Source of the DNA: Kiritimatiellia bacterium
GTDB taxonomy: Bacteria; Verrucomicrobiota; Kiritimatiellia; RFP12; UBA1067
Length of the DNA stretch: 60,217 bases
Assembly (NCBI GenBank): GCA_045641465.1
Contig: JAZUGW010000226.1
Location: forward strand, 1-60,217
Direction: 5' to 3'
The position numbers and the translations under genes are program-made. Numbering within the stretch: position 1 is the stretch's first letter; each line of letters starts with the position of its first letter. This document shows, one piece after another, positions 1 to 60,217 of this stretch. Below the pieces are notes generated by a model. The model did no database searches, had not been told where the DNA came from, and saw only the letters and a program-made list of their open reading frames with translations.

Positions 1-117
1 ACGCTCAAGGGCTATGAGATCGCGAAGCCGCGTCCGTGTGCGTACATGAAGCTCGAGATCCGCGCCCAGGGCGGCGATGCGCACATGCAGTTCAGTCGTC
101 TGGGCTTCTACGAGTAA
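1..117 (+). CDS. 3' end of an upstream gene (partial; possibly a discoidin/F5-8-like C-terminal domain)
   Basis: Frame 1 reads TLKGYEIAKPRPCAYMKLEIRAQGGDAHMQFSRLGFYE* to TAA at 115-117, with coding-like codon usage. Confidence 0.6.
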   Translation, partial: TLKGYEIAKPRPCAYMKLEIRAQGGDAHMQFSRLGFYE

Positions 118-143
118 ACAAATCTCGCAGACCAATCGAAACA

Positions 144-180
144 GGCGTTGGGACCCTCGATCCCCACGGCCGTTTTTTTG
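144..180 (+). terminator. Probable intrinsic terminator
   Basis: Imperfect GC stem (ggcgttggga...tccccacggcc) followed by a T run, just after the stop at 117. Confidence 0.5.
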
Positions 181-290
181 TCCGTGAATGGTTTTGTCGA
201 TGCACGCTTTAATTTTTCGGGTACTTTTCAGAACGGTTGTTTTTTGATATAATAGACACTTCCTTCGCGAGAGGAAGAGAGGAGAGTGCT

Positions 291-2525
291 TTGAAGAAGT
301 TGATGGCAGCCCTTTTGGGCGTGGTATTGGTTGGTTGGGCAAGTTGGGGAGCAGAACCCGTGCGCGTGGGCGTGTTCACGGGGGCGGGGGCGTGTTCTGT
401 CGGCATGCTGCGTTGGATTCAGATTGCATGCCGTTCGCCCGAGCTGACGCCGACTTACATTGACGGGGCGGCCGTACGGGCCGGTGCACTCGACAAGCTG
501 GACCTTGTGATCATGCCGGGCGGCTGGGCCGGTCGCGAATATGAGGACCTCGGGCAAGACGGGGTTGCCAAGCTGAAGAAGTTCATTCACGACGGCGGTT
601 CGTATATCGGCACATGCGCAGGCTGCTTCCTCGTGATGGATGATTCGACGAAGCAGCATCCGCGGCTTGAGCTTATGCCGTACGTGAACCAGCAGGGACC
701 CTATCTCTTTGGTACGATCCTCTCGGCGGAATTCTCGTCTCGTGCGAAGGAACTCCTTGGCGTCAGACCGGGCGAGCATCGCGTGCGCTATCATGGCGGG
801 CCGCTGATGATTCCGAGCAAGAAGACGATTCCCGAGGCGAGCTTCGAAATCGTCGGCACCTACAAGGGCGACATCAACCCAGGCACGAACACGCGGACGA
901 AGACGATGACCGGTACGGGGTGTGCAGCGGTGGGAACATACGGCAAGGGCCGTGTCGTCGCGTATGCCATTCATCCGGAGTATTTTCCGAATTCGATGGA
1001 TCTCGTCAAGGGCGCGTTCAAGTACACGACGGGACGCGACATCACGATACGGATGCCGCAGCGCAAGCCGGGACAGCTTGTGGTGGGATTGCTGGGCGAT
1101 TGGGCGATCGGCGTGGAGAGCGCGAATGCGTGCCGCGATCTGTTCGTGCGCGACGATTTCGACGTGGTGCCGCTGATGGAGGAAATCTGTGCCGAGGGGA
1201 TGATGCGCCATCTTGATGTGCTGGTGATTCCGAATATGGAGAAGAGTCCGAACAGCCTGCGCCAGAACATCTATTCGGCGAAGGCGCGGCGGCGCTATGA
1301 AGAGTTCCTGGCGCGCGGGGGCAAAATCGTGTCGTGGGGTGATGCCGCGAAGATATTCCCGTGCGATCGCCGCAACTTCTTCGCGATCAAGTCGACGGAG
1401 CTGGTGGCGAAGCTGAACGCGTTGAAGAACGACTCCTTCGCGGCCCCGGAGGCTCCGGTGCTGAAGCCCGTGCGCGCGGCGGTCTATGCCGACAAGGGCG
1501 TGAGCTGCGCCGAGTACTGGAACGTGTCGAAGTTGATGGTTTGCTCGCCGCTCTATCGGGTGACGTTCGTGAACGCGGCGGACATTGCGAACGGTGTCCT
1601 GAAGGATTTCGATCTGTTGCTGATGGGCGGTGGACTGAGTACGACGCAGTATCGCACATTGGGCGAAAAGGGGCGCCAGGCCGTCATCGATTTCGTCCAT
1701 AATGGCGGCGCGTACTACGGCATTTGCGCAGGGGCGTTTCTGTCGTTGCAGACGGCGAACCCGAAGCGTCCGCGTCTGGGACTCGTTCCGTTCAAGGAGC
1801 AGACGGGCATCCCGTATCGCGGGTGGTGCGAGACGCGCGTGGAGTTTACGGACGAAGCGGCGCCGACGCTTGGTTTTATGGGCGGGTCCCGTCGTTTCGT
1901 GCTTTACTGGGGCGGACCCGAAATGTTGCCGGGCGATCCGATCCCGGGGACGGACGTGAAGGTGCTGGCGAAGTATTATGGCCACATGGTGAATACGTTT
2001 ACGGGCGGAAGCGAGGTCAAGCCGATGACGGACAGCGGTGCGATCATAGGAGGCACGTGTGGCAAGGGCCGCCTCGTGGCGAGCGGTCCGCACCCGGAAT
2101 GTTCGGAAGATACGCAGGATATCGTGCGTGCCATCTTGAAGTATCTGACGGGGCGTCCGGCCGAGCCGAATTACCCGAACCGTAAGAAGGGTGCGATCTG
2201 CGTGGCGTTCGGCGTGAGTGGTGCAACGAAGGAGGGAATGACCTTCGGCATGGAGCTGATGAAGGATCCGCGTTTCGACGTTCAGCCGAATACTGGTTAT
2301 GAGACGGGACATGGCGCATTGGACCACGCCGACGTGCTCTTCATGCCATGGCCGGTTGAGAAGGGCTATGTGTCGGGTGTGTATGATTTCCTTGCGAAGG
2401 GTGGTCGCGTCATTGAATATGATCCTCAAGGGAAGGGGAAGGAGACGCATCCGAACCTCATTCGCGTGAAGACGTTTGACGAAGCGCGTCAGGCGATGTT
2501 GGATTTGAAAAAAGAAGTCAAGTAA
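291..2525 (+). CDS. Secreted protein with two BPL_N / class I glutamine amidotransferase-like domains
   Basis: TTG start after GGAG; signal peptide KKLMAALLGVVLVGWASWGA; two repeats of PGG/GGG...F(I/V)HxGGxYxGxCAG...YxGGP...GKGR...HPE (Cys nucleophile and His-x-Glu in both). Confidence 0.75.
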   Translation: MKKLMAALLGVVLVGWASWGAEPVRVGVFTGAGACSVGMLRWIQIACRSPELTPTYIDGAAVRAGALDKLDLVIMPGGWAGREYEDLGQDGVAKLKKFIHDGGSYIGTCAGCFLVMDDSTKQHPRLELMPYVNQQGPYLFGTILSAEFSSRAKELLGVRPGEHRVRYHGGPLMIPSKKTIPEASFEIVGTYKGDINPGTNTRTKTMTGTGCAAVGTYGKGRVVAYAIHPEYFPNSMDLVKGAFKYTTGRDITIRMPQRKPGQLVVGLLGDWAIGVESANACRDLFVRDDFDVVPLMEEICAEGMMRHLDVLVIPNMEKSPNSLRQNIYSAKARRRYEEFLARGGKIVSWGDAAKIFPCDRRNFFAIKSTELVAKLNALKNDSFAAPEAPVLKPVRAAVYADKGVSCAEYWNVSKLMVCSPLYRVTFVNAADIANGVLKDFDLLLMGGGLSTTQYRTLGEKGRQAVIDFVHNGGAYYGICAGAFLSLQTANPKRPRLGLVPFKEQTGIPYRGWCETRVEFTDEAAPTLGFMGGSRRFVLYWGGPEMLPGDPIPGTDVKVLAKYYGHMVNTFTGGSEVKPMTDSGAIIGGTCGKGRLVASGPHPECSEDTQDIVRAILKYLTGRPAEPNYPNRKKGAICVAFGVSGATKEGMTFGMELMKDPRFDVQPNTGYETGHGALDHADVLFMPWPVEKGYVSGVYDFLAKGGRVIEYDPQGKGKETHPNLIRVKTFDEARQAMLDLKKEVK

Positions 2526-2560
2526 GGATAACGAAAGTCAGGTAAGGAGAAGATACGAAG

Positions 2561-4066
2561 GTGAAGAAGTTCCTCGTTGCAATAGGTTGTGCTGTTTCGT
2601 CCATCTTGGTCTCGGCGGGTGCCGAGGCCCCGACAGCTGCCGTTCCGTTGGCCGAAAAAGCTCCGATAGATGTTTCGGGCGTGGCGGTGTTCTGTTCGCT
2701 CTGTCTGCTGCTCTTTGTCGGAAATGCGCTCCGTGCACGCGTGATTCTCTTGCAACGACTTTACCTTCCGAGTTCGGTTGTCGGCGGTCTGATTGGCTTG
2801 TTGGTCGTTCAGTTGCTTGGACCGCGTCTGCCGGAAGGGGCTCGGGCCGTCTTTGATGCGCATGTGCAGTTGGCGAATGAAGTGCCGGGATTCCTCATTA
2901 ACATCATCTTTGCGACGCTGTTTCTCGGTGCCGTGCTGCCGCGCATGCGGACGGTCGTCAAACTCGCCTTCCCGCAGCTTTGTGTGGGACAGATCATGGC
3001 GTGGGGCCAGTATGTGGTTGGTTTGGGATTGACGGGTTTCATTTTCAAGAAGTACTTCTTCGACGGTTCGCGTACGTCTGAACTTTTCGGCAACTTGCTA
3101 GAAGTCGGTTTCGAAGGCGGACACGGTACGGTGAGCGGACTGAAGAACAGTTTCGATGCCTTCGGCTGGTCGGAAGGTACGGCGCTCGGCTATACGATGG
3201 CGACGGCCGGTATGATCATCGGCATCGTCATCGGCATGCTGATGGTGCAGCTGGCGGTCAAGAAGGGCGTGGTGAAGGAAGTGGTAACGTTTGACGAACG
3301 CAAGTTCTACGAACGGCGCGGCCTCCACCTCAAGCGGCGGCGTCCGGATGCGGGCAAGCAGACCGTGATGTGCGACTCGATCGACTCGCTGGCCTGGCAC
3401 GTGGCCGTGGTGGGATTGGCGATGTTGATCGGTTTCGGCATGTTGAAGGGGTTGAAGTGGGCTGAAGTCACGTTTTTCCCGGATGCGCAGATCCAGATCT
3501 TCCGTCGCGGTTTCCCGCTCTTCCCGCTTTGCATGCTCGGCGGTGTGTTGTTGCAGTTCGTGACGAAACTGGTGAAGAAGGATCTGCTGATCGACCGTGG
3601 ACAGATGGAACGTATTTCGGGTGCCACGCTGGACTTCCTCGTGGTTTCCGCCGTGTCGACGATTCAGATCAATGTAGTGGCGGCGAACTGGGAACCCCTC
3701 AGCATTACGATCGTTACGGGTACGCTGTGGAGTGTCTGGGTCGTGACCTGGGTGGCGAAGCGTATTTTCCGGAAAGCCTGGTTTGAACGTGCGATGGCCG
3801 AGTTCGGTCAGGCAACCGGCGTGACGGCAACGGGGTTGATGCTGCTGCGAACGGTTGACCCCGAGAATCGCACGCCGGCGGCGATGTGCTTTGGCTACAA
3901 GCAGCTGATCCAGGAACCGCTGATGAGCGGCATCTGGATGGCGCTGGCCTTTACGCTCGTCTACAACATCGGCTGGTTCAAGGTATGGTTGATCTCGCTC
4001 GTCATGCTGATTATCTGGAGCGTGATCGGCTTCTTCATCAACCGGGCCAACAAGCGTGCCGCCTAG
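2561..4066 (+). CDS. gltS: Sodium/glutamate symporter family (GltS/ESS) membrane protein
   Basis: Multi-TM protein with LPSSVVGG, GFEGGHGT and FGQATGVTATGLMLLR motifs typical of the GltS family. Confidence 0.8.
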   Translation: MKKFLVAIGCAVSSILVSAGAEAPTAAVPLAEKAPIDVSGVAVFCSLCLLLFVGNALRARVILLQRLYLPSSVVGGLIGLLVVQLLGPRLPEGARAVFDAHVQLANEVPGFLINIIFATLFLGAVLPRMRTVVKLAFPQLCVGQIMAWGQYVVGLGLTGFIFKKYFFDGSRTSELFGNLLEVGFEGGHGTVSGLKNSFDAFGWSEGTALGYTMATAGMIIGIVIGMLMVQLAVKKGVVKEVVTFDERKFYERRGLHLKRRRPDAGKQTVMCDSIDSLAWHVAVVGLAMLIGFGMLKGLKWAEVTFFPDAQIQIFRRGFPLFPLCMLGGVLLQFVTKLVKKDLLIDRGQMERISGATLDFLVVSAVSTIQINVVAANWEPLSITIVTGTLWSVWVVTWVAKRIFRKAWFERAMAEFGQATGVTATGLMLLRTVDPENRTPAAMCFGYKQLIQEPLMSGIWMALAFTLVYNIGWFKVWLISLVMLIIWSVIGFFINRANKRAA

Positions 4067-6036
4067 CGGCCGAAGGACCGATCCAGCTCGCGGTTGGATT
4101 TGTAGATCATAATGGGCTTGCCGCGCGGGCAAACATACGGCATGCGCGCGTCGGCGAGTTCGTTCACCAGCTGAATGGCCGCTTCACGCGTCAGCTTCGT
4201 CGATGTGCCCGCAAAGGATTTGGCGACGGCCTTGGCAATGAGTTCGTCGCGCCAGCGCGTCGATCCGCGCTTGGCTCCGCCTTCGGCGATGTCCGAGGCA
4301 ATCGAGGCGAGAAGCGTTTCCGTACTTCCGCCGGCCAGCAGATCGGGAACGGCGTCGACCTTCCACGTGTCGCGTCCGAATTCCTCCAGTACGAATCCGG
4401 CCGCCGCCAGCTCGGTTTGGAACGAGCGGATCCGCGAAGAATCGGCCGGTGGCAGCTGAACCGTCTCCGGAATGAGAAGCGTCTGCGAAATCGCTTCACG
4501 CCGCTCGAGGATCTTCTCGTAGGCGATTCGGGCTCGGGCGGCTCGCGGATCCAGCAGAACCAACCCCGCATCTGTCTCCAAAATGAGCAATCCAGTGGAT
4601 GTTTGGGCCAAAAAGTTATACCAACGCCACAATTTCGTGGTTGAACTTCCATGAACACACCCATTGGGGACAGTCCCCTCGCTGGGGACAGACCCCTTAG
4701 GGGCCATGGGGACAGTCCCCTCAGAACCCGTGGGGACAGACCCCTCGGGGGCCGTGGGGACAGTCCCCCCGCTGGGGACAGACCCTGCTGAACTTGTGGG
4801 GACAGACCCTGTGGTACTTGCGGGGACAGTCCCTTCGTTTGGGGTGGGGTCTGTCCCCGGGATGCGGGGTGGTTGGTGGGGAAGTTCGAATGTACGCTGG
4901 ATGACCGGCGTGGAAAAAGGGGCGACAAAAGTCGGCTGATCCGGGACACCTGCGGAGACCTGCGGAACAGAGGAGGTCGGCGCGAGGGGTGTTGCGGCGG
5001 GGGCAGGAGGGATGCTCTCGGGGTTGAGCGCGTGTGAGACGGCTTCGATGAGCGCCTCACGCACATCGGCCGGACGGCGGAAGCGGACTTCGCGTTTGGC
5101 GGGATGTACGTTTACGTCGACTTGCGTGGGCGGCAGGTCGATGAAGAGCACCAGCATCGGTCGGGCTTCATCGCGGTTCCTTGGATAGGCCTCGCGAAGG
5201 GCGTAGGTAATGGCGGCCGAGGTGGCGGGGCGTCCGTTGACGAAAATGAACTGGTCGCGTCGCAGGGTCGGTCCCGCCGTCGGTCGTTCGATGTAGCCGT
5301 GGACCTTGACGTCGGAGGCATGCGACGCACTTCCTTCGGACGCTGTTTCAACGGGGATGAGCGACTCGGCGAAGTCGGCGCCGAAGAGTTCGCGGATGCG
5401 TTCTTCAAGGGTGGCACCCGGCGCAAAACGGTAGGTCTCGCGTCCGTCGAGAATCAAGGTGAATCCAACATCGGGATGCGCGAGCGCATGGACCGTGAAG
5501 GTCGCACGAATATGGGATTCTTCCGTGGCAAAGGCGCGCAGAAACTTCCGTCTGGCGGGAACGTTGCAGAAGAGGTCCCGAACCTCGACACATGTACCGG
5601 CGGGGGCACCGCAATCCTTGACTTCCGCCAACACGCCGGCATTTACGACGAGGCGGGTGCCGCCTTCGTCTTCGGCGCGTCGCGTGGTCAGCGTAAAACG
5701 CGAAACGGATGCAATGGATGGGATGGCCTCGCCGCGGAATCCAAGCGTGTCAATGCGCTCGATATCGTCGACGTCGCGGATTTTGGAGGTCGCCTGGCGT
5801 TCCAGGGAGAGCAAGGCATCCTCGCGTGTCATCCCGCAGCCGTCGTCGCGGACAGAGACGAGCGTGCGGCCTCCGGCGACAATTGTGACCTCGATTCGCG
5901 TGGCACCGGCGTCGAGCGCGTTCTCCATCAATTCTTTTAGAACGGATGCCGGTCGCTCGACAACTTCGCCGGCCGCGATTTTGTTCGCGACATGAAGGGG
6001 AAGCAGGCGAATGTGTCCGTCACGTTGCATTGGCAC
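4063..6036 (-). CDS. mutL: DNA mismatch repair endonuclease MutL
   Basis: NKIAAGEVVERPASVLKELMENALDAGA, TLGFRGEA, DVNVHPAKREVRF and C-terminal CPRGKP; linker contains GTVP/GSVP repeats. Confidence 0.95.
   Translation of the reverse strand: MPMQRDGHIRLLPLHVANKIAAGEVVERPASVLKELMENALDAGATRIEVTIVAGGRTLVSVRDDGCGMTREDALLSLERQATSKIRDVDDIERIDTLGFRGEAIPSIASVSRFTLTTRRAEDEGGTRLVVNAGVLAEVKDCGAPAGTCVEVRDLFCNVPARRKFLRAFATEESHIRATFTVHALAHPDVGFTLILDGRETYRFAPGATLEERIRELFGADFAESLIPVETASEGSASHASDVKVHGYIERPTAGPTLRRDQFIFVNGRPATSAAITYALREAYPRNRDEARPMLVLFIDLPPTQVDVNVHPAKREVRFRRPADVREALIEAVSHALNPESIPPAPAATPLAPTSSVPQVSAGVPDQPTFVAPFSTPVIQRTFELPHQPPRIPGTDPTPNEGTVPASTTGSVPTSSAGSVPSGGTVPTAPEGSVPTGSEGTVPMAPKGSVPSEGTVPNGCVHGSSTTKLWRWYNFLAQTSTGLLILETDAGLVLLDPRAARARIAYEKILERREAISQTLLIPETVQLPPADSSRIRSFQTELAAAGFVLEEFGRDTWKVDAVPDLLAGGSTETLLASIASDIAEGGAKRGSTRWRDELIAKAVAKSFAGTSTKLTREAAIQLVNELADARMPYVCPRGKPIMIYKSNRELDRSFGR
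4666..4858. repeat. Array of GGGGACAG(T/A)CCC near-palindromic units inside the mutL linker
   Basis: 8 direct copies starting at about 4666, 4684, 4708, 4732, 4756, 4774, 4798 and 4822, plus an inverted copy at about 4846; spacings of 18 or 24 bp. Confidence 0.9.
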
Positions 6037-6041
6037 GGGGG

Positions 6042-7133
6042 TCAGCGATCAAGCGTCAACTGTCTGCGGAGATAGGTCGGCACGTCGAGGTCCTCGTCTT
6101 GCCACATAGTCTTCTCGGCACGACGGAACCGGGTATTCGTTGCGCGTTCACCGGACTTGCCGTCATTCGAGTTGGACGGATGGGCCGCATTGGCGGCCAT
6201 CGCACCTTCTTCAAAGAGCAGAACGACAACGGAGAGACGTCCGGAAAAAGTCGCTTCGTCGTTGACGGTCCCCAATTCAAGGTGGGAGTGCTGTCCGTAT
6301 GCGGCGGTTAGCCCGGAAACGAGAACGTCGATTTCCGACAAGCGGAGGTCGTCGCCTGCCAGGATGCCGACAAGCATCGTTCGAACGGGCGGTTGTGCAT
6401 CGTCGTGTCGAAGCAGCGGATGCTGGGCGAAATCGGCGAGCAACGACGTGACGCGATTCGCACCGCTGGCGGTTGCCGTTGCGAATTGGGCGCGTCCACA
6501 GCCCGTGAGGATATTGCGCAGACGTTCTGCATCAAGTCGAATGTAGCCGGGCTTTTCGAGGATGCGCCAAAGCAGTGTGACGCCGGAGGCAAGTGTATCC
6601 ACACCACGCGTCAGAGCCTCTTTCATATTGTCCGACGCACCGCTGACAAGCTTGTCGAGCGGCAGGAGCACGGAGACGTCGGCATGTTGGCAGACGGGAC
6701 CTGCGGAAGTTTTGGCGAGGCGCATGCGCTCTTCGCCTTCGAAGGCGAATGGCATCGTCGCGAAGAGCAGCGTGACAATGCCGAGCGTGTGGAGGTGCTT
6801 GAGCAGCTCGCCCGTTGCCCCGCCGCCCGTACCGCCGCCAAGAGCGGTAACGACGATGGCGGTTCGTACGCCCTCAAGTCCCGGATCGATGATCGTCGGG
6901 TCGTCCTGAAACGAAGCGCGCGCAGAAGCGGGCTGTCCGCCTGTGCCGCGTCCTGCCAGGCGATTGCCGCCGAGCAAGGTGAAGGGCAGGTCTCCGTTGG
7001 CACCGGACTGCGCATCGGTATCGAGGATGAGAACGCGGATGCCGGGTCCGTAGGCGCGCAGAATACCGCGCGTCATAGCTGCGCCAGCCGTGCCGACGCC
7101 AATCAGAATCAAGGGGGAGGAGAGCGGGTTCAT
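6042..7133 (-). CDS. ftsZ: Divergent FtsZ (tubulin-like GTPase)
   Basis: LGGGTGGG signature, TMPFAFEGEER, C-terminal DLDVPTYLRRQ core peptide; follows ftsQ-ftsA. Confidence 0.85.
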   Translation of the reverse strand: MNPLSSPLILIGVGTAGAAMTRGILRAYGPGIRVLILDTDAQSGANGDLPFTLLGGNRLAGRGTGGQPASARASFQDDPTIIDPGLEGVRTAIVVTALGGGTGGGATGELLKHLHTLGIVTLLFATMPFAFEGEERMRLAKTSAGPVCQHADVSVLLPLDKLVSGASDNMKEALTRGVDTLASGVTLLWRILEKPGYIRLDAERLRNILTGCGRAQFATATASGANRVTSLLADFAQHPLLRHDDAQPPVRTMLVGILAGDDLRLSEIDVLVSGLTAAYGQHSHLELGTVNDEATFSGRLSVVVLLFEEGAMAANAAHPSNSNDGKSGERATNTRFRRAEKTMWQDEDLDVPTYLRRQLTLDR

Positions 7134-8332
7134 TTGTTGCGCGAGAAGATGTTTTTGATCGAGGCGAGAATTCCATTGCCGGAAACGTCCTTCGGCTGGG
7201 CCAGGAGGAGCAGTCCGGCGATGACGGCACAGGCGGCGGGGAAGGGCTCTTTTTCAAGACCTTCGATTTCCGGCAGCAGAGACCCCACGCGTACGCCGCA
7301 GCCGAAGACGGATGTGGCAAGTTCGACCGCGCCGCGAAGGGCGGCTCCGCCGCCCGTCAGCACAACGCCGGCATTCAGACGATGGAGGAGGCCTTCGTCG
7401 TCCAGCTGCTGGCGGATGATGGCGAACAATTCCTGCAATCGGGCGTTGACGACCGTATTGAGCGCGCGCCGTGAAATCGTCGAGGCCGTGAAGCCCGGCA
7501 TCGGATCGGGTACGGAGACGCGCGCTTTGGCGTCTTCGACCGTGATGACGGCGGAGGCATCTGTGGTTTTGAGGTGTTCGGCCTGGGCCTGTGACACGGA
7601 AAAGGCGACTCGGATGTCATTGGTCAGATGGTCGCCGCCGACACCGATGACACCGGCCTGGACGAGTTTTCCGTCGCACCAGGTGGTGAACGAAGTCGAG
7701 CCGCCGCCGAGATCGATGACGAGTGCTCCGTCCTTTTTGTTTTGGTACGTCAGTACAGCAGCCGCGGCGCAGGTGCCGGCGAAAAAGACGTCTTCCTGAA
7801 GTTCGAGTTTCGCGTCGTGGGCCGCTTTGCGCGCATCGGTGATACGCGCGGTCGATCCGTGGATGCAGAGAGAACGAAGGGTCAGGGCGCGTCCGCTCAT
7901 GCCCTTGGGGGAATTGATGTTGTCCACATCGTCGAGCGAATAGCAGATCTGCGAAAGCTCGATCGGCGTGCGGTCCTGGGCCAGACCGGCCTCGTAGGAC
8001 AGGTTGTCCACATTGTCGAGGTCCTCGTCGCAGACGAAACCGTTGATCGGAATCTGGGTCTTGATGACCTTCGTGCGGATCTGGGGTCCCGAGACGGCGA
8101 GGTAGGCCTGTCCAATGGAGTAGTTCGCCTGGTCGTAGAGATGCTTCAGAACGGACTCGATGGAGTAGCGGGCCTGAGGGATGTCGGTGATCTGGCTCTT
8201 GCGCACGCCGGCCGACGGAATCGAACTCAGCGCGGCGACCTTGACACGTCCACCGCTCAAGGGTTCGCCGATGGCGATGACCGTCTGGGTCGTGCCGATT
8301 TCAAGTGCGGCGATTGGTTCGGAGAGGTTCAC
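7130..8332 (-). CDS. ftsA: Cell division protein FtsA
   Basis: ALEIGTT, IDLGGGST, VGGDHLTNDI, ARLQELF and GVVLTGGGA actin-fold motifs; dcw context. Confidence 0.92.
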   Translation of the reverse strand: MNLSEPIAALEIGTTQTVIAIGEPLSGGRVKVAALSSIPSAGVRKSQITDIPQARYSIESVLKHLYDQANYSIGQAYLAVSGPQIRTKVIKTQIPINGFVCDEDLDNVDNLSYEAGLAQDRTPIELSQICYSLDDVDNINSPKGMSGRALTLRSLCIHGSTARITDARKAAHDAKLELQEDVFFAGTCAAAAVLTYQNKKDGALVIDLGGGSTSFTTWCDGKLVQAGVIGVGGDHLTNDIRVAFSVSQAQAEHLKTTDASAVITVEDAKARVSVPDPMPGFTASTISRRALNTVVNARLQELFAIIRQQLDDEGLLHRLNAGVVLTGGGAALRGAVELATSVFGCGVRVGSLLPEIEGLEKEPFPAACAVIAGLLLLAQPKDVSGNGILASIKNIFSRNK

Positions 8333-8344
8333 GGAAGGTCCTTT

Positions 8345-9190
8345 CTATTTGCCCGTGTTGTTTGGACGGCTCGCGGTGATGCGGCTCGGCTTGCCCCAGT
8401 CGGTTGCGAGCCAAACGGTCGAGTGCGGCATCAGTTGCGCGTTGATGGCCGCGAAAAGATTTTTCAGCTGCCGATGCAGCGATTCGCGGGAAGTCTTGGT
8501 GTCGCTCAACATGTCCTGCCAGGCGAATTTCGCGTGATCGTAGTTGCCGAGCGTGAGGTAGAGATAGTCTTGATTCGACGTATCGACCTCCAGCACGCGC
8601 AGGTCGGACAGTTCGGGTCGCATGGCTGCTTCGACGAGTCGAAGGGCGGCTGCGGTCGGACCGGTCAGCTTTTTGCCGGGTGCCGCCGGTGTGTCTCCCG
8701 ATTCGCGGACGATCGGCAGTTCGGTGGTGGCATTGGCATTGTACCAGAAGACGACGCCCTCCGAGTCGGCGACGCGACCTTCGGTGGGATGTCCTCGGGG
8801 GGGCGCAATGCGTGCAATCGGTTCGCGCTCGATCACTTCCACGGTGACGCGGTTCGGCAAGCGCCGTTCAATGCGGATGTCGCGCACGTTCGGAACGCGC
8901 TTGAGCAGCTTCTCCCGCAACTGGGAGAAGGGGATCGTTGCCAGGTTGGCGCCGTTTGTCAGACCAAAATGGAAGGTGATGACATCCGGGTGGACCATTT
9001 TACCGGTCGAGATGACCACGTCGAGTTCGGGGTTGGTGATTTGGCATTGTTCGTGCCAGATGTTCGAACAGAACGAATAGGCGTAGAACAACCCGCAGCA
9101 GGTGCCTCCCACGAGAATCAGAAAGACGATCAGAAGCGAGAGCAGAATCCCCGTGCGCGAATCGTTTTGCTTGGTCTTGCGCTTAATCAT
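8345..9190 (-). CDS. ftsQ: Cell division protein FtsQ/DivIB (POTRA)
   Basis: Single N-terminal TM, then PNVRDIRIERRLPNRVTVEVIEREPIARI; lies between ddl and ftsA. Confidence 0.85.
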   Translation of the reverse strand: MIKRKTKQNDSRTGILLSLLIVFLILVGGTCCGLFYAYSFCSNIWHEQCQITNPELDVVISTGKMVHPDVITFHFGLTNGANLATIPFSQLREKLLKRVPNVRDIRIERRLPNRVTVEVIEREPIARIAPPRGHPTEGRVADSEGVVFWYNANATTELPIVRESGDTPAAPGKKLTGPTAAALRLVEAAMRPELSDLRVLEVDTSNQDYLYLTLGNYDHAKFAWQDMLSDTKTSRESLHRQLKNLFAAINAQLMPHSTVWLATDWGKPSRITASRPNNTGK

Positions 9191-10100
9191 GGGTGGCACT
9201 CCCCAACACGCGGTCGCAGAGGGCGGCGAAGGAGAGGCCGATCTTCTGAGCGGCTTTGGGCACGAGGGAGTGTCCCGTCATCCCAGGCGAGGTGTTCAGC
9301 TCCAGCACGTACATCTTGCCTTCGGGGGTGACGCGGAAATCCACGCGTGTCACGCCTCGGCATCCGGTGGCGTTGAACGCCGCACTTGCGAGGCGCTGCA
9401 TCTCGGGACAGAACGCATCCGTCGGGAAGGGGTAGCGCGTTTCGTTGGAATTGTACTTTTCCTCGTAGCCGTACCACCCGCCCGGGGCACAGATTTCGAC
9501 GACGGGCAGCGCCTCGTTACCGAGCACGCCGACGGTCGTCTCGCGTCCGGGGATGAAGGCTTCGACGAGGGCTTCGCCTTCCCCGCCGAATTTTTCACGG
9601 TCGATGCGCTGCGCGTCGGAGACGGCCTTGGCAAATGCATCCGGCGTCTTCACGAGATAGACGCCCACCGACGAACCGTCGCGTGGCGCCTTGACGACGC
9701 ACGGGTAGCCGACCGGCGAATCCGCGAGCGGCTTCGAAGGCGTGGACACGGCCCAGGGGGCGTTGGGCACGCCGGCGGCGTCGAGCGTCCGCTTGGTTGC
9801 GATCTTGTCCATCGTCACGCGGCTCGCCGCCGCGCCCGGACCCGTATACGGAATGCCGCGCGCATCAAGCGCCGCCTGCACGCCGCCGTTCTCGCCCCAT
9901 CCGCCATGCAGGGTGATGTAGCAGGCGTCGACATCTGCAGGCAGCGCATCGAGATTGTCCGCATTGATGACGACCGGAACGACCTCGTATTTGCCGAGCG
10001 ACTGAAGGGCCTCGACAACGTTCTTGCCGGAAATGAGAGAGACCTCGCGTTCGTTCGAGGTGCCGCCCATCAGGACGGCGACTTTCTTGAAATTATTCAT
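9183..10100 (-). CDS. ddl: D-alanine--D-alanine ligase
   Basis: VAVLMGGTSNEREVSLISG, LHGGWGENG, GSSVGV, RVDFR and LELNTSPGMT; ATG at 10100 below a TG-TATAAT-like -10. Confidence 0.95.
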   Translation of the reverse strand: MNNFKKVAVLMGGTSNEREVSLISGKNVVEALQSLGKYEVVPVVINADNLDALPADVDACYITLHGGWGENGGVQAALDARGIPYTGPGAAASRVTMDKIATKRTLDAAGVPNAPWAVSTPSKPLADSPVGYPCVVKAPRDGSSVGVYLVKTPDAFAKAVSDAQRIDREKFGGEGEALVEAFIPGRETTVGVLGNEALPVVEICAPGGWYGYEEKYNSNETRYPFPTDAFCPEMQRLASAAFNATGCRGVTRVDFRVTPEGKMYVLELNTSPGMTGHSLVPKAAQKIGLSFAALCDRVLGSATHD

Positions 10101-10152
10101 GCTCAAATTATAGCATAATGAGCGGTGGATGTAAGGGGTTAAATGAGAGAAA

Positions 10153-12165
10153 TTAGGGCCAGACGGCAAGACCGCAGACTTCGGGCTCCAGGCGAATGCC
10201 GTGTTTGAAGAAGACGGCCCGGGCCATGAGGCGCGCCAGGGCGAGGAAATCGGAGGCTGTCGCATCGGGACCCGCGACAATGACGTTCGCATGCTCCTGC
10301 CACACGTAGGCGCCGCCGACGCGCAGTGCCTTGGCGCCGGCTTCCTCGAGGAGTCGTCCTGCCGTCAAGGCGATACCGTCATTGACGCCGCTTGACGAGT
10401 TTCCCGAGGGGTTTTTGAAAACGCTGCCCTTGGTGCCCGCCGGGAACTTGCGGCGGCGGGACAGGTAGTCCGCGCACAGGGCGGCAAGTGCCGGCTTGTT
10501 TTCCGGACGCAGCGGGTCGGGAAAGTCCGCCTGGGTGAAATCGAATTCGACGTCCTGGATTTCGCCGGCGATGTCCGAATGCCGGTAGGCGAAGCCGCAG
10601 TCCGCGCGCGTGAGCCATTGTCCGTCGACTTTGACGCGGCGGATGACTTCGGAGATGGAATGTCCGAACACGCCGGCGTTCATCTTCACCCATCCGCCCA
10701 GCGTACCGGGGATGCCGGCCATCCAGGGGATGCCGAGCGTCGCACCTGGTGCCGCCGCCGGACCCGTGGTGCGTACGAAACGTTCGTCCGTCGCCAGGTC
10801 GCTGCGCCAGGTATTGGTGCCGGCGCCCAGAAGGCGCGTGACGGGCGGCGTCGGGGTGGCGTCGCGCTCGTCGAGATCGGACTGCACACGCGGCAGCAAC
10901 TGGATGATGTCGCCTGCACCGGCGAGCAGAATCAAGTCGCCGGGTTCGCGGGTCAGATAGACATGCCGCCAGGCTTCCAGCGCCGAACGCGCCAGTTTGA
11001 CGGTGGGGCGGTGCGCGGCGTCGTCGGACGGGACGTACTCGCGGAAGGCCTTGTAGAGATCTGCGATGTCGCCGCCGGGAAGGGGGTGCTCGAATGCGGC
11101 GTAGACGGGAATGAGGATCACTTCGTCCGCGGCGGCGAAGGCGGGCGGAAACTGCGGACAGAGCGCCCGCGTGCGCGTGTAGCGGTGCGGCTGGAACAGC
11201 ACACGCAGACGGCGCGGCTGCAGGTTCGCGGCCATGGCGACGGCGCAGGCCAGTTCGCGCGGATGGTGCGCGTAGTCGGTAATGACCGTAAAAGAGGCAG
11301 AGAGTCGGGCGTGGTTCGGCGCGGTCTCGTCGGGACGTGGCCAGATGCGTTGGAAACGACGGTCGGGAAGTTCCGAAAGGACCTCCGGCAGCACGGTGCG
11401 GATTTCATCCGGGGTGTGTCCAAGACGCAACGCCACTTCGATCGCCGCGCGCGCGTTGACGACATTGTGCGCGCCGTTGACGAGCGTGGGAAGCTCGGGG
11501 TAGTCGGAGGCGTCGAGTTCCCAGGCCTTGACGACCTGCGCGGCCTGGGACATCGCCTTTTCATAGCACGCGCGATAGGCGGCCTCGGTGGGGAAGTGCT
11601 CAGGATGGTCGTAGTCCATGTTCATGACGACGAGAATCTGCGCACGGTAGAGTGCGAGCGTGCCGTCCGATTCGTCCGCCTCGACGACGAGACGCGGCGT
11701 CGGCGCCGCATCGGGGTTCCCGGCGACGGGAAGGGCGCCGGTTTCGCCGCCGATGCACCAGGCGGGCGCATCGCCGAGCGCTGTCAGCAGCTTGGTGGTG
11801 AACGTCGAGGTCGTGGTTTTGCCATGCGTGCCGCAGATGGCGATGCCGAACGTGTCGTTCACGAGATCGGCGAGCACTTCGCCGCGAAAGCGCACGGTGA
11901 GCGCCTGTCGGGCGGCCAGGTCCTCGGCACGCGCGCGTTCCGGTGCGTCCTTGGGAACGGCGGGCGTGATGATCAGCTCGTCGATGCCGTCCAGATGGGA
12001 CGGGTCGTGTCCGACGGACACGGGAATGCCGTTGGCCTCGAGCCAGCGGGTCCGGGGCGTGGCATACTTGTCACAGCCGGAAACGTCGTATCCGGCTTTT
12101 TTCAAAAGAAAAGCGACGCCGGCCATGCCGACGCCGCCTATGCCCATGAAGTGGATCTTTTTCAC
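10153..12165 (-). CDS. murC: Fused UDP-N-acetylmuramate--L-alanine ligase / UDP-N-acetylenolpyruvoylglucosamine reductase (MurC-MurB)
   Basis: MurC motifs IHFMGIGGVGM, GTHGKTTT, EADESDG, DYAHHP, FQPHRYTR, followed in frame by MurB motifs GIPGTLGGWVKMNAG, FAYRHS, GSVFKNP, HANVIV, LEPEV. Confidence 0.92.
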   Translation of the reverse strand: MKKIHFMGIGGVGMAGVAFLLKKAGYDVSGCDKYATPRTRWLEANGIPVSVGHDPSHLDGIDELIITPAVPKDAPERARAEDLAARQALTVRFRGEVLADLVNDTFGIAICGTHGKTTTSTFTTKLLTALGDAPAWCIGGETGALPVAGNPDAAPTPRLVVEADESDGTLALYRAQILVVMNMDYDHPEHFPTEAAYRACYEKAMSQAAQVVKAWELDASDYPELPTLVNGAHNVVNARAAIEVALRLGHTPDEIRTVLPEVLSELPDRRFQRIWPRPDETAPNHARLSASFTVITDYAHHPRELACAVAMAANLQPRRLRVLFQPHRYTRTRALCPQFPPAFAAADEVILIPVYAAFEHPLPGGDIADLYKAFREYVPSDDAAHRPTVKLARSALEAWRHVYLTREPGDLILLAGAGDIIQLLPRVQSDLDERDATPTPPVTRLLGAGTNTWRSDLATDERFVRTTGPAAAPGATLGIPWMAGIPGTLGGWVKMNAGVFGHSISEVIRRVKVDGQWLTRADCGFAYRHSDIAGEIQDVEFDFTQADFPDPLRPENKPALAALCADYLSRRRKFPAGTKGSVFKNPSGNSSSGVNDGIALTAGRLLEEAGAKALRVGGAYVWQEHANVIVAGPDATASDFLALARLMARAVFFKHGIRLEPEVCGLAVWP

Positions 12166-12527
12166 TTGAGCAGAATCGACTGTGCGCGTTTCACGAACTG
12201 GACGGGGATGCCGAACGGATCGCGAAGCATCGCCATGTCGAAACCTTCACGATGGATGGTTTCAACCAGCGTGGCACCGGCGGCCACCAGACGGGCGGCG
12301 TCGGCTTCCGTATCTTCGCTCGTGAAGGCGATGTGCACCGTGTTCGGATTCACCGTGGTGAAGTCCGTGATCGGTGCGGCGTCGTTCCGGTAGAACTCGA
12401 TCGCCATGCGGCCGCTCGAGTCGACGATGAAGACGGGGTGGGTCTGCGTGAACCCGAGGTTCTCGCACCACCACGCCATCACCTTCTGCGGCTCGGCGAC
12501 ATTCAGACCGATGTGCTCGAGTACCAT
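12162..12527 (-). CDS. VOC / glyoxalase family protein
   Basis: MVLEHIGLNV...HIAF...LVAAGA...MLRDPFGIPVQFV; ATG at 12527 directly after the yebC stop. Confidence 0.8.
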   Translation of the reverse strand: MVLEHIGLNVAEPQKVMAWWCENLGFTQTHPVFIVDSSGRMAIEFYRNDAAPITDFTTVNPNTVHIAFTSEDTEADAARLVAAGATLVETIHREGFDMAMLRDPFGIPVQFVKRAQSILLK

Positions 12528-12532
12528 GGCGC

Positions 12533-13297
12533 TTAGCCCTCGGCCGCAAGCGCGGCGTCGACTTCGTCGGACGTTTCCATGTTCGTGTACACGTCCTGCG
12601 TATCCTCGAGGTCTTCGAGCATGTCCACGAACTTGTTGATGGCCTTGGCGACCGCGAGGTCGTTCACCGGCGCCGTCATGTTCGGCACGAGACCGACCGA
12701 GGAATTCTCTTCGTCGATCGCGATGCCCGCCGCCTTGATGGCTTCGGAGACCGTCACGAAGTCGCCCGGCTGGCACTTGACCGTGAAGCCGCCGTCTTCG
12801 CCGATGACGTCTTCCGCGCCCGCTTCAAGCGCGACTTCCATCACCTTGTCTTCGTCGAGGCCGTCGGCCGCCGGAATCATGACCTGGCCGAGCTTGTCGA
12901 AAAGACGCGAGGCGGAACCGGGCTTCGCCAGTTCGATGCCGTTCTTCTTGAAGACGTTGCTCACTTCGGCCGCCGCGCGGTTCTTGTTGTCCGTCAGGAC
13001 CGTGACGACGATCGCCACGCTGCCCTTGATGCCTTCATACTGCGCGTCCACGAGCGCGGCCGATTCGAGTTCGCCCGTGCCTTTCTTGATGGCGCGTTCG
13101 ATGTTGTCGTTCGGCATCTGGGCCGCCTTGGCCTTCGCGATGAGCGTGCGGAGGGTGGGGTTGGTGTTCGGATCGCCACCCTTCGCCTTCACGACGATGG
13201 TGATTTCCTTGCCGAGCTTCGAGAAGATTTTGCCTTTCTTGGCATCGGCCGCGCCTTTCGCGCGCTTGATTGTGGCCCAGTGGCTGTGACCTGACAT
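12533..13297 (-). CDS. yebC: YebC/PmpR family protein
   Basis: MSGHSHWATIKRAKGAADAKKGKIFSK, GGDPNTNPTLR, LTDNKNR and DTQDVYTN. Confidence 0.95.
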   Translation of the reverse strand: MSGHSHWATIKRAKGAADAKKGKIFSKLGKEITIVVKAKGGDPNTNPTLRTLIAKAKAAQMPNDNIERAIKKGTGELESAALVDAQYEGIKGSVAIVVTVLTDNKNRAAAEVSNVFKKNGIELAKPGSASRLFDKLGQVMIPAADGLDEDKVMEVALEAGAEDVIGEDGGFTVKCQPGDFVTVSEAIKAAGIAIDEENSSVGLVPNMTAPVNDLAVAKAINKFVDMLEDLEDTQDVYTNMETSDEVDAALAAEG

Positions 13298-13522
13298 TGG
13301 ATAGTCTCCTTTGGTTTTGAAAATTGAATTATCATAGTTTAGCAGATTTGGCGCGATTTGGCAACTGACTTTTTAGATTGAACACCGTGTTGTGAAGCTT
13401 TTCGTGTGAGCTTGGAAGATTTCATTTCGCTTGAATGTCTAATCTTCGTGACAGACGAGCCTAAGAATGGTATAATAAAAGGAACATTTTTTTCGGAGCA
13501 AAAGTAAGGAGATTGAGAGGTT

Positions 13523-13840
13523 ATGGCAAAAGAAGGCGACAGTGGGTCGGCTGCTGGCGGTGGAGAGGAGCGGCACCCGTACGAGGTCACCTATTTGCGG
13601 GAAGACGGGAACGAAGTGACCGAGGTCATCTGGGGGGCGAACCACGATGAGGCGGTCAAAGTGGCCGAGAAGCATGGTCTCGACATTCTGTTCCGGGTCA
13701 GACGTGAGACGGCGGAGGAGTATCGGCGCAAGAATGGCGGGGAACGTCATTCGGTGCTGCTTCCCTTTGTGGTGGCTGCGGTCTTGCTGGTCGGCATTGT
13801 CGGATTGATCCTCTGGCGTCGCGGGTTGCTGCATTTTTAG
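13523..13840 (+). CDS. Hypothetical protein with a C-terminal TM helix
   Basis: ORF with GAGG RBS and upstream TATAAT; hydrophobic C-terminal segment. Confidence 0.6.
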   Translation: MAKEGDSGSAAGGGEERHPYEVTYLREDGNEVTEVIWGANHDEAVKVAEKHGLDILFRVRRETAEEYRRKNGGERHSVLLPFVVAAVLLVGIVGLILWRRGLLHF

Positions 13841-13893
13841 AATCTTCTCCGATTCTCTGACACGCTCAGCCGATTTATGGTATACTGTGGGCC

Positions 13894-14400
13894 ATGGAAT
13901 TCATTCGCAGATTTCTTTCGCATGATGCGGGGCCGCTCGCCCAGTTCGTCAAGTATGGCGCCATCGGCGTCTTGACGACGCTGGTGCAGCTGTCCGTATT
14001 CTCGTTGCTGGCGGCCACCTGGCTCAAGTGTCTGACGCCGGACGACTTGGCAGTCAAGCTGCTCGGTCTGCCGTCCGCGACGTTTTCGGGGGCAGAGCCC
14101 TGGTATGCGGCGCGGTGGTTCCTCGCGGCCGTGGCGACGGCGGTGGGCTTTACGATCTCCAATGTCATTTGCTGGATATTGAACCGCACGTTCGTGTTCC
14201 GTCCCGGCAAGTTCCGCTGGTTCGTCGAACTGGGGATGTTCTTCGGGGCGGCGGCTTCGGCCACGGTGATTGCGCTGGGCGTGCAGAGCGTGTTGATCAA
14301 GTACGCGGGAATGATGACCTCGACGGCCGTGGTGCTGGAGGTGGTCGTTTCGTTCGTCATCAACTTCGTCGTGCGTAAGTTTTTTATCTTCAAAGGCTGA
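13894..14400 (+). CDS. GtrA family membrane protein
   Basis: QFVKYGAIGVLTTLV, LNRTFVF and INFVVRKFFIFK pattern; 4 TM segments. Confidence 0.85.
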   Translation: MEFIRRFLSHDAGPLAQFVKYGAIGVLTTLVQLSVFSLLAATWLKCLTPDDLAVKLLGLPSATFSGAEPWYAARWFLAAVATAVGFTISNVICWILNRTFVFRPGKFRWFVELGMFFGAAASATVIALGVQSVLIKYAGMMTSTAVVLEVVVSFVINFVVRKFFIFKG

Positions 14401-14418
14401 AGAGGAAGGATTCCGATT

Positions 14419-14823
14419 ATGAAGAACGATTGCGTTTTCTGTGCGATTGCCGCAGGCGAGATTCCGAGTTTCAAGGTGTATGAGGATGATCTCGTCTTGG
14501 CGTATTTGGACATCAATCCGTGCTCGAAGGGCCATACGCTGGTCATTCCGAAGGCGCATACGACGGGGCTGTTGGACACGTCCGACGAGATGCTCGCCGC
14601 CCTGCTGGCGCGCGTGAAGAAGGTCGCGGCACGTCTGAAGGAGGTCTTGTCGTGCGACGGCTTCAACATCCTGCAGAACAACGGTGCGGCGGCGGGACAG
14701 AGCGTCTTCCACATCCATTTCCATATTGTGCCGCGTTATGAGGGCGGCAAGGCCTTGTCGTTCACGAGCACCGCGGGCGACATGGAAGAGCTGAAGGCGT
14801 TGGCGGAGCGTCTGCGTTTTTAA
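14419..14823 (+). CDS. HIT family nucleotide hydrolase
   Basis: DCVFCAI...GHTLVIPK...AGQSVFHIHFHIVPR (histidine triad). Confidence 0.93.
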   Translation: MKNDCVFCAIAAGEIPSFKVYEDDLVLAYLDINPCSKGHTLVIPKAHTTGLLDTSDEMLAALLARVKKVAARLKEVLSCDGFNILQNNGAAAGQSVFHIHFHIVPRYEGGKALSFTSTAGDMEELKALAERLRF

Positions 14824-14837
14824 TTGGACGACTGAAG

Positions 14838-15203
14838 ATGGACGTTCCTGAAATCGTGTACGATGCGGAGGACTATTCCGACATCCTCCGCAAGGATTCC
14901 CGCTACGATAGCCGCGCGTACGACTTCGTGTTGCGCGTCATCTCCGAGGCGAGCGAGACGGCGAAGGGCCATGTGTCGGGACAGGAACTGCTCGGCTTCT
15001 TTCGCGACCTCGCGCTGGACGCGTTCGGTCCGCTGGCTTTCACGGTGCTGGACGACTGGGGCGTGCATGCGTGCGAGGATGTGGGTGAGATCGTCTTCAA
15101 TCTGCTGGACTCCAAGCGCATCAGCAAAACGCCGAACGATTCGCGGGACGATTTCATCGGCGGCTTCGACTTCCGCCAGGAGTTCCTTGAACCCTACGCC
15201 TGA
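14838..15203 (+). CDS. Planctomycetes/Verrucomicrobia-type conserved small protein
   Basis: DSRY...AYDFV...HVSGQEL...FGPLAFTVLDDWGV...DVGEIVFNL...DF pattern recognised from this PVC-type family. Confidence 0.7.
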   Translation: MDVPEIVYDAEDYSDILRKDSRYDSRAYDFVLRVISEASETAKGHVSGQELLGFFRDLALDAFGPLAFTVLDDWGVHACEDVGEIVFNLLDSKRISKTPNDSRDDFIGGFDFRQEFLEPYA

Positions 15204-15217
15204 GGAAGAAGGGTTTC

Positions 15218-16150
15218 ATGCGTTTCGCGCTTTCCACCAATTGGAACAACGGACGGCTTTCGGATGGTTCCGAAATCGTCGACGAGGCGCTGGCGCTTGG
15301 ATTCGATGCGCTTGAGCTTGGCTTCCGTACGACGCCCGAGCAGCTGGCGGGCTTTAAGCGCCGTCTCGATGTCATGCCCGTCGACTCGGTGCACGCGTAT
15401 TGTCCCGTGCCCGTGGGCGCGCCGAGCGGACATCCCGAGCTGCACCAGCTCGCGGATCCCGACGAGGACGAACGTGCGCTGGCGCGTCTCCTGTTGAAGA
15501 AGACGTTCGCGTGCGCGCAGGAGCTTGGTGCGAAGGTGGTGGTGACGCATGCGGGTTATGTGAAACTGGACGGCTGGTTCGTCAATCGGGGGTCCGAGGT
15601 GCTGCAGCAGCTGATTCTCGGCAAGGACGGTCAGCCGGATCCGAAGAACCCGCGTCACGCGAAGTTCCTTGCGAAGGCGCGCAAGCGCCGAAACCAACGC
15701 GGCGTGAAGCTGCGCGAGACGTTTCGACGCGAACTCGACCTCGTGTTGCCGGATCTCGAGAAGGCGGGCTTGACGCTCGCCCTCGAGAACCTGCCGAGTC
15801 TCGAGGGTTTCCCCAATGCGGACGAAGCCGAAATCCTCATGAAGGACCTCAAAGGCGCGCCGGTGAAGCTCTGGTTCGATACGGGCCATGCTCGCGTACG
15901 CGAATGCCACGGGTGGAGCGAGCCCGCCACGGACATTGCGGCGCGCGTGGGCGAACATGTGTGCGGCATGCATCTCAACGATGTCGAAGACTACCACGAC
16001 GACCACCGCCAGCCGGGCTGGGGGAAGGTCGATTTCGCCGCGCTCGCGTCCTTGGCGCGCCGCGACATCCTGCACGTCTTCGAACCGCACCGCCCCGTCA
16101 CATTCGACGAACTCAAAACCTCTCTTTCGTTCATCCGCAAAATGTGGTAG
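15218..16150 (+). CDS. Sugar phosphate isomerase/epimerase (AP endonuclease 2 TIM barrel)
   Basis: GFDALEL, VVTHAG, LALENLP, WFDTGHA, GMHLND and HxxPGxGxVDF metal-binding motifs. Confidence 0.85.
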   Translation: MRFALSTNWNNGRLSDGSEIVDEALALGFDALELGFRTTPEQLAGFKRRLDVMPVDSVHAYCPVPVGAPSGHPELHQLADPDEDERALARLLLKKTFACAQELGAKVVVTHAGYVKLDGWFVNRGSEVLQQLILGKDGQPDPKNPRHAKFLAKARKRRNQRGVKLRETFRRELDLVLPDLEKAGLTLALENLPSLEGFPNADEAEILMKDLKGAPVKLWFDTGHARVRECHGWSEPATDIAARVGEHVCGMHLNDVEDYHDDHRQPGWGKVDFAALASLARRDILHVFEPHRPVTFDELKTSLSFIRKMW

Positions 16151-16162
16151 AATATTCCCGTC

Positions 16163-16285
16163 TTCAACTTATCATCCCTACCCACCTCCACCCCCCCACT
16201 AATTCAAACTTCAACCTTCAATCACTAACCCTTCACCCTTCACCCTTTAATCTTTCCTTCACCCTTTAACCTTTAACTCTAACTC
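16163..16285. repeat. Degenerate pyrimidine-rich heptamer tandem repeats (acccttc / accttta type)
   Basis: aacccttcacccttcaccctttaatctttccttcaccctttaacctttaactctaact filling the intergenic space. Confidence 0.75.
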
Positions 16286-16981
16286 ATGATCACCGATGTG
16301 TCCATCCTGATTCCGGCCTATCAGCCGGACGAGAAGCTCGCGGCGCTCGTGGCGCGCCTGCGGGACGAGTTCGCCCATGTCGTGATCGTGGATGACGGGT
16401 CGACGGAAGGGCGTGACGTGTTCGACGCGATTCGTCCGCAGGTGGATGTCGTCGTCGCGCACGAGGTCAATCGTGGGAAGGGGGCCGCGCTCAAGACAGG
16501 TTTCGCCTGGATTCGCGACCATCAGCCGGATGTGTGCGGCGTGGTGACGGCCGATGCCGACGGGCAGCACACGGTTGAAGACATCCGCCGTGTGGCCGAG
16601 GCGGTGAAGACGCATCCGGGGGGACTCGTCCTCGGCGTGCGCCATTTCGGTCTGAAGGTGCCGTTCCGCAGCCGGTTCGGCAACCACTGGACGAGCTGTT
16701 TCTTCTGGCTGTTGACGGGCCTTGCGATCAAGGATACGCAGACGGGCCTTCGCGGCATTCCGCGCGGCCTGCTCGACCGCGTGCTGGCGCTCAAGGGCGA
16801 CCGCTACGAGTACGAGATGCGCATGCTCGTCGACGCGCGCCTCCATGAGCAGAAGCCGTTGCAGATCCCGATCGAGACGGTCTACATTGACGGCAACAAG
16901 TCGTCGCATTTCCATCCCCTGCGCGACACGATCCTGACCCAGCGAGCGCTCCTCAGCGCCCGTTTCGGACGCGAACGCTGA
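16286..16981 (+). CDS. Glycosyltransferase family 2 (DPM/GtrB-like)
   Basis: ILIPAY, IVDDGS, NRGKGAALKTG, TADADGQH and DTQTGLR. Confidence 0.9.
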   Translation: MITDVSILIPAYQPDEKLAALVARLRDEFAHVVIVDDGSTEGRDVFDAIRPQVDVVVAHEVNRGKGAALKTGFAWIRDHQPDVCGVVTADADGQHTVEDIRRVAEAVKTHPGGLVLGVRHFGLKVPFRSRFGNHWTSCFFWLLTGLAIKDTQTGLRGIPRGLLDRVLALKGDRYEYEMRMLVDARLHEQKPLQIPIETVYIDGNKSSHFHPLRDTILTQRALLSARFGRER

Positions 16982-17024
16982 AACGGTCGGAATGCCGGGA
17001 AGTCGAAAAGTTTCGGGATACTCG

Positions 17025-17060
17025 AACTTTTCAACTTTTCAACTCTTCAACTGTTCAACT
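17025..17060. repeat. Octamer tandem repeat aact(t/c/g)ttc
   Basis: aacttttc aacttttc aactcttc aactgttc aact directly upstream of a TGCTATAAT extended -10. Confidence 0.7.
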
Positions 17061-17082
17061 ATTTGCTATAATATCCATCCTT

Positions 17083-18357
17083 ATGAACACATTGGCTAAA
17101 CAGTTGAACCAGACGCTCGGCCCGGTGGCGGATTTGCTCTCCCCGGTTGGCAAGCGCCTCTATTTCCCTTACGGGGGTATCCTCGGTCAAGGTGCCGAGG
17201 CCAAGGCGTGCGCGATCAATGCAACGATCGGCATGGCGTTCGAAGAGGATGGAATGCCTCTCGTGATGGACTGCTTTGCGGAACAGCTCAATCTGCCGCG
17301 CAAGGCGTTCCTCTATGCGGGCAGTTTCGGTAATCCGACGCTGCGCGAAACGTGGAAGAAGCTGCAGGTCAAGAAGAACCCGTCCTTGAAGGGCGTCCTC
17401 TACTCGAACCCCGTGGTCACGAATGCGCTCACGCACGGGCTGCGCGTGACGGCCGAGCTCTTTGCGGGGCGGGGCGATACGGTGGTGGCGCCGGACCTCT
17501 TCTGGGACAACTACGCGCTCATTTTCGGTGAAGCCTGCGGGGCGAACCTCACGACGTTCAACACGTTCAAGGACGGTTGCTTCGATACGGCGGCGCTTCA
17601 GCAGGCGCTGACGGGTGCGGGTGAAAAGAAGATTCTCATTCTGAATTTCCCGAACAATCCGACGGGCTATACGGCGACGCTCGAGGACGCGGCGAAGATC
17701 GTCGCGGCCGTGAAGGCGGCCGCCGACGCGGGCAAGAAGATCATCGTGGTGCTGGACGACGCCTACTTCGGACTCGTCTATGAAAAGGGCATTCACGGCG
17801 AATCGCTCTTTGCGGACTTTGCGACGCTGCACGAGAACGTGCTCGCGATCAAGCTCGACGGCTGCACGAAGGAAGACTACGTGTGGGGCCTGCGCGTGGG
17901 CTTCATCGCCTTCGGCTTCAAGGGCGCGACGCCCGAGCAGCTCAAGGCGCTCGAGGCGAAGGCGGCGGGCGATGTGCGCAGTGCCGTGTCGAATATTACG
18001 TCCGTCGGCCAGAACATGGCCCTCGCGGCGTTGCAGAACAAGGCCTACGCGCGCCAGAAGCGCGAGAAGTACGCCGTGCTGAAGAAGCGCTATGCGACGA
18101 TTCGCAAGATCCTCAAGCAGCATCCCGAGTATGCGGACGCATTCGAGGTGATGCCGTTCAACAGCGGCTACTTCATGTGCGTGAAGCCGATCGGCGTCGC
18201 GGCCGAGCAGGTGCGCAAGCACCTCATCGAGAAGTATTCCACGGGAACGATCGTGCTCTCGGGCCTGATCCGCCTCGCGTTCTCCACGGTTGCGTGCGAC
18301 AAGCTGCCGACGCTCTTCGCGAATGTCGCGGCGGCGATCAAGGATCTGCAGAAATAA
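17083..18357 (+). CDS. Class I/II PLP-dependent aminotransferase
   Basis: NATIG, LNFPNNPTGY, DDAYFG, DGCTKEDYVWGLRVGF (PLP lysine) and IRLAFS. Confidence 0.88.
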   Translation: MNTLAKQLNQTLGPVADLLSPVGKRLYFPYGGILGQGAEAKACAINATIGMAFEEDGMPLVMDCFAEQLNLPRKAFLYAGSFGNPTLRETWKKLQVKKNPSLKGVLYSNPVVTNALTHGLRVTAELFAGRGDTVVAPDLFWDNYALIFGEACGANLTTFNTFKDGCFDTAALQQALTGAGEKKILILNFPNNPTGYTATLEDAAKIVAAVKAAADAGKKIIVVLDDAYFGLVYEKGIHGESLFADFATLHENVLAIKLDGCTKEDYVWGLRVGFIAFGFKGATPEQLKALEAKAAGDVRSAVSNITSVGQNMALAALQNKAYARQKREKYAVLKKRYATIRKILKQHPEYADAFEVMPFNSGYFMCVKPIGVAAEQVRKHLIEKYSTGTIVLSGLIRLAFSTVACDKLPTLFANVAAAIKDLQK

Positions 18358-18383
18358 GATTTCAATCAAACTAGGAAAGACGA

Positions 18384-20216
18384 ATGAACAATCTGACGGC
18401 TGATGAACTCCGCGAGATGTACCAGAGCTTCTTCGAATCGAAGGGGCATGCGCGCATTTCCGGTGCAAGTGTGATTCCTGAAAACGACCCTACCGTGCTC
18501 TTTACGACCGCGGGCATGCATCCGCTGGTGCCGTATCTGATGGGACAGATGCCGCATCCGGCGGGCACGCGCCTGACGGACGTGCAGAAGTGCGTGCGCA
18601 CGGGCGACATCGACGAAGTGGGCGATGCGGCGCATCTGACCTTCTTCGAGATGCTCGGCAACTGGTCGCTCAACGACTACTTCAAGAAAGAGGCCATCAG
18701 CTGGTCCTTCGAATTCCTCACCACGAAGCTCGGCTTCAAGCCCGAACAGCTCAACGTCACGGTGTTCCGCGGCGAAGGCAAGGAAGGCGACGAGGGCTAC
18801 ATCCCGGCCGATGAAGAGGCCGTGGCGATCTGGAAGTCCCTGGGCATTCCGGAAGAGCGCATCTTCCGCCTGCCGCGAGAAGACAACTGGTGGGGTCCGG
18901 CGGGCACGACGGGTCCGTGCGGTCCGGATACGGAGATGTTCATCGACACGGGCAAGCCGAAGTGCGGGCCCGACTGCCGTCCCGGCTGCCACTGCGGCAA
19001 GTACATCGAGATCTGGAACGACGTCTTTATGCAGTACAACAAGAACGAAGAAGGCAAGTTCGTTCCGCTCGGGCGCCACAATGTCGATACGGGCATGGGC
19101 GTGGAACGCACGATCTGCATGATGTCCGGTGCGGCGACGGTGTACGACACGGAGATCTTCGCGCCGATCATGGCGAAGATCGACGAGCTCTCGGATGCCG
19201 CGGCGGTGGCGAAGCTGGATCCGGCGACGGCGCTCAAGAGCCGCCGCATCATTGCGGACCACATGCGTACGGCGACGTTCATCCTCTGCGATCCCAAGGG
19301 CGGCGTGAAGCCGGGCAACATCGGTGCGAACTACGTGCTGCGCCGCCTCATCCGCCGCGCCGTGCGCTACAGCCGCTTCCTCGGCATTGCGCCCGGGTTC
19401 ACGGTGAAGATGGCCGAGACGATCTGCGCGAAGTACAAGCACGTCTATCCGGAACTCGAGGTCAACCTCGCGACGTGCCGTCAGGATCTCGAGGCGGAAG
19501 AGAACCGCTTCAACGCGACGCTCGACAAGGGCGCGGCGATGTTCGCGAAGGTCGCGGAGCAGCTCAAGCTCCATGGACAGAACCAGATTTCCGGCAAGAC
19601 CGCGTTCAAGCTCTACGACACCTTCGGCTATCCGCTTGAGATGACGCTCGAGCTCGCGAAGGAGCAGGGCCTCGAAGTGGATGTGGCCGGGTTCGACGAA
19701 GCGAACAAGAAGCACCAGGAACTCTCCCGCACGACGAGCGCGGGTTCGTTCAAGGCGGGCTTGCAGGACAACTCGGCGGTCGTCACGCGCATGCATACGG
19801 CGACGCACCTCCTCCATGCGGCGCTTCACAAGGTGTTGGGTCCGACGGCGAACCAGAAGGGTTCGAACATCACGGCCGAGCGTTTGCGTTTCGACTTCAC
19901 GTGGCCGGACAAGATGACGCCCGAGCAGCTTGCGGAAGTCGAGAAGCTCGTGAACGGCTGGATCGCGGATGCGATTCCCGTCACGAAGAAGATGACCACG
20001 GTCGAGGAGGCGAAGGCGGAAGGCGCGATGGCGCTCTTCGGTTCCAAGTACGGCGACCAGGTTTCGCTCTACTCGATCGGCGACGTTTCGAAGGAGATCT
20101 GCTGCGGGCCGCATGTGGAGAACACGAGCGAACTCGGCAGCTTCAAGATCCAGAAGGAGCAGAGCTCCTCGGCGGGTGTGCGCCGTATCAAGGCCGTCAT
20201 CGGCAATCTTTCGTAG
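18384..20216 (+). CDS. alaS: Alanine--tRNA ligase (short form)
   Basis: LFTTAGM, HLTFFEMLGNWS, EIWNDVFMQY, DTGMGVER, editing HTATHLLH and CCGPHV, GVRRIKA; ends without a C-Ala domain. Confidence 0.95.
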   Translation: MNNLTADELREMYQSFFESKGHARISGASVIPENDPTVLFTTAGMHPLVPYLMGQMPHPAGTRLTDVQKCVRTGDIDEVGDAAHLTFFEMLGNWSLNDYFKKEAISWSFEFLTTKLGFKPEQLNVTVFRGEGKEGDEGYIPADEEAVAIWKSLGIPEERIFRLPREDNWWGPAGTTGPCGPDTEMFIDTGKPKCGPDCRPGCHCGKYIEIWNDVFMQYNKNEEGKFVPLGRHNVDTGMGVERTICMMSGAATVYDTEIFAPIMAKIDELSDAAAVAKLDPATALKSRRIIADHMRTATFILCDPKGGVKPGNIGANYVLRRLIRRAVRYSRFLGIAPGFTVKMAETICAKYKHVYPELEVNLATCRQDLEAEENRFNATLDKGAAMFAKVAEQLKLHGQNQISGKTAFKLYDTFGYPLEMTLELAKEQGLEVDVAGFDEANKKHQELSRTTSAGSFKAGLQDNSAVVTRMHTATHLLHAALHKVLGPTANQKGSNITAERLRFDFTWPDKMTPEQLAEVEKLVNGWIADAIPVTKKMTTVEEAKAEGAMALFGSKYGDQVSLYSIGDVSKEICCGPHVENTSELGSFKIQKEQSSSAGVRRIKAVIGNLS

Positions 20217-20384
20217 GTTTTAGGTTTTAGGGATTAGGTTTTAGGTTTTAGCGAGTAGTAGGTTTTATTGATTAGGTTTTAGGTTTTAGTGAGTAGCAGG
20301 TTTTGCCGTAGACGGCTCGGACGCACTAAAACCTAAAACCTAGAACCTAAAACCTAGAAAACCTGGATGTCAATGAAAAACCTA
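20214..20384. repeat. Heptamer TAGGTTT tandem array followed by its reverse-complement (AAACCTA) array
   Basis: Many taggttt units at 20214-20304 and taaaacc/aaaccta units at 20327-20384, forming a long imperfect inverted repeat. Confidence 0.85.
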
Positions 20385-21128
20385 CGAGAGCTCTATTTCG
20401 CCTACGTGGATACCTTCCGCGTGGACGGCGAGCTTCCGTTGATGATGGAGCTCAAGCGTATTCACACGGCGAAGGTTGTGGAGAATGCGCGGGCGATCGT
20501 CGCGGGCGAAGGGTTCGATGCCGCCACGGCGCGCGTGTGCGAGCTGGCGGCGCTTCTGCACGACACGGGCCGCTTCGAGCAGCTCCGGCGCTACAACACG
20601 TTCCGTGATTCGGACTCCGTCGATCATGCCGTTTTCTCGCATGACATCGTCCAGGAGAAGGGCTGGCTCGACGGATGCGAACCGTCCGTGCGCCAGGCGA
20701 TTCTCGATGCGGTGCTGTTTCACAACCGGCGCGATCTGCCCGACGGACTGGATGCGCTGACGCGTGCGGCGGCGCAGACGGTGCGTGACGCCGATAAGCT
20801 TGACATCTTCCGCGTGCTGGAAGACCGTGTTGCGAATACGGACTGGCGGCACGACTGCCAGGCGTTCTGGAACCTGCCCACGACGGCTCGTCCCAATCCC
20901 GCCGTGCTGGCGGCGATTCGCGAGGGACGTCCCGTCGACTACCAGAACATCGCGTCGCTGGCGGACTTCGTCCTCGTGCAGGTGGGATGGATGGTGAGCG
21001 GCCTCGCCTATGCGACCTCGCGTCGGCTCTGCGCCGAACGCGGGCATTTGGCGTTTCGTCGGAACTTCCTTCACGAGCTGACGGACGACCCCGCCGTGGA
21101 CGAATTATGCGACTTGGTGAAGCTCTGA
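20367..21128 (+). CDS. HD domain phosphohydrolase
   Basis: KRIHT...ALLHDTGRFEQ...SVDHA...HN...VRDADKLDI. Confidence 0.85.
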   Translation: MSMKNLRELYFAYVDTFRVDGELPLMMELKRIHTAKVVENARAIVAGEGFDAATARVCELAALLHDTGRFEQLRRYNTFRDSDSVDHAVFSHDIVQEKGWLDGCEPSVRQAILDAVLFHNRRDLPDGLDALTRAAAQTVRDADKLDIFRVLEDRVANTDWRHDCQAFWNLPTTARPNPAVLAAIREGRPVDYQNIASLADFVLVQVGWMVSGLAYATSRRLCAERGHLAFRRNFLHELTDDPAVDELCDLVKL

Positions 21129-21164
21129 TTTCCATTCGCGCGAAAATATGATATAATACACTCC

Positions 21165-21668
21165 ATGGCAGAAAAAACGGCAGTCTATCCGGGGACGTTC
21201 GATCCCATGACGCTTGGTCATTTCGATTTGATCAAGCGTGCGGCCGGTTTGTATGACCAGCTCATTGTCGCGGTGGCGGCGACGAGTACGAAGAACGGCG
21301 CGCTGTTCGACGCGGCGCATCGCTTGGACATGATCCGCGAGGATGTGAAGGTCGCGGGGTTGACGAATGTTTCGGTGGAGCTGCTTGATACGCTCCTCGT
21401 CGACTTCTGCCGTCGGCGCGGCGTGCGCACGGTGATTCGCGGCGTGCGCGTCTATTCCGATTTCGAATATGAATTCCAGATGGCGCTCACGAATCGGCGC
21501 ATGGCGCCCGAGATCGAGACGCTGTTCATGATGCCGAGCGAGAACCTCGCCTATGTCACGGCGTCGACCGTGCGCGAGATTGCGCGCTATGGCGGAGATA
21601 CGTCCACATTCGTGACGCCGGCGGTGCAGAAGCGTCTGGCGGCGCTGCATGCGGCGGTTCAGGCTTAA
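21165..21668 (+). CDS. coaD: Pantetheine-phosphate adenylyltransferase
   Basis: AVYPGTFDPMTLGH, RGVR...DFEYEFQMA and STVREIA. Confidence 0.96.
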   Translation: MAEKTAVYPGTFDPMTLGHFDLIKRAAGLYDQLIVAVAATSTKNGALFDAAHRLDMIREDVKVAGLTNVSVELLDTLLVDFCRRRGVRTVIRGVRVYSDFEYEFQMALTNRRMAPEIETLFMMPSENLAYVTASTVREIARYGGDTSTFVTPAVQKRLAALHAAVQA

Positions 21669-21691
21669 AATATTAGAGAACAGGATTCAAG

Positions 21692-22180
21692 ATGGAAATG
21701 CAGGAAAAAGTTCTGATAGACGTGGCGCGGCTCGACAAGGACGGCGAGAACTATACGGGCGTCCTGGATGATGCCGTGCTGGAGATGACGGGCGATCTGC
21801 TGCGTCCTTTTGCGGGCATTCGCTACGATCTTTTTGTGCAGCTTTTTGGCACGGAGCTTCTCGTGCGGGGCACGATCGCGCAGGATTTTGACGCGGTCTG
21901 CTGCCGGTGCGGAGGCGATTTCGACTTCACGACGACCGTCGATGACTTCACGGCCAGTTTTGAAGTAAATGAAAAAACTGAATTTGTAGATTTGACTGAT
22001 GAGCTAAGACAGAGTATAATACTCGCTTTGCCGTCATACCCGATTTGTCGGCAAGACTGCCGCGGGGTGTGCCCGACGTGTGGAAAGAACCTCAATGAGG
22101 GTCCTTGCACGTGTCAGCATACAGAACGTGACAGCCGGTGGGGGGCCCTCGACGGTCTCCAACTGGAAGAGGAACAGTAA
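21692..22180 (+). CDS. yceD: YceD/DUF177 family protein
   Basis: CCRC, LALPSYPICRQDCRGVCPTCGKNLN...DSRWGAL; directly upstream of rpmF. Confidence 0.9.
   Translation: MEMQEKVLIDVARLDKDGENYTGVLDDAVLEMTGDLLRPFAGIRYDLFVQLFGTELLVRGTIAQDFDAVCCRCGGDFDFTTTVDDFTASFEVNEKTEFVDLTDELRQSIILALPSYPICRQDCRGVCPTCGKNLNEGPCTCQHTERDSRWGALDGLQLEEEQ
21992..22020 (+). promoter_or_regulatory. Sigma70-type promoter internal to yceD, likely driving rpmF-plsX
   Basis: TTGACT (21992-21997), 17-bp spacer, TATAAT (22015-22020), with an AT-rich tract upstream. Confidence 0.7.
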
Positions 22181-22219
22181 ACGATTTGGTTACACAAATA
22201 AAAGAAGAGAGAGTGCATC

Positions 22220-22405
22220 ATGGCATCACCGAAGAACAAGAAGTCGAAAATGCGTAAGCGTCAGCGTGAGGCGCAGCTCGAGAAGGCGATCCTCGCTGAA
22301 GTGCAGACCTGCCCGAACTGCGGCGGTCTGAAGCAGTCGCACCGCGTCTGCCCGAACTGCGGCATGTACAACGGCCGCAAGGTGCTGTCGATCACCGCCA
22401 AGTAA
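22220..22405 (+). CDS. rpmF: 50S ribosomal protein L32 (zinc-ribbon type)
   Basis: MASPKNKKSKMRKRQR...CPNCG...HRVCPNCGMYNGRKV. Confidence 0.96.
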   Translation: MASPKNKKSKMRKRQREAQLEKAILAEVQTCPNCGGLKQSHRVCPNCGMYNGRKVLSITAK

Positions 22406-22412
22406 AGGGCGT

Positions 22413-23456
22413 ATGACGCGCGTTGCGCTCGATGCGATGGGCGGAGACAACGCTCCGGGCGAAATCGTCCGGGGCGCTGTCGAGGCTGCTGTCGGCCTGG
22501 AGGACATCAAAGTCATCCTGGTCGGCAAGCAAGATCAGATCGACGCCGAGCTTGCCAAGTACCCGAAGGAGGTCGAAAAGGCCCGCAAGCGGGGAACGCT
22601 CGAAGTTGTTCCGGCTTCGGAGGTCCTGGAAATGGACGACGAACCGGCCAAGTCCGTGCGGGCGAAGAAGGACTGTTCGATCAATGTCGCCATGCGCCTC
22701 GTGAAAGAGGGCAAGGCGGATGCCTTCGTTTCGGCCGGAAATTCCGGTGCCGTGTCGGCGAGCGCGATTTTCAATCTCGGCCGTATCCGGGGCGTCCACC
22801 GCCCTGCGATTGCGGCGATTCTGCCGACGCGTCGTCCGATCCGCCCGCTGCTCCTGCTGGATGCCGGCGCGAATATGGACTGCCATCCGGACTGGCTCGT
22901 TCAGTTCTCGATTATGGGCAGTGCCTATTCGAAGGCGGTGCTGAAACGCACGAAGCCGCTCGTAGGGCTTCTGTCCATCGGTACGGAAGACTGCAAGGGC
23001 AACGAGATGACCAAGGAGACGTTCGGTCTGCTGAAGGAGGTCAAGTCGATCGACTTCCGCGGCAACGTCGAGGGTCATGATATTTTCCAAGGGCAGACAG
23101 ACGTCATTGTGTGCGATGGTTTCGTGGGCAATGCCGTGTTGAAGACTGCCGAGTCGCTCATCCATGCGATCAGCTACTTCCTGAAGAAGGAGTGCTTCAA
23201 GGGAATTTCGCGGATCATGGGTGCGATGCTGCTGAAGGGGGCGTTCAAGTCCTTGAAGCAGCAGCTTGATCCGGATATCTACGGCGGTGCGCCGCTGCTG
23301 GGTGTTTCGGGGGCCGTGATCATCTCGCACGGTTCGTCCAAGCACAAGGCGATCTACCATGCCGTTCGTGTGGGTGCCAATGCGGCGCGTAACGATGTGA
23401 CGGGACAGATCGCGGCGATGATCGAGGAGTACGAATCCTCGCGTAAAACACTTTAA
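22413..23456 (+). CDS. plsX: Phosphate acyltransferase PlsX
   Basis: RVALDAMGGDNAP, SAGNSGA, LDAGAN, VCDGFVGN, YGGAPLLGV and SHGSS. Confidence 0.96.
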   Translation: MTRVALDAMGGDNAPGEIVRGAVEAAVGLEDIKVILVGKQDQIDAELAKYPKEVEKARKRGTLEVVPASEVLEMDDEPAKSVRAKKDCSINVAMRLVKEGKADAFVSAGNSGAVSASAIFNLGRIRGVHRPAIAAILPTRRPIRPLLLLDAGANMDCHPDWLVQFSIMGSAYSKAVLKRTKPLVGLLSIGTEDCKGNEMTKETFGLLKEVKSIDFRGNVEGHDIFQGQTDVIVCDGFVGNAVLKTAESLIHAISYFLKKECFKGISRIMGAMLLKGAFKSLKQQLDPDIYGGAPLLGVSGAVIISHGSSKHKAIYHAVRVGANAARNDVTGQIAAMIEEYESSRKTL

Positions 23457-23485
23457 GCGGCGAGCATCTGGCTCGTTCGTTTCAT

Positions 23486-23562
23486 CGGAGCGTTGCACAG
23501 TCTGGTAGTGCGTCAGCTTTGGGAGCTGAATGTCGTGGGTTCAAATCCCGCCGCTCCGACCA
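23486..23562 (+). tRNA. tRNA-Pro (anticodon TGG)
   Basis: Cloverleaf: CGGAGCG acceptor, TCAGC-TT TGG GA-GCTGA anticodon arm, GGTTCAAATCC T arm, encoded CCA. Confidence 0.95.
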
Positions 23563-23582
23563 TCCTTCGCGATTTTGGCTTT

Positions 23583-23880
23583 GCCAAAATCGGCTACGGA
23601 TGGCACGCCATCCTTCGAAGAAGGTGGCGGGCCAGGAGGAACTGGAGCGAGACGCAGTCACGCGGAACGAAGGATGCCCTCCGTAGCCGTTTTCGCAGAA
23701 AACGCGAAGGAGGGCTGGCATGCTGGGTGGCCAAAATCGGCTACGGATGGCACGCCATCCTTCGAAGAAGGTGGCGGGCCAGGAGTAGCTGGAGCGAGAC
23801 GCAGTCTCGCGGAACGAAGGATGCCCTCCGTAGCCGTTTTCGCAGAAAACGCGAAGGAGGGCTGGCATGCTGGGTGGCCA
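23583..23880. repeat. 147-bp tandem duplication built of inverted REP-like palindromic units
   Basis: 23583-23729 and 23730-23876 are near-identical (differences ggaggaac/ggagtagc and gtcacgc/gtctcgc); contain CCTTCGC-hairpin-GCTACGG and the inverse CCGTAGC-hairpin-GCGAAGG. Confidence 0.9.
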
Positions 23881-23927
23881 TTGGTATGTTACTCGTCTGA
23901 AGGCTGTTGTTCTATTGGGGTTCTTTT

Positions 23928-24170
23928 ATGTTCTATACCTACATTCTTCGTTCAATCAACCATCCTGATCAGCGCTATATCGGCTCAACCACCGATTTAA
24001 AGCGGCGCTTCTCGGATCACAACAGCGGGAATGGCTGTCCGTCGTCTGTAAGGTATGCGCCGTGGAAGCTTGAATGGTATTGCGCTTTTGAGACGATTGA
24101 AAAAGCGCACGCCTTCGAGCTCTACCTCAAGTCCGGTTCTGGACACGAATTCGCCCGTCGGCACTTTTAG
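23928..24170 (+). CDS. Small stand-alone GIY-YIG nuclease
   Basis: YTYILRS...YIGSTTDLKRRFSDHNSG...PWKL...AFELYLKSGSG. Confidence 0.88.
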   Translation: MFYTYILRSINHPDQRYIGSTTDLKRRFSDHNSGNGCPSSVRYAPWKLEWYCAFETIEKAHAFELYLKSGSGHEFARRHF

Positions 24171-24251
24171 CCGAGATTGGATATTTCCCCGGCAAGCGTC
24201 TCGGAGATGTTGAGGCAATAGGCTCGTACTCGCTCATAGGTGGCCATTTTT

Positions 24252-24377
24252 TGTGATAGGCGCGATCGGATTGGTCATGATCGGTCTGAAAGGATGAGGA
24301 TAGGATTCATTTTCATAATTGAATCCCCGGGACTCGACTCATGATCAATCCCATCAAACCAATAGAACCTATCACAG
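24252..24377. repeat. Degenerate 9-bp-period inverted repeat
   Basis: tgtgatagg at about 24252 is the reverse complement of cctatcaca at about 24368; gatcgg/gatagg units face ccatc/cctatc units. Confidence 0.5.
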
Positions 24378-24547
24378 GAGATCCGTCCCATCCGTCCTAG
24401 ACACAAAACACAGGCACTCGGCATTGCATGATGAGTACCTTAGCTTGTTTGGCTCTAGGATTCGCATTTGCCCTTGCATTCAGCTTGTTAGGCGCATTCG
24501 GCGACAAGAAAAATTCATCAAATAATGGCGTAAAATAAATATTGTAG

Positions 24548-25258
24548 TTGAGAATTACGCCCTGTCTGTGGTATAATTCCTGCCAAAGGAAGGAACTGGA
24601 TTATGATTTTCGCACCTATGTCGAACGTGACGTACGGCGGTTGGTGAATGTCAAGGATTTGATTTTGTTCGAGCGGTTCGTGACGTTGCTCGCAGGACGT
24701 GTCGGTCAGATTGTCAGCTTTTCGGCTTTAGCGGGGGAGACGGGGGTGTCTGCGACAACGATTGCCAATTGGATGTCCATCCTCGAGGCGTCGTTTTTGA
24801 TATTTCGCCTTCCGCCGCATTTCAATAACATTTCCAAGCGGCTTGTGAAGTCGCCGAAAATCTACTTTACGGAAGTCGGGCTTGCGGCTTATCTGCTGGG
24901 CATTGAGACATCGCAGCAACTGGCGCGGGATCCTCTTCGTGGCAATCTGTTCGAGAATATGGTGGTGTCCGAGGCGCGCAAGCAGTTCACGAATCGTGGT
25001 CGTGATCCGCGTATGGAGTTCTATCGGACGGAAAAGGGCTTTGAGATCGATCTGATCCTTGGACGTGGCACGAATGTTCGTCCCGTCGAGGTGAAGTCGG
25101 CGCAGACATTCGACAAGTCGTTCGCACGCAACCTCGCGACTTATGCGGAAGCGGATACTACGTCCGTTTCGCCACTGCTGGTCTATGACGGTGAACCGAT
25201 CAAGTCGTTTGGCCCGGCGGGTGTTGCGGTGTCGAACTTTCGTGCGGTCGAATGGTGA
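24548..25258 (+). pseudogene. 5'-truncated AAA ATPase / DUF4143 family gene (C-terminal half only)
   Basis: Starts at TYVERDVR; has KRLVKSPKIYF, GNLFEN, EIDL and PVEVKS but no Walker A/B N-terminal domain. Confidence 0.75.
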
Positions 25259-25302
25259 GGTGGTCGGCCGAATGAAATTCTGATTTCCCTCTATCTATTT
25301 TG

Positions 25303-25720
25303 GTTCAGAAATGCTACAATACTGACTGCTTTCTTTAGGAGTATTGTAACCTCTGAACGGATCGGCTGCCGGAAGAGGAACGAGAAAGAGTAAAAGGATA
25401 GACCGGTCGTGCCTTATGGGCGGCTGGCTCCCCACGGGTAAAACCGGAGTGGGAGATGTGTTCGGGTGGGAAACCTAACCGAATGCAGCGTACGCGAATT
25501 CAGCGTATGACGCTTATTCTGAAAATCGGCAAAATTTAAGACAAGGCGGAATACGGTGAGCCGCGCTACGTGGGCATCCACGTGGCGTGTTTTCATCATT
25601 CATGTTTTGTCAAGGGCGTTTGCCGATGCCTCAGAATAGACGTGGTGATAGGGAACACGCCACTCTTTTTTTGCCGTTGGGGCGGATCGTGTCTAACAAT
25701 GACGGCAAATGAAAGAGAAA
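25303..25720 (+). ncRNA. Candidate structured leader RNA / attenuator (unclassified)
   Basis: At least seven consecutive hairpins, including a ~125-nt rod (25515-25638) and a terminator-like hairpin + T run (25642-25672). Confidence 0.45.
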
Positions 25721-25724
25721 ACTG

Positions 25725-27335
25725 ATGCCTGAAAAGTCAAAGAATTATGGCAAACAAGATTCGTATCGGTTTGTTTTCGGAATGATCGATAATGCCATTC
25801 GCCACAACTATCCGCTCCAGGCGGTTACATTGGAAGAGAGCGTGATGGCTGATCGCCTTTGGTCTGCCTTGCACGCGAGCGGACATCAGGCCAAGAATCA
25901 TGAGACTGTCGGGAAAGCCCTGTCTGACTGGAAGAAGGGAAAGAGTTTTGATGAGGAAGTGAATTCTCTAAAGCCGCGAATCGAACAGTGGTGGAAGGAG
26001 CGTAACGAATTGTTGCATGGGCTGGCGAAGTCGGATCAAGGCAGTGCTCCGAAAATCAGACCAGAAGAGTTTGATGAAAAAGCGGGTGCTACGGCAAGAT
26101 TTGGACTTGAATTGACTAACGCAATCTGTAAGTGGTCGAAGAAGTCGATACGCAAGGCAAATCGTCTTGCCAAGACAGTCAAGAGTGTCGTCGGGACGAT
26201 TGCGCTAGCTTTGCTTTGTAATCTGGCGTCGGCCGCACCTGCGATTACTAGCGTCACTGCCCAGCAGCGGTATCCGTGGAATGGCAAGGTTGATATTTCG
26301 TATACCGTCTCCGGCGATGTCGCTTCTCATTGCCAGAACTATGGCCTCATTCCGACGTTGAAGGTGACGGCGACGGACAAGGTGGCGAACAAGACGTATA
26401 CGGCGACTAAACTTTCGGGTGATACGGCGTTGACGGATGGGACGCACAAACTCGTCTGGGATCTTGATGCACAGGGACTCGCGATCAAGTCTGCAAATGT
26501 CGTATTCTCTGTCGCGTGCGACACGACTGATGCGACCTATTGCGTCATCGACCTTTCGGCAGGGGCGAGCGCGACGAGTTATCCCGTCACCTATCTCGCG
26601 GCAGAGCCGAGCGGTGGGTTCAATGTGAATGCCTATAAGACATCGAAGCTCGTTCTGAAGCGCCTTGCGGCGGGTTCATTCAAGATGCAAGGGACCACGA
26701 CTACGACACTGACGAAGCCGTTTTTCATGGGACTTTTCGAAGTCACGCAGAAGCAGTGGACGCTCGTCATGGGATCGAATCCGTCATCTTCAGTTGGTGC
26801 CGGTGATTCCTACCCGGTTTATAAGGTCTCGTACGATATAATCCGTGGTTCTACTGCTGGTGCGAAGTGGCCCGTGTCTTCGATTGTAGATGCGACGAGT
26901 TTTCTTGGTAAGCTTCAGACGCGGACCAAGTTGAACTTCGATCTGCCGACGGAAGCGCAATGGGAGTATGCCTGTCGGGCGGGGACAACGACAACTTACA
27001 GTTACGGCAATAGTGCGAACGGGGACTATATGTGGTACGACTCGAATTCGAGTTCGACGACGCACGTAGTTGGTACGAAGAAACCGAATCCTTGGGGTCT
27101 TTATGATATGCACGGCAACGTGTGTGAATGGAATCTTGACTGGTACGGGACGCTTGCCTACGGAACGGATCCCAAAGGTTCTGCCTCCGGGTCGTATCGG
27201 GTGACGCGTGGTGGCGGCTGGTACAACGGCGGTGATGTGTCTTGTTGTGCCTCGTCCCACCGGGGCCGTTCCGACCCATCGAGCGAAGGCAGCAACGGTG
27301 GCTTCGGCTTCCGCCTCTCTAGGACCCTGCCCTGA
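25725..27335 (+). CDS. HEPN-like domain fused through a signal/TM segment to an FGE-sulfatase (SUMF1, C-type lectin fold) domain
   Basis: N-terminal helical region with E..DRL and RNELLH (Rx4H); internal VVGTIALALLCNLASA; FEVTQKQW, LPTEAQWEYACRAG, NPWGLYDMHGNVCEW, RVTRGGGW and GFGFRL. Confidence 0.8.
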   Translation: MPEKSKNYGKQDSYRFVFGMIDNAIRHNYPLQAVTLEESVMADRLWSALHASGHQAKNHETVGKALSDWKKGKSFDEEVNSLKPRIEQWWKERNELLHGLAKSDQGSAPKIRPEEFDEKAGATARFGLELTNAICKWSKKSIRKANRLAKTVKSVVGTIALALLCNLASAAPAITSVTAQQRYPWNGKVDISYTVSGDVASHCQNYGLIPTLKVTATDKVANKTYTATKLSGDTALTDGTHKLVWDLDAQGLAIKSANVVFSVACDTTDATYCVIDLSAGASATSYPVTYLAAEPSGGFNVNAYKTSKLVLKRLAAGSFKMQGTTTTTLTKPFFMGLFEVTQKQWTLVMGSNPSSSVGAGDSYPVYKVSYDIIRGSTAGAKWPVSSIVDATSFLGKLQTRTKLNFDLPTEAQWEYACRAGTTTTYSYGNSANGDYMWYDSNSSSTTHVVGTKKPNPWGLYDMHGNVCEWNLDWYGTLAYGTDPKGSASGSYRVTRGGGWYNGGDVSCCASSHRGRSDPSSEGSNGGFGFRLSRTLP

Positions 27336-27376
27336 CAGTGAATCGGTCATAACGAATAGTGAATAGATTAATAATT

Positions 27377-29503
27377 ATGAGAAACAAGCTTTTCGTGTTG
27401 TGTGCCGCGGTGGGATGCGGTACGAACCTGTTGGCTGCGATGTTGTGCAGTGGTAATTCGGCGGCGGTTAAAATCGACCAGGCTACGGGTGCGCGGGTTT
27501 CGGCGGCGAGTGAGGCGATTCGCTACTCGGCGGCGTGGGAAACGACGGCGTCGGGAGCGACGGCGGTTGTGGCGGTGAATGGGGCGACGCTCAAGTCGGC
27601 GACGGGCACGGGAAGCGTCGCCTGGACGCCAACGCGGAACGGGACCTATACGCTCACGCACAAGGTGATGAACGGCTCGTCTCAGGTTGGGAACACGCTT
27701 TCAGCGATGTTCACAGTCGCGGGAATCTATCCCGAGAATCCGACGATCTCCCCGGCTACGGAGACGAAGTTCGTCGGTTCGCAGGAGGTGACGTTGTCGT
27801 GCGGAACGGCGGACGCGACGATCTACTATACGCTCGATGGATCGGTGCCGACGCTGGAATCGCTTGTGTACGACGGGCCTTTCTCGGTGATGGAAACGAC
27901 GACGGTTATCGCGCGTGCATTCTTTGAAAACGGTGATGCGAGTCCTGAGACGGTAACGGCCACTTATATCCTCAACAAGGTCGAAGCGCCGGTGATTTCA
28001 CCGACGACCGGTACGACTTTTGATTCATCATTGACAGTCAATATGTCGTGTCCAACTGAAGGCGCGACGATCCGCTATACGACGGACGGATCGGAGCCGA
28101 CGGAAGAGTCGCCAATCTACACGCGGTTCAAGATTACGGCGCGGACAAAAATTAAAGCAAGGGCTTTTGTTGACGGGATGGTGGCGAGTGATGTTGTCAC
28201 GGCCGAGTATGCGCTTGGAACATGCTCCGATCCAGTCTTCTCGCTTGGGGATGGTACGGTCTTTCAGCATTCGAACCAGGAAGTCTTGATCGCTTGGGAC
28301 GACACAGACGGTACGCTGCGCTATACGACGGACGGATCGGAGCCGACGACGGATAGTCCGGTCTATGCGGGGGCATTCACGATTAGCGAAACAACGACAG
28401 TCAAGGCAAAGGTGTTCGGTGAGAGCTTCTTCGACAGTACGGTCGTGACGTCCGTGCTGACGCGCGAATGGCTGAAGGTTGCGACACCGGTCGTGACAGC
28501 GCTTGATTCGTTCACGGGTTCGAAAACTGAAGTTTCCCTTGCGTGTGCGACGGAAGGTGCTGTGATTCGTTACACGCTCGACGGTCGCGAACCGAATTCG
28601 CATTCGCCGAAGTACACGGTGCCGTTCATGGTCGATCAGACGGTGACAGTCAAAGCGTATGCGGTTCTTGCCGACTATACGAACTCGGATGTTGCGTCGA
28701 AGACAATCACGAAGATCTGGGGCGTTGGCGATTCGGTCGGTGTTTCCGATCAGGCGTTTGCGACATCTGGCAATGCAGGATGGATTCGCGACGCGTCGGT
28801 TTCATATGACGGCAACGAGTCCGTCCGGTCGGGTGAAATCGTGTCTGAGCAGCGCTCGATCCTCGAGACGAAGGTCATGGGCAAGGGCACGGTGAGTTTC
28901 AGGTGGAAGGCCTCCACAGAGAATACTGAAGGTGATTTTGACTGGGACCACGGCGAGTTCCATGCCGACGGGGAAGCCTACTTCATCGAAGGTGCGACCG
29001 ACTGGCAGCCGATCTCGCATACATTCACAACCGATGGCGAACATACGCTCCAGTGGATCTATGTGAAGGATGATTTCGACGATACGCCTTATGGTGCCGA
29101 TGACTGCATTTGGATGGATGCGTTCGTGTGGGAGCCCGTGCCCGCAGTTGAAGAGACACAGACGACTGAGGTGCCGGTGCCGTTTGCGTGGTTGAAGGCG
29201 AAGTATTCCGAGCTTACGGATGCCGCGTCGTACGAAGCGAAAGCGAACGAAATGGCTTCGAATGGCGTCAATAAGGTTTGGGAATGCTACGTGATCGGAC
29301 TTGAGCCGACGGCGGTGGATGCGCGGTTTGTTGCGTCGATTGAGATGGTTGAGGGCGTGCCGAAGGTGACGTGGTCGCCGGATCTCGGGGCGGAGCGTGT
29401 GTACAAGGTTTTCGGATCGACCGATCTCAAGACCTGGACGGAAGTAACAGACAAGACAAAGAGTTCATGTAATTTCTTCAGGGTCAGGGTTGAGATGAAG
29501 TAA
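27377..29503 (+). CDS. Secreted surface protein with tandem CHB_HEX_C / Fn3-associated repeats
   Basis: Signal peptide; four repeats of Px(I/F/V)...(I/L)(Y/R)YT(L/T)DGxxP...Y; C-terminal WECYVIGLEPT...FFRVRVEMK domain. Confidence 0.8.
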   Translation: MRNKLFVLCAAVGCGTNLLAAMLCSGNSAAVKIDQATGARVSAASEAIRYSAAWETTASGATAVVAVNGATLKSATGTGSVAWTPTRNGTYTLTHKVMNGSSQVGNTLSAMFTVAGIYPENPTISPATETKFVGSQEVTLSCGTADATIYYTLDGSVPTLESLVYDGPFSVMETTTVIARAFFENGDASPETVTATYILNKVEAPVISPTTGTTFDSSLTVNMSCPTEGATIRYTTDGSEPTEESPIYTRFKITARTKIKARAFVDGMVASDVVTAEYALGTCSDPVFSLGDGTVFQHSNQEVLIAWDDTDGTLRYTTDGSEPTTDSPVYAGAFTISETTTVKAKVFGESFFDSTVVTSVLTREWLKVATPVVTALDSFTGSKTEVSLACATEGAVIRYTLDGREPNSHSPKYTVPFMVDQTVTVKAYAVLADYTNSDVASKTITKIWGVGDSVGVSDQAFATSGNAGWIRDASVSYDGNESVRSGEIVSEQRSILETKVMGKGTVSFRWKASTENTEGDFDWDHGEFHADGEAYFIEGATDWQPISHTFTTDGEHTLQWIYVKDDFDDTPYGADDCIWMDAFVWEPVPAVEETQTTEVPVPFAWLKAKYSELTDAASYEAKANEMASNGVNKVWECYVIGLEPTAVDARFVASIEMVEGVPKVTWSPDLGAERVYKVFGSTDLKTWTEVTDKTKSSCNFFRVRVEMK

Positions 29504-29511
29504 CGAACACA

Positions 29512-29545
29512 AGCGGCATCCCCCCCAAGGGGTGCCGTTTTGTTT
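29512..29545 (+). terminator. Intrinsic terminator
   Basis: gcggcatccc...ggggtgccgt stem followed by tttgttt, just after the stop at 29503. Confidence 0.75.
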
Positions 29546-29628
29546 ATATCTTCAAAATACAAGATTGAGCGATGCAACTGATCGTGAAAGAACGATTTAG
29601 TTGCATATGGAACGCGCAAAAATATCTG

Positions 29629-29675
29629 TTAGATATGCAACTAAATAGGAATATTTGAAATAGTTGCATATCTAA
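29629..29675. promoter_or_regulatory. Perfect 15-bp inverted repeat (operator-like) upstream of the ATPase gene
   Basis: ttagatatgcaacta (29629-29643) / tagttgcatatctaa (29661-29675); further ATGCAACT half-sites near 29572 and 29599. Confidence 0.55.
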
Positions 29676-29734
29676 TTTGCGTTCCAGCCTGAAATTTGGT
29701 ACAATTATCCGCGTCAGGAAAGGAGTGTTGGGCT

Positions 29735-31180
29735 GTGTTTGTTGGCCGAAAAGAATATCTGGAGCTGCTGAATGGTTCGTGGACAAATCGTGGTGGCGTG
29801 CTGGTGACCTGTCGCGGGCGGCGGCGTATTGGGAAAAGCACGTTGATCGAGGAGTTCGCGACACGATTTGCCGATCATTTCTATTCAATAGATGGGTTGT
29901 CGCCACGCAAAGGAATGACCGATGAGAAGCAGCGTCTGCATTTCTGTGAAAAGATCGCCGAGTATGTCGGTGGCGAGGTTAAGCCGGCGGCGACGTGGTC
30001 GCTGGCGTTTGCACAGCTCGACGCATTGATCCCCGCGACGGGCCGTACGGTCGTATTGTTGGACGAAGTGTCGTGGATGGGAGGATATGAAAGCGATTTT
30101 GCAGGATATTTGAAAGAGGCGTGGGATCGCAAGTTGAAGAAACACGCGAACTTCATGTTGGTCGTTTGCGGAAGCGTGTCGGCTTGGATCGCGGAAAACA
30201 TCTTGGATTCGACGGGGTTTGTGGGGCGTACCACGTTGGATCTTGAAGTCGGGGAATTGTCACTTGCAGAGAGCCTTGAGATGCTGGGTGAGCGTGCACG
30301 GCGGTTGTCGGTGACGGAAATCCTGGATTTACTGTCTTTGACAGGCGGTGTTCCCCGCTATTTGGAAGCGATTCGTCCCGAACTGTCTATTGACGAAAAT
30401 GTCCGACAGTTGTGTTTCCTTCCTCATGGGCTGCTCTTTCGTGAATTCGACGAGACATTCAACAGCGTGTTTGGCCAGCGTGTTTCAAGCCGGGAGAAGA
30501 TCTTGCGAAAACTTGTCAATGGGGCCAAGTCGGTGTCCGAGCTTGCGAGTGAGGCGGATGTCTCGCCGAGCGGAGGCCAGACCAAAGTACTGGACGATCT
30601 GGTACATGCGGGCTTCGTTGCACGTGAGAAGGGGATAAATCCCCAAACAGGAAAACTGCTTCGTCAAGAACGGTTTCGCGTGAAGGACAACTATGTCCGT
30701 TTCTATTTGAATTTTGTCGAGCCGAGAAAGTCGGCCATCGAGGCAGGTTTGTTTAAGTTCTCGTCAATGGAACAGTTTCCTGGCTGGGAGACCGTTCTGG
30801 GATTGCAGTTTGAAAATCTCGTTTTGAATCATGTGCAGGATTTCCTGCCCTTGTTGGGGTTGGAAAATGTGTTGGTGCTTTCGGCGGCCCCCTTTACGAA
30901 ACGGTCGTCCAAAACGGGGCCCGGTTTTCAGATTGATCTGCTCATTCAGACTCAACGATCCATGCTGGTGGTTGAAATCAAACGCAGGAAGGAGATTTCG
31001 CATGGGATCATCGACGAGGTCGAGCGGAAAGTCGCCGGACTCAGAAAGTTGACCAAGGCCTCGATTCGTACGGCGCTGGTCTATGACGGAAAACTGGCGA
31101 AGTCCGTACCGGCTGAAGGGTATTTCGACTTCATCGTTCCAGCGGGATCTGTTTTTGAGACACCGACAAGTCGGCTGTAA
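29735..31180 (+). CDS. AAA ATPase (ATPase_2-like) with wHTH and C-terminal PD-(D/E)xK (DUF234-like) domain
   Basis: GTG start after AGGAG; FVGR, GRRRIGKS Walker A, VLLDE Walker B, TGGVPRYL, GLQFE and QIDLL...VEIK. Confidence 0.85.
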   Translation: MFVGRKEYLELLNGSWTNRGGVLVTCRGRRRIGKSTLIEEFATRFADHFYSIDGLSPRKGMTDEKQRLHFCEKIAEYVGGEVKPAATWSLAFAQLDALIPATGRTVVLLDEVSWMGGYESDFAGYLKEAWDRKLKKHANFMLVVCGSVSAWIAENILDSTGFVGRTTLDLEVGELSLAESLEMLGERARRLSVTEILDLLSLTGGVPRYLEAIRPELSIDENVRQLCFLPHGLLFREFDETFNSVFGQRVSSREKILRKLVNGAKSVSELASEADVSPSGGQTKVLDDLVHAGFVAREKGINPQTGKLLRQERFRVKDNYVRFYLNFVEPRKSAIEAGLFKFSSMEQFPGWETVLGLQFENLVLNHVQDFLPLLGLENVLVLSAAPFTKRSSKTGPGFQIDLLIQTQRSMLVVEIKRRKEISHGIIDEVERKVAGLRKLTKASIRTALVYDGKLAKSVPAEGYFDFIVPAGSVFETPTSRL

Positions 31181-31358
31181 AACACGGTTCTTCGTGTGGG
31201 TCTGTCGCGTGGCGGGTTCGTTCCATGATGTACGCAGATGCCTTGAATGACGACCCACACTTATGCCTAAAGCCTCTTTAAAAAGATAGAAACTATCCCT
31301 TTGGCAGTGTTGGGGTTGGGTGTGTGGATGTCAGAAAATGACGGGTGGTTCTACATTG

Positions 31359-31385
31359 CGGCGCGCTCGGAGAGCGCTCCCTACC
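31359..31385. repeat. Single REP-like palindrome
   Basis: ggcgcgctcggagagcgctccctacc: hairpin followed by CCTAC (GTAG-type REP foot on the opposite strand). Confidence 0.5.
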
Positions 31386-31428
31386 ATTTTTGGGGCGTTA
31401 GTTGCGAATTTCGGCTATTTCAAGATGT

Positions 31429-31444
31429 TGGCACGCTTTGTGCT
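31429..31444 (+). promoter_or_regulatory. Sigma54 (-24/-12) promoter
   Basis: TGGCACG-CTTT-GTGCT against consensus TGGCACG-N4-TTGCW; GG and GC correctly spaced; upstream of rtcA, a gene known to be sigma54-dependent in enterobacteria. Confidence 0.75.
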
Positions 31445-31451
31445 AATGGTG

Positions 31452-31530
31452 AGTGTCGTCGATGGAAGCTCGGGGAGCAGCCGATTCCAACCCGGCCACT
31501 GCGGGTTCGACTCCCGCCTTCGACGACATT
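31452..31530 (+). ncRNA. tRNA-like RNA (Trp CCA anticodon-like), non-canonical, without a CCA end
   Basis: Acceptor 31458-31464/31518-31524 extended by 31452-31457/31525-31530; D stem GCTC/GAGC; anticodon arm GCCG-A-TTCCAAC-C-CGGC; T arm GCGGG-TTCGACT-CCCGC. Confidence 0.75.
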
Positions 31531-31554
31531 GATTTGAAAAAAGGAATGTTAGAC

Positions 31555-32574
31555 ATGGCCGATTACATTGAAATTGACGGATCGATGGGCGAGGGCGGAG
31601 GACAAGTCCTCCGTACATCGTTGTCGCTGAGTGCGATCACGGGTACGGAGATCGCGCTCAAGAAGATTCGTGCCGGACGTTCGAAGCCGGGATTGAAGCG
31701 ACAGCATTTGACGTGTGTCAAGGCGGTGGCGGAAATCTGCGGTGCGCAGGTTTCGGACGTGACGGTCGGTTCGATGGAGCTCTCGTTCAAGCCGGGGCCG
31801 ATCAAGGGCGGCGACTATCGGTTCGATGTCGGTACGGCCGGAAGCGTGACGCTCGTCGCCCAGACGGTCATTCCCGTCTTGCTGAAGGCGGACAAGCCCT
31901 CGACGGTGACGATCACGGGCGGAACGCATGTGCCGTTCGCACCGATCTGGGAGTTCTTGGTCGGGACGTATCTGCCGGAACTCCGCCGTATGGGCGCACA
32001 GGTGGAGGCCGAGCTTGAATGCTGCGGATTCTATCCGGCGGCCGGCGGGGTGGTGAAGCTGAAGGTCTGGCCGTACGACAAGACGAAGAAAATCGACTCC
32101 TTCAAATTGACGGAACTCGGTGCGTATCGTGGCGGCAAGGTCGTGGGTGTCGTTTCGGCGATTCCCACGGGGATCGCCGAGGCGGAAGTCGGCATCGTGC
32201 AACGACAGTTCGCGGAATTGGGGTTGACGTCCGAGATCCGCACAGTCGAAGCGTTCGGTCCGGGCAACTACTGCTATGTGCAGCTCGACTATGAGCGAGG
32301 CTCGGTCGTGCTGTCAGCGGTTGGAACCTACAACAAGTCGCGCAAGCAGGTCGCCCACGAGGTGGTGACGGCGGTACGCGACTTCCTCAAGGCCGGTAAG
32401 GCGTGTGAAAAGCATCTCGCCGACCAACTGCTTGTGCCGCTCAATATTCTGCTCGGTTATGACGCATGTGACGATGAGTACTGGGAGCGCTGGAATCTGG
32501 ACGTCCAGCAGGAAACAATGCATTATCTGACCAATGTTGACGTCATCAGGAAGTTCAGACTTTGGGAATTCTAA
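31555..32574 (+). CDS. rtcA: RNA 3'-terminal phosphate cyclase
   Basis: IEIDGSMGEGGGQVLRTSLSLS, IRAGRSKPGLKRQHL, GTAGSVTL, GGTHV, GFYPAAGG, HLADQL and HYLTN (adenylated His). Confidence 0.93.
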   Translation: MADYIEIDGSMGEGGGQVLRTSLSLSAITGTEIALKKIRAGRSKPGLKRQHLTCVKAVAEICGAQVSDVTVGSMELSFKPGPIKGGDYRFDVGTAGSVTLVAQTVIPVLLKADKPSTVTITGGTHVPFAPIWEFLVGTYLPELRRMGAQVEAELECCGFYPAAGGVVKLKVWPYDKTKKIDSFKLTELGAYRGGKVVGVVSAIPTGIAEAEVGIVQRQFAELGLTSEIRTVEAFGPGNYCYVQLDYERGSVVLSAVGTYNKSRKQVAHEVVTAVRDFLKAGKACEKHLADQLLVPLNILLGYDACDDEYWERWNLDVQQETMHYLTNVDVIRKFRLWEF

Positions 32575-32592
32575 TCTGAAGAGGATGTTTTT

Positions 32593-33285
32593 ATGAAATG
32601 GGAAAAGAGAGATTGTCCAATCAAGCTTGAGCTTGATCCTTACGGTTTTGGGTGGGAAGACGTAACGCTTGAGATCGACGGAAAGCATCACTGGTGGTCC
32701 GTATCGGGATGTCTTGGCGATGGTTTTGGCGCTTTGGTCGAGAGTCTCTATGCGCTCTATTCGCATCAAACGTATGATGAAGCCGAACAAAAATGGTTGA
32801 CCGAAGAGGATGTGTATGAGGCGGATTTTGTTGATGGCGAGTATGTGAATTATCGCCGATTGCCGGATGAAGCAAGCTCTGGTATACACTTGCCGAAGGC
32901 GGCGAGTTTCTATTGGGATCTTGAGGGATGTGGTGTCACTTGGACGTTGACAAGGGAATCTGGACCGGCGAAAGATTTCAAACTGACGATTGAACTGCAG
33001 GAAGGGACGGACGAAAAGCATACAGATTCGCGTTATGAGGTTCAGTATTCGGATTTGTGCTATGCGGTTGGGAAAGCCTTGACGGAGGCGATTAAAAAAC
33101 ATGGTTTTGCAGGGTTCCATACGGCGGTTTGGGAAAGCGATGTGAATGTACGGCACTTGTGTTTTCTAAAAGCCTGTGGTATGGGATGCCCCGATGCGCT
33201 CAAGCCGGTTGAGTTTTGCGAAAAAGGTGAAGGGGCGGTTTCACCTTTTGAAGAGGAGATGAAACTGTTGCTCTTTGATTTGTAG
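32593..33285 (+). CDS. Hypothetical acidic protein, probably co-transcribed with rtcA
   Basis: 230-aa ORF with GAGGA RBS, 18 bp after the rtcA stop; no recognised motif. Confidence 0.7.
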   Translation: MKWEKRDCPIKLELDPYGFGWEDVTLEIDGKHHWWSVSGCLGDGFGALVESLYALYSHQTYDEAEQKWLTEEDVYEADFVDGEYVNYRRLPDEASSGIHLPKAASFYWDLEGCGVTWTLTRESGPAKDFKLTIELQEGTDEKHTDSRYEVQYSDLCYAVGKALTEAIKKHGFAGFHTAVWESDVNVRHLCFLKACGMGCPDALKPVEFCEKGEGAVSPFEEEMKLLLFDL

Positions 33286-33406
33286 AAATGAATGCGCTGA
33301 GCATTTCCGAATTGGGTGTGAGGGGGCAAATGTTGCAGGAGGCGTATCTACATTTTTCTGTGATGATCTTGCCCCCCAAAAAACCTTCTGTTGGGGAGGT
33401 TTGAGA

Positions 33407-33885
33407 TTACAGTGTTTCGATGGACTTTGGATCAGTGAGGAATTCAAGGAGTCCGATGTGCCGATGCCGTCGTTGTCGATGTGCTTGATGGCCATAGGGG
33501 AACCGTCGATCACCACCTTGCGGAAGTTGTCGCCCGTGTGTTTTAGCGAAAAAGTTTCTTGGGCCATTTTTCCGCGTCGGGAATCATCCAGGCAGATTGG
33601 ATGTAGATGCGTTCATAGCCGCGATTGACCACGAAATCGATTTCGCTCGTCTTGCGTACGATTTTCCCATCCCTGCGGCAAGACGTGCTCACTTCGCCTA
33701 CGTCAACGGTGTAGCCGGAACGCACGAGTTCATTATAGAGTGCATTTTCGACGAGATGCGGCATTTCCAGCTGCCTGTTCCCGATGTGGATATTACGAAT
33801 GCCAAGGTCGGTGGCATAACATTTCATCGGCGATTCGAAGTATCGCTTGCCCTTGATGTCGTATTTCCGAGCTTTCGCAATCAGA
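33407..33885 (-). pseudogene. Fragment of an AAA ATPase / DUF4143 family gene with two frameshifts
   Basis: YDIKGKRYF..KCYATDLGIRN, VENALYNEL, EIDFVVN, YIQSA in one frame; DNFRKVVI in a second; HIGLLEFLTDPKSIETL* in a third; N-terminus missing. Confidence 0.8.
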
Positions 33886-34338
33886 TTTGCATGATGACAT
33901 TTCGATTTTGTTTGTTGTATATGTAAACATAAATTGAAAACGATTACATGGCTTCCCGTGCGGGTGTTCGTCCATGTCTTCTGCGTTTCGCCTGCCGCCT
34001 CCGGCAGGTGAACACGGAGCGCGCGGAGGCACGAAGGCGACTTCGAGGCCGTTTCGCACGTTCCAGTCACCCCCGTGTACCAGATCTTCGGATGGAACGA
34101 TTCCGTCATGGATTACATGAAGTTCGTGCTGGCGAAGCGAAAAGTCGCGTGCAGCTAACGCCGCACAGGGGGCTCCCTTCGGACCTGTCACTGGCAGTCT
34201 GTCCCCCCCCTGGGCAATAGGGGTGAAATGATTGACTTCAATTGGTGGATTTGCTAGACTGTCTCCAGTCTGTCGGGAGGTCCCTGTAAGGTCGGGGCAT
34301 TCCTGATTGTGGTTTAAAATCGAAAGGAAGGTTTTGAG

Positions 34339-35772
34339 ATGTTGAACAAGGAGAAGTCGGGCAAAAGCGGCGAGGTGAACGGTCTGAAGACGACGCGGCG
34401 GAGTTTCCTCGGCATTTCACTTTCGACGGTTTCGCTTGCGGCGCTGCCGAAGAAGGCGAAGGCCGCTGATCCGACGGGCGCGAAGCGCTTCTATCGTGGA
34501 CAGTTCCACACCCACACCTATTGGAGCGATGGACGCGCCTTCCCCGAGCAGGCGATTCGCATTTATCAAGAACATGGCTACGACTTCCTGGGCATCAGCG
34601 ACCACAACCAGTATGATGTGGGCCGTAAGGTGAAGGGCCTTGGCGGCCGCGGAATTTCGCCGGCGATCTTCGAGGCCTACAAGTCGGAATTCCCCGACAT
34701 GGTCGAAACGGTGAAGACTCCGAAGGGGACGACGGCGGTTGTGCTGTCGCCGATTTCGAAATTGCGCAAGCGTTTCGAAAAGCCGGGCAAGTTCCTCCTT
34801 CTCGATGCCGTCGAAGCGACTTCGGGCGTTCTGAACAAGACGACGGGGATTGGCCATCAGGTGCACATGAACTACCTCAACGTGCCGGGGGTTCCGTCCT
34901 ATGTCAAGGCTTTCCCCGCCAACGAGACGGTGCGTGACCGCATCCGTAACACGGAAGCGTCCGTCGCGAAATTGGCGGCGGAACTGAAACGCGAGACGAT
35001 GTTCATCCTCAACCATCCGTTCTGGCAGTGGTACGACATCCTGCCCGAGGATCTCATCGCCCTACCGCAGGTGCGTTTCTTCGAACTCTCCAACGGTGGC
35101 AGCGGCTACAAGGCCCCGAATGGATTGCCGACGGACGGTTTTGACCAGGACCGCTTCTGGGACATTGTCAACGCCTTCCGCGCGCGGCGGGGACAGCCTC
35201 TGCTGCTGGGTGTGGGCAACGATGACACGCATTGCTACTTCGGTGAACCGGCGGTCAAGCTGCCGCGTTCCTGCATGCCGTTCGGCGCGTGGAACTACGT
35301 GCGTGCGGAGTCGCTGACTGCCGAGGCGCTTTTGAAGGCGATGAAGGCCGGCGACTTCGCCTGCTGCACCGGTTTCGAGCCGGAGGACTTTGCGTTCGAC
35401 AAGAAGACGGGCACGCTCACGGTGTCGGTTGCCGGACGCAAGGACAAGGTTCGCACGATCGAGTTCATCGTCACGAAGAAGGACTTCAGCGAAAAGCCGA
35501 TCAAGACGCTTGTCGTTCATCCGGCGGAGGTGTCGGATCCCGCGAAGGCGAAACGCTTCGAGCGCACCGTCAACCTCTACGACATGACCAAGATCGGTTG
35601 CGTGGTCAAAAAGGTTTCGGGCAAGATCGGCGGACCCGTCAAGGCCTCCTACACGATGGCGCCGGACGACCTCTACGTGCGCGCACGTGTCATCTCGCCG
35701 GAGCGTCCCGTCTGTTCCGACAATCTGCATCCGCTGGTGCAGACGTGCTGGACGCAGCCGTACCAGCGTTAA
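34339..35772 (+). CDS. Tat-exported PHP-domain metallohydrolase
   Basis: TRRSFL twin-arginine signal; RGQFHTHTYWSDG, GYDFLGISDHN, NHP, NDDTH and YVRARV. Confidence 0.82.
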   Translation: MLNKEKSGKSGEVNGLKTTRRSFLGISLSTVSLAALPKKAKAADPTGAKRFYRGQFHTHTYWSDGRAFPEQAIRIYQEHGYDFLGISDHNQYDVGRKVKGLGGRGISPAIFEAYKSEFPDMVETVKTPKGTTAVVLSPISKLRKRFEKPGKFLLLDAVEATSGVLNKTTGIGHQVHMNYLNVPGVPSYVKAFPANETVRDRIRNTEASVAKLAAELKRETMFILNHPFWQWYDILPEDLIALPQVRFFELSNGGSGYKAPNGLPTDGFDQDRFWDIVNAFRARRGQPLLLGVGNDDTHCYFGEPAVKLPRSCMPFGAWNYVRAESLTAEALLKAMKAGDFACCTGFEPEDFAFDKKTGTLTVSVAGRKDKVRTIEFIVTKKDFSEKPIKTLVVHPAEVSDPAKAKRFERTVNLYDMTKIGCVVKKVSGKIGGPVKASYTMAPDDLYVRARVISPERPVCSDNLHPLVQTCWTQPYQR

Positions 35773-35787
35773 AAAAGGGGAAGCGAA

Positions 35788-38616
35788 ATGAAAAGCGGCA
35801 TGAAAGTCGTGGCAGTGTCGGTGCTTTCGTGGATATCGCTGACGGCGATGGCGGCTGAAGTGTCGCTGGCGGATGCGCAGTGGCGGTTCGCCAAGGACCC
35901 CACGGGGAAGCTGCAGGCGGAGGCGCCGAACTTCGACGATTCGAAGTGGGAGCGGGTGCGGGTGCCGCACGACTGGGCGATTTCGGGTCCATTCAATCCC
36001 AAGGCGGAGAATGGCGGCAGCGGCAAGCTGCCGTGGAAGGGCGTGGGCTGGTACCGCCGCGAATTCCAGATCGACGCGGGCTTCAAGGGATGCGTCTTCC
36101 TGGACTTCGACGGCGTGATGGCGCGTCCCCAGGTGTACGTCAACGGCAAGCTCGCGGGCGGCTGGAACTACGGCTATGCGAGTTTCCGTGTGGACGCGAC
36201 CCCGTTCGTAACGGCGGGGCGCAACGTCCTTGCCGTACGGGCGGATACGACGGCACACCACTCGCGCTGGTATCCGGGCGCGGGCCTCTACCGCAAGGTG
36301 ACGATGCGTCTGGAGAACCGTACGCATTTCGCCTACAATTCGGTTGTGGTGCGTACGCCGCGGGTCGAACGCGACGAGGCCGACGTGACCGTGGGCTGGG
36401 AGACCGAGAACGCGCCGAAGGGCGCGCGCGTGGAAGTGGCGGTCGACGGCGCGGTGCAGGGTGCGGTGCGCGCCGATGCGGGCGTGCTGGCGTTCACGCT
36501 GAAGAATCCGCCGCGGTGGGACATCGATTCGCCCAATCTCCTGCGGGCGACCGTGCGCCTCCTTGACGCGAACGGTGCGGAACTTGCGCGCGAGCAGGTA
36601 CGCTTCGGCGTGCGTACGATCGCGTTTCCGGTTGCGGAAGATCCCAAGGACCGCGCGGGCAACGGATTCCATCTCAATGGACGGCGGGTGCAGCTTCACG
36701 GCGTCAATCTCCACTCCGACCTGGGGCTCTTGGGCATGGCGTTCGACAAGTCCGCCATGCGCCGCCAGCTTCGGTATATGAAGGAGATGGGCGTGAACGC
36801 CCTGCGCACGAGCCACAACATCCCCGCGCCCGAAGTGCTCGACCTCTGTGACGAGATGGGCATTGTGGTGTGGAACGAGGCGTTCGACAAGTGGCAGTGG
36901 ACGGCGGGCCGCCGTTCCGAGGAGAACCTCGAGCGCTACATTGGCGAGAACCTCATCCAGTTCGTGCGGCGCGACCGCAACCATCCGTGCGTCATCGTCT
37001 GGTCGATCTCCAACGAGATCGAACCCGGCAAGGATGGCGACGCGAACAATTCGGGCATGACCAAGGACCGCTGTTCGCTCTTCCGTACCATCATCCGGCG
37101 CGAAGACGCGACGCGTCCGGTCGGCAACGGCAACGTCTGGACCATCACGCGCCAGCCCAAGGCGCTCGCGATGGACATTTGGGACGATCTCGACATCACG
37201 GGCTGGAACTATCTCGCGTGCTACCGTACGCTGAAGGCGAAGTATCCCCGCAAGCCGGTCATCTACACGGAATCGGCTTCGGCGTACAGCTCTTACGGCT
37301 ACTACATGAACCCGCCGGCGCAGAACCGGCGCGACTACCCGAAGAATGACAGGCAGACCGACGCCTACGACCGCAACGGGAGTTTCGACCTCCCGGACGG
37401 CGAGTTTGCCTACATGGAGCAAGACGCCTACTGCTGCGGCGAATTCGTGTGGACGGGCATTGACTATCTCGGCGAACCGACGCCGTATTGGGAGGAAAGC
37501 CGGTCGTCCTACTTCGGCATTATGGACCTCTGCTGCGTGCCGAAGGACCGCTACTGGCTCTACCGTTCTTATTGGAATCCCTCGGCAGACACGCTTCATC
37601 TGCTGCCGCATTGGAACTGGCGCGGGCGCGAAGGACAGAAGGTGCCGGTGTACGTGTACACCAACGGCGACAGCGCGGAACTGTTCGTGAACGGCAAGTC
37701 GCAGGGGATGCGCCGCAAGGGCGAGCCGGCAAGCCCGAAGTTCGTCAACATGCTGGCGGGCGCGAAGGCGACGGCCTCCAGTGAGGAGCGCGAGGGCAGT
37801 ACCGGGGCACATCCCGCGAAGGACGCGATTGACGGCAACGGTAACTCCCGCTGGTGTGCGGAGGGTGCGAGCGTGCCGCAGTGGCTGCAGCTTGAACTGC
37901 CCGAGCCGCGCGCGTTCCGATGGGTGAGCGTCATCATGCAACGTGCCTGGAAGGACTATGGAGTTGCGCTTTCGCTTTCGGACGACGGCAAGGTCTGGCG
38001 GAAGGTGTTCGAGAAGAAACTCGACGAGGATCGGAAGATCGCCTTCGCCAAACCCGAGAAGGCGAAGTTCCTGCGGTTCGACATCACCGGCTCGAAGTCC
38101 GGCTATTGGGCGTCGGTGCGCGAGGTGCTGGCGGGCAACGAGCAGACGGAGCCCGAAGATCCCTGCTACGCGGTGTGCGACCGCTATCGTCTGCGCTGGC
38201 TCGATGTGGCGTATGAACCCGGCGAAGTGAAGGTGGTGGCGTACAAGGACGGCCAGAAGCTCGGTGAAAAGACGATGCGCACGGCGGAGAAGGCCGTGGC
38301 GCTCAAGGCCGTAGTCGAGCCGCACCTCACGGCGGACCCGAATGAACTGACCTGGGTCCAGATTGACGCGTTTGACGCGAAGGGGGTGCGCGACCCGCTC
38401 GCGAAGAACCGGGTGAAGTTCGCGCTGAAGGGTCCGGGCAAGATCCTCGGTGTGGGCAACGGCGACCCGACGGCGATGGAGGCGTTCACGAAGGTCGACA
38501 GCCATCCGATGTTCTTCGGCAAGGTGGTGGCCGTGGTCCGTCGTGAAGGTCCGGGCGAACTCGTGCTCGAAGTCTCGAGCGACGGTTTGAAGCCTGACAC
38601 CGTCCGCCTGCCCTGA
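35788..38616 (+). CDS. Glycoside hydrolase family 2 (beta-galactosidase-like) with an inserted F5/8 type C domain
   Basis: VPHDWAI, FDGVM, RWYPGAGLYR, GVNLH, RTSHN, RDRNHPCVIVWSISNE, WTGIDYLGEPTP; AIDGNGNSRW...QWLQLEL discoidin insert. Confidence 0.92.
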   Translation: MKSGMKVVAVSVLSWISLTAMAAEVSLADAQWRFAKDPTGKLQAEAPNFDDSKWERVRVPHDWAISGPFNPKAENGGSGKLPWKGVGWYRREFQIDAGFKGCVFLDFDGVMARPQVYVNGKLAGGWNYGYASFRVDATPFVTAGRNVLAVRADTTAHHSRWYPGAGLYRKVTMRLENRTHFAYNSVVVRTPRVERDEADVTVGWETENAPKGARVEVAVDGAVQGAVRADAGVLAFTLKNPPRWDIDSPNLLRATVRLLDANGAELAREQVRFGVRTIAFPVAEDPKDRAGNGFHLNGRRVQLHGVNLHSDLGLLGMAFDKSAMRRQLRYMKEMGVNALRTSHNIPAPEVLDLCDEMGIVVWNEAFDKWQWTAGRRSEENLERYIGENLIQFVRRDRNHPCVIVWSISNEIEPGKDGDANNSGMTKDRCSLFRTIIRREDATRPVGNGNVWTITRQPKALAMDIWDDLDITGWNYLACYRTLKAKYPRKPVIYTESASAYSSYGYYMNPPAQNRRDYPKNDRQTDAYDRNGSFDLPDGEFAYMEQDAYCCGEFVWTGIDYLGEPTPYWEESRSSYFGIMDLCCVPKDRYWLYRSYWNPSADTLHLLPHWNWRGREGQKVPVYVYTNGDSAELFVNGKSQGMRRKGEPASPKFVNMLAGAKATASSEEREGSTGAHPAKDAIDGNGNSRWCAEGASVPQWLQLELPEPRAFRWVSVIMQRAWKDYGVALSLSDDGKVWRKVFEKKLDEDRKIAFAKPEKAKFLRFDITGSKSGYWASVREVLAGNEQTEPEDPCYAVCDRYRLRWLDVAYEPGEVKVVAYKDGQKLGEKTMRTAEKAVALKAVVEPHLTADPNELTWVQIDAFDAKGVRDPLAKNRVKFALKGPGKILGVGNGDPTAMEAFTKVDSHPMFFGKVVAVVRREGPGELVLEVSSDGLKPDTVRLP

Positions 38617-38662
38617 TGCCTTCCTTTCGACGCTCTCGCGAGTGTCGGGTGCCCCCGGCGGA

Positions 38663-38694
38663 TCTTTACAATTTCTTTACAATCTCTTTGCAGA
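38663..38694 (+). promoter_or_regulatory. Three 11-bp-period direct repeats (OmpR/PhoB-type box)
   Basis: tctttacaat (38663), tctttacaat (38674) and tctttgcaga (38685) upstream of the vWA-HK-RR operon. Confidence 0.6.
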
Positions 38695-38781
38695 TCGATG
38701 ACAACTCTTTTTCCAGAATCGATTATACTTTCCCTCGTCAACGGCAAGGTGCCGATTGACAGAACGAAAGGATGATGTCAT

Positions 38782-40110
38782 ATGAAGAACATAAGGATCT
38801 GGAAGAAGAATCTGTTCGCGGCAGTGGTGGTCGCCATGGCGGGTGTGGTGTCGGCAGGCGTGACCTGTCGCGTCGAACCCGACTATGGCGTGCGCTTCGC
38901 GGACAAACCGGGTGAAGCGTATGTCAAGGTCTCGCTGGCGGCCGACAAGGTGGCGTCCAAGAACCGTCCGCAGGTCAATCTCGCCATCGTGCTTGACCGT
39001 TCGGGGTCGATGCACGGTGACCGTATCGTCAAGGCGCGCGAGGCTGCATGCGAGGCCATCCGCCGTCTCGATGCACGCGACATCGTGTCTGTTGTCGCTT
39101 ATGACAATCTCGCCGAAGTTGTCATTGCCGCTCAGCCGGCCGTGGAGAAAGAGGCGATGATCGCGAAAATCAGGGCCATCGAGGCGGGTGGAAGTACGGC
39201 GCTTTTTGCCGGTGTCGCAGCGGGCGCGGTGGAGTTGAAGAAGTATCGGGCCAAATGCGAAATCAATCGCGTGCTGCTCTTGTCGGACGGGCAGGCGAAC
39301 GTGGGTCCGTCGTCCGCAGAGGAACTCGGCCGTTACGGCGCGTTGCTCATGAAGGACGGTGTTGCGGTCTCGACAATCGGCCTCGGCATGGGGTATAACG
39401 AAGACCTGATGACGCGCCTCGCGCAGAAGTCCGACGGCAACAGCTACTTCGTGGAGAACAACGATGATCTGCCGCGCGTCTTTGCCCGGGAACTCGGCGA
39501 TGTCCTTGCCGTGGCCGCGACACGCGTCTCGCTCAAGGTGCGTTTCACGGCGGGCTTTACGCCCGTCCAGCTTGTAGGACGCGACGGCCGCATTGCCGAC
39601 GGTGTTGCGAGCATCGACTTGAATCAGCTCTACGGTGGACAGGAAAAGTATGTCATCGTGAAATGCGATGCGGCACCTGGCAAGGCCGGTACTAAGTTGA
39701 CCATCGCCCAGGCGCAGGTCTCGTATGTCGATCCGAAAAATGGTGGAGATCGTTCCGTGACGGCTTCGGGTGCCGTGTCGTTCTCGAACGATCCGACGGC
39801 CGTCACCGCGAGCGTGAACAAGAGCGTCGTGCGTGAACGTGTCCGCAACGAGAATGCGCTGCGCACGGAAGAGGCCATTCGACTCGCCGACCGCGGTGAG
39901 TTCGAGAAGGCGCGTGCGCTGAATATGCGCAACTCTTCGGCCGCACAAGACGCCCAGAGAATCATCGGCATTGACGCAGAACTCCAACAGGAGGCCACCA
40001 CGCAAGCTGTGTGGAGCGAACAGTTCAACCGCAGGTCGTTCGATTCCAAGGCACGCAAGGGAATGAAGACCAAGGGATTTTCCACTCTTAATCAGCAGCG
40101 GCTCGAGTGA
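38782..40110 (+). CDS. Secreted von Willebrand factor A domain protein (YfbK-like)
   Basis: Signal peptide; NLAIVLDRSGSM MIDAS, GGSTAL, LLSDGQANVG and GLGMGYNEDLM. Confidence 0.88.
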   Translation: MKNIRIWKKNLFAAVVVAMAGVVSAGVTCRVEPDYGVRFADKPGEAYVKVSLAADKVASKNRPQVNLAIVLDRSGSMHGDRIVKAREAACEAIRRLDARDIVSVVAYDNLAEVVIAAQPAVEKEAMIAKIRAIEAGGSTALFAGVAAGAVELKKYRAKCEINRVLLLSDGQANVGPSSAEELGRYGALLMKDGVAVSTIGLGMGYNEDLMTRLAQKSDGNSYFVENNDDLPRVFARELGDVLAVAATRVSLKVRFTAGFTPVQLVGRDGRIADGVASIDLNQLYGGQEKYVIVKCDAAPGKAGTKLTIAQAQVSYVDPKNGGDRSVTASGAVSFSNDPTAVTASVNKSVVRERVRNENALRTEEAIRLADRGEFEKARALNMRNSSAAQDAQRIIGIDAELQQEATTQAVWSEQFNRRSFDSKARKGMKTKGFSTLNQQRLE

Positions 40111-41654
40111 CACTTACCTCCAGATGTCGAATTCCGATCGCCTTGGGCCTTTTGGCCTTGCCCACGCTGATTTTCGCGTGGGTGGCGGTCGGTCTCGTCC
40201 GTCAGAATGCGAACTACCTTTCCGAACGGCTGGTGTCGGCTGATCGGGCGCTTGTTGAAGGCAAGGTGGCGAATCGTCTGGCCGGGTGTGTCGAATCGGC
40301 CAAGCGGCGCATTGAATCGGTGCTGGCGAGTCTGCCGGTCCGTCCGACGACCGAGGATCTGATTACCTGCGCCTCGCGTGAACCCTCCGTTCGGAATGTC
40401 TTCCGTTGGATTCCGGGTGTCGGCGTCGTCTATCCACGCGAGAAAGGGGCCACGCAGGAGGAACGCCGTTTCCTCTCGCGCTATGTCACGCTTTTTGACG
40501 AAGGGTTCCGCACGCCCGATTCAGCGACCTCGCAGATGCGTTTTTCAAAACGGAAGGTTTCGTCCGAGACAGGGCGTTTCACCTGGAAATCCTGGTTCGA
40601 GGGGGATCGTCTGTCGTACATCGGCTGGCGCAAGAACGATGATGGGTCCGTCTTGGGGGCCGAGCTTGAAATCGTCGCGGTCGAGGCCGAGTTCCCGGCC
40701 ATCCTTTCCGCAGAACCGTTTGACGGACTGGTCATGTGCCTGCGGACGGATGACGGCCGTGCTCTCTTCCAGACGGCCGCGATTCCGTCAGAACGCGCCG
40801 CATTCACGCTTTCGCTGGCACCGGCCTTGCCGCACCGCGAGCTGGCCGTCTGGCGTACACGTCCTGATGGCGCTTCGTATGACGACATCTGGCGGTTGAT
40901 TGCCGTCTCGGCCTTGCTCTTCACGTCTTTGGGGTTGGGCGTGGGATTGCTCTTTGTCGCGGCTGCGCGTGAAAGGCGCGAGTCGCTGCGCAAGACGTCG
41001 TTCGTGTCGAATGTTTCGCACGAACTGAAGACGCCGCTGACCTCGATCCGTCTGTCTGCGGAAATGCTCTTCGAGCGGCGGGTGACGACGCCGGAGGCGC
41101 AGGCCCGGTATTTGGACGTGATCGTACGCGAGTGCGCTCGGCTGTCGCGTCTTGTAGAGAATGTGCTCGACTTCAGTCGGCTTGAACAGAACCGTCGAAA
41201 GTACGTTCTGGAGGACTGCGAGATTGGCGCTGTCGTTGCGGAGGCGGCCGAGTCGCAGCGTACGCGCGTCGAAACTGCCGGGTTGGCGCTGGCGGTCAGG
41301 AGCGAATCGGTCGTGCGGCGCGTCGATCGCGATGCGCTCGGGCAGGTGGTGGTCAATCTCATCGACAATGCCGTGAAGTATGCGGCATCGGGCGGAACGC
41401 TTGATATCACCGTGCGTGCAGATGGCACGATCGCCGTCGAAGATCGCGGACCCGGCGTACCGCCACGCCACCGGAAGCGGCTCTTCGACCGTTTCTATCG
41501 TTGCGACAACACGCTGACGGCCCATGCGTCCGGCAGTGGCCTCGGGCTCAACATTGCGCGGCGGCTCATGCGCGAGATGGGCGGAGATCTCGTCTACCGT
41601 CCGCGCGAAGGCGGCGGTGCGTCGTTCGTGGTGACATTGGGAGGGAAGACATGA
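40107..41654 (+). CDS. Sensor histidine kinase
   Basis: Two TM segments; FVSNVSHELKTPLTSIR H-box, NLIDNAVKY, DRGPG and GSGLGL. Confidence 0.93.
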   Translation: MTLTSRCRIPIALGLLALPTLIFAWVAVGLVRQNANYLSERLVSADRALVEGKVANRLAGCVESAKRRIESVLASLPVRPTTEDLITCASREPSVRNVFRWIPGVGVVYPREKGATQEERRFLSRYVTLFDEGFRTPDSATSQMRFSKRKVSSETGRFTWKSWFEGDRLSYIGWRKNDDGSVLGAELEIVAVEAEFPAILSAEPFDGLVMCLRTDDGRALFQTAAIPSERAAFTLSLAPALPHRELAVWRTRPDGASYDDIWRLIAVSALLFTSLGLGVGLLFVAAARERRESLRKTSFVSNVSHELKTPLTSIRLSAEMLFERRVTTPEAQARYLDVIVRECARLSRLVENVLDFSRLEQNRRKYVLEDCEIGAVVAEAAESQRTRVETAGLALAVRSESVVRRVDRDALGQVVVNLIDNAVKYAASGGTLDITVRADGTIAVEDRGPGVPPRHRKRLFDRFYRCDNTLTAHASGSGLGLNIARRLMREMGGDLVYRPREGGGASFVVTLGGKT

Positions 41655-42352
41655 AACGCATTCTCGTTGCGGAAGATGATGGGGATATCCGGCTGATGGT
41701 GTGCGACTTGCTGAAGAGCGAGGGCTACGCGGTAGCTGCCGCTTCCGACGGAGCGGAAGCGCTTCGGCTTTGGAAAGCGGCAGAAGCGCCGTTCGATCTC
41801 CTGTTGCTGGATGTGATGATGCCGGGCATGAGCGGGTACGATGTGTGTCGGGCCGTTCGCGCGGAAGGGTGTCGGGCGGCTGTCGTCATGCTGTCCGCCA
41901 AAAGCGAGGAAATCGACAAGGTCGTTGGCCTCGAACTCGGTGCGGACGACTACGTCACCAAGCCCTTCGGCGTGCATGAGCTTCTGGCGCGCATCGCCGC
42001 CGTTTTGCGGCGCAGCGCACCGTCGGTCGTTGCAGAATCCTTTGAAGACGCCTTTTGCGGAACGGTATTGAGCGCCAAACGCTATCGACTCGAAAAAGGC
42101 GAAAAATACGAACCGCTCACCGATATCGAGATGAAGCTCGCGCAGGTGTTCGCCTCTCATGCGAATACTGTCCTCTCGCGCGACAGTCTGCTCAACGCGG
42201 TGTGGGGTATGAACTACACGGGAACGACGCGTACCCTTGACCAGCATGTGGCAAATCTCCGCCGGAAGGTCGAAAGGCTCGGGGGTGACCCGAGCGGACT
42301 GCAGGCCGTTCACGGGATCGGCTATCGTTACGGCAAGGATCCTGCGTTTTGA
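41651..42352 (+). CDS. OmpR-family response regulator
   Basis: ATG at 41651 overlapping the HK stop; ILVAEDD, DVMMPG, GADDYVTKPF, RTLDQHVANLRRK and HGIGYR. Confidence 0.93.
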   Translation: MKRILVAEDDGDIRLMVCDLLKSEGYAVAAASDGAEALRLWKAAEAPFDLLLLDVMMPGMSGYDVCRAVRAEGCRAAVVMLSAKSEEIDKVVGLELGADDYVTKPFGVHELLARIAAVLRRSAPSVVAESFEDAFCGTVLSAKRYRLEKGEKYEPLTDIEMKLAQVFASHANTVLSRDSLLNAVWGMNYTGTTRTLDQHVANLRRKVERLGGDPSGLQAVHGIGYRYGKDPAF

Positions 42353-42371
42353 AGATTACTGATTTTCGTTT

Positions 42372-42407
42372 CGGGCATAAAAACGGAAAAATCCATTTTT
42401 ATGCCCG
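42372..42407. promoter_or_regulatory. Inverted repeat (terminator or operator) between the RR and ATPase genes
   Basis: cgggcataaaaa ... tttttatgcccg. Confidence 0.5.
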
Positions 42408-42483
42408 TGGTGGGTTGACTGAGGGTGATGTGTTTAGTAAAATATTGTCAATAAATTTTAATTAGCGCGAATGGAGTTTGTTT

Positions 42484-43911
42484 ATGTTTGTAGGCAGAGA
42501 CGATTTACTTGAGCGATTAAACTCACTTTGGACGAAGACGGTGGCCTCGTTGGTCACCTGCCGGGGAAGACGGCGAATCGGCAAATCGACGTTGATTGCC
42601 GAATTCGCTCGGCGCAGTCGGGTGCGGTTTATCAAGCTTGAGGGATTGCAGCCGGATGTAAAGGTCGACAACAGAACGCAGTTGACGGGTTTCAGGCGGC
42701 AGCTCGTTGAGCAGACCGGATGTGATTGTCCGGTTTTGAACAACTGGTTTGAGGCATTTGCGGCGTTGGACAAAGTCATCAGCAGCCGTGTCAAGACCGT
42801 TGTGCTGTTGGATGAAATCTCCTGGATGGGGAAGTACGACCCGATGTTTGCGGCGGAACTTAAATATGCCTGGGACAATCGTTTTTCTCGGCATCCTCGG
42901 TTGGTGATGGTACTTTGTGGAAGTGTTTCGGCCTGGATTGACAAGGAGATAATCAAAGCGAAAGGTTTTGTCGGTCGGCCCTCGCTGAATTTGGTGGTGC
43001 CTGAACTTTCCCTAGATGCCTGTGTGAAATTTTGGGATCGTAGTAGGGTTTCGATGCGTGAGATCGTCGATGTTTTGTCTGTGACTGGTGGCGTACCAAA
43101 GTATTTGGAGAATGTAAATCCGCAACAGAGTGCGAACGAGAACATTCGCAATCTTTGTTATCGTCCTGGCGGTTTACTGGTGGATGAGTTCAATGAAATT
43201 TTCAATGATGCGTTGGATGCGAACTTGTCTGTCAAGCGGCAGATGTTGTGTGTGTTGGTCAATGGGGCTCGAACCGGACAGGAAATCGCCGACGAAGTCG
43301 GATTGTCGTACAATGGTCATGTCGTTGATGCGTTGAGCGAGTTAGAAGTATCGGGGTTTGTCGCGAAAGATAATGGTTTCAATCCAGTCACGGGAAAAAT
43401 GTCCAAGGTTTGTCGCTATCGACTTTCGGACAATTACACACGATTTTATTTGAAATATGTCGCTCCGAAACGTACGATGATCGACAAAGACGCCTATCGT
43501 TTCACATCGCTTGAGACATTGCCGGGCTGGAATGCGGTGATGGGCCTCCAGTTTGAATGTCTTGTTCTCAATAACTTACAGTTGGTGATGCGACAAGTGG
43601 GGATAGAAAGGACCCTGCTGGATTCTGCTGCGCCGTTCGTCTGCAAAGGGACAAAGAAGGGTGAAGGGTTCCAGGTGGATTTGCTGCTTAAATCTAGTCG
43701 GAGTCTCTATGTAGTTGAGATCAAACGAAAGTTGCGCATCGGCGAAGAAATCATGGATGAAGTCCAGTCGAAGATACGTAAGATGTCCGCCGCGCGGCAA
43801 TTTTCCGTATTCCCGATTCTCGTCTACGAAGGAGAGCTCTCTGCGCGTGTTCCCGCAGATGGTTTTTTCAAGGACATCATCGATGTCGCGAACTTTCGGG
43901 AGCGACCTTGA
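42484..43911 (+). CDS. AAA ATPase with wHTH and PD-(D/E)xK domain; paralog of 29735-31180
   Basis: MFVGR, LVTCRGRRRIGKS, VLLDEISWMG, CGSVSAWI, TGGVPKYL, GLQFE and QVDLL...VEIK, all shared with the first copy. Confidence 0.87.
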   Translation: MFVGRDDLLERLNSLWTKTVASLVTCRGRRRIGKSTLIAEFARRSRVRFIKLEGLQPDVKVDNRTQLTGFRRQLVEQTGCDCPVLNNWFEAFAALDKVISSRVKTVVLLDEISWMGKYDPMFAAELKYAWDNRFSRHPRLVMVLCGSVSAWIDKEIIKAKGFVGRPSLNLVVPELSLDACVKFWDRSRVSMREIVDVLSVTGGVPKYLENVNPQQSANENIRNLCYRPGGLLVDEFNEIFNDALDANLSVKRQMLCVLVNGARTGQEIADEVGLSYNGHVVDALSELEVSGFVAKDNGFNPVTGKMSKVCRYRLSDNYTRFYLKYVAPKRTMIDKDAYRFTSLETLPGWNAVMGLQFECLVLNNLQLVMRQVGIERTLLDSAAPFVCKGTKKGEGFQVDLLLKSSRSLYVVEIKRKLRIGEEIMDEVQSKIRKMSAARQFSVFPILVYEGELSARVPADGFFKDIIDVANFRERP

Positions 43912-43986
43912 TCGCATGCTGAAGATTTGATTGACTTGGTCGTATTACCAGGCGCTGATACGATCGCGTTCTTCTGGTAAAAAAGA

Positions 43987-44208
43987 ATGATCATTCCTGT
44001 TTCAGTTCTCGATTCGTACCGGGTTTGGGTCTGCCATGGATTCTTCCTGTTGCCGTCCATTGGTGTTCTGGTGTTGACGGTGGTGGGAGGGATCTGGCGA
44101 AAGTGGCCTTGGTGGATTGTCCTGGGAGCAGGTATCCTGGAACTGATCGTCCTGCCGTTGATACCGATGGTTCTCTACTTCCTTTCGTTCTTGATCGAAG
44201 GGGATTGA
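43987..44208 (+). CDS. Small two-TM membrane protein
   Basis: 73-aa hydrophobic ORF; no recognised family. Confidence 0.5.
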   Translation: MIIPVSVLDSYRVWVCHGFFLLPSIGVLVLTVVGGIWRKWPWWIVLGAGILELIVLPLIPMVLYFLSFLIEGD

Positions 44209-44455
44209 GAGTCGGTCGGCGGTGCGGTAGTATAGCTACGGGCGCATCTGAGTTTTTTCACCACCGAATACGCTGAAACCCGCTTCGCGGGACACGGAAG
44301 GCAGTTAGAAAAATCTCCCTTCGGGCCTGGCACTGGCAATCCTCATCACAAAAAAGAAAGTGCGACTTTCATATTTACAAAGTAGGATCAATGACGGGTG
44401 TCAGATTTCGGTTGGGTGATCGCCTATACACTTGTGACCCCACTAGGGGAGAAAG

Positions 44456-44946
44456 TGAAAGGTGATGAAGCGAACAACAAGAAACTCAGGGTGGCCTTCG
44501 TGGCCGGTTTGGTTCTGACTGCAACTTGCTTTGCCGCTCCGCATGGGGGGCGGGGGGCTCCTGCCCGAGGCGGTGCCCGTGGACCCGCTCCGCGCCAGGT
44601 GCAGGTACCGAAAGCGCCGAGGGCTGTCGAACATAAGATGAAACCCGCGCCTCGCGCGGTTCCGCGTCCGGCACCGGTTCGTCCCCACATCGGGCGCCCT
44701 GCACTGCCTCCTCCGCCGCGGCGGGTGCGTCCTCGTCCGGTCGGTGCCCGGTTCTGGGCTCGTCCGCCCCATCCGCCGCCGCTGATGGCCGCGTACCGCA
44801 CGTGGACCTGGGTGGACGCCGCCTGGGAGATGTACATCGACGGCATCTTCTGCTACGGCGAGGGCTACTACTACGATGGATTCAACTACTACTACAACGG
44901 AGCGTGCTACACGAGGCCGCCGACCCTTGTGACGGTCTGGCCGTGA
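44456..44946 (+). CDS. Secreted Pro/Arg-rich protein with a Tyr-rich C-terminus
   Basis: KKLRVAFVAGLVLTATCFA signal-like segment, low-complexity PR region, GEGYYYDGFNYYYNG; start codon uncertain. Confidence 0.6.
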
Positions 44947-44985
44947 TACCGTCGCCGGGTGTTTTTTGAATCGTTCTGTGTGAAC

Positions 44986-45024
44986 ATTGGCGCGAAGCAA
45001 TTGACGCTTCGCGCCAATTTTTTT
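44986..45024 (+). terminator. Intrinsic terminator
   Basis: attggcgcgaagc...gcttcgcgccaat perfect stem followed by a T run. Confidence 0.75.
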
Positions 45025-45143
45025 GTCGAGTTCCATTTCGGTTTCGCTTGACCGGATTCTTTGGGGTGTGATAGAATGTTAATGTCCTGGGGCGAGGTGT
45101 TTCGGGATGAGAAGAACATGCAGATGGTTCGAAAGGTTTCAAG

Positions 45144-48100
45144 ATGATGAAATTGACTCGATTCATGGTTGGGTGCGTGGTGGTGGGATGCCTTGGGGCT
45201 CTCGCCGAGACGCCGGTTGCCTATGCGGTCTATACAGGCGCGGCAAACGGCGATACGGGTGCGCCCTCGAACTGGGCGTGCTACAATCTGGCGATGGAGG
45301 ACGTGCCGAATGCCGTTCCGTCGGCCGAGGGGTCTCATCTCTTCATTACGGGTTCTACGGCGTTCCAGTGTCCGCCGGGGAGTACCGTGCGCTGGTCGCG
45401 CGTCGTCTTTTCGCCGACGGGCGGACCGAAGGCCTTCTACGGAAACTATTTCCGCAATCGGGAATTCGCTCGCTATGCGGGGGACAACAAGAACGATGCG
45501 CTCATCGGCATGAACGACGACACGTGGAAGAATCTTCCTGTGTGCGACTATACGAGCCTCGGCGAGTATGCGTTTAACAATTGGGCTGCGGGGGTCAACA
45601 ACGCGCAGGTGCGCATTGAAGGGCGCTTCTTCGTGCCGCCGTCCCAAGTCGGCACGTGGGCCATTCGCCAGAGGTTTGATGACTATTTCGTCTGCTACTT
45701 CGACGGTGTGCAAGCCGTCTTCAACAACACCTATACGGTGGATGCGAATAGCTCGTGGACGGCAACGGCGGGTTGGCACGACTTCGTGATCATCTGCGGC
45801 GACACCTTCGGCGGCGAGGGGGCGACCCTGTCCTACAACGGCATGAGTACGCCGATGCTGATTACGATCAACGGGGCGGGCGCAGTGCCGTTCGAAATGG
45901 GGGATGTGCAACTCGGCAACCAGAACAACAACGTCTACCTCGCGGCGAACTGCGATTGGCGGGGCCTCGGCGTGCTGCAGCTGCCGGCGGGTCTGCGGCT
46001 CGATTTGCAGGGGCACGTGCTGCGCATCGCGGGTGCGAAGGGGACGCTTGCCAATGGCGTGACGATTTGCGACAGCGTGGGTGGCGGCCAGTTGATCGTG
46101 GATGGTTCCACGGGCGGTACGCTCGACGCGAAGACGGTCGTCTTCGAAGGGAATGTCGTTTTCTCCGTTGTCAATGCCATGCCGGCGACGGCGACGTGGA
46201 CGGGTGCGGGCGATCGGTCGAATGTGTCGGATCCCGCGAACTGGACCTGCAAGGATGTGGGCGGCCATGTCATTCAGGGTGGCGTGCCGGGAAGCGATAC
46301 GGTCATTTCGGTGGGCGGTACGGGCGCCTTCAACCTGCCGCTCGGCTCGACGCTCACCTGCAAGGAGCTTCGGTTTACGGACGTGCGCCTCGCCGGAGCG
46401 TGCGACTGGCGTGGTACGCTCGCTTCCGCCCCGCAGCCGACGGGTCTCGTGGGGCGGCCGCTCACCTTCCTCGATGCGCCGGCTGGCAGCTATGTGAACA
46501 CCGACTACAAGCCCGATCAGGATACGCGCACGGTGATGGATGTGGATGTGGCCAGTGCACGTGAATACTGGTTCGGCTGCTGTCAGAATCCCACGAGTAC
46601 GGCCAAATGGTGGTATAAGACCGCCTATATGTACGGCAACGATTCAACGACTGTCTTTTGCGCCTATGAAAACCAGACGGCGCCGTTTACGCCCATCGTA
46701 CCGGCGGGGCGCCACGTGGTGGAGAAGAACGGTGCGCTGAACTACATCGACGGCGTGTTGCGTTGCCAGTATGTGCGCTATAACTTCCGTGTGGACCGTC
46801 CCCTCTATCTCTTCGCGCAGAACCGCGGCGGCGTTGCTGCCCCTGGCGAAGGACAGGGTACCATTCGCTGCTACTCCACGCAGATGTACCAGGGGGCGAA
46901 TTGCGTGCGCGACTTCATCCCCGTCAAGACTGCGGACGGTGTTGCGCTCTGGGATCGCGCAAACCAGGTGCTCTACCCGAATGTGGGTACGGGCGCGTTC
47001 GGGGGCGGCGTGGAAATCCCCACGGGGACGCAGTCGTCCCTCGCGGTGCCGGCCGGCTTCACGACCGACCTGAACGGCTATTCGCTGAAGCTTGCGGCGG
47101 GCGATGCGGCCGGTACGAATCCGACGATCGTCAACCGCTCGGCGGCGGTGGCCGCGTTGACCTTGGATATGACGCCGACGGCGACGATGGCGACGTCGTT
47201 CTTTACCCTCGAAGGAGGAATTTCGGTGACGATCAATCTGAACGGGGCGCGTCCGGCGGCAGGTACGATGCTGCTGGGGCTCACGCGCGCCGTGCCGTCG
47301 GGCGTGACATTCGCGCTTGATGCGGCCACGGCCGCGCTCGGGGAGCGCCTCTTCGTGACGAGCGGTGCCGTCTACTACGGGGCGGATCCGAATGCCGTCG
47401 CGCAGGCGACCTGGACGGGCAGAGGTGAAACGGGCGACGTAACGGACCCGGCCAACTGGTCCTGCGTGAACCTCAACGGCAATCCCGTGGTGAACGGCGT
47501 GCCGGATGAGTCGACCGACGTCTTCTTCAACGGCCGGTGCGGTCTCGTCGCGGCGGGTCCGATCACCTGGCAGTCGGTCACGATGGCGGCGGATGCGCGC
47601 GTGACGGTGGACTATACGGACGAATTCAAGGCGGACTGGAACGGTTCGGGCGCGCTCTTCACCCTTGCGACGGGTCTCCATCTGCCGACGGGGGCGACCA
47701 ATGCGAACATCGCGGACTATCTGCGCTTCACGAACATGCGCTACACGCCGGTCCTTTCGGGCAACCTCCTGCAGGTCACGGCCACGCCCACGAGCACGCT
47801 CCTCTTCCATCATCGGTCCTACGGCGGCACGCGCTCGGGCATGGCGAACGACTTGTGGGTCGACATGCCGCTGGCGGACTATGTGACTGAGGTCCATGCT
47901 GAACGGAGTTTTGCGGGAGTCGCGGGCAACGGTACGGCCTGGCAGACGCAATACGTGCGCTGCAGCCAGTGCCGTTTCGACGGCTGGTTCTACGTGCGGC
48001 CCGAGCAGGCGGGCGAATGGAAGATCACCCAGGGCTATGACGACTACATGGCGCTTGCCATCGACAATACTTGGGTGGTGGTCAATTCGACCTTCCAGAA

Positions 48101-50078
48101 GGCCGTCACCGCGACGGTCACGGTCTCGGCCGGCTGGCATGCGTTCGCTCTGATCGCGGGCGACACCTACGGCGGCTATGGCGCAAACAACTTTTCACCG
48201 AACGGTTACCCGCTGTGCGTGGAAATCAACGGGAAGGCGTCGATCAAGTTCAGCGAGGAGAATTTCCTCTTCGAAGACCCGACGGCGCTCACGGCGGGTG
48301 ATTTCGCGGTGACGGTGCCGGGCGAAGTGAACGGCCTCACGTTTGAAGTGGCGAGCGCCTGCCGCCTCGTGCTGAATCCGCTGACGACCACGATCAAACT
48401 GCACACGGCGCCGTCCTTCAGCGCGGGCGCGAAAATCGCCCTCGCGCCGGAACTCGCGGGCGCCTCGGAAGGGCGCTATCGGTTGATGACGTGGGAGGAA
48501 GGCGAAGTGGGCGTTCCCGCGAATGCGGACCTCACCTCGCTCTTCGACGCGACAAGCGTTGCCTCTTCCGATTTCGTGTTGACGACGCGTACGGTCGGCA
48601 CCTCCGGCGGCGAGCTGCTCCTCACCTTCCACCCCGAGACCTTCGTGGAGAAGGCGACCTGGACCGGATTGGCCGGTACGCGCGACATCACGACGCCGGG
48701 CAACTGGCTCTGCGAAAACGTACTGGGTGCGACGGTGCCAAATGGCCTGCCACACGCGGGGTCGCGCGTGAAGGTGGCGAACGGTGCGACGCTCACGATT
48801 CCGCCGGATGCGAATCCCGCGTGGGAGTACTTCGAGCTTTCGCCGTCGTTCGCCCTTACGGACGATCTTGACTGGCGAGGACTCGCCAATGTGAAGGTCG
48901 TGGTGAATACGCTCATCGATCTGCGCGGACACACCCTTTCGCTCGGCGGCCTTGTGGCGGAAAACAAGATCACGATCACCGATACGTCCGTGGGAACGCC
49001 GGGAACGCTCGACCTCGATATTCCGGCGGATGTGACGTTCACCAACACGAAGGCGTTTGCGCTCAAGGAAAATGCGCGGCTCGTGAAGAACGGCGAGGGT
49101 ATCTATTGTCCGGCGTTGGGCGAACAGACCTACACCGGCGGTACGGTGATTCGCGCCGGCGTGCTCAATACGCCCGTTTCGGGATCCTCTTCGGCAACGT
49201 ATTCGCCGTGGCAGATGTCCCTCTTGGGTCCGCATGGTGCGCCCATCCGCGTGGAAGGCGGCGTCCTTGACATCAAGGGCAACTACGACTACCGTGGCTT
49301 CCCGCTGACGTTCGCAGGCGGCGCGCTCGCGAATACCGGCTGCGACATGACCCAGACGACATGGGGTGGACTCGACATCTATCGCCTCGAATCCGATACG
49401 ACGTTCACAATGGCCTACTCGACGCTCTTCAATGCCAATCCGGACACGCCGAACTTCGACCTGCAAGGCCATACGTTTACCGTCAATCTCGAGACCGGCA
49501 AATACCTGTACATGGGGGGTGTGACGATTGCGAACGGCGGCGCGGTGAAGATGAACGGCGACGGCCAGTTGTGGCTGGTCGGCGAGGTGACGGCTCCGAC
49601 GGTCGACTTCGACCTCAACTGCCGCCTGGAGATCAAGAACACGCTCACGGTTCACGACCTGACGCTGCGGCATGACGCCGCGTGGGGATGGAGCACGCCG
49701 AGTGCCCTGACGAAGGTGCGGGGCCGGTTCACGCCGCTCACGGGCTACATCCCGTCGATCGAGCTCCAGAACAATTCGACGCTTGACCTCAAAGCCTGGA
49801 CGACGCCGTTCTCCACGAAGAGCCTCGAAGTGTGGACCAGCGACAATAAGACGCCGTTCTACATGACCTTCGCGGAAGGCGCCGAGGTGACGCTCGACGT
49901 GAGCGGCCGCGTCTTCTCCCAGCACGAGACGCAGCCGGTCGTCGCCTGGGAGGCGAAGCCCGAGAACGGTGCCACCATCGTTCTGGACCGCGTGTCGGCG
50001 AAGGCCAACCGCTTGTGGGTAGACGACACCGGTATTTGGGTGCAGCGTCGTGAAGGCACTGTGATCTACTTGCGCTAG
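45144..50078 (+). CDS. Giant secreted protein with two PA14-like modules and an autotransporter-associated beta-strand-like repeat
   Basis: Signal peptide; two copies of GxF(F/Y)V...GxWxI.Q.(F/Y)DDY...GWH.F..I.GDT(F/Y)GG; repeated ATWTG...P.NW.C; LVKNGEG...TYTGGTVI; ends GTVIYLR. Confidence 0.75.
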   Translation: MMKLTRFMVGCVVVGCLGALAETPVAYAVYTGAANGDTGAPSNWACYNLAMEDVPNAVPSAEGSHLFITGSTAFQCPPGSTVRWSRVVFSPTGGPKAFYGNYFRNREFARYAGDNKNDALIGMNDDTWKNLPVCDYTSLGEYAFNNWAAGVNNAQVRIEGRFFVPPSQVGTWAIRQRFDDYFVCYFDGVQAVFNNTYTVDANSSWTATAGWHDFVIICGDTFGGEGATLSYNGMSTPMLITINGAGAVPFEMGDVQLGNQNNNVYLAANCDWRGLGVLQLPAGLRLDLQGHVLRIAGAKGTLANGVTICDSVGGGQLIVDGSTGGTLDAKTVVFEGNVVFSVVNAMPATATWTGAGDRSNVSDPANWTCKDVGGHVIQGGVPGSDTVISVGGTGAFNLPLGSTLTCKELRFTDVRLAGACDWRGTLASAPQPTGLVGRPLTFLDAPAGSYVNTDYKPDQDTRTVMDVDVASAREYWFGCCQNPTSTAKWWYKTAYMYGNDSTTVFCAYENQTAPFTPIVPAGRHVVEKNGALNYIDGVLRCQYVRYNFRVDRPLYLFAQNRGGVAAPGEGQGTIRCYSTQMYQGANCVRDFIPVKTADGVALWDRANQVLYPNVGTGAFGGGVEIPTGTQSSLAVPAGFTTDLNGYSLKLAAGDAAGTNPTIVNRSAAVAALTLDMTPTATMATSFFTLEGGISVTINLNGARPAAGTMLLGLTRAVPSGVTFALDAATAALGERLFVTSGAVYYGADPNAVAQATWTGRGETGDVTDPANWSCVNLNGNPVVNGVPDESTDVFFNGRCGLVAAGPITWQSVTMAADARVTVDYTDEFKADWNGSGALFTLATGLHLPTGATNANIADYLRFTNMRYTPVLSGNLLQVTATPTSTLLFHHRSYGGTRSGMANDLWVDMPLADYVTEVHAERSFAGVAGNGTAWQTQYVRCSQCRFDGWFYVRPEQAGEWKITQGYDDYMALAIDNTWVVVNSTFQKAVTATVTVSAGWHAFALIAGDTYGGYGANNFSPNGYPLCVEINGKASIKFSEENFLFEDPTALTAGDFAVTVPGEVNGLTFEVASACRLVLNPLTTTIKLHTAPSFSAGAKIALAPELAGASEGRYRLMTWEEGEVGVPANADLTSLFDATSVASSDFVLTTRTVGTSGGELLLTFHPETFVEKATWTGLAGTRDITTPGNWLCENVLGATVPNGLPHAGSRVKVANGATLTIPPDANPAWEYFELSPSFALTDDLDWRGLANVKVVVNTLIDLRGHTLSLGGLVAENKITITDTSVGTPGTLDLDIPADVTFTNTKAFALKENARLVKNGEGIYCPALGEQTYTGGTVIRAGVLNTPVSGSSSATYSPWQMSLLGPHGAPIRVEGGVLDIKGNYDYRGFPLTFAGGALANTGCDMTQTTWGGLDIYRLESDTTFTMAYSTLFNANPDTPNFDLQGHTFTVNLETGKYLYMGGVTIANGGAVKMNGDGQLWLVGEVTAPTVDFDLNCRLEIKNTLTVHDLTLRHDAAWGWSTPSALTKVRGRFTPLTGYIPSIELQNNSTLDLKAWTTPFSTKSLEVWTSDNKTPFYMTFAEGAEVTLDVSGRVFSQHETQPVVAWEAKPENGATIVLDRVSAKANRLWVDDTGIWVQRREGTVIYLR

Positions 50079-50157
50079 TCATTTGGATGGAGGATTCGAC
50101 GAAGAAGGTGTGGGCGTTCCGCACCAAGTCACGAATTTTAAAGAAAGGATGGAACAA

Positions 50158-53100
50158 ATGAAGTTGAAGACATTGAGTTTTGTCGCGGCGCTCGCCTAGG
50201 TGCCGGCTTTGATGGCGGCGGATGTCGTCTGGGTCGGTGGTGTCGACCAGCTGTTCAGTACGGCGGCGAACTGGGAAACGGCGATCCTGCCGACAGCCGC
50301 GGACCGGGCGGTCATCGGTACGGGGCCGGTCGTTTTGGCGAACACGGCCGCAACGGTTGTTGATACGGGTGCGCTGCTGTTTGCCAACGCGGTGACCGAA
50401 ACACCGGTGGAAGTTTCCATTTCCGACGGCAGTGCCACGTTTGCGGGTGTGTTCACGATGGGGTCGGTTGCCGGCGCCCGAGGCAAACTGACGGTTGCCG
50501 GCGGTAAGATCGCGTGCAACAAAGACGCTTCACCGACACTGGACCTGGCAAGTGTCGCCGGTTCGTCCGGCGAGATGGTGATGTCCGGCGGTGAAGTCGC
50601 CATCGCCCAAAATATTTTCATGGGCGGCAACGGCAGCATGCGGGTGACGCAGACGGGCGGTCTTTTCTCCGGGACCCAATGGTTGGCCTTGGGCCGCTAT
50701 GTCACTTCGGATTCGAGCTGGGAAATCTCCGGCGGCGAAATCCGCATGACGAACACAGGCACCGGGTTCTATGTGGGCGAAGAAGGGCACGGCACGCTGA
50801 CGGTCAAGGGAACCGGCAAGGTGTCGGTGGCCGGGCGTCTCGCCTTCAACGGCGGCAGTACCGTCAATCTGCAGACGGGCGGTGAAATCGCGGCGGGCTA
50901 CGTGGAGCGCGGCAAGACGACGATCACGGGCGACCCCGTCATCAATTTCGACGGCGGCACCTTGCGGGCTTTGGGAACGGCGCATCTCAATCCGTGGATC
51001 AATGCCAATGTGACGCGCCTCTACGTGACGGACGGTGGTGCGATCATCGACATCCCCGAAGGCGAAGCGGTGGTGAACAGTCCCTTCGCGGTTGCTCCGA
51101 ATGGAACGACGGGCGGACTGACGAAGCGCGGCAACGGTACGCTCAAACTGATGGCGGCGAACACCTACCCCGGTGTGACGACCATCGAAGCCGGACACCT
51201 CGTCGTGAACGGCGCCAACGGCATCGCGGCGAGTTCGGCTATCACGGTTGCGGCCGGCGCGGGATTCGGTGTCAACATGGCGGACTTCGCGGCCTGGAAG
51301 TCGGCCATTTCGGGCAAGACGACCTGGGCGCCTGGATCGTTCTTCGTCGCCGACACTTCGTCGGGTGACGTGGCAGTGGCGGCGACCGATCTCCCTGCGG
51401 GGGCGGAGCTGGCGAAGACGGGTGCGAATGTGCTCACCATCACGTCGCCGCTTCAGGGCGTGACGGAAATCCGCATCTACGGCGGCATTGTCAAGGCGGG
51501 TACGGCGGATGCGATTCCCGCGACGACGAAGATCACGCTGCTGGGCGGTTCGTATGCGCCGTTCGACACGACGTTCACGGACGCCGCCAACCAGCTGCAG
51601 CAGGTGGAAGGCAAACCCTTCGGCCTCGCGGCGGTCACGACCCCGCTGACGCTCAACCTCGGCAACGACAAACGTCCGCTGATGCTGAACGGTACGGGAA
51701 TGTCCTCCAACCTCATCCTCAACGACACGGGTGCGGACCAGCCGATCACGGTCGAGAACCCGGTGGTCTTCGCGACAAAGGACGCCGCCTACGAGGCGTC
51801 GATCGCGGTCAATGCGAACACGGCGACACTCAAAGAACAACTGCAGTCGCTTGGCGCCAACGTGACGAAGTCGGGCGCGGGCACGCTCGTCTTGGAGAAG
51901 GGCGTGGACATGGCGGGACGCAACTTCACGGCTGCGGGTGGTACGGTGCAGACTTTGGCCGACTGCACGTTGAACTGGATCTATGCGAATGGCGGATCGA
52001 CGATCACGTTCGGTCCGGGGGCGTCGTTCACGGGTACGGGCCTGTGTGCGAGTTCGAGCGGCGTCGGCACGGTGAATCTGACCGGCGGCAATGTCTCCTG
52101 CTCGGATGAACTTTCGGTGGCTTTCAATACCGGCAATACGGGTACGATCAACCAGAGCGGCGGCACGGTGCAGGCCGGCAACTGGTTCAGCCTCGGCCGC
52201 ATGGGCGTCGGTACCTACAATCTGACGGGGGGCACGCTGGAGGCGATTACGAATACGGGACGGACAACGGCCAATGACTGGTCCTATATCGGCGGCCTTT
52301 CGTCCGGTGCGACGGCGGGTACGAGCAAGCTCAACATCAGCGGTGCCGACACGCTCTTCCACGTCCGTTCGAATTTCCAGGTGGGGCTCTACAAGACGGC
52401 CGAACTGAACCTTTCCGGCGGTACGGTGATTGCCGATTACTGGGTTGCGGTGGGACGCATGAGCGGTGCCGTGGGCACGATCAACGTGACGGGCGGCACG
52501 TTCCAGCATACGAACACCTCTTCCGGCTTGTACATCGGCGAGGAAGGGACGGGCACGCTCAACGTAAGCGGCACGGGACGGCTTGAGTCCAAGGCACCGA
52601 TCCGGGTGAACAAAGTCGCGACTTCCTCGGCCGCGATCAATGTGACGAACGGTGGTACTTTGCTTTCGGACGGTCTCATTCTCGTGATGCCGACGCGTCC
52701 GTTTACGATCAATGTCGATGGCGGCACGATCGGCGCAATCGGGGAAGGTAAGTCCTACAACAATTTCTTCGAAAGGGTCCAGGATATTTCGGTGGGCCCC
52801 AACGGCATGACTTTCGATACGGGCGACAACACCGTGAACGTGCAGACGCCGCTCGTGACGATGGGCAGTTCCGGCACGATCACCAAGATCGGCAGCGGTA
52901 CGCTTGTCGCCCCGCCAGAGGCGGCGACGACGGGCGGCATCGTGGTGAAGGAAGGTACACTTGAGGCGGGCTTGGGGGTGCCGACGACGACATGTTCGGG
53001 CACGCCGGCGGCGACAGTGCCGCACCTGCTGCACCGCTGGAGCTTTACGGACGGCAATCGTACAGACACTGTGGGCGGGTCGACGCTGACGACCTACGGT

Positions 53101-54858
53101 TCCGGCGTCACTTTTGCGGATAACCAGATGACGCTGGCGGGCGGTGCTAGAGGGAGCGGCTGGGTGAACCTCGGCGCCAATCTGATCCCCACGAGCGGAC
53201 CGTTCACGATCGAAGTGTTCGCCCGCCAGGACGCCATCCAGAACTGGAGCCAGATTCTCGCGTTCGGCAAGAGCGGTTCGGATGCGACGACGCAGGGGGC
53301 CAACTTCCACATGAGCTGGACGTATCAGAAGGATATTGCCAAGGAACGCGTGGAGATCAAAAGCAACAGCAATTCGGCCGGAACATTCACCCAGGACGGC
53401 GCGCTGCAGCCCTATACGCTGGGCACGAACTGGCACATCGCCGTCACCTTCCAGCCGTTGCCGGATGGCCGCATGAAGATGTTCTTCCTGAAGGAGGCTC
53501 TCGATGGCACGAAAGCCCGTTTCTTCGAAAGGACCACGTCGAATCCTTGGTCGGTGGCGGACAGTACGAGCGAGGTCTTCTGGCTCGGGCATTCTCCGTG
53601 GGGAGACGAAGACGCCGCGGCCACCTACGACGAAGTGCGCGTGTGGGATTGCGCGTTCCCGTTGAAGCAGCTCACCTACAACGCAAAGCTGGGTCCGGAC
53701 AGACTGCCGAACTTCGAGTCGCTTGTCCACCGCTGGAGCTTCAGCGGCGACCTCGTCGACTCGGTCGGCGGCACGACCGGTACTGCGGTGGGCTCTACGT
53801 CGTTCTCGGCGGACAATACGCAGCTGGTGCTGCCGGGCGGCAAGAACGGTACGGGCTATGTCAATCTCGGCTTGGACCTGGTGCCGACGAGCGGCGAACC
53901 GGTGACGATTGAAATCTGGGCGACGGAACGTTCCATTCAGACCTGGGGACGCATCTTCGACTATGGTTCGAACAATCAGAACTACTACACGCTCTCCTGG
54001 ACGCAGTCGACTTCGCAGAATACGGACCGTTCGGAGATCAAGTCGGGGAATACCGCACTTTTCACGACGGACAACACGATGCAGCCGTATGCGCTCAACA
54101 CGCCCTACCATATTGCGGTGACGGCGGTAAAGAATGCGAACGGTACCTCCACGCTCACGTGGTCGCGGCGCAACGTCACGACGGGTGCGCTTGAGAAGCG
54201 TGGTTCGGCGACGACGAACAAGGCCTGGACGTTCGGCAGTATCACGGGTGCGAACTTCTTCCTTGGCCACTCGCAGTATTCGGGCGACAACGACGCGGCG
54301 GCGAACTACGACGAAGTGCGCGTGTGGCGCGGGGCGCTGTCGGATGCGCAGCTCGCAACGAATGCGAAGTTGGGTCCGGACGTGTTGCCGACGAAGGTCG
54401 AATTTGCAACGGCGGCCTCGCAGAGCCTCTACTCGCCGCTCGTAGTCGAGGAGGGCGCGACGTTCTCGACGGGTTCGAACGCCGTCACGGCTGAGACCGT
54501 GCAGGGCACGGGTACGCTCGTCGGCGGAGGTACGTTGACGATCGAGACGCTCGACATCGCGGCGGACGAAATCGGCACGCTTACGGCAGATGTGCCGTTG
54601 GTGCTGAAGAACTGGGTGGTCGACCTCGAGCCTGATGCAGACAGTGACCGACTCGTCGGCACGGGCACGTTGGATGTGTCGGGCCTCGTGGTCAGCGTGC
54701 GCGATCCGAGCAAGCTGAAAGGCTCGTACACGCTGGCGAATGTCGGATCCATCTCGGGCCGTCCGAAGCTTGCGGAGGGCTTGGAGGGTGTCCGTCTGAT
54801 GGTCCACGGCAGCCGTCTCGTCCTCTCGAGTGAAGGCCTGATGATTTTCATTCGATAA
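50158..54858 (+). CDS. Giant secreted beta-helix / autotransporter-like protein with two LamG-like domains; in-frame TAG at codon 14 (possible pseudogene)
   Basis: RBS AAAGGA + ATG at 50158, MKLKTLSFVAALA*VPALMA; LTKRGNGTL...NTYPGVTTI; two HRWSF...YDEVRVW modules; ends GLMIFIR. Confidence 0.75.
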
Positions 54859-54884
54859 TTCTGGCAAGGCGCTTTGGTCGAGGA

Positions 54885-57215
54885 ATGATGAGTATGAGGA
54901 GTCGGCGGGTTGTTTTCGCGGCCGTACTGTTGGCGTTCGCGTGGGCGGGCGTCACCTGTTCGGCGGCGATGCCGCCCGCCGGCAGCCGCGAACTCGCGTG
55001 GATCGAGTCCGACGGCGCGGCTTGGATCGACACCGGGGTGCGCGCCTCGTCGCGCGTGAACCTCGCCTTCGAGGGGACGGTGTTCGATTCGGCCGGTTAC
55101 AGCTGTCTGGTGGGTGCGGACGACAAGCTCGCACCGGAGGCCCTGGGACTTTGGGTCAACTACGAAGGTCGGCTGGCGATGGTTCGCGGCGGGGTGACCG
55201 CGCCGTGGCTCGGCGAGAGCGTGCTGGGTCGTGCGTGCGTGGTGAGCAATTGCGCCACGCGGCTTTTCCGTAACGATAAAGAGGTGTTTGCAAACGTCGA
55301 GCCGGCGACGTTCGCTTCGCCCCTGACGCTCACTGTCTTCAACTGCCGCAGAAACGAACGGTCGGTCGAGTCGTTTGCGGGGCGTGCATTGCATGCCCGG
55401 TTGACGCGTCTGCGCGTGTGGGAAGGGGATGCGCTCGTGCGGGACTTTCGTCCGTGCCGGGACTCGTCCGGCGAGGCCGGACTGTGGGATCGTGTCGGTG
55501 GGACGTTCTTCGGCAATCGGGGGAAAGGGCGCCTGCGCGGATCCGACGAACCGCCGCCTCCGTCGTGCGGGGAGCGTCCGCTCGCGGTTCGGCGCAATCT
55601 GTCGCGGCCCGGGGACGCAATCCGCATCGGCGGTTTCTGGGGCGAGCAGTACCGGATGCTGATCGAGAAGTGGCTGCCGCATTGCATCCTGCAGCTGGAA
55701 AAAGGCGGACCCGCCTCGGGGTCGCATCTGCGGACGTATGGCGAAGGCCTGTACAATCTCCGGGCGGCGGGCGAGAAGCTGCGCGGGGGGCATCCGTGGA
55801 TTTCGCCTAGCCGTACGTGGATGGACGGCGTGGTGTTCAATGTCGCCGAGGCGATGTGTCTTGCACTGGAGATCGGGGAGGATCCCGCCTTGCGGGCGAA
55901 GCTGGAAGAGTGGATACCGGTCTTTCTCGCCGCCCAGGAGAAGAGCGGCTACATCCATTCCGTGGTGACGGTGACGGGGAGGCCGCATTTCGCCGTCGAA
56001 GACTTTCATGAACTTTACACGATGGGGTATTTCATTGAACTCGGTGTCACGCACATGCGGCTGACGGACGGAAAGGACCGCCGGCTCTTCGATGCCGCGC
56101 GGCGTTGCGCCGATCATCTCGATGCGACATTCGGTCCTCGTCCGAAGCGCACCTGGCGCAATGGACACCCCGGTGTCGAATACGCGCTGATCCGCCTGGC
56201 GGAGGCGTGCGAGCAATGGGACGGCGCGGGATCGGGACGGCGCTATGCCGCGCTCGCGCGGCACTTCCTTCGGCATCAGCACGAGACCCGCGCGCCTCAG
56301 GTGGCCAATCAGAGCGAGATGCCCGCCGTTCTGCGCACGGAGATGCGCGGCCATGCGGTGCGGGCGATGTACTTCGGCAACGGACTTGGCGGTGCGGGAC
56401 GGCTGTGCGACGATTTCGCGCTCGCGCGTGCGTCGGACCGGCTCTTCGACAATGTCGTCGACAACAAACTCTATCTGACGGGCGGTGTGGGCGTGAATAC
56501 CTCCGAGGCGATGGGCGCGAATTGCGAGTTGCCGCACAATGGCTACTGCGAGGCGTGCGCGGGATGCGGACTTGCCTTCTGGTGTCTCACGCGTACGCGG
56601 GCGAAGGCGGCGGACGAACGGGCGCACGCGGTCTATGAGCGGGTGCTCTACAACAACGTCCTGGGCGCGATCGGCGCGGATGGACGGCACTTCTTCTACC
56701 GCAATCCGCTCACGAGCGCGCTCGTGCGCGACTCCTGGCATGGCAGCCCCTGCTGCGTGGGCAACATCGCGCGTACGCTGCTTGCGCTGAAGGACAATCT
56801 CCTCGCGGTCTCGGCGGACGGTACGACGCTCTATGTGAACAACTACATGGACATCGAGACGGACGACTTTCGAATGGAGACGGCGTATCCGTTCGACGGC
56901 AAGGTGACGTTCACGCTCAAGCGCGGACATTACGACCGCATCCTCGCACGCTTCCCCGACCGCGCCGAGTCGCGGCTCTATCGGATGTCGCCCGCGGTCG
57001 CGCACGGCTACCGCGAAGTGAAGGGTGCGTGGGAACTGCCGTTGCCGGAGCAGGAAGTGACGGCGATAGACGAGGTGAAGGCCTGCGCAGGGCAGGAGGC
57101 ATTCCAGCGCGGACCGCTCGTCTATTCGTGGGAAGGCCCGAATTTCACCATCAAGGTGCCGAACTATCGCCGCCTCAACAACGGCGGCGAAAGCTGCGTG
57201 TGGAAAAAGAAATGA
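54885..57215 (+). CDS. GH127 beta-L-arabinofuranosidase-like protein with an extra N-terminal domain
   Basis: HELY, GHPGVEYAL, GHAVRAMY, YLTGGVG, YCEACA, ERVLYN, FFYRNPL and PCCVGN (Zn/Cys catalytic set). Confidence 0.88.
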   Translation: MMSMRSRRVVFAAVLLAFAWAGVTCSAAMPPAGSRELAWIESDGAAWIDTGVRASSRVNLAFEGTVFDSAGYSCLVGADDKLAPEALGLWVNYEGRLAMVRGGVTAPWLGESVLGRACVVSNCATRLFRNDKEVFANVEPATFASPLTLTVFNCRRNERSVESFAGRALHARLTRLRVWEGDALVRDFRPCRDSSGEAGLWDRVGGTFFGNRGKGRLRGSDEPPPPSCGERPLAVRRNLSRPGDAIRIGGFWGEQYRMLIEKWLPHCILQLEKGGPASGSHLRTYGEGLYNLRAAGEKLRGGHPWISPSRTWMDGVVFNVAEAMCLALEIGEDPALRAKLEEWIPVFLAAQEKSGYIHSVVTVTGRPHFAVEDFHELYTMGYFIELGVTHMRLTDGKDRRLFDAARRCADHLDATFGPRPKRTWRNGHPGVEYALIRLAEACEQWDGAGSGRRYAALARHFLRHQHETRAPQVANQSEMPAVLRTEMRGHAVRAMYFGNGLGGAGRLCDDFALARASDRLFDNVVDNKLYLTGGVGVNTSEAMGANCELPHNGYCEACAGCGLAFWCLTRTRAKAADERAHAVYERVLYNNVLGAIGADGRHFFYRNPLTSALVRDSWHGSPCCVGNIARTLLALKDNLLAVSADGTTLYVNNYMDIETDDFRMETAYPFDGKVTFTLKRGHYDRILARFPDRAESRLYRMSPAVAHGYREVKGAWELPLPEQEVTAIDEVKACAGQEAFQRGPLVYSWEGPNFTIKVPNYRRLNNGGESCVWKKK

Positions 57216-60200
57216 AGAAACAGATTGTCCATTCGCTCGCCCTTGCGGTGTTTCTGATCGGGGCAGGGGCGTGGGGCGCGGAAGGCGAGGGGGCGTTTCT
57301 GCTGCCGGGGGACCGACGGGGGAACGCCCTCTGGACGGCGCGCCTTGCGGAGGCGGAGGCGCTTCTGGAAGCGGCGGAAGGGGGCACGCCGGCGCGAACG
57401 CTTGTCGAGACGGCGCCCCTTGAGAAGCATGTTCCCGCCGTGCCGATGACCGTCGACGTGACGGGGCTCGACTATGTGTGGCTCCTTTCGAAGGACGGCG
57501 GTGACGGTACGGGCGGCGATCATACGACGTGGGTCGATCCCGTCATCACGTACAGCGACGGCACGACCGCGAGCGCGATGGACCTTCCGATTGTCGCAAG
57601 CGACGCCGGGTGGCGCGAAATCACGGTGGCGCGTGCCGGCCACAAGAGCGACTGGATGCGTCGGCGCGAACATTATCAAATCGCCTCCTGCATCTACACG
57701 AACGGCTGGTGGAACCATCCCGACGGGGCTTTCTGTTTGAAGCTCGGCGGCAAGGTGAAGACGCTTTCCGTTTGGGTGGGTGCGGAAAAGGATTCGTCCG
57801 AATCGGGCAAGATCGCATTTGCGATTTCGAGCGCCGTGCCGCGGAAGCGGCTCGTCAAGATGCTCGGCAAGAATCTGCGGGACGAATTTCCCGAAATGGA
57901 CCGTCTGCTCGCACGTGACCTCGGCGCGAAGTGGTATGGACATGACGCGTTTTTCAAGTTGCCGCAGGCGAAGCGTCGTGCGCATCTCGCGCGCTACGGC
58001 CGCGCGGATGCCGTTGCCCGGCTCCAAGCGCAGGCGGCAGCCGAAGAGCTGGAAAAGGCCGTTCGATTCGTTGCGAAGAAGCGTCCGCTTCCTGCCGCGC
58101 TCACGGCGCGTCTCGCGGCGGTACGCGACGAACTGCCGAGGGGCGGGACGGACGGCGAGGCGCTTCTTGTGCGGCTTGTGGCGCTTCGGCGGGAGGTCAT
58201 CCTTCTTCATCCGCTGCTCGACTTCCCGGATCTGCTGGTGAACAAGCAGCCCTCGCCCACCTACTCGCATCAATGCGACCAATATCTCGGGCAGCACAAC
58301 CACGCCGGCCCCGGGCTTGTCATTCTGCGGAACTGGAAGTCCGCCCGGCCTGAGGCGATCGAACTTCTCGCGGGCAAACTGCCGCGTGGCTCGGTGGCGC
58401 ATCCTGATCTGTCCTTCGACGGAAAGAAGATCGTCTTCGCGTTCAGCGACTGCACGGTGCGCGAGCATCGAGGACGGCGGTTCTGGCTGTGGGAGATCGG
58501 CGTTGACGGCACGGGGCTTCGTCAATTGACGGGAACGAGCACCGATGCACAGACCGGGTGGGGTGGGCGCGAAACGGCACTCGTCGAGGATTTCGATCCC
58601 TGCTATCTTCCCGATGGCGGCATTGCCTTCGTTTCAACGCGGTGCCAGACATTCGGCCGCTGCCATGCGGGACGCTACACGCCCGCCTATCTGCTCTATC
58701 GCATGAACGGCGACGGCACGGGAATCCGTCAGCTCTCCTTCGGCGAGGCGAACGAGTGGGATCCAAGCGTGCTCGCCGACGGTCGCATCATCTACACCCG
58801 CTGGGACTACATCAACCGCCATGACGTGCGCTACCAAAGCCTCTGGAGCATCCATCCCGACGGCACGGGAACCGCGCACTTCTACGGCAACTACACGCGC
58901 AATCCCTGCATGACGGCCGAGGCGCGCGCGATTCCCGGTTCGGATCATATCGTCTGCACGGCGACGGCGCATCACGGCCTCACGGCGGGCTCGCTGCTCG
59001 AGATCGATCCGGCAAAGGGACAGGACGGCTACGCGCCCCTGAAACGTCTCACGCCTGAAGTGGCGTTTCCGGAAACGGAAGATCCCACGGATGCCGGCGC
59101 CTACCAGACGCCGTGGCCGCTCGGCGAGGGTTTCTTCCTCGCGGCCTACACACCCAGCGAGGCGGCGGCCTTTTGGCGGCGCTATCAACCAAACGATTTC
59201 GGAATCGTCCTCATTGATCCGCTCGGCGGCCGCACGGAGATCTACCGTGACGACACCGTCTCCACGATTTCGCCGATTCCGCTCCGCGCGCGGGAACGGC
59301 CGCCGATTCTCGCCTCGTCGCTTCCGCGCGTGCCGGCGGGTACGCCCGGCCGTCTCGTCATACAGAATGCGAATCTCGGGCCCGAGCCCTTCGGCGAACC
59401 GATTCGTGCGATTCGCGTGAATGAGATCATCGGACAGCCCACGGCGCGCGTGCCGCACCGGAGCGTGGTGATGCAGGAAATCGTGAAGCGCGTTCTGGGC
59501 ACGGCCACCGTGGATGCAGAAGGCGTGTGTGCGGTTGAAATTCCCTCCGGGCGTCCCCTCCAGTTGCAGGCGCTCGGCACGAACGGCATGGCGGTGATGA
59601 CGATGCGTTCGGCGATCTATGCGCAACCAGGCGAAACGCTCGCGTGCGTGGGATGCCACGAGCCGAAGGCGCAGGCTCCCGTCGGACAGACGCCGCCGCG
59701 CGCCGTGCAGCATCTCCGACCGCTCAAGGGCCAGAATGCCGTGGGCGGATTCGATTATGCCGCCAGTGTGCAACCCGTGTTGAATCGCCATTGCGTGAAG
59801 TGCCACGGCGGTGCGCGGTGCGCGGGCGGACTTGACCTCACGGGCGAATGGGAGACGCTCCCGTGTCCCGATTATCCGTCCCATCCCGACGCGCTTCGCG
59901 TGCCGCGCTCCTACAAGACGCTCGTCGAACGTGACGGACTTGTCGCGCGGGCGAAACGGAACGAAGAAACGGAATCAAGCCGTCCACGCGATTATTTCGC
60001 GGCGGCGGGCCGTCTTGCGCCGCATCTCCTTGCGGGCCACGCGAAAAGTCTCCTGTCCGACCAGGACGGCCTTGCCTGCCTCCTCGCCTGGCTAGACCTC
60101 AACGCCCAATGCTATGGCGATTATTCCTGGTCGCGTCCCGTGGACGGCGGCAACGGCCATCCCCCCGCCAACGGCACCTGTGGCTTAAAACCATGCAAGT

Positions 60201-60217
60201 GCGGATGCTGCTGGGTG
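57212..60217 (+). CDS. Secreted protein with a TolB-like propeller / hydrazine synthase alpha-like middle domain and two CxxCH heme motifs (3' end outside the window)
   Basis: Not in the ORF track; ATG overlaps the GH127 stop; HPDLSFDGKKIVF, DFDPCYLPDGGIAFVSTR, YTRWDY, CVGCH (~59645), CVKCH (~59792) and WLDLN; start and last codon are in the same frame. Confidence 0.8.
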   Translation, partial: MKKQIVHSLALAVFLIGAGAWGAEGEGAFLLPGDRRGNALWTARLAEAEALLEAAEGGTPARTLVETAPLEKHVPAVPMTVDVTGLDYVWLLSKDGGDGTGGDHTTWVDPVITYSDGTTASAMDLPIVASDAGWREITVARAGHKSDWMRRREHYQIASCIYTNGWWNHPDGAFCLKLGGKVKTLSVWVGAEKDSSESGKIAFAISSAVPRKRLVKMLGKNLRDEFPEMDRLLARDLGAKWYGHDAFFKLPQAKRRAHLARYGRADAVARLQAQAAAEELEKAVRFVAKKRPLPAALTARLAAVRDELPRGGTDGEALLVRLVALRREVILLHPLLDFPDLLVNKQPSPTYSHQCDQYLGQHNHAGPGLVILRNWKSARPEAIELLAGKLPRGSVAHPDLSFDGKKIVFAFSDCTVREHRGRRFWLWEIGVDGTGLRQLTGTSTDAQTGWGGRETALVEDFDPCYLPDGGIAFVSTRCQTFGRCHAGRYTPAYLLYRMNGDGTGIRQLSFGEANEWDPSVLADGRIIYTRWDYINRHDVRYQSLWSIHPDGTGTAHFYGNYTRNPCMTAEARAIPGSDHIVCTATAHHGLTAGSLLEIDPAKGQDGYAPLKRLTPEVAFPETEDPTDAGAYQTPWPLGEGFFLAAYTPSEAAAFWRRYQPNDFGIVLIDPLGGRTEIYRDDTVSTISPIPLRARERPPILASSLPRVPAGTPGRLVIQNANLGPEPFGEPIRAIRVNEIIGQPTARVPHRSVVMQEIVKRVLGTATVDAEGVCAVEIPSGRPLQLQALGTNGMAVMTMRSAIYAQPGETLACVGCHEPKAQAPVGQTPPRAVQHLRPLKGQNAVGGFDYAASVQPVLNRHCVKCHGGARCAGGLDLTGEWETLPCPDYPSHPDALRVPRSYKTLVERDGLVARAKRNEETESSRPRDYFAAAGRLAPHLLAGHAKSLLSDQDGLACLLAWLDLNAQCYGDYSWSRPVDGGNGHPPANGTCGLKPCKCGCCWV

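Follow-up and report, generated by a model that had tools for sequence, protein, structure and literature searches.

A Sec signal peptide ordinarily lies at the N-terminus of the protein it exports. In the window, by which we mean the whole 60,217-nucleotide stretch of Kiritimatiellia bacterium DNA analysed here, one open reading frame instead carries a signal-peptide-like segment behind a complete domain. This raises the question of whether the frame is a true fusion of two genes, how the join arose and what such a protein might do. The frame opens with ATG and holds three parts, namely a 149-aa all-helical domain, the signal-peptide-like segment, and a β-rich region leading into an FGE-sulfatase (C-type-lectin-fold) domain. 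The first-pass annotation had reported this frame with its two N-terminal motifs (E...DRL and Rx4H), a hydrophobic segment without a Met of its own and the FGE-sulfatase domain, and each of these observations was confirmed. The fusion is a real, lineage-specific, in-frame join of two genes that usually sit side by side in PVC bacteria of the gut type. The arrangement is unusual, yet it can be explained as a variation on parts already known. The features of the locus are collected in Table 1.

Table 1. Features of the fused reading frame and its surroundings, in window coordinates.
Feature	Position	Strand	Basis or remark
Upstream leader, conserved and structured; assigned to the unit tentatively	25542..25678	+	Identity to L005 and fold
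Fused ORF	25725..27335	+	536 aa plus stop; architecture also in P0001-P0003, junction in P0004
HEPN-like all-helical domain, aa 1-149	25725..26171	+	AlphaFold2 model, relatives, weak HEPN profile and fold matches
EESVMADR, helix-2 acidic/basic motif, aa 37-44	25833..25856	+	E38 and R44 invariant
RNELLH, Rx4H motif, aa 93-98, end of predicted helix 3	26001..26018	+	Conservation and model
Former signal peptide, now internal, aa 150-170, ends A-S-A	26172..26234	+	Aligned to signal peptides of unfused homologues
Conserved β-rich region, aa 171-323	26235..26693	+	No family match
FGE-sulfatase / C-type-lectin-fold domain, aa 324-531, TvpA-like	26694..27317	+	Pfam E=2e-30
Hypervariable C-terminal stretch, aa 491-527, DGR-variable-region-like	27195..27305	+	Entropy, pair identity, codon bias
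Exported CHB_HEX_C_1/Fn3_assoc repeat protein	27359..29503	+	Pfam; probably same transcription unit
Terminator-like hairpin	29511-29540		3′ of the CHB_HEX_C_1 gene
RtcA ORF	31453-32574		PF01137, E=1.2e-67; about 4.1 kb downstream

HEPN domains are defined by a four-helix core of two α-hairpins, with an insert between helices 2 and 3 and an acidic residue in helix 2, typically within Ex3[KR]. HEPN RNases act as homodimers with a composite active site, are metal-independent and leave a 2′,3′-cyclic phosphate. The AlphaFold2 model of the N-terminal domain (pLDDT 92.9) contained helices at residues 8–26, 30–51, 62–70, 77–80, 83–99 and 113–148; those at 8–26, 30–51, 83–99 and 113–148, together with the insert 52–82 between helices 2 and 3, fit the four-helix-core definition. 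E38 was located within the predicted helix 30–51, in a motif spaced as E-x5-R where E-x3-[KR] is typical of HEPN. The RNxxxH motif (R93-N94-x3-H98) closed the predicted helix 83–99 and was followed by the loop 100–112. This location agrees with the definition in the available text of PMC3710099, where Rx4-6H, with a polar residue (N/D/H) after the R, closes helix 3 just ahead of the loop to helix 4. In the alignment of 74 N-domain homologues, E38, R44 and H98 were each present in 74/74 sequences, and R93 (73/74), N94 (71/74) and D43 (72/74) were near-invariant. The conservation of E38, R44, H98, R93 and N94 over such diverse relatives has the pattern of an active site, and a metal-independent RNase activity is predicted for the domain.

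The domain belongs to a large unnamed family, for which profile and fold matches to HEPN were weak but consistent. At E≤1e-3, 321 relatives (representative clusters at 50% identity) were found, mostly stand-alone proteins of about 160 aa; 132 of the 150 relatives listed were at most 200 aa long, and the stand-alone relatives aligned end to end with the 149-aa domain at 24–46% identity. Among the 74 aligned relatives, Pfam HEPN_RiboL-PSP (PF18735) matched ten, with a best E-value of 3.1e-4, and HEPN_Cthe2314, HEPN_MAE_28990, HEPN_Apea and DUF4145 matched one each. The PADLOC models gave a match of the window domain to the HEPN part of CARF2--CARF_HEPN (E=1.1e-3) and of five of the 74 relatives to CARF1--CARF_HEPN (best 1.6e-5); these profile tables also contain unrelated single matches, and no HEPN model reached its curated cut-off. 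The window domain by itself had no Pfam match at E≤0.1, and the family is without a Pfam or NCBIfam model of its own, NCBIfam giving no consistent family. A sequence-profile search of solved structures with the 74-row alignment returned nothing below E=0.7 and no solved HEPN structure. The Atlas search returned unnamed clusters only, the nearest named one being DUF4145, found in 15% of its members (score 0.89).

A HEPN identity had been proposed for this domain in the first-pass annotation, with a Foldseek comparison as its check. The motif and the predicted helix topology support a HEPN-like domain, and the profile and fold matches point weakly the same way. The top PDB match was the HEPN protein 1o3u (probability 0.97, TM 0.44/0.53), yet at E=0.18, and the model had no match at E≤0.001 among PDB or viral models. 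The best viral match was an unnamed protein (E=0.029), and nothing informative emerged there. A tblastn search of plasmid and phage collections with the domain gave none at E≤1e-3, and the window contained no paralogue besides the gene itself. One family member (P0069) carries two C-terminal hydrophobic segments, which suggests membrane tethering elsewhere in the family.

The surroundings did not resemble a HEPN-MNT (type VII) toxin–antitoxin pair: no minimal nucleotidyltransferase was adjacent, the neighbours being a DUF4143 fragment upstream and the CHB_HEX_C_1 protein downstream; HepT_toxin matched one of the 74 relatives weakly (E=0.0064), and no antitoxin-like partner was seen. The DGR accessory protein Avd, a member of Pfam 23S_rRNA_IVP, was also considered as an identity for the domain and rejected. 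That family was absent among 25 of the 35 matched families, the gene precedes its would-be target instead of following it, and the invariant residues look catalytic.

The segment that follows the helical domain is the sole strongly hydrophobic stretch of the fused protein, with the best 19-aa Kyte-Doolittle windows falling between residues 152 and 177. It contains an uncharged run of 28 residues (154–181), preceded by eight K/R and no D/E at 136–153. Within the run, a hydrophobic core (154–167) leads to a candidate cleavage site at A168-S169-A170 | A171-P172, and all the features of a Sec (type I) signal peptide, namely a basic n-region, a hydrophobic h-region and a small-x-small site, are present. 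It differs from an N-terminal Sec signal peptide in lying near residue 150, behind a domain and with no start codon of its own. In 11 of the 11 unfused homologues inspected, the same position is occupied by the N-terminal signal peptide, and the mature N-terminus that follows is conserved as (A/T)P(A/T/S)I(T/S)xVTAQQRYPWNGK. The segment, which had been called signal-peptide-like, is thereby traced to a former Sec signal peptide. In the full-length model the last HEPN helix runs on through the hydrophobic segment (113–167); the model is usable for the N-domain and this helix only, pLDDT being below 50 in the exported part. The topology suggested earlier, with a cytoplasmic domain, a membrane segment and an exported lectin-fold domain, is supported as a prediction. 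Most likely the HEPN-like domain lies inside and the lectin-fold domain outside, joined through the former signal peptide, which is probably cleaved.

The exported part begins with the β-rich region, which was highly conserved across 109 family rows, had β-strands predicted at low confidence and gave nothing in Pfam. For the exported part as a whole, the best solved relative was Treponema denticola variable protein 1 (TvpA; 2y3c, E=1.1e-26). TvpA scored 1e-23 to 1e-26, compared with about 1e-9 to 4e-11 for genuine formylglycine-generating enzymes, and the alignment around the FGE catalytic cysteine pair was ambiguous. Variation was concentrated near the C-terminus. There, 18 of 33 columns had an entropy of at least 2.5 bits, against 5 of 317 in residues 171–490, and 303 sequence pairs that were at least 90% identical elsewhere had a median identity of 48.5% in the hypervariable stretch. 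Codons ending in C or T (NNY bias) made up 18/20 of the hypervariable codons and 262/516 of those elsewhere (p=4e-4). By these alignments and substitution patterns the exported part is TvpA-like with a DGR-style hypervariable C-terminus, a feature that the first-pass annotation did not contain. A blastn search of positions 27051-27340 against the window returned the self match and chance matches of at most 16 nt, hence no template repeat, and none was found at L005, the related locus described below. No reverse transcriptase was present among the 37 window proteins scanned (30 chosen from the 81 ORFs of at least 180 aa, and seven around the locus). The exported proteins form a very large family in Kiritimatiellae, highly repetitive across contigs, most members of which are plain exported proteins with no cytoplasmic part.

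The junction seen in the window was also found in four other protein clusters, P0001–P0003 (534–584 aa) and P0004, at 81–98% identity and with substitutions on both sides; the fusion is therefore not an oddity of the assembly. Relative to the window, the fused copies were 83–89% identical in the N-domain, 89–92% in the middle region and 67–81% in the FGE domain, and all of them kept the HEPN motif residues. In the tree, the four full-length fused N-domains (window and P0001–P0003) formed one clade (100/100), nested in a larger one (99/92). Of the loci placed in the tree, all four PVC stand-alone ones (L001, L002, L003 and L005) belonged to that larger clade, whereas the four non-PVC ones all fell outside it. 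In the five PVC loci (L001–L005) the HEPN-like ORF is separate, and an exported-protein gene follows directly on the same strand, overlapping it by 4 nt (ATGA) at one extreme and lying about 29 nt away at the other. The exported proteins downstream in these loci and in the window are of different kinds (LRR_5, BACON and FGE-sulfatase). The L005 locus is syntenic with the window, its unfused HEPN-like gene being followed by an FGE-sulfatase homologue and then by a CHB_HEX_C_1 gene. Relatives from Spirochaetota, Gemmatimonadota and Cyanobacteriota were without such downstream exported genes. The genome scan used a 12-row alignment (A2) and a peptide pattern beginning EESI, where the window has EESV, so the window's own lineage was unreachable by it. 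An accidental insertion of a small gene at the 5′ end, as suggested earlier, does not describe this origin, the HEPN-like gene being already present directly upstream in related PVC genomes and unfused in L005. The fusion is rare, with three cases among the 120 relatives of the exported part listed. It is also young, and so may simply be tolerated without being of use.

The exported CHB_HEX_C_1 gene begins 24 nt past the fused ORF with no terminator-like site in the gap, and the two genes probably share a transcription unit. Upstream, the leader was about 81% identical to positions 5789-5922 of L005, while the HEPN-like proteins were just 37% identical. In both loci it folds into three hairpins, of which the first is small, the second is long and has a U-run after it, and the last reaches the ribosome-binding region, with fold z-scores of -5.5 in the window and -3.5 in L005. 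The leader had no Rfam match; across the leader region and L001, L002, L003 and L005, Rfam reported tRNA-Pro only, and a covariance model (R1) built from the two training copies found no further ones. A functional link had also been drawn to the downstream rtcA gene. Two unrelated genes, the terminator-like hairpin and a tRNA gene intervene, which argues against this link, and no RtcB was seen.

The account that we favour, and to which we give about an even chance, is that a small gene of the HEPN superfamily fused with its neighbour, a Sec-exported TvpA-like gene, giving a protein with its HEPN-like domain inside, its lectin-fold domain outside and a signal peptide that is most likely cleaved. 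The first gene lost its stop codon and the second its start codon, and the hydrophobic core of the old signal peptide now follows directly on the basic tail of the HEPN-like protein. The 149-aa domain would be synthesised first and would remain cytoplasmic. The internal signal peptide, its N-terminus inside, would then engage the Sec machinery, which would thread the lectin-fold part out. Signal peptidase I would most likely cut after A168-S169-A170, releasing the same mature exported protein as is expected from the unfused paralogues. The HEPN-like domain would be left on the inner face of the membrane, tethered by a short hydrophobic tail.

Alternatively, the long frame could be only apparent, with the exported protein made from an internal non-ATG start; the TTG at residue 130, for example, would give a long signal peptide. 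Between residues 100 and 175 the frame does offer TTG (residues 130 and 163), CTG (167) and ATT, ATC or ATA (111, 134, 142, 159 and 174), and the TTG codons at 130 and 163 or the ATT/ATC/ATA codons at 134, 142 and 159 could serve. The same interval contains neither ATG nor GTG, the upstream frame runs on without a stop codon, a Met is absent from the junction in all five fused sequences, and the TTG at residue 130 is accounted for by the protein, since L130 is near-invariant in the HEPN family. We regard an internal start as very improbable. A similarly slight probability is assigned to an assembly or sequencing artefact or a decaying pseudogene. The exported family is highly repetitive across contigs, and P0003 is identical to the unfused P0157 over the last 316 aa while differing at the 5′ end, as a chimeric assembly could produce; chimeras among paralogues are therefore possible for some copies. 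Against this reading stand the divergent copies of the junction in four other clusters, the lack of a homopolymer at the join, and an N-domain that is as conserved as the exported part with its motif residues intact. The N-domain could also be no nuclease but a helical helper or regulator of downstream exported proteins, acting for example on their expression or export, with the fusion fixing a 1:1 ratio. Its gene directly precedes exported-protein genes of different kinds in the five PVC loci and the window, and the structured leader precedes it in both the window and L005. The active-site pattern of the invariant residues and the relatives from Spirochaetota, Gemmatimonadota and Cyanobacteriota that lack such downstream genes argue otherwise, and we consider a helper role improbable.

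A further reading keeps the fusion whole. In it, the former signal peptide stays uncleaved as a single membrane anchor, and the hypervariable lectin-fold domain outside binds a ligand, for instance a phage part, a glycan or another cell, which pairs two cytoplasmic HEPN domains and leads to RNA cleavage. Such a scheme would resemble that of Ire1/RNase L and of NLR-like proteins that combine HEPN effectors with FGS sensors. The 28-residue uncharged run is long enough to span or stay in the membrane, and the unbroken helix predicted at 113–167 would couple the two sides rigidly. The available text of PMC3710099 describes three groups of membrane-associated bacterial HEPN proteins for which stimulus-dependent RNA degradation is proposed, HEPN effectors occur with FGS sensor domains of antigen-receptor type in the bacterial NACHT proteins covered by the accessible part of 10.1101/2022.07.19.500537, and DGR-diversified lectin domains have been proposed as antigen sensors (PMC10907252). 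The unfused paralogues nevertheless have signal peptides of the cleaved type with an identical A-S-A | A-P site and a hydrophobic core of equal length. Since the family consists mostly of plain exported proteins that lack a cytoplasmic portion, the lectin-fold domain seems not to have been built as a signalling sensor. An uncleaved sensor–RNase appears unlikely. A stronger claim would make the fusion a functioning antigen receptor of minimal design at the cell surface, with an RNase as its output. In it, a hypervariable and possibly retroelement-diversified lectin-fold domain would bind phage or foreign surfaces, pair the HEPN domains through a single membrane helix that continues their last helix, and so set off RNA cleavage. 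This claim is more doubtful still.

Ire1 and RNase L contain HEPN-type RNases (KEN-type) that are activated by pairing. By analogy, the window protein may share with them a membrane-spanning or ligand-switched build and an RNase that pairing would activate; it differs in having no kinase domain, in its opposite predicted membrane orientation and in belonging to an unrelated HEPN family. This comparison draws partly on the available text of PMC3710099. The membrane-associated bacterial HEPN proteins presented there likewise have a predicted cytoplasmic HEPN domain with one or more membrane segments and RNA cleavage at the inner face. They comprise a WP-signature membrane helix followed by HEPN, a helical domain followed by a membrane helix and HEPN, and HEPN followed by two membrane helices and a zinc ribbon; as described in that text, none of the three joins HEPN to a one-time signal peptide followed by a large ectodomain of lectin fold. 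NACHT/STAND defence proteins, as far as the accessible part of 10.1101/2022.07.19.500537 describes them, use the same two kinds of domain in the same order, with the effector N-terminal and FGS C-terminal, and other domains are always N-terminal of FGS (PMC7159879). Unlike them, the window protein has no NTPase switch, and its halves are predicted on opposite sides of the membrane. The stand-alone HEPN-like proteins, whose nearest Pfam family is HEPN_RiboL-PSP, agree with the window domain in helix pattern, in the RNxxxH motif and in the invariant E, R and H; they are cytoplasmic proteins of about 160 aa, whereas in the window the domain continues into a signal peptide and an exported protein. 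With TvpA, a DGR target, the alignment runs through the C-terminal variable stretch, and variability lies between conserved scaffold residues. Unlike the TvpA system, the window held neither template repeat nor reverse transcriptase, and unlike TvpA the protein has an unmatched N-terminal β-rich region and a cytoplasmic domain before its signal peptide.

If the fusion is functional, it connects small HEPN-like proteins, a widespread family that is still uncharacterised, with the cell envelope and with the very large hypervariable family of exported lectin-fold proteins in Kiritimatiellae. Such a link makes the gene-pair association seen in PVC bacteria directly testable. The protein also offers a natural case of a Sec signal peptide turned internal, in which cleavage can be set against anchoring. 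Should the receptor reading hold, the protein would be a compact sensor–effector whose outside sensor can be diversified, a bacterial counterpart, in one polypeptide, of the Ire1/RNase L logic that has a programmable sensor but needs no NTPase switch, and the PVC loci with separate genes would encode this system in two parts. Even a neutral fusion would cleanly exemplify how the joining of neighbouring genes points to a functional link between them.

The first-pass annotation had described an open reading frame in which a HEPN-like N-terminal domain runs into a hydrophobic segment lacking a Met and then into an FGE-sulfatase domain, and this description, both motifs included, proved correct at the sequence level. 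The 536-residue product carries a single strongly hydrophobic stretch (about aa 152-177), enclosed by an uncharged run of 28 residues (aa 154-181) within which A168-S169-A170 is followed by A171-P172. Just before this run, aa 136-153 contain eight K/R and lack acidic residues. The stretch between aa 100 and 175 has neither ATG nor GTG in frame, and the only alternative codons there are TTG (aa 130 and 163), CTG (aa 167) and ATT/ATC/ATA. The Pfam search of the whole frame returned FGE-sulfatase (aa 324-531, E=2e-30) and no other domain.

Features of the fused gene and its surroundings in the window
Feature	Position	Strand	Remarks
tRNA-Pro	23486-23562		
147-nt unit	23583-23876		two tandem copies, 98% identical, directly after tRNA-Pro; 19-nt inverted repeat inside each; start of the lower-G+C stretch
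Small GIY-YIG protein	23907-24170		87 aa
DUF4143-only ORF	24548-25258		usual AAA ATPase part missing; probably a gene remnant
Leader	25542 to 25678-25724	+	upstream of the HEPN-like start; counterpart in locus L005 at 5789-5982
Fused ORF	25725-27335	+	536 aa, ATG start
EESVMADR motif	aa 37-44	+	in the fused ORF
RNELLH motif	aa 93-98	+	in the fused ORF
CHB_HEX_C_1 gene	27359-29503	+	begins 24 nt past the fused ORF stop
Terminator-like hairpin	29511-29540		after the CHB_HEX_C_1 gene
19-nt inverted repeat	29595-29646		arms 89% complementary, separated by 14 nt; located in the AT-rich gap that precedes the ATPase_2/DUF234-like gene
tRNA-Trp	31457-31527		lies inside the longest RtcA ORF, at its 5' end (31453-31527 region)

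The same junction was identified in three further protein clusters of 534-584 aa (P0001, P0002 and P0003) and in P0004 (180 aa), which comes from a 1725-nt contig and is probably cut. The fusion is therefore not unique to this assembly, and it is real rather than an artefact. The fused copies are close kin, with identities to the window of 83-89% in the N-domain (98% for P0004), 89-92% in the middle region and 67-81% in the FGE domain, and every copy retains the motif residues. P0003 was 100% identical to the unfused protein P0157 over the last 316 aa, hypervariable stretch included, while the two differed at the 5' end, where the signal peptide and about 60 residues at the start of the mature protein diverge; either paralogues have recombined or the assembly is chimeric.

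The N-domain (aa 1-149) was searched with full HMMER over 1.84 billion cluster representatives, yielding 321 proteins at E<=1e-3, of which 71 reached <=1e-10 and 2 reached <=1e-30. The 150 relatives listed had a median length of 162 aa, with 132 of at most 200 aa and 7 above 250 aa, and the domain is normally a stand-alone protein. One of those listed, P0069, carries two C-terminal hydrophobic segments and appears to be an independent membrane-tethered form, suggesting that tethering arose more than once in the family. Other fusions of the HEPN-like domain were also seen: P0018 and P0033 continue C-terminally into a further region, for which P0018 gave a weak Mrr_N match, and P0106 and P0153 have in common an N-terminal extension of ~155 aa with no family match.

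Alignment of the window N-domain with 73 relatives showed that E38, R44 and H98 were conserved in all 74 rows, and R93, D43 and N94 in 73, 72 and 71 rows, respectively. The AlphaFold2 model derived from this alignment was all-helical and confident (mean pLDDT 92.9, pTM 0.87), with predicted helices at 8-26, 30-51, 62-70, 77-80, 83-99 and 113-148. HEPN domains are defined by a pair of alpha-hairpins whose helices 2 and 3 are separated by an insert, an Rx4-6H motif closing helix 3 with a polar N/D/H after the R, and an acidic residue carried by helix 2 (Anantharaman et al., 2013; PMC3710099). The predicted model fits all three features and departs from the definition only in its acidic motif, E-x5-R versus E-x3-[K/R].

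The database evidence for the HEPN reading was weak but all in one direction. The Pfam family HEPN_RiboL-PSP was matched by 10 of the 74 relatives, below its curated threshold (best E=3.1e-4), and HEPN_Cthe2314, HEPN_MAE_28990, HEPN_Apea and DUF4145 by one relative each; unrelated single matches were also present in the profile tables. The window domain aligned at E=1.1e-3 with the HEPN part of a PADLOC CARF_HEPN model, over positions 255-349 of the 376 in the profile, and five of the 74 relatives matched CARF1--CARF_HEPN (best 1.6e-5). The best Foldseek match in the PDB was the HEPN protein TM0613 (1o3u; probability 0.97, E=0.18, TM 0.44/0.53), with no match at E<=0.001. No HEPN model reached its curated threshold for the N-domain or its relatives, Pfam gave no match at E<=0.1 for the window domain alone, and the sequence-profile search of solved structures found no relative. 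NCBIfam offered no consistent family, and the nearest clusters in the Atlas search were without names. The earlier assignment to HEPN is thus supported by the motif, the predicted helix layout, and profile and fold matches that are weak yet concordant. We conclude from sequence and model that the domain probably belongs to a still unnamed HEPN-superfamily family in which the active-site-like motif is intact; it would be expected to act as an RNase.

Using aa 150-330 as the query, 613 proteins were obtained at E<=1e-3 among 4417 candidates. Of 120 matches listed, 105 were 371-441 aa long, 12 exceeded 600 aa and three were the fused P0001-P0003. The few source names given, for proteins from Kiritimatiellae, were 'formylglycine-generating enzyme family protein' or 'SUMF1/EgtB/PvdO family'. 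All 11 unfused homologues inspected begin with a Met and 1-3 basic residues; the hydrophobic core comes next, then a small-x-small site and (A/T)P(T/S)I(T/S)xVTAQQRYPWNGK. The window segments KTVKSVVGTIALALLCNLASA and, directly after it, APAITSVTAQQRYPWNGK aligned residue for residue with these signal peptides and mature starts, which identifies the internal hydrophobic segment as a former Sec signal peptide. The closest solved relative of the exported part was Treponema denticola variable protein 1 (TvpA; 2y3c, E=1.1e-26), with genuine formylglycine-generating enzymes weaker (E about 1e-9). TvpA is among the proteins targeted by diversity-generating retroelements (DGRs) (Kaur et al., 2020; PMC7159879).

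Across 109 aligned family rows, the columns of aa 171-490 had low entropy (mean 0.69 bits; >=2.5 in 5 of 317 columns). Entropy was high in the signal peptide (mean 2.86) and in aa 491-527 (mean 2.2; >=2.5 in 18 of 33 columns), where conserved scaffold residues are interleaved with variable columns. The 303 pairs with at least 90% identity over aa 171-490 shared a median of 48.5% identity over aa 491-527, and five pairs had an identical stretch. Of the 20 hypervariable codons of the window gene, 18 have C or T as their last base, versus 262 of 516 elsewhere (Fisher p=4e-4). Together, these patterns are the DGR variable-region signature. No template repeat was found in the window or in L005, and no reverse transcriptase among the 37 window proteins scanned; the exported part is therefore likely a DGR target by analogy. 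Most cellular DGR targets have an N-terminal membrane segment or signal peptide (Roux et al., 2021; PMC8144416), and an antigen-sensor role has been proposed for DGR-diversified lectin domains (PMC10907252).

To locate stand-alone HEPN-like genes, species-representative genomes were scanned with a 12-row alignment, giving 12 loci, in all of which the HEPN-like frame ends after 167-225 codons. In all five PVC loci an exported-protein gene, its signal peptide judged by eye, lies downstream on the same strand, encoding LRR_5, BACON/Flg_new or FGE-sulfatase domains. The two genes are 10 nt apart in L001 (Verrucomicrobia UBA3783) and about 29 nt apart in L002 (Victivallales), and share a 4-nt ATGA overlap in L005 (Kiritimatiellae) and in the near-duplicates L003 (uncultured Verrucomicrobia) and L004 (Kiritimatiellia). 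The seven non-PVC loci had neighbours of other kinds. L005 is the unfused syntenic counterpart of the window: its downstream protein, an FGE-sulfatase homologue, includes the exported module seen in the window; further on lies a CHB_HEX_C_1 repeat protein, again as in the window, and at the DNA level both genes align with their window counterparts at 65-68%. A maximum-likelihood tree (63 rows; bootstrap values not fully settled) grouped the four full-length fused N-domains in one clade (100/100). This clade is nested in a 99/92 clade that takes in every PVC stand-alone locus in the tree (L001, L002, L003, L005) but no locus from outside PVC, of which the tree had four (L006, L007, L009, L011). 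The nesting places the fusion as a single event within the PVC branch. The first-pass annotation had considered an accidental insertion of a small gene at the 5' end; instead, the HEPN-like gene of related PVC bacteria already lies upstream of exported-protein genes, and the fusion joined a pair that existed beforehand and was probably translationally coupled. A small deletion at an overlapping stop/start would be enough to fuse the pair.

The leader is about 81% identical between the window and L005, versus 37% for the HEPN-like proteins, and folds in both into the same three hairpins (z-scores -5.5 and -3.5), with a U-run after the long hairpin, like an attenuator. It matched no Rfam family, and no further copy occurred in the window or the 12 loci. 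Another conserved block precedes the HEPN-like gene at approximately 5640-5800 in L001, 5650-5800 in L003 and 900-1060 in L004, with no Rfam match at gathering score for L001 and L003. Leader, fused gene and CHB_HEX_C_1 gene probably form one transcription unit. CHB_HEX_C_1/Fn3_assoc repeats are common to surface proteins downstream of HEPN-like genes in the window and L001 (6470-10411), whose C-terminal regions look similar by eye and belong to no assigned family. G+C is lower from tRNA-Pro to about 31.5 kb (about 0.50-0.55 versus 0.60). The proposed link to the RNA-end enzyme gene rtcA found no support, as the hairpin, an ATPase_2/DUF234-like gene and the tRNA-Trp gene intervene, and RtcA stands alone, no RtcB being seen. 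The position of tRNA-Trp places the true RtcA start further down.

In the fused protein, the HEPN-like domain would be translated first and remain cytoplasmic, while the basic stretch and hydrophobic core would direct Sec insertion with the N-terminus inside, followed by export of the lectin-fold part. Signal peptidase I would probably cut between A-S-A and A-P, since this site and the core length are the same as in the unfused paralogues; the HEPN-like domain would then stay tethered to the membrane, and the exported part would become a normal mature protein. Alternatively, the uncharged run may be kept as an anchor, giving a single-pass sensor-RNase; AlphaFold2 extends the last HEPN helix straight into this run (aa 113-167, pLDDT 83 falling to 54), and this reading is bold but unproven beside probable cleavage.

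Bacterial HEPN proteins associated with the membrane have already been described, together with a proposal that likens them to Ire1 (PMC3710099), and for bacterial NACHT proteins a preprint (10.1101/2022.07.19.500537) names HEPN as an effector and FGS as a sensor domain. In literature pairing HEPN with DGRs (among the papers listed, by title or abstract) or with formylglycine-generating enzyme, we found no single protein that combines a HEPN domain, a signal peptide and a lectin fold, and no account of the PVC gene pair, although such proteins may appear in supplementary domain tables. No literature joining Kiritimatiellae with HEPN or with DGRs was found. The finding is a real gene fusion assembled from known kinds of parts. 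Its value lies also in the question of cleavage versus anchoring of an internal signal peptide and in the sensor-RNase possibility, and it suggests a functional link between an unnamed HEPN-like family and the hypervariable exported proteins of PVC bacteria.

Follow-up and report, generated by a model that had tools for sequence, protein, structure and literature searches.

A sigma54 promoter, a tRNA-shaped RNA and rtcA

The DNA analysed here, which we call the window, is a stretch of 60,217 nt in which a sigma54 promoter, a tRNA-shaped RNA and rtcA follow one another on the plus strand. The features of the locus are as follows.

31285..31297, plus strand: palindrome GATAGAAACTATC, candidate RtcR activator site, 144 bp upstream of TGGCAC
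31429..31444, plus strand: sigma54 -24/-12 box TGGCACGCTTTGTGCT (evidence: pattern rarity, like boxes in relatives, rpoN in the genome)
31455..31527, plus strand: tRNA(Trp)-like mimic RNA of 73 nt, predicted to form the start of the transcript (supported by ARAGORN, Rfam, family model R1 and covariation)
31455..31464, plus strand: 5' strand of the acceptor helix (7-bp acceptor lengthened by 3 bp), pairing with 31518-31527
31468..31478, plus strand: mini D arm GCUC-GGG-GAGC with a 3-nt loop
31480..31496, plus strand: anticodon arm GCCGA-UUCCAAC-CCGGC, with CCA at 31487-31489
31501..31517, plus strand: canonical T arm GCGGG-UUCGACU-CCCGC
31518..31527, plus strand: 3' strand of the acceptor helix, closing a 10-bp helix, without CCA
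31541..31546, plus strand: rtcA ribosome-binding site AAGGAA, 8 nt ahead of ATG 31555
31555..32574, plus strand: rtcA, RNA 3'-terminal phosphate cyclase (Pfam RTC, PF01137, 8.6e-68, residues 11-335 of 339, full-length)
32593..33285, plus strand: ORF2, a 230-aa acidic protein (pI 4.62) of no known family

An earlier note on this DNA had read the genes as rtcA followed by an acidic protein of unknown family, and both readings held. rtcA, whose orthologues in Kiritimatiellia share 58–91% identity, begins 27 nt past the RNA, and no terminator was found between the two. A longer rtcA starting at GTG 31453 was rejected because the orthologues start at ATG 31555. ORF2 gave no Pfam, NCBIfam or PADLOC family match; it has 46 metagenomic homologues, with no domain, and is missing from 60 relatives and from every rtcA locus. 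We rejected it as a conserved partner of rtcA and regard it as strain-specific cargo. Three RNA runs contain parts of rtcA, only as contigs. One contig of X18 starts at 31524, but just one study is involved and a contig cannot reveal where an RNA starts or stops, and we do not count it as support.

The promoter pattern TGGCACGNNNNKTGCW occurs once in the window, where chance would give 0.03 matches, in agreement with the near-consensus -24/-12 element reported earlier, and no sigma70-like site was found on the plus strand. With the last base of the -12 GC at 31443, the predicted transcription start falls at about 31455; the gap between the box and the tRNA-shaped RNA is 11 nt. Near-identical boxes lie upstream of rtcA in loci L025, L026 and L045.

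ARAGORN called the RNA as tRNA-Trp(CCA) at 31457-31527. The Rfam tRNA model (RF00005) matched 31458-31525 with 31.8 bits, close to its gathering score of 29, as expected from the earlier description. Our model of the RNA family, R1, gave 75.2 bits, and this RNA is its sole member in the genome. We confirmed each element of that description: a perfect T arm, a CCA anticodon, a 3-nt D loop, a U.U mismatch in the acceptor stem (31463/31519) and no CCA tail. The 7-nt anticodon loop UUCCAAC carries U33 and a purine at position 37. Position 8 is G, and four columns of the D loop are deleted in the alignment to the Rfam model. G31525 occupies the discriminator position but is base-paired; in place of N-CCA the acceptor is followed by GAC, which pairs with the 5' end. 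Six extra pairs beyond the acceptor had been proposed, and six can indeed be drawn on the DNA (31452-31457 with 31525-31530), but only three (31455-57 with 31525-27) fall within the predicted transcript and show conservation and covariation in relatives.

A family of tRNA-Trp look-alikes

The RNA belongs to an undescribed family that heads operons of the Rtc RNA-repair regulon in gut Kiritimatiellia; a literature search found no paper describing it. We counted 16 loci with 13 distinct sequences, as well as two divergent or cut copies, in Kiritimatiellia of rumen and gut. A metagenome scan returned 18 hits, five of which were dropped as chance hits in coding sequence (L038, L041, L043, L049, L054). 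Because the scan pattern was anchored on the promoter, the T loop and six positions at the 5' end, the constancy of these elements in the 13 loci is partly by construction. The family is rare: it was present in 2 of 71 sampled genomes of the bacterial family, and a strict pattern applied to 401 genomes of the class gave a real copy in the window's own genome only, with three others that look like chance. Viral contigs yielded no match, and a phage origin was rejected.

Covariation, the check proposed in the earlier note, supports all four helices and shows that the closed acceptor end, with its 3-bp extension, is kept. When the alignment is fitted to the model, 91% of cells are in pairs and both partners vary in 12 of 24 pairs, a result reached by none of 500 shuffles, while slid controls gave at most 51%; a plain MAFFT alignment gave 87% paired and 10 of 24 pairs changing on both sides. 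The second pair of the extension, for example, is UA in seven members, UG in four and CG in two. D loops of the relatives are 3–4 nt long with a covarying stem, and the promoter lies 11–12 nt from the RNA in all loci read. The structure is supported by this family-wide covariation and not by the folding energy of the window copy, which taken alone is not significant (z = -1.25; 22 of 200 shuffles fold equally well).

Anticodon arms vary more. In the main (commonest) type of the family the 17-nt arm is identical to that of the host tRNA-Trp, with 0 differences; the window arm differs from canonical tRNA-Trp at 6 of the 17 positions and contains an A.C mismatch. A second type differs from every host tRNA arm by 5 mismatches or more, the anticodon stem covaries in other members, and in the divergent L007 copy the 7-nt loop is, by eye, seemingly missing. 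Promoter, T arm, linker and rtcA of the window share about 90% identity with those of L026, but the D and anticodon arms of the two are unrelated: in this close relative a different anticodon cassette stands between conserved flanks.

The evidence supports the view that the window RNA is a non-canonical look-alike of tRNA-Trp and not the working tRNA-Trp. It shares with canonical tRNA-Trp(CCA) the CCA anticodon, U33, A37, a UUCGA T loop, a 7-bp acceptor and a 5-bp T stem, and it passes the Rfam threshold. Unlike the canonical molecule, it lacks a free 3' end with an unpaired discriminator and CCA, U8 and a D loop of 7–11 nt; it carries the 3-bp extension and the acceptor mismatch; and its 5' end would be set by a sigma54 start instead of RNase P maturation, with an mRNA joined at its 3' end. 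Outside the anticodon arm and T loop it is unlike the host tRNA-Trp. It is the lowest of 46 Rfam tRNA matches in the genome (the other 45 score at least 46.9 bits) and the sole exception among 46 ARAGORN tRNAs in having no encoded CCA, and a normal tRNA-Trp with CCA lies elsewhere in the genome (C315:13595-13668). These results bear out the earlier reading of a non-translating tRNA mimic. Service in translation is not expected because both ends are locked in a 10-bp helix, there is no free discriminator or CCA, and the D arm is reduced.

Context in the Rtc regulon

None of the genome's matches to RtcB, RtcR or TROVE lies on the window's contig, as had been noted for rtcB, rtcR and Ro60. We looked for these genes elsewhere, as the earlier note had proposed, and found rtcB (C371), rtcR (C330, unlinked to the window), an RtcR-like gene (C265) and rpoN (C158); for rsr/Ro60, no TROVE match was found in this genome (92% complete) or in genome G455. 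The rtcB promoter has the same type of -24/-12 box and, at the identical distance of 144 bp, the palindrome GATAGAGACTATA. The palindromes of both promoters are of the type GATAG-N3-CTAT, of which strict copies number only nine in 4.97 Mb, and they are candidate sites for RtcR binding. In relatives (L010, L042, L007), rtcR lies divergently and directly upstream of the promoter and mimic. The -24/-12 promoter, the presence of rpoN and rtcR in the genome, the linkage to rtcR in relatives and the upstream palindrome shared with rtcB mark this locus as a probable unit of the Rtc regulon. Control of the mimic–rtcA transcript by sigma54 and RtcR, as proposed earlier, is well supported by this sequence context, and RtcR very probably activates the window promoter.

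The claim that the RNA leads rtcA was right for the window, but the RNA is not specific to rtcA: among 20 orthologous rtcA loci whose upstream sequence was long enough, a single one has a mimic directly upstream. The mimic is optional, as the same operons also occur with a sigma54 promoter alone, at 7 of 20 rtcA loci and, for the p155 operons, in L020 and L022. Across the family the mimic heads five different first genes, 27–55 nt away. Judged from these gene neighbourhoods, it is a module heading various Rtc-regulon genes and not an rtcA-specific leader. The proteins p155, p312 and ORF2 had no Pfam, NCBIfam or PDB-sequence matches, and only weak PADLOC coiled-coil hits among them.

Possible roles of the mimic

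Work on Salmonella points to nicked tRNAs as the ligands of RtcR. In the available part of PMC7790460, tRNA-Trp(CCA) is cleaved between A36 and A37, and RtcR binds tRNA 5' halves with a cyclic-phosphate end; in that of PMC10159003, 5' halves are inferior as ligands to nicked tRNA whose acceptor end is closed. The best explanation for the window RNA, which we hold tentatively and rate slightly short of an even chance, is that an RtcR-activated sigma54 transcript opens with a mimic derived from tRNA-Trp, which acts as a surrogate tRNA nicked by anticodon nucleases and thus as a pro-ligand of RtcR, a decoy, or both. On this proposal, firing of RtcR would produce the surrogate tRNA on a transcript running on, without a terminator, through rtcA and ORF2. 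Nucleases that cut tRNA anticodon loops would also cut the mimic, its long closed acceptor helix would keep the nicked halves joined, and RtcA would maintain the cut end as a 2',3'-cyclic phosphate. The nicked mimic could then be bound by RtcR as a ligand, prolonging induction for as long as the nuclease works, and/or compete with real tRNA for the nuclease; RtcB would reseal it.

A more specific form of this idea, possible but rather doubtful, takes in the variation of the anticodon arm. Here the Rtc regulon would encode a 'canary' tRNA, a closed-end body that is there for anticodon nucleases to nick and for RtcR to read, and whose anticodon cassette (Trp, UCG and UUG types) is swapped between strains and tracks the tRNA specificities of competing toxins or phage-triggered nucleases. 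If this is true, the repair response gauges nuclease activity directly.

An improbable alternative is that the RNA acts purely in cis, as a leader whose tRNA fold protects or processes the mRNA of the repair genes, for example by shielding the 5' end within a helix from 5'-end-dependent decay, or through a cleavage site for RNase P or an endonuclease that sets stability or translation. The mimic is always at the extreme 5' end, apparently co-transcribed with no terminator and close to its first gene, and its 5' end lies inside a conserved helix, all of which fits such a role. However, a plain hairpin would suffice for it, and the 17-nt identity to the tRNA-Trp anticodon arm, the kept T loop and the cassette swap would be left unexplained; that the module heads five different first genes also counts against it. 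Sequestration of the ribosome-binding site was tried and rejected: CUCC or UUCC loops could pair with GGAG or GGAA in the window and L037, but L047, L052 and L053 have no such site and the pairing fails there. Less likely still is an inducible spare tRNA, in which RNase P would cut at 31458, a second cut would follow G31525, CCA would be added, and charging by TrpRS would replace damaged tRNA-Trp. The 7-bp acceptor, 5-bp T stem, G at the discriminator position, CCA anticodon, U33 and purine 37 are those of a tRNA, certain family members reach 46–55 bits as tRNA, and the genome has two PolyA_pol-family enzymes that may be CCA-adding; in the available part of PMC4201824, YrlA of M. smegmatis receives an RNase P cut and CCA. 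Against this, selection holds positions -1 to -3 paired with 73–75, the lack of an encoded CCA is unique to this RNA in a genome where no RNase Z match reached the family cut-off, the D loop has 3–4 nt and position 8 is not U. In addition, 11 of 13 members have a Y.Y mismatch at pair 6:67, and members not of the Trp type read UCG or UUG, with arms unlike any host tRNA.

We give very little credence to the idea of a functionless remnant, either a tRNA gene that has decayed or a scar left by integration. The surroundings are strain-variable, with DNA contigs of another run diverging from the window near 31385-31390 and defence-island-type ATPase genes on the flanks, and the window anticodon arm has drifted; yet all four helices show compensatory changes, the distance to the sigma54 promoter is fixed, and there is little likeness to the host tRNA-Trp beyond the anticodon arm and T loop. 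A YrlA-type bacterial Y RNA working with Ro60 (Rsr) is likewise highly improbable. It is suggested by YrlA itself, a tRNA-like RNA within the RtcR-controlled rsr-yrlBA-rtcBA operon of Salmonella (PMC4201824, PMC7790460, each in its available part), but the Ro60/TROVE search was negative in both genomes. The search of Rfam, including the bacterial Y RNA models named in the earlier note, matched no Y RNA family at E up to 10 and gave just tRNA and one chance miRNA. The topology is also reversed: the ends of the window RNA form the acceptor helix GUCGUCGAUG and not a Ro-binding stem, the anticodon arm is complete, and the motif GNCGAAN0-1G, as given in the accessible text of PMC4201824, is absent by eye.

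The surrogate tRNA that we favour nevertheless has much in common with YrlA: each is a noncoding RNA that imitates tRNA and comes from an RNA-repair operon under RtcR/sigma54, each has a T arm and a closed acceptor-like stem, and a possible role in competitively inhibiting an anticodon nuclease has been put forward for YrlA (PMC7790460, available part). YrlA needs Rsr and has no anticodon arm, its ends forming a Ro60-binding stem in that place, whereas the window mimic has tRNA topology with a true anticodon arm (identical to that of tRNA-Trp in the main family type) and a mini D arm, lies at the predicted 5' end of its transcript, and belongs to a genome in which Ro60 was not found. With the nicked or circularly permuted tRNA ligands of RtcR it shares a closed-acceptor tRNA body that would open in the anticodon loop, the best ligand form in the accessible part of Chen and Wolin 2023; those ligands are host tRNAs or an engineered construct, whereas the present RNA is encoded by the regulon itself. 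Joining of tRNA mimicry to a message is also seen in tmRNA and viral tRNA-like structures. Unlike the window mimic, tmRNA and structures of the TYMV type have a free 3' end that can be charged. A search of the window with ARAGORN for a tmRNA, which would combine such a tRNA-like end with a tag reading frame, was negative.

These comparisons bear on damage sensing by RtcR and on the role of tRNA-like RNAs in Rtc operons. That a second tRNA mimic, built independently, is tied to RtcR without Ro60 and bears a true tRNA-Trp anticodon arm suggests that surrogate tRNAs recur in the Rtc repair system. At 73 nt it is a compact object for testing the ideas of a nicked-tRNA ligand and a decoy. Annotation will tend to list such elements as additional tRNA-Trp genes or to absorb them into an rtcA call that starts too early, here the one from GTG 31453.

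The tRNA-shaped RNA ahead of rtcA

The earlier note had placed a -24/-12 element in front of a tRNA-like RNA that leads rtcA, and expected this RNA to score low in tRNA searches. Both points were borne out. The sigma54 pattern TGGCACGNNNNKTGCW matched once in the 60-kb window, against 0.03 matches expected from shuffles, and the tRNA-shaped sequence begins 11 bases past the GC of the -12 element. ARAGORN called a tRNA-Trp(CCA) at 31457–31527, and the Rfam tRNA model reached just 31.8 bits at 31458–31525 (gathering score 29), part of the D loop being deleted. No sigma70-like site was found on the plus strand. The features are:

31429–31444 (+), sigma54 -24/-12 promoter, TGGCACGCTTTGTGCT
31455–31527 (+), 73-nt tRNA(Trp)-like RNA (the mimic), at the predicted transcript 5' end
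31458–31464 with 31518–31524 (+), acceptor helix, U.U mismatch 31463/31519
31455–31457 with 31525–31527 (+), three extension pairs beyond the acceptor
D arm (+), GCUC-GGG-GAGC
Anticodon arm (+), GCCGA-UUCCAAC-CCGGC
T arm (+), GCGGG-UUCGACU-CCCGC
31555–32574 (+), rtcA, start ATG at 31555 preceded by AAGGAA, Pfam RTC 8.6e-68
32593–33285 (+), ORF2, acidic protein (pI 4.62)

The window RNA is not the cell's tRNA-Trp. It is the weakest of 46 Rfam tRNA matches in its own genome, the next lowest scoring 46.9 bits, and ARAGORN found another tRNA-Trp(CCA) at C315:13595–13668 with a normal D loop and a G-CCA end. CCA is encoded in 45 of the 46 called tRNAs; the window RNA, to which the earlier note gave no CCA tail, is the sole exception.

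An in-frame GTG at 31453 opens a 373-aa frame (31453–32574) that crosses the tRNA-like RNA; automatic gene calls from this codon could over-extend rtcA and so mask the mimic. Database profile searches matched ORF2 to no known family. Its start (32593–32607) reads MKWEK, the first five residues of RtcB both in this genome and in the relative locus L010, where rtcB lies directly 3' of rtcA; the shared residues may have been left behind when an rtcB start was replaced.

The Rtc regulon of the same genome

Of the genes sought elsewhere in the genome, rpoN, rtcR and rtcB were found:

C158, rpoN
C330, rtcR, 561 aa, with RtcR/CARF and Sigma54_activat domains
C265:33700–36540 (L055), RtcR-like activator, 669 aa, divergent from a sigma54 box
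C371:10114–15100 (L057), operon of the single-copy rtcB

A loose sigma54 regular expression gave 25 matches genome-wide, including one just ahead of rtcB and one ahead of the operon that runs divergently from the RtcR-like gene. Downstream of the latter box are a 235-aa protein, weakly matching Sigma70_r4, and a ResIII/DEAD helicase. In the rtcB operon the sigma54 box is followed by rtcB, two RlaP nucleotidyltransferase genes (355 and 262 aa) and a SWIM protein (571 aa); a relative of the last (27% identical) comes after the mimic in L010.

The palindrome GATAG-N3-CTAT(C/A) lies exactly 144 bp 5' of TGGCAC at both the window and the rtcB promoters, and only nine strict palindromes of this kind occur in the 4.97-Mb genome. 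We infer from these sequences that it is a shared candidate activator site.

Distribution, operons and covariation of the mimic family

We fetched 28 RtcA-related loci; 23 of them (L005–L027, mostly labelled Kiritimatiellia, from ruminant gut) encode an RtcA 58–91% identical to that of the window, and for 20 of these the sequence reaches 160 nt or more upstream. The proposal that the RNA is an rtcA leader holds only for the window and, among the 20, for L026 (RtcA 91% identical; RNA called by ARAGORN as tRNA-Gln(UUG)), which is the sole one with a tRNA-like RNA directly 5' of rtcA. In seven loci (L006, L010, L011, L012, L021, L023, L025) a sigma54 box stands directly before rtcA without a mimic; L010 has another such box farther away, 2 kb upstream, and a Trp-type mimic comes after it.

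A metagenome scan, whose pattern called for the promoter together with six 5' positions and the T loop, gave 18 loci, comprising 13 real mimics and five chance coding matches, and the family totals 16 loci with 13 distinct sequences. With the covariance model R1, two more copies came to light: one in L007, which is divergent and scores 29.9 bits, and one in L008, which is cut at its 5' side. The own genome has a single R1 member (75.2 bits), the runner-up being the real tRNA-Trp (52.4 bits). A strictly filtered search of 71 sampled genomes from the bacterial family, in which few candidates per genome were scored, found the mimic in 2. Among 401 genomes of the class, the strict pattern found the own genome's as the sole real copy, with three other matches that look like chance, and viral contigs gave none. 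The element is sporadic.

The first gene after the promoter and mimic varies among loci:

p155 (154-aa coiled-coil protein without known family): seven loci, plus L007 and L008; truncated in L048 and L010
AAA ATPase: L047, L052, L053
p312-like (p312 likewise lacks a known family): L044
rtcA: window, L026
Unclear: L051

The full order, seen in L008 and L042, is mimic, p155, (RNA element, tRNA), AAA, p312, rtcA. A divergent rtcR lies directly upstream of promoter and mimic in L010, L042 and L007, and rtcR also diverges from mimic-less sigma54 promoters in L009, L011, L012, L020, L021 and L022.

A candidate conserved structured RNA of about 220 nt, so modelled from its alignment, lies 3' of p155:

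L037:1890–2130
L020:2706–2925
L008:546–800
L042:2353–2610
L007:1960–2215
L022:2747–2985
L045:1215–1493 (-)

RNAalifold gave 52 pairs, of which 22 show compensatory changes; a long helix closes the predicted fold. The motifs UAACGAUGUUGAGACC and GGUUAAGGGCUUA are strongly conserved, and a terminator-like hairpin comes next. Nhmmer placed the element after p155 in 11 loci, with a remnant in L010, and found none in the own genome; Rfam had no match for it. At L010:915–1060, all that is left of p155 after the mimic is 13 codons (MKKRVSIARALNP) and a stop, and of the RNA element a weak remnant, which shows that the gene usually first in the module has decayed here. Past the RNA element, the L042 and L008 operons hold one more gene for a tRNA or tRNA-like RNA, ending in G-CCA. 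In L008 (789–863) it scores 54.9 bits and was called tRNA-Asn(GUU); the L042 copy (2594–2672; 45.7 bits, no ARAGORN call) combines a D arm of normal form with the T arm of the mimic, and its anticodon region is odd. Just upstream of the unit of sigma54 promoter, mimic and AAA ATPase in L052 lies a run of weak CRISPR-DR9-like repeat matches (1760–3101 (-); 22–26 bits, below the gathering score of 45).

The folding energy of the window copy by itself is unremarkable (z = -1.25). Covariation was found in all four helices of the family. In the model-fitted and plain MAFFT alignments, respectively, 91% and 87% of cells were paired, against at most 51% and 57% in slid controls, and 12 and 10 of 24 pairs changed on both sides; in the 13 metagenome loci, whatever positions the search pattern prescribed are bound to be constant. 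For four of five measures, 0 of 500 shuffles reached the observed value in either alignment; the fifth, further standard pair types, was reached by 24 and 55 of 500, and relatedness of the sequences inflates all these tests. Of six extra pairs proposed beyond the acceptor, the inner three are conserved (across 13 members, GC 11, GU 2; UA 7, UG 4, CG 2; CG 13) and the further three, by eye, are not. Because the three are kept or covary, the closed acceptor end is under selection. Eleven of the 13 members have a mismatch of two pyrimidines at pair 6:67.

The commonest type has the anticodon arm GCGGU-CUCCAAA-ACCGC, identical to the own-genome tRNA-Trp arm at 17 of 17 positions; L042 has the same loop with a covarying stem, and the window copy differs at six positions. 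L026, L045, L046 and L008 make up a second type, with a different D arm, the loops UUUUGGG or UUUCGGR, and anticodon arms with at least five mismatches to every own tRNA. Identity between the window and L026 is about 90% for the promoter, T arm, linker and rtcA, yet the D and anticodon arms of the two are unrelated, which looks like a swapped cassette.

Possible roles and neighbourhood

We consider it very probable that the mimic is a conserved, structured tRNA-mimic RNA under sigma54/RtcR-type control. A Salmonella study (PMC7790460) reports that tRNA-Trp(CCA) and other tRNAs are cleaved in the anticodon loop, that the RtcR CARF domain binds 5' halves that carry a terminal 2',3'-cyclic phosphate, that RtcA is of importance for induction, and that the tRNA-like Y RNA YrlA might inhibit the nuclease. 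In a further paper (PMC10159003), a nicked tRNA, for which a permuted tRNA with a closed acceptor was the model, is the better ligand. By analogy, the mimic might serve as an RtcR pro-ligand or sensor, as a nuclease decoy, or as both, a role that would fit a closed-end, regulon-encoded tRNA body beside rtcA with a real tRNA-Trp anticodon arm. This mechanism is tentative, and we would sooner doubt it than accept it; the whole statement, structure and control together with mechanism, comes slightly closer to an even call.

Four alternatives were weighed, namely that the RNA is a cis leader, a spare tRNA that can be induced, a Y RNA or a scar. A leader would be transcribed into the gene behind it, and no terminator-like site was found between the window RNA and rtcA; which gene that is differs from locus to locus. 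For a spare tRNA, CCA addition to the window RNA is possible, since two PolyA_pol-family enzymes are present; the genome gave no RNase Z match up to the family cut-off, and the acceptor end is closed in the family. A Y RNA would be tRNA-like too; YrlA, however, differs from the mimic in topology and needs Ro60 (PMC4201824), and no TROVE (Ro60) match was found in the own genome (completeness 92%) or in the genome of L010, where RtcR is present. A scar would fit the strain-to-strain variation around the site and is opposed by the covariation of all four helices. Rfam labels the family only 'tRNA', and the literature retrieved comprised only YrlA, tmRNA and RtcR papers.

Contigs from three RNA runs cover rtcA, and as contigs prove neither transcription nor RNA ends; one of the RNA-run contigs diverges from the window at 32555. 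DNA contigs from other samples diverge near 31385–31390. The genes flanking the mimic-rtcA unit are of defence-island type:

29696–31180 (+), ATPase_2/AAA_14 protein with a NERD-like tail, matching PADLOC candidate PDC-S27 (1.9e-74)
33543–34109 (-), DUF4143 fragment
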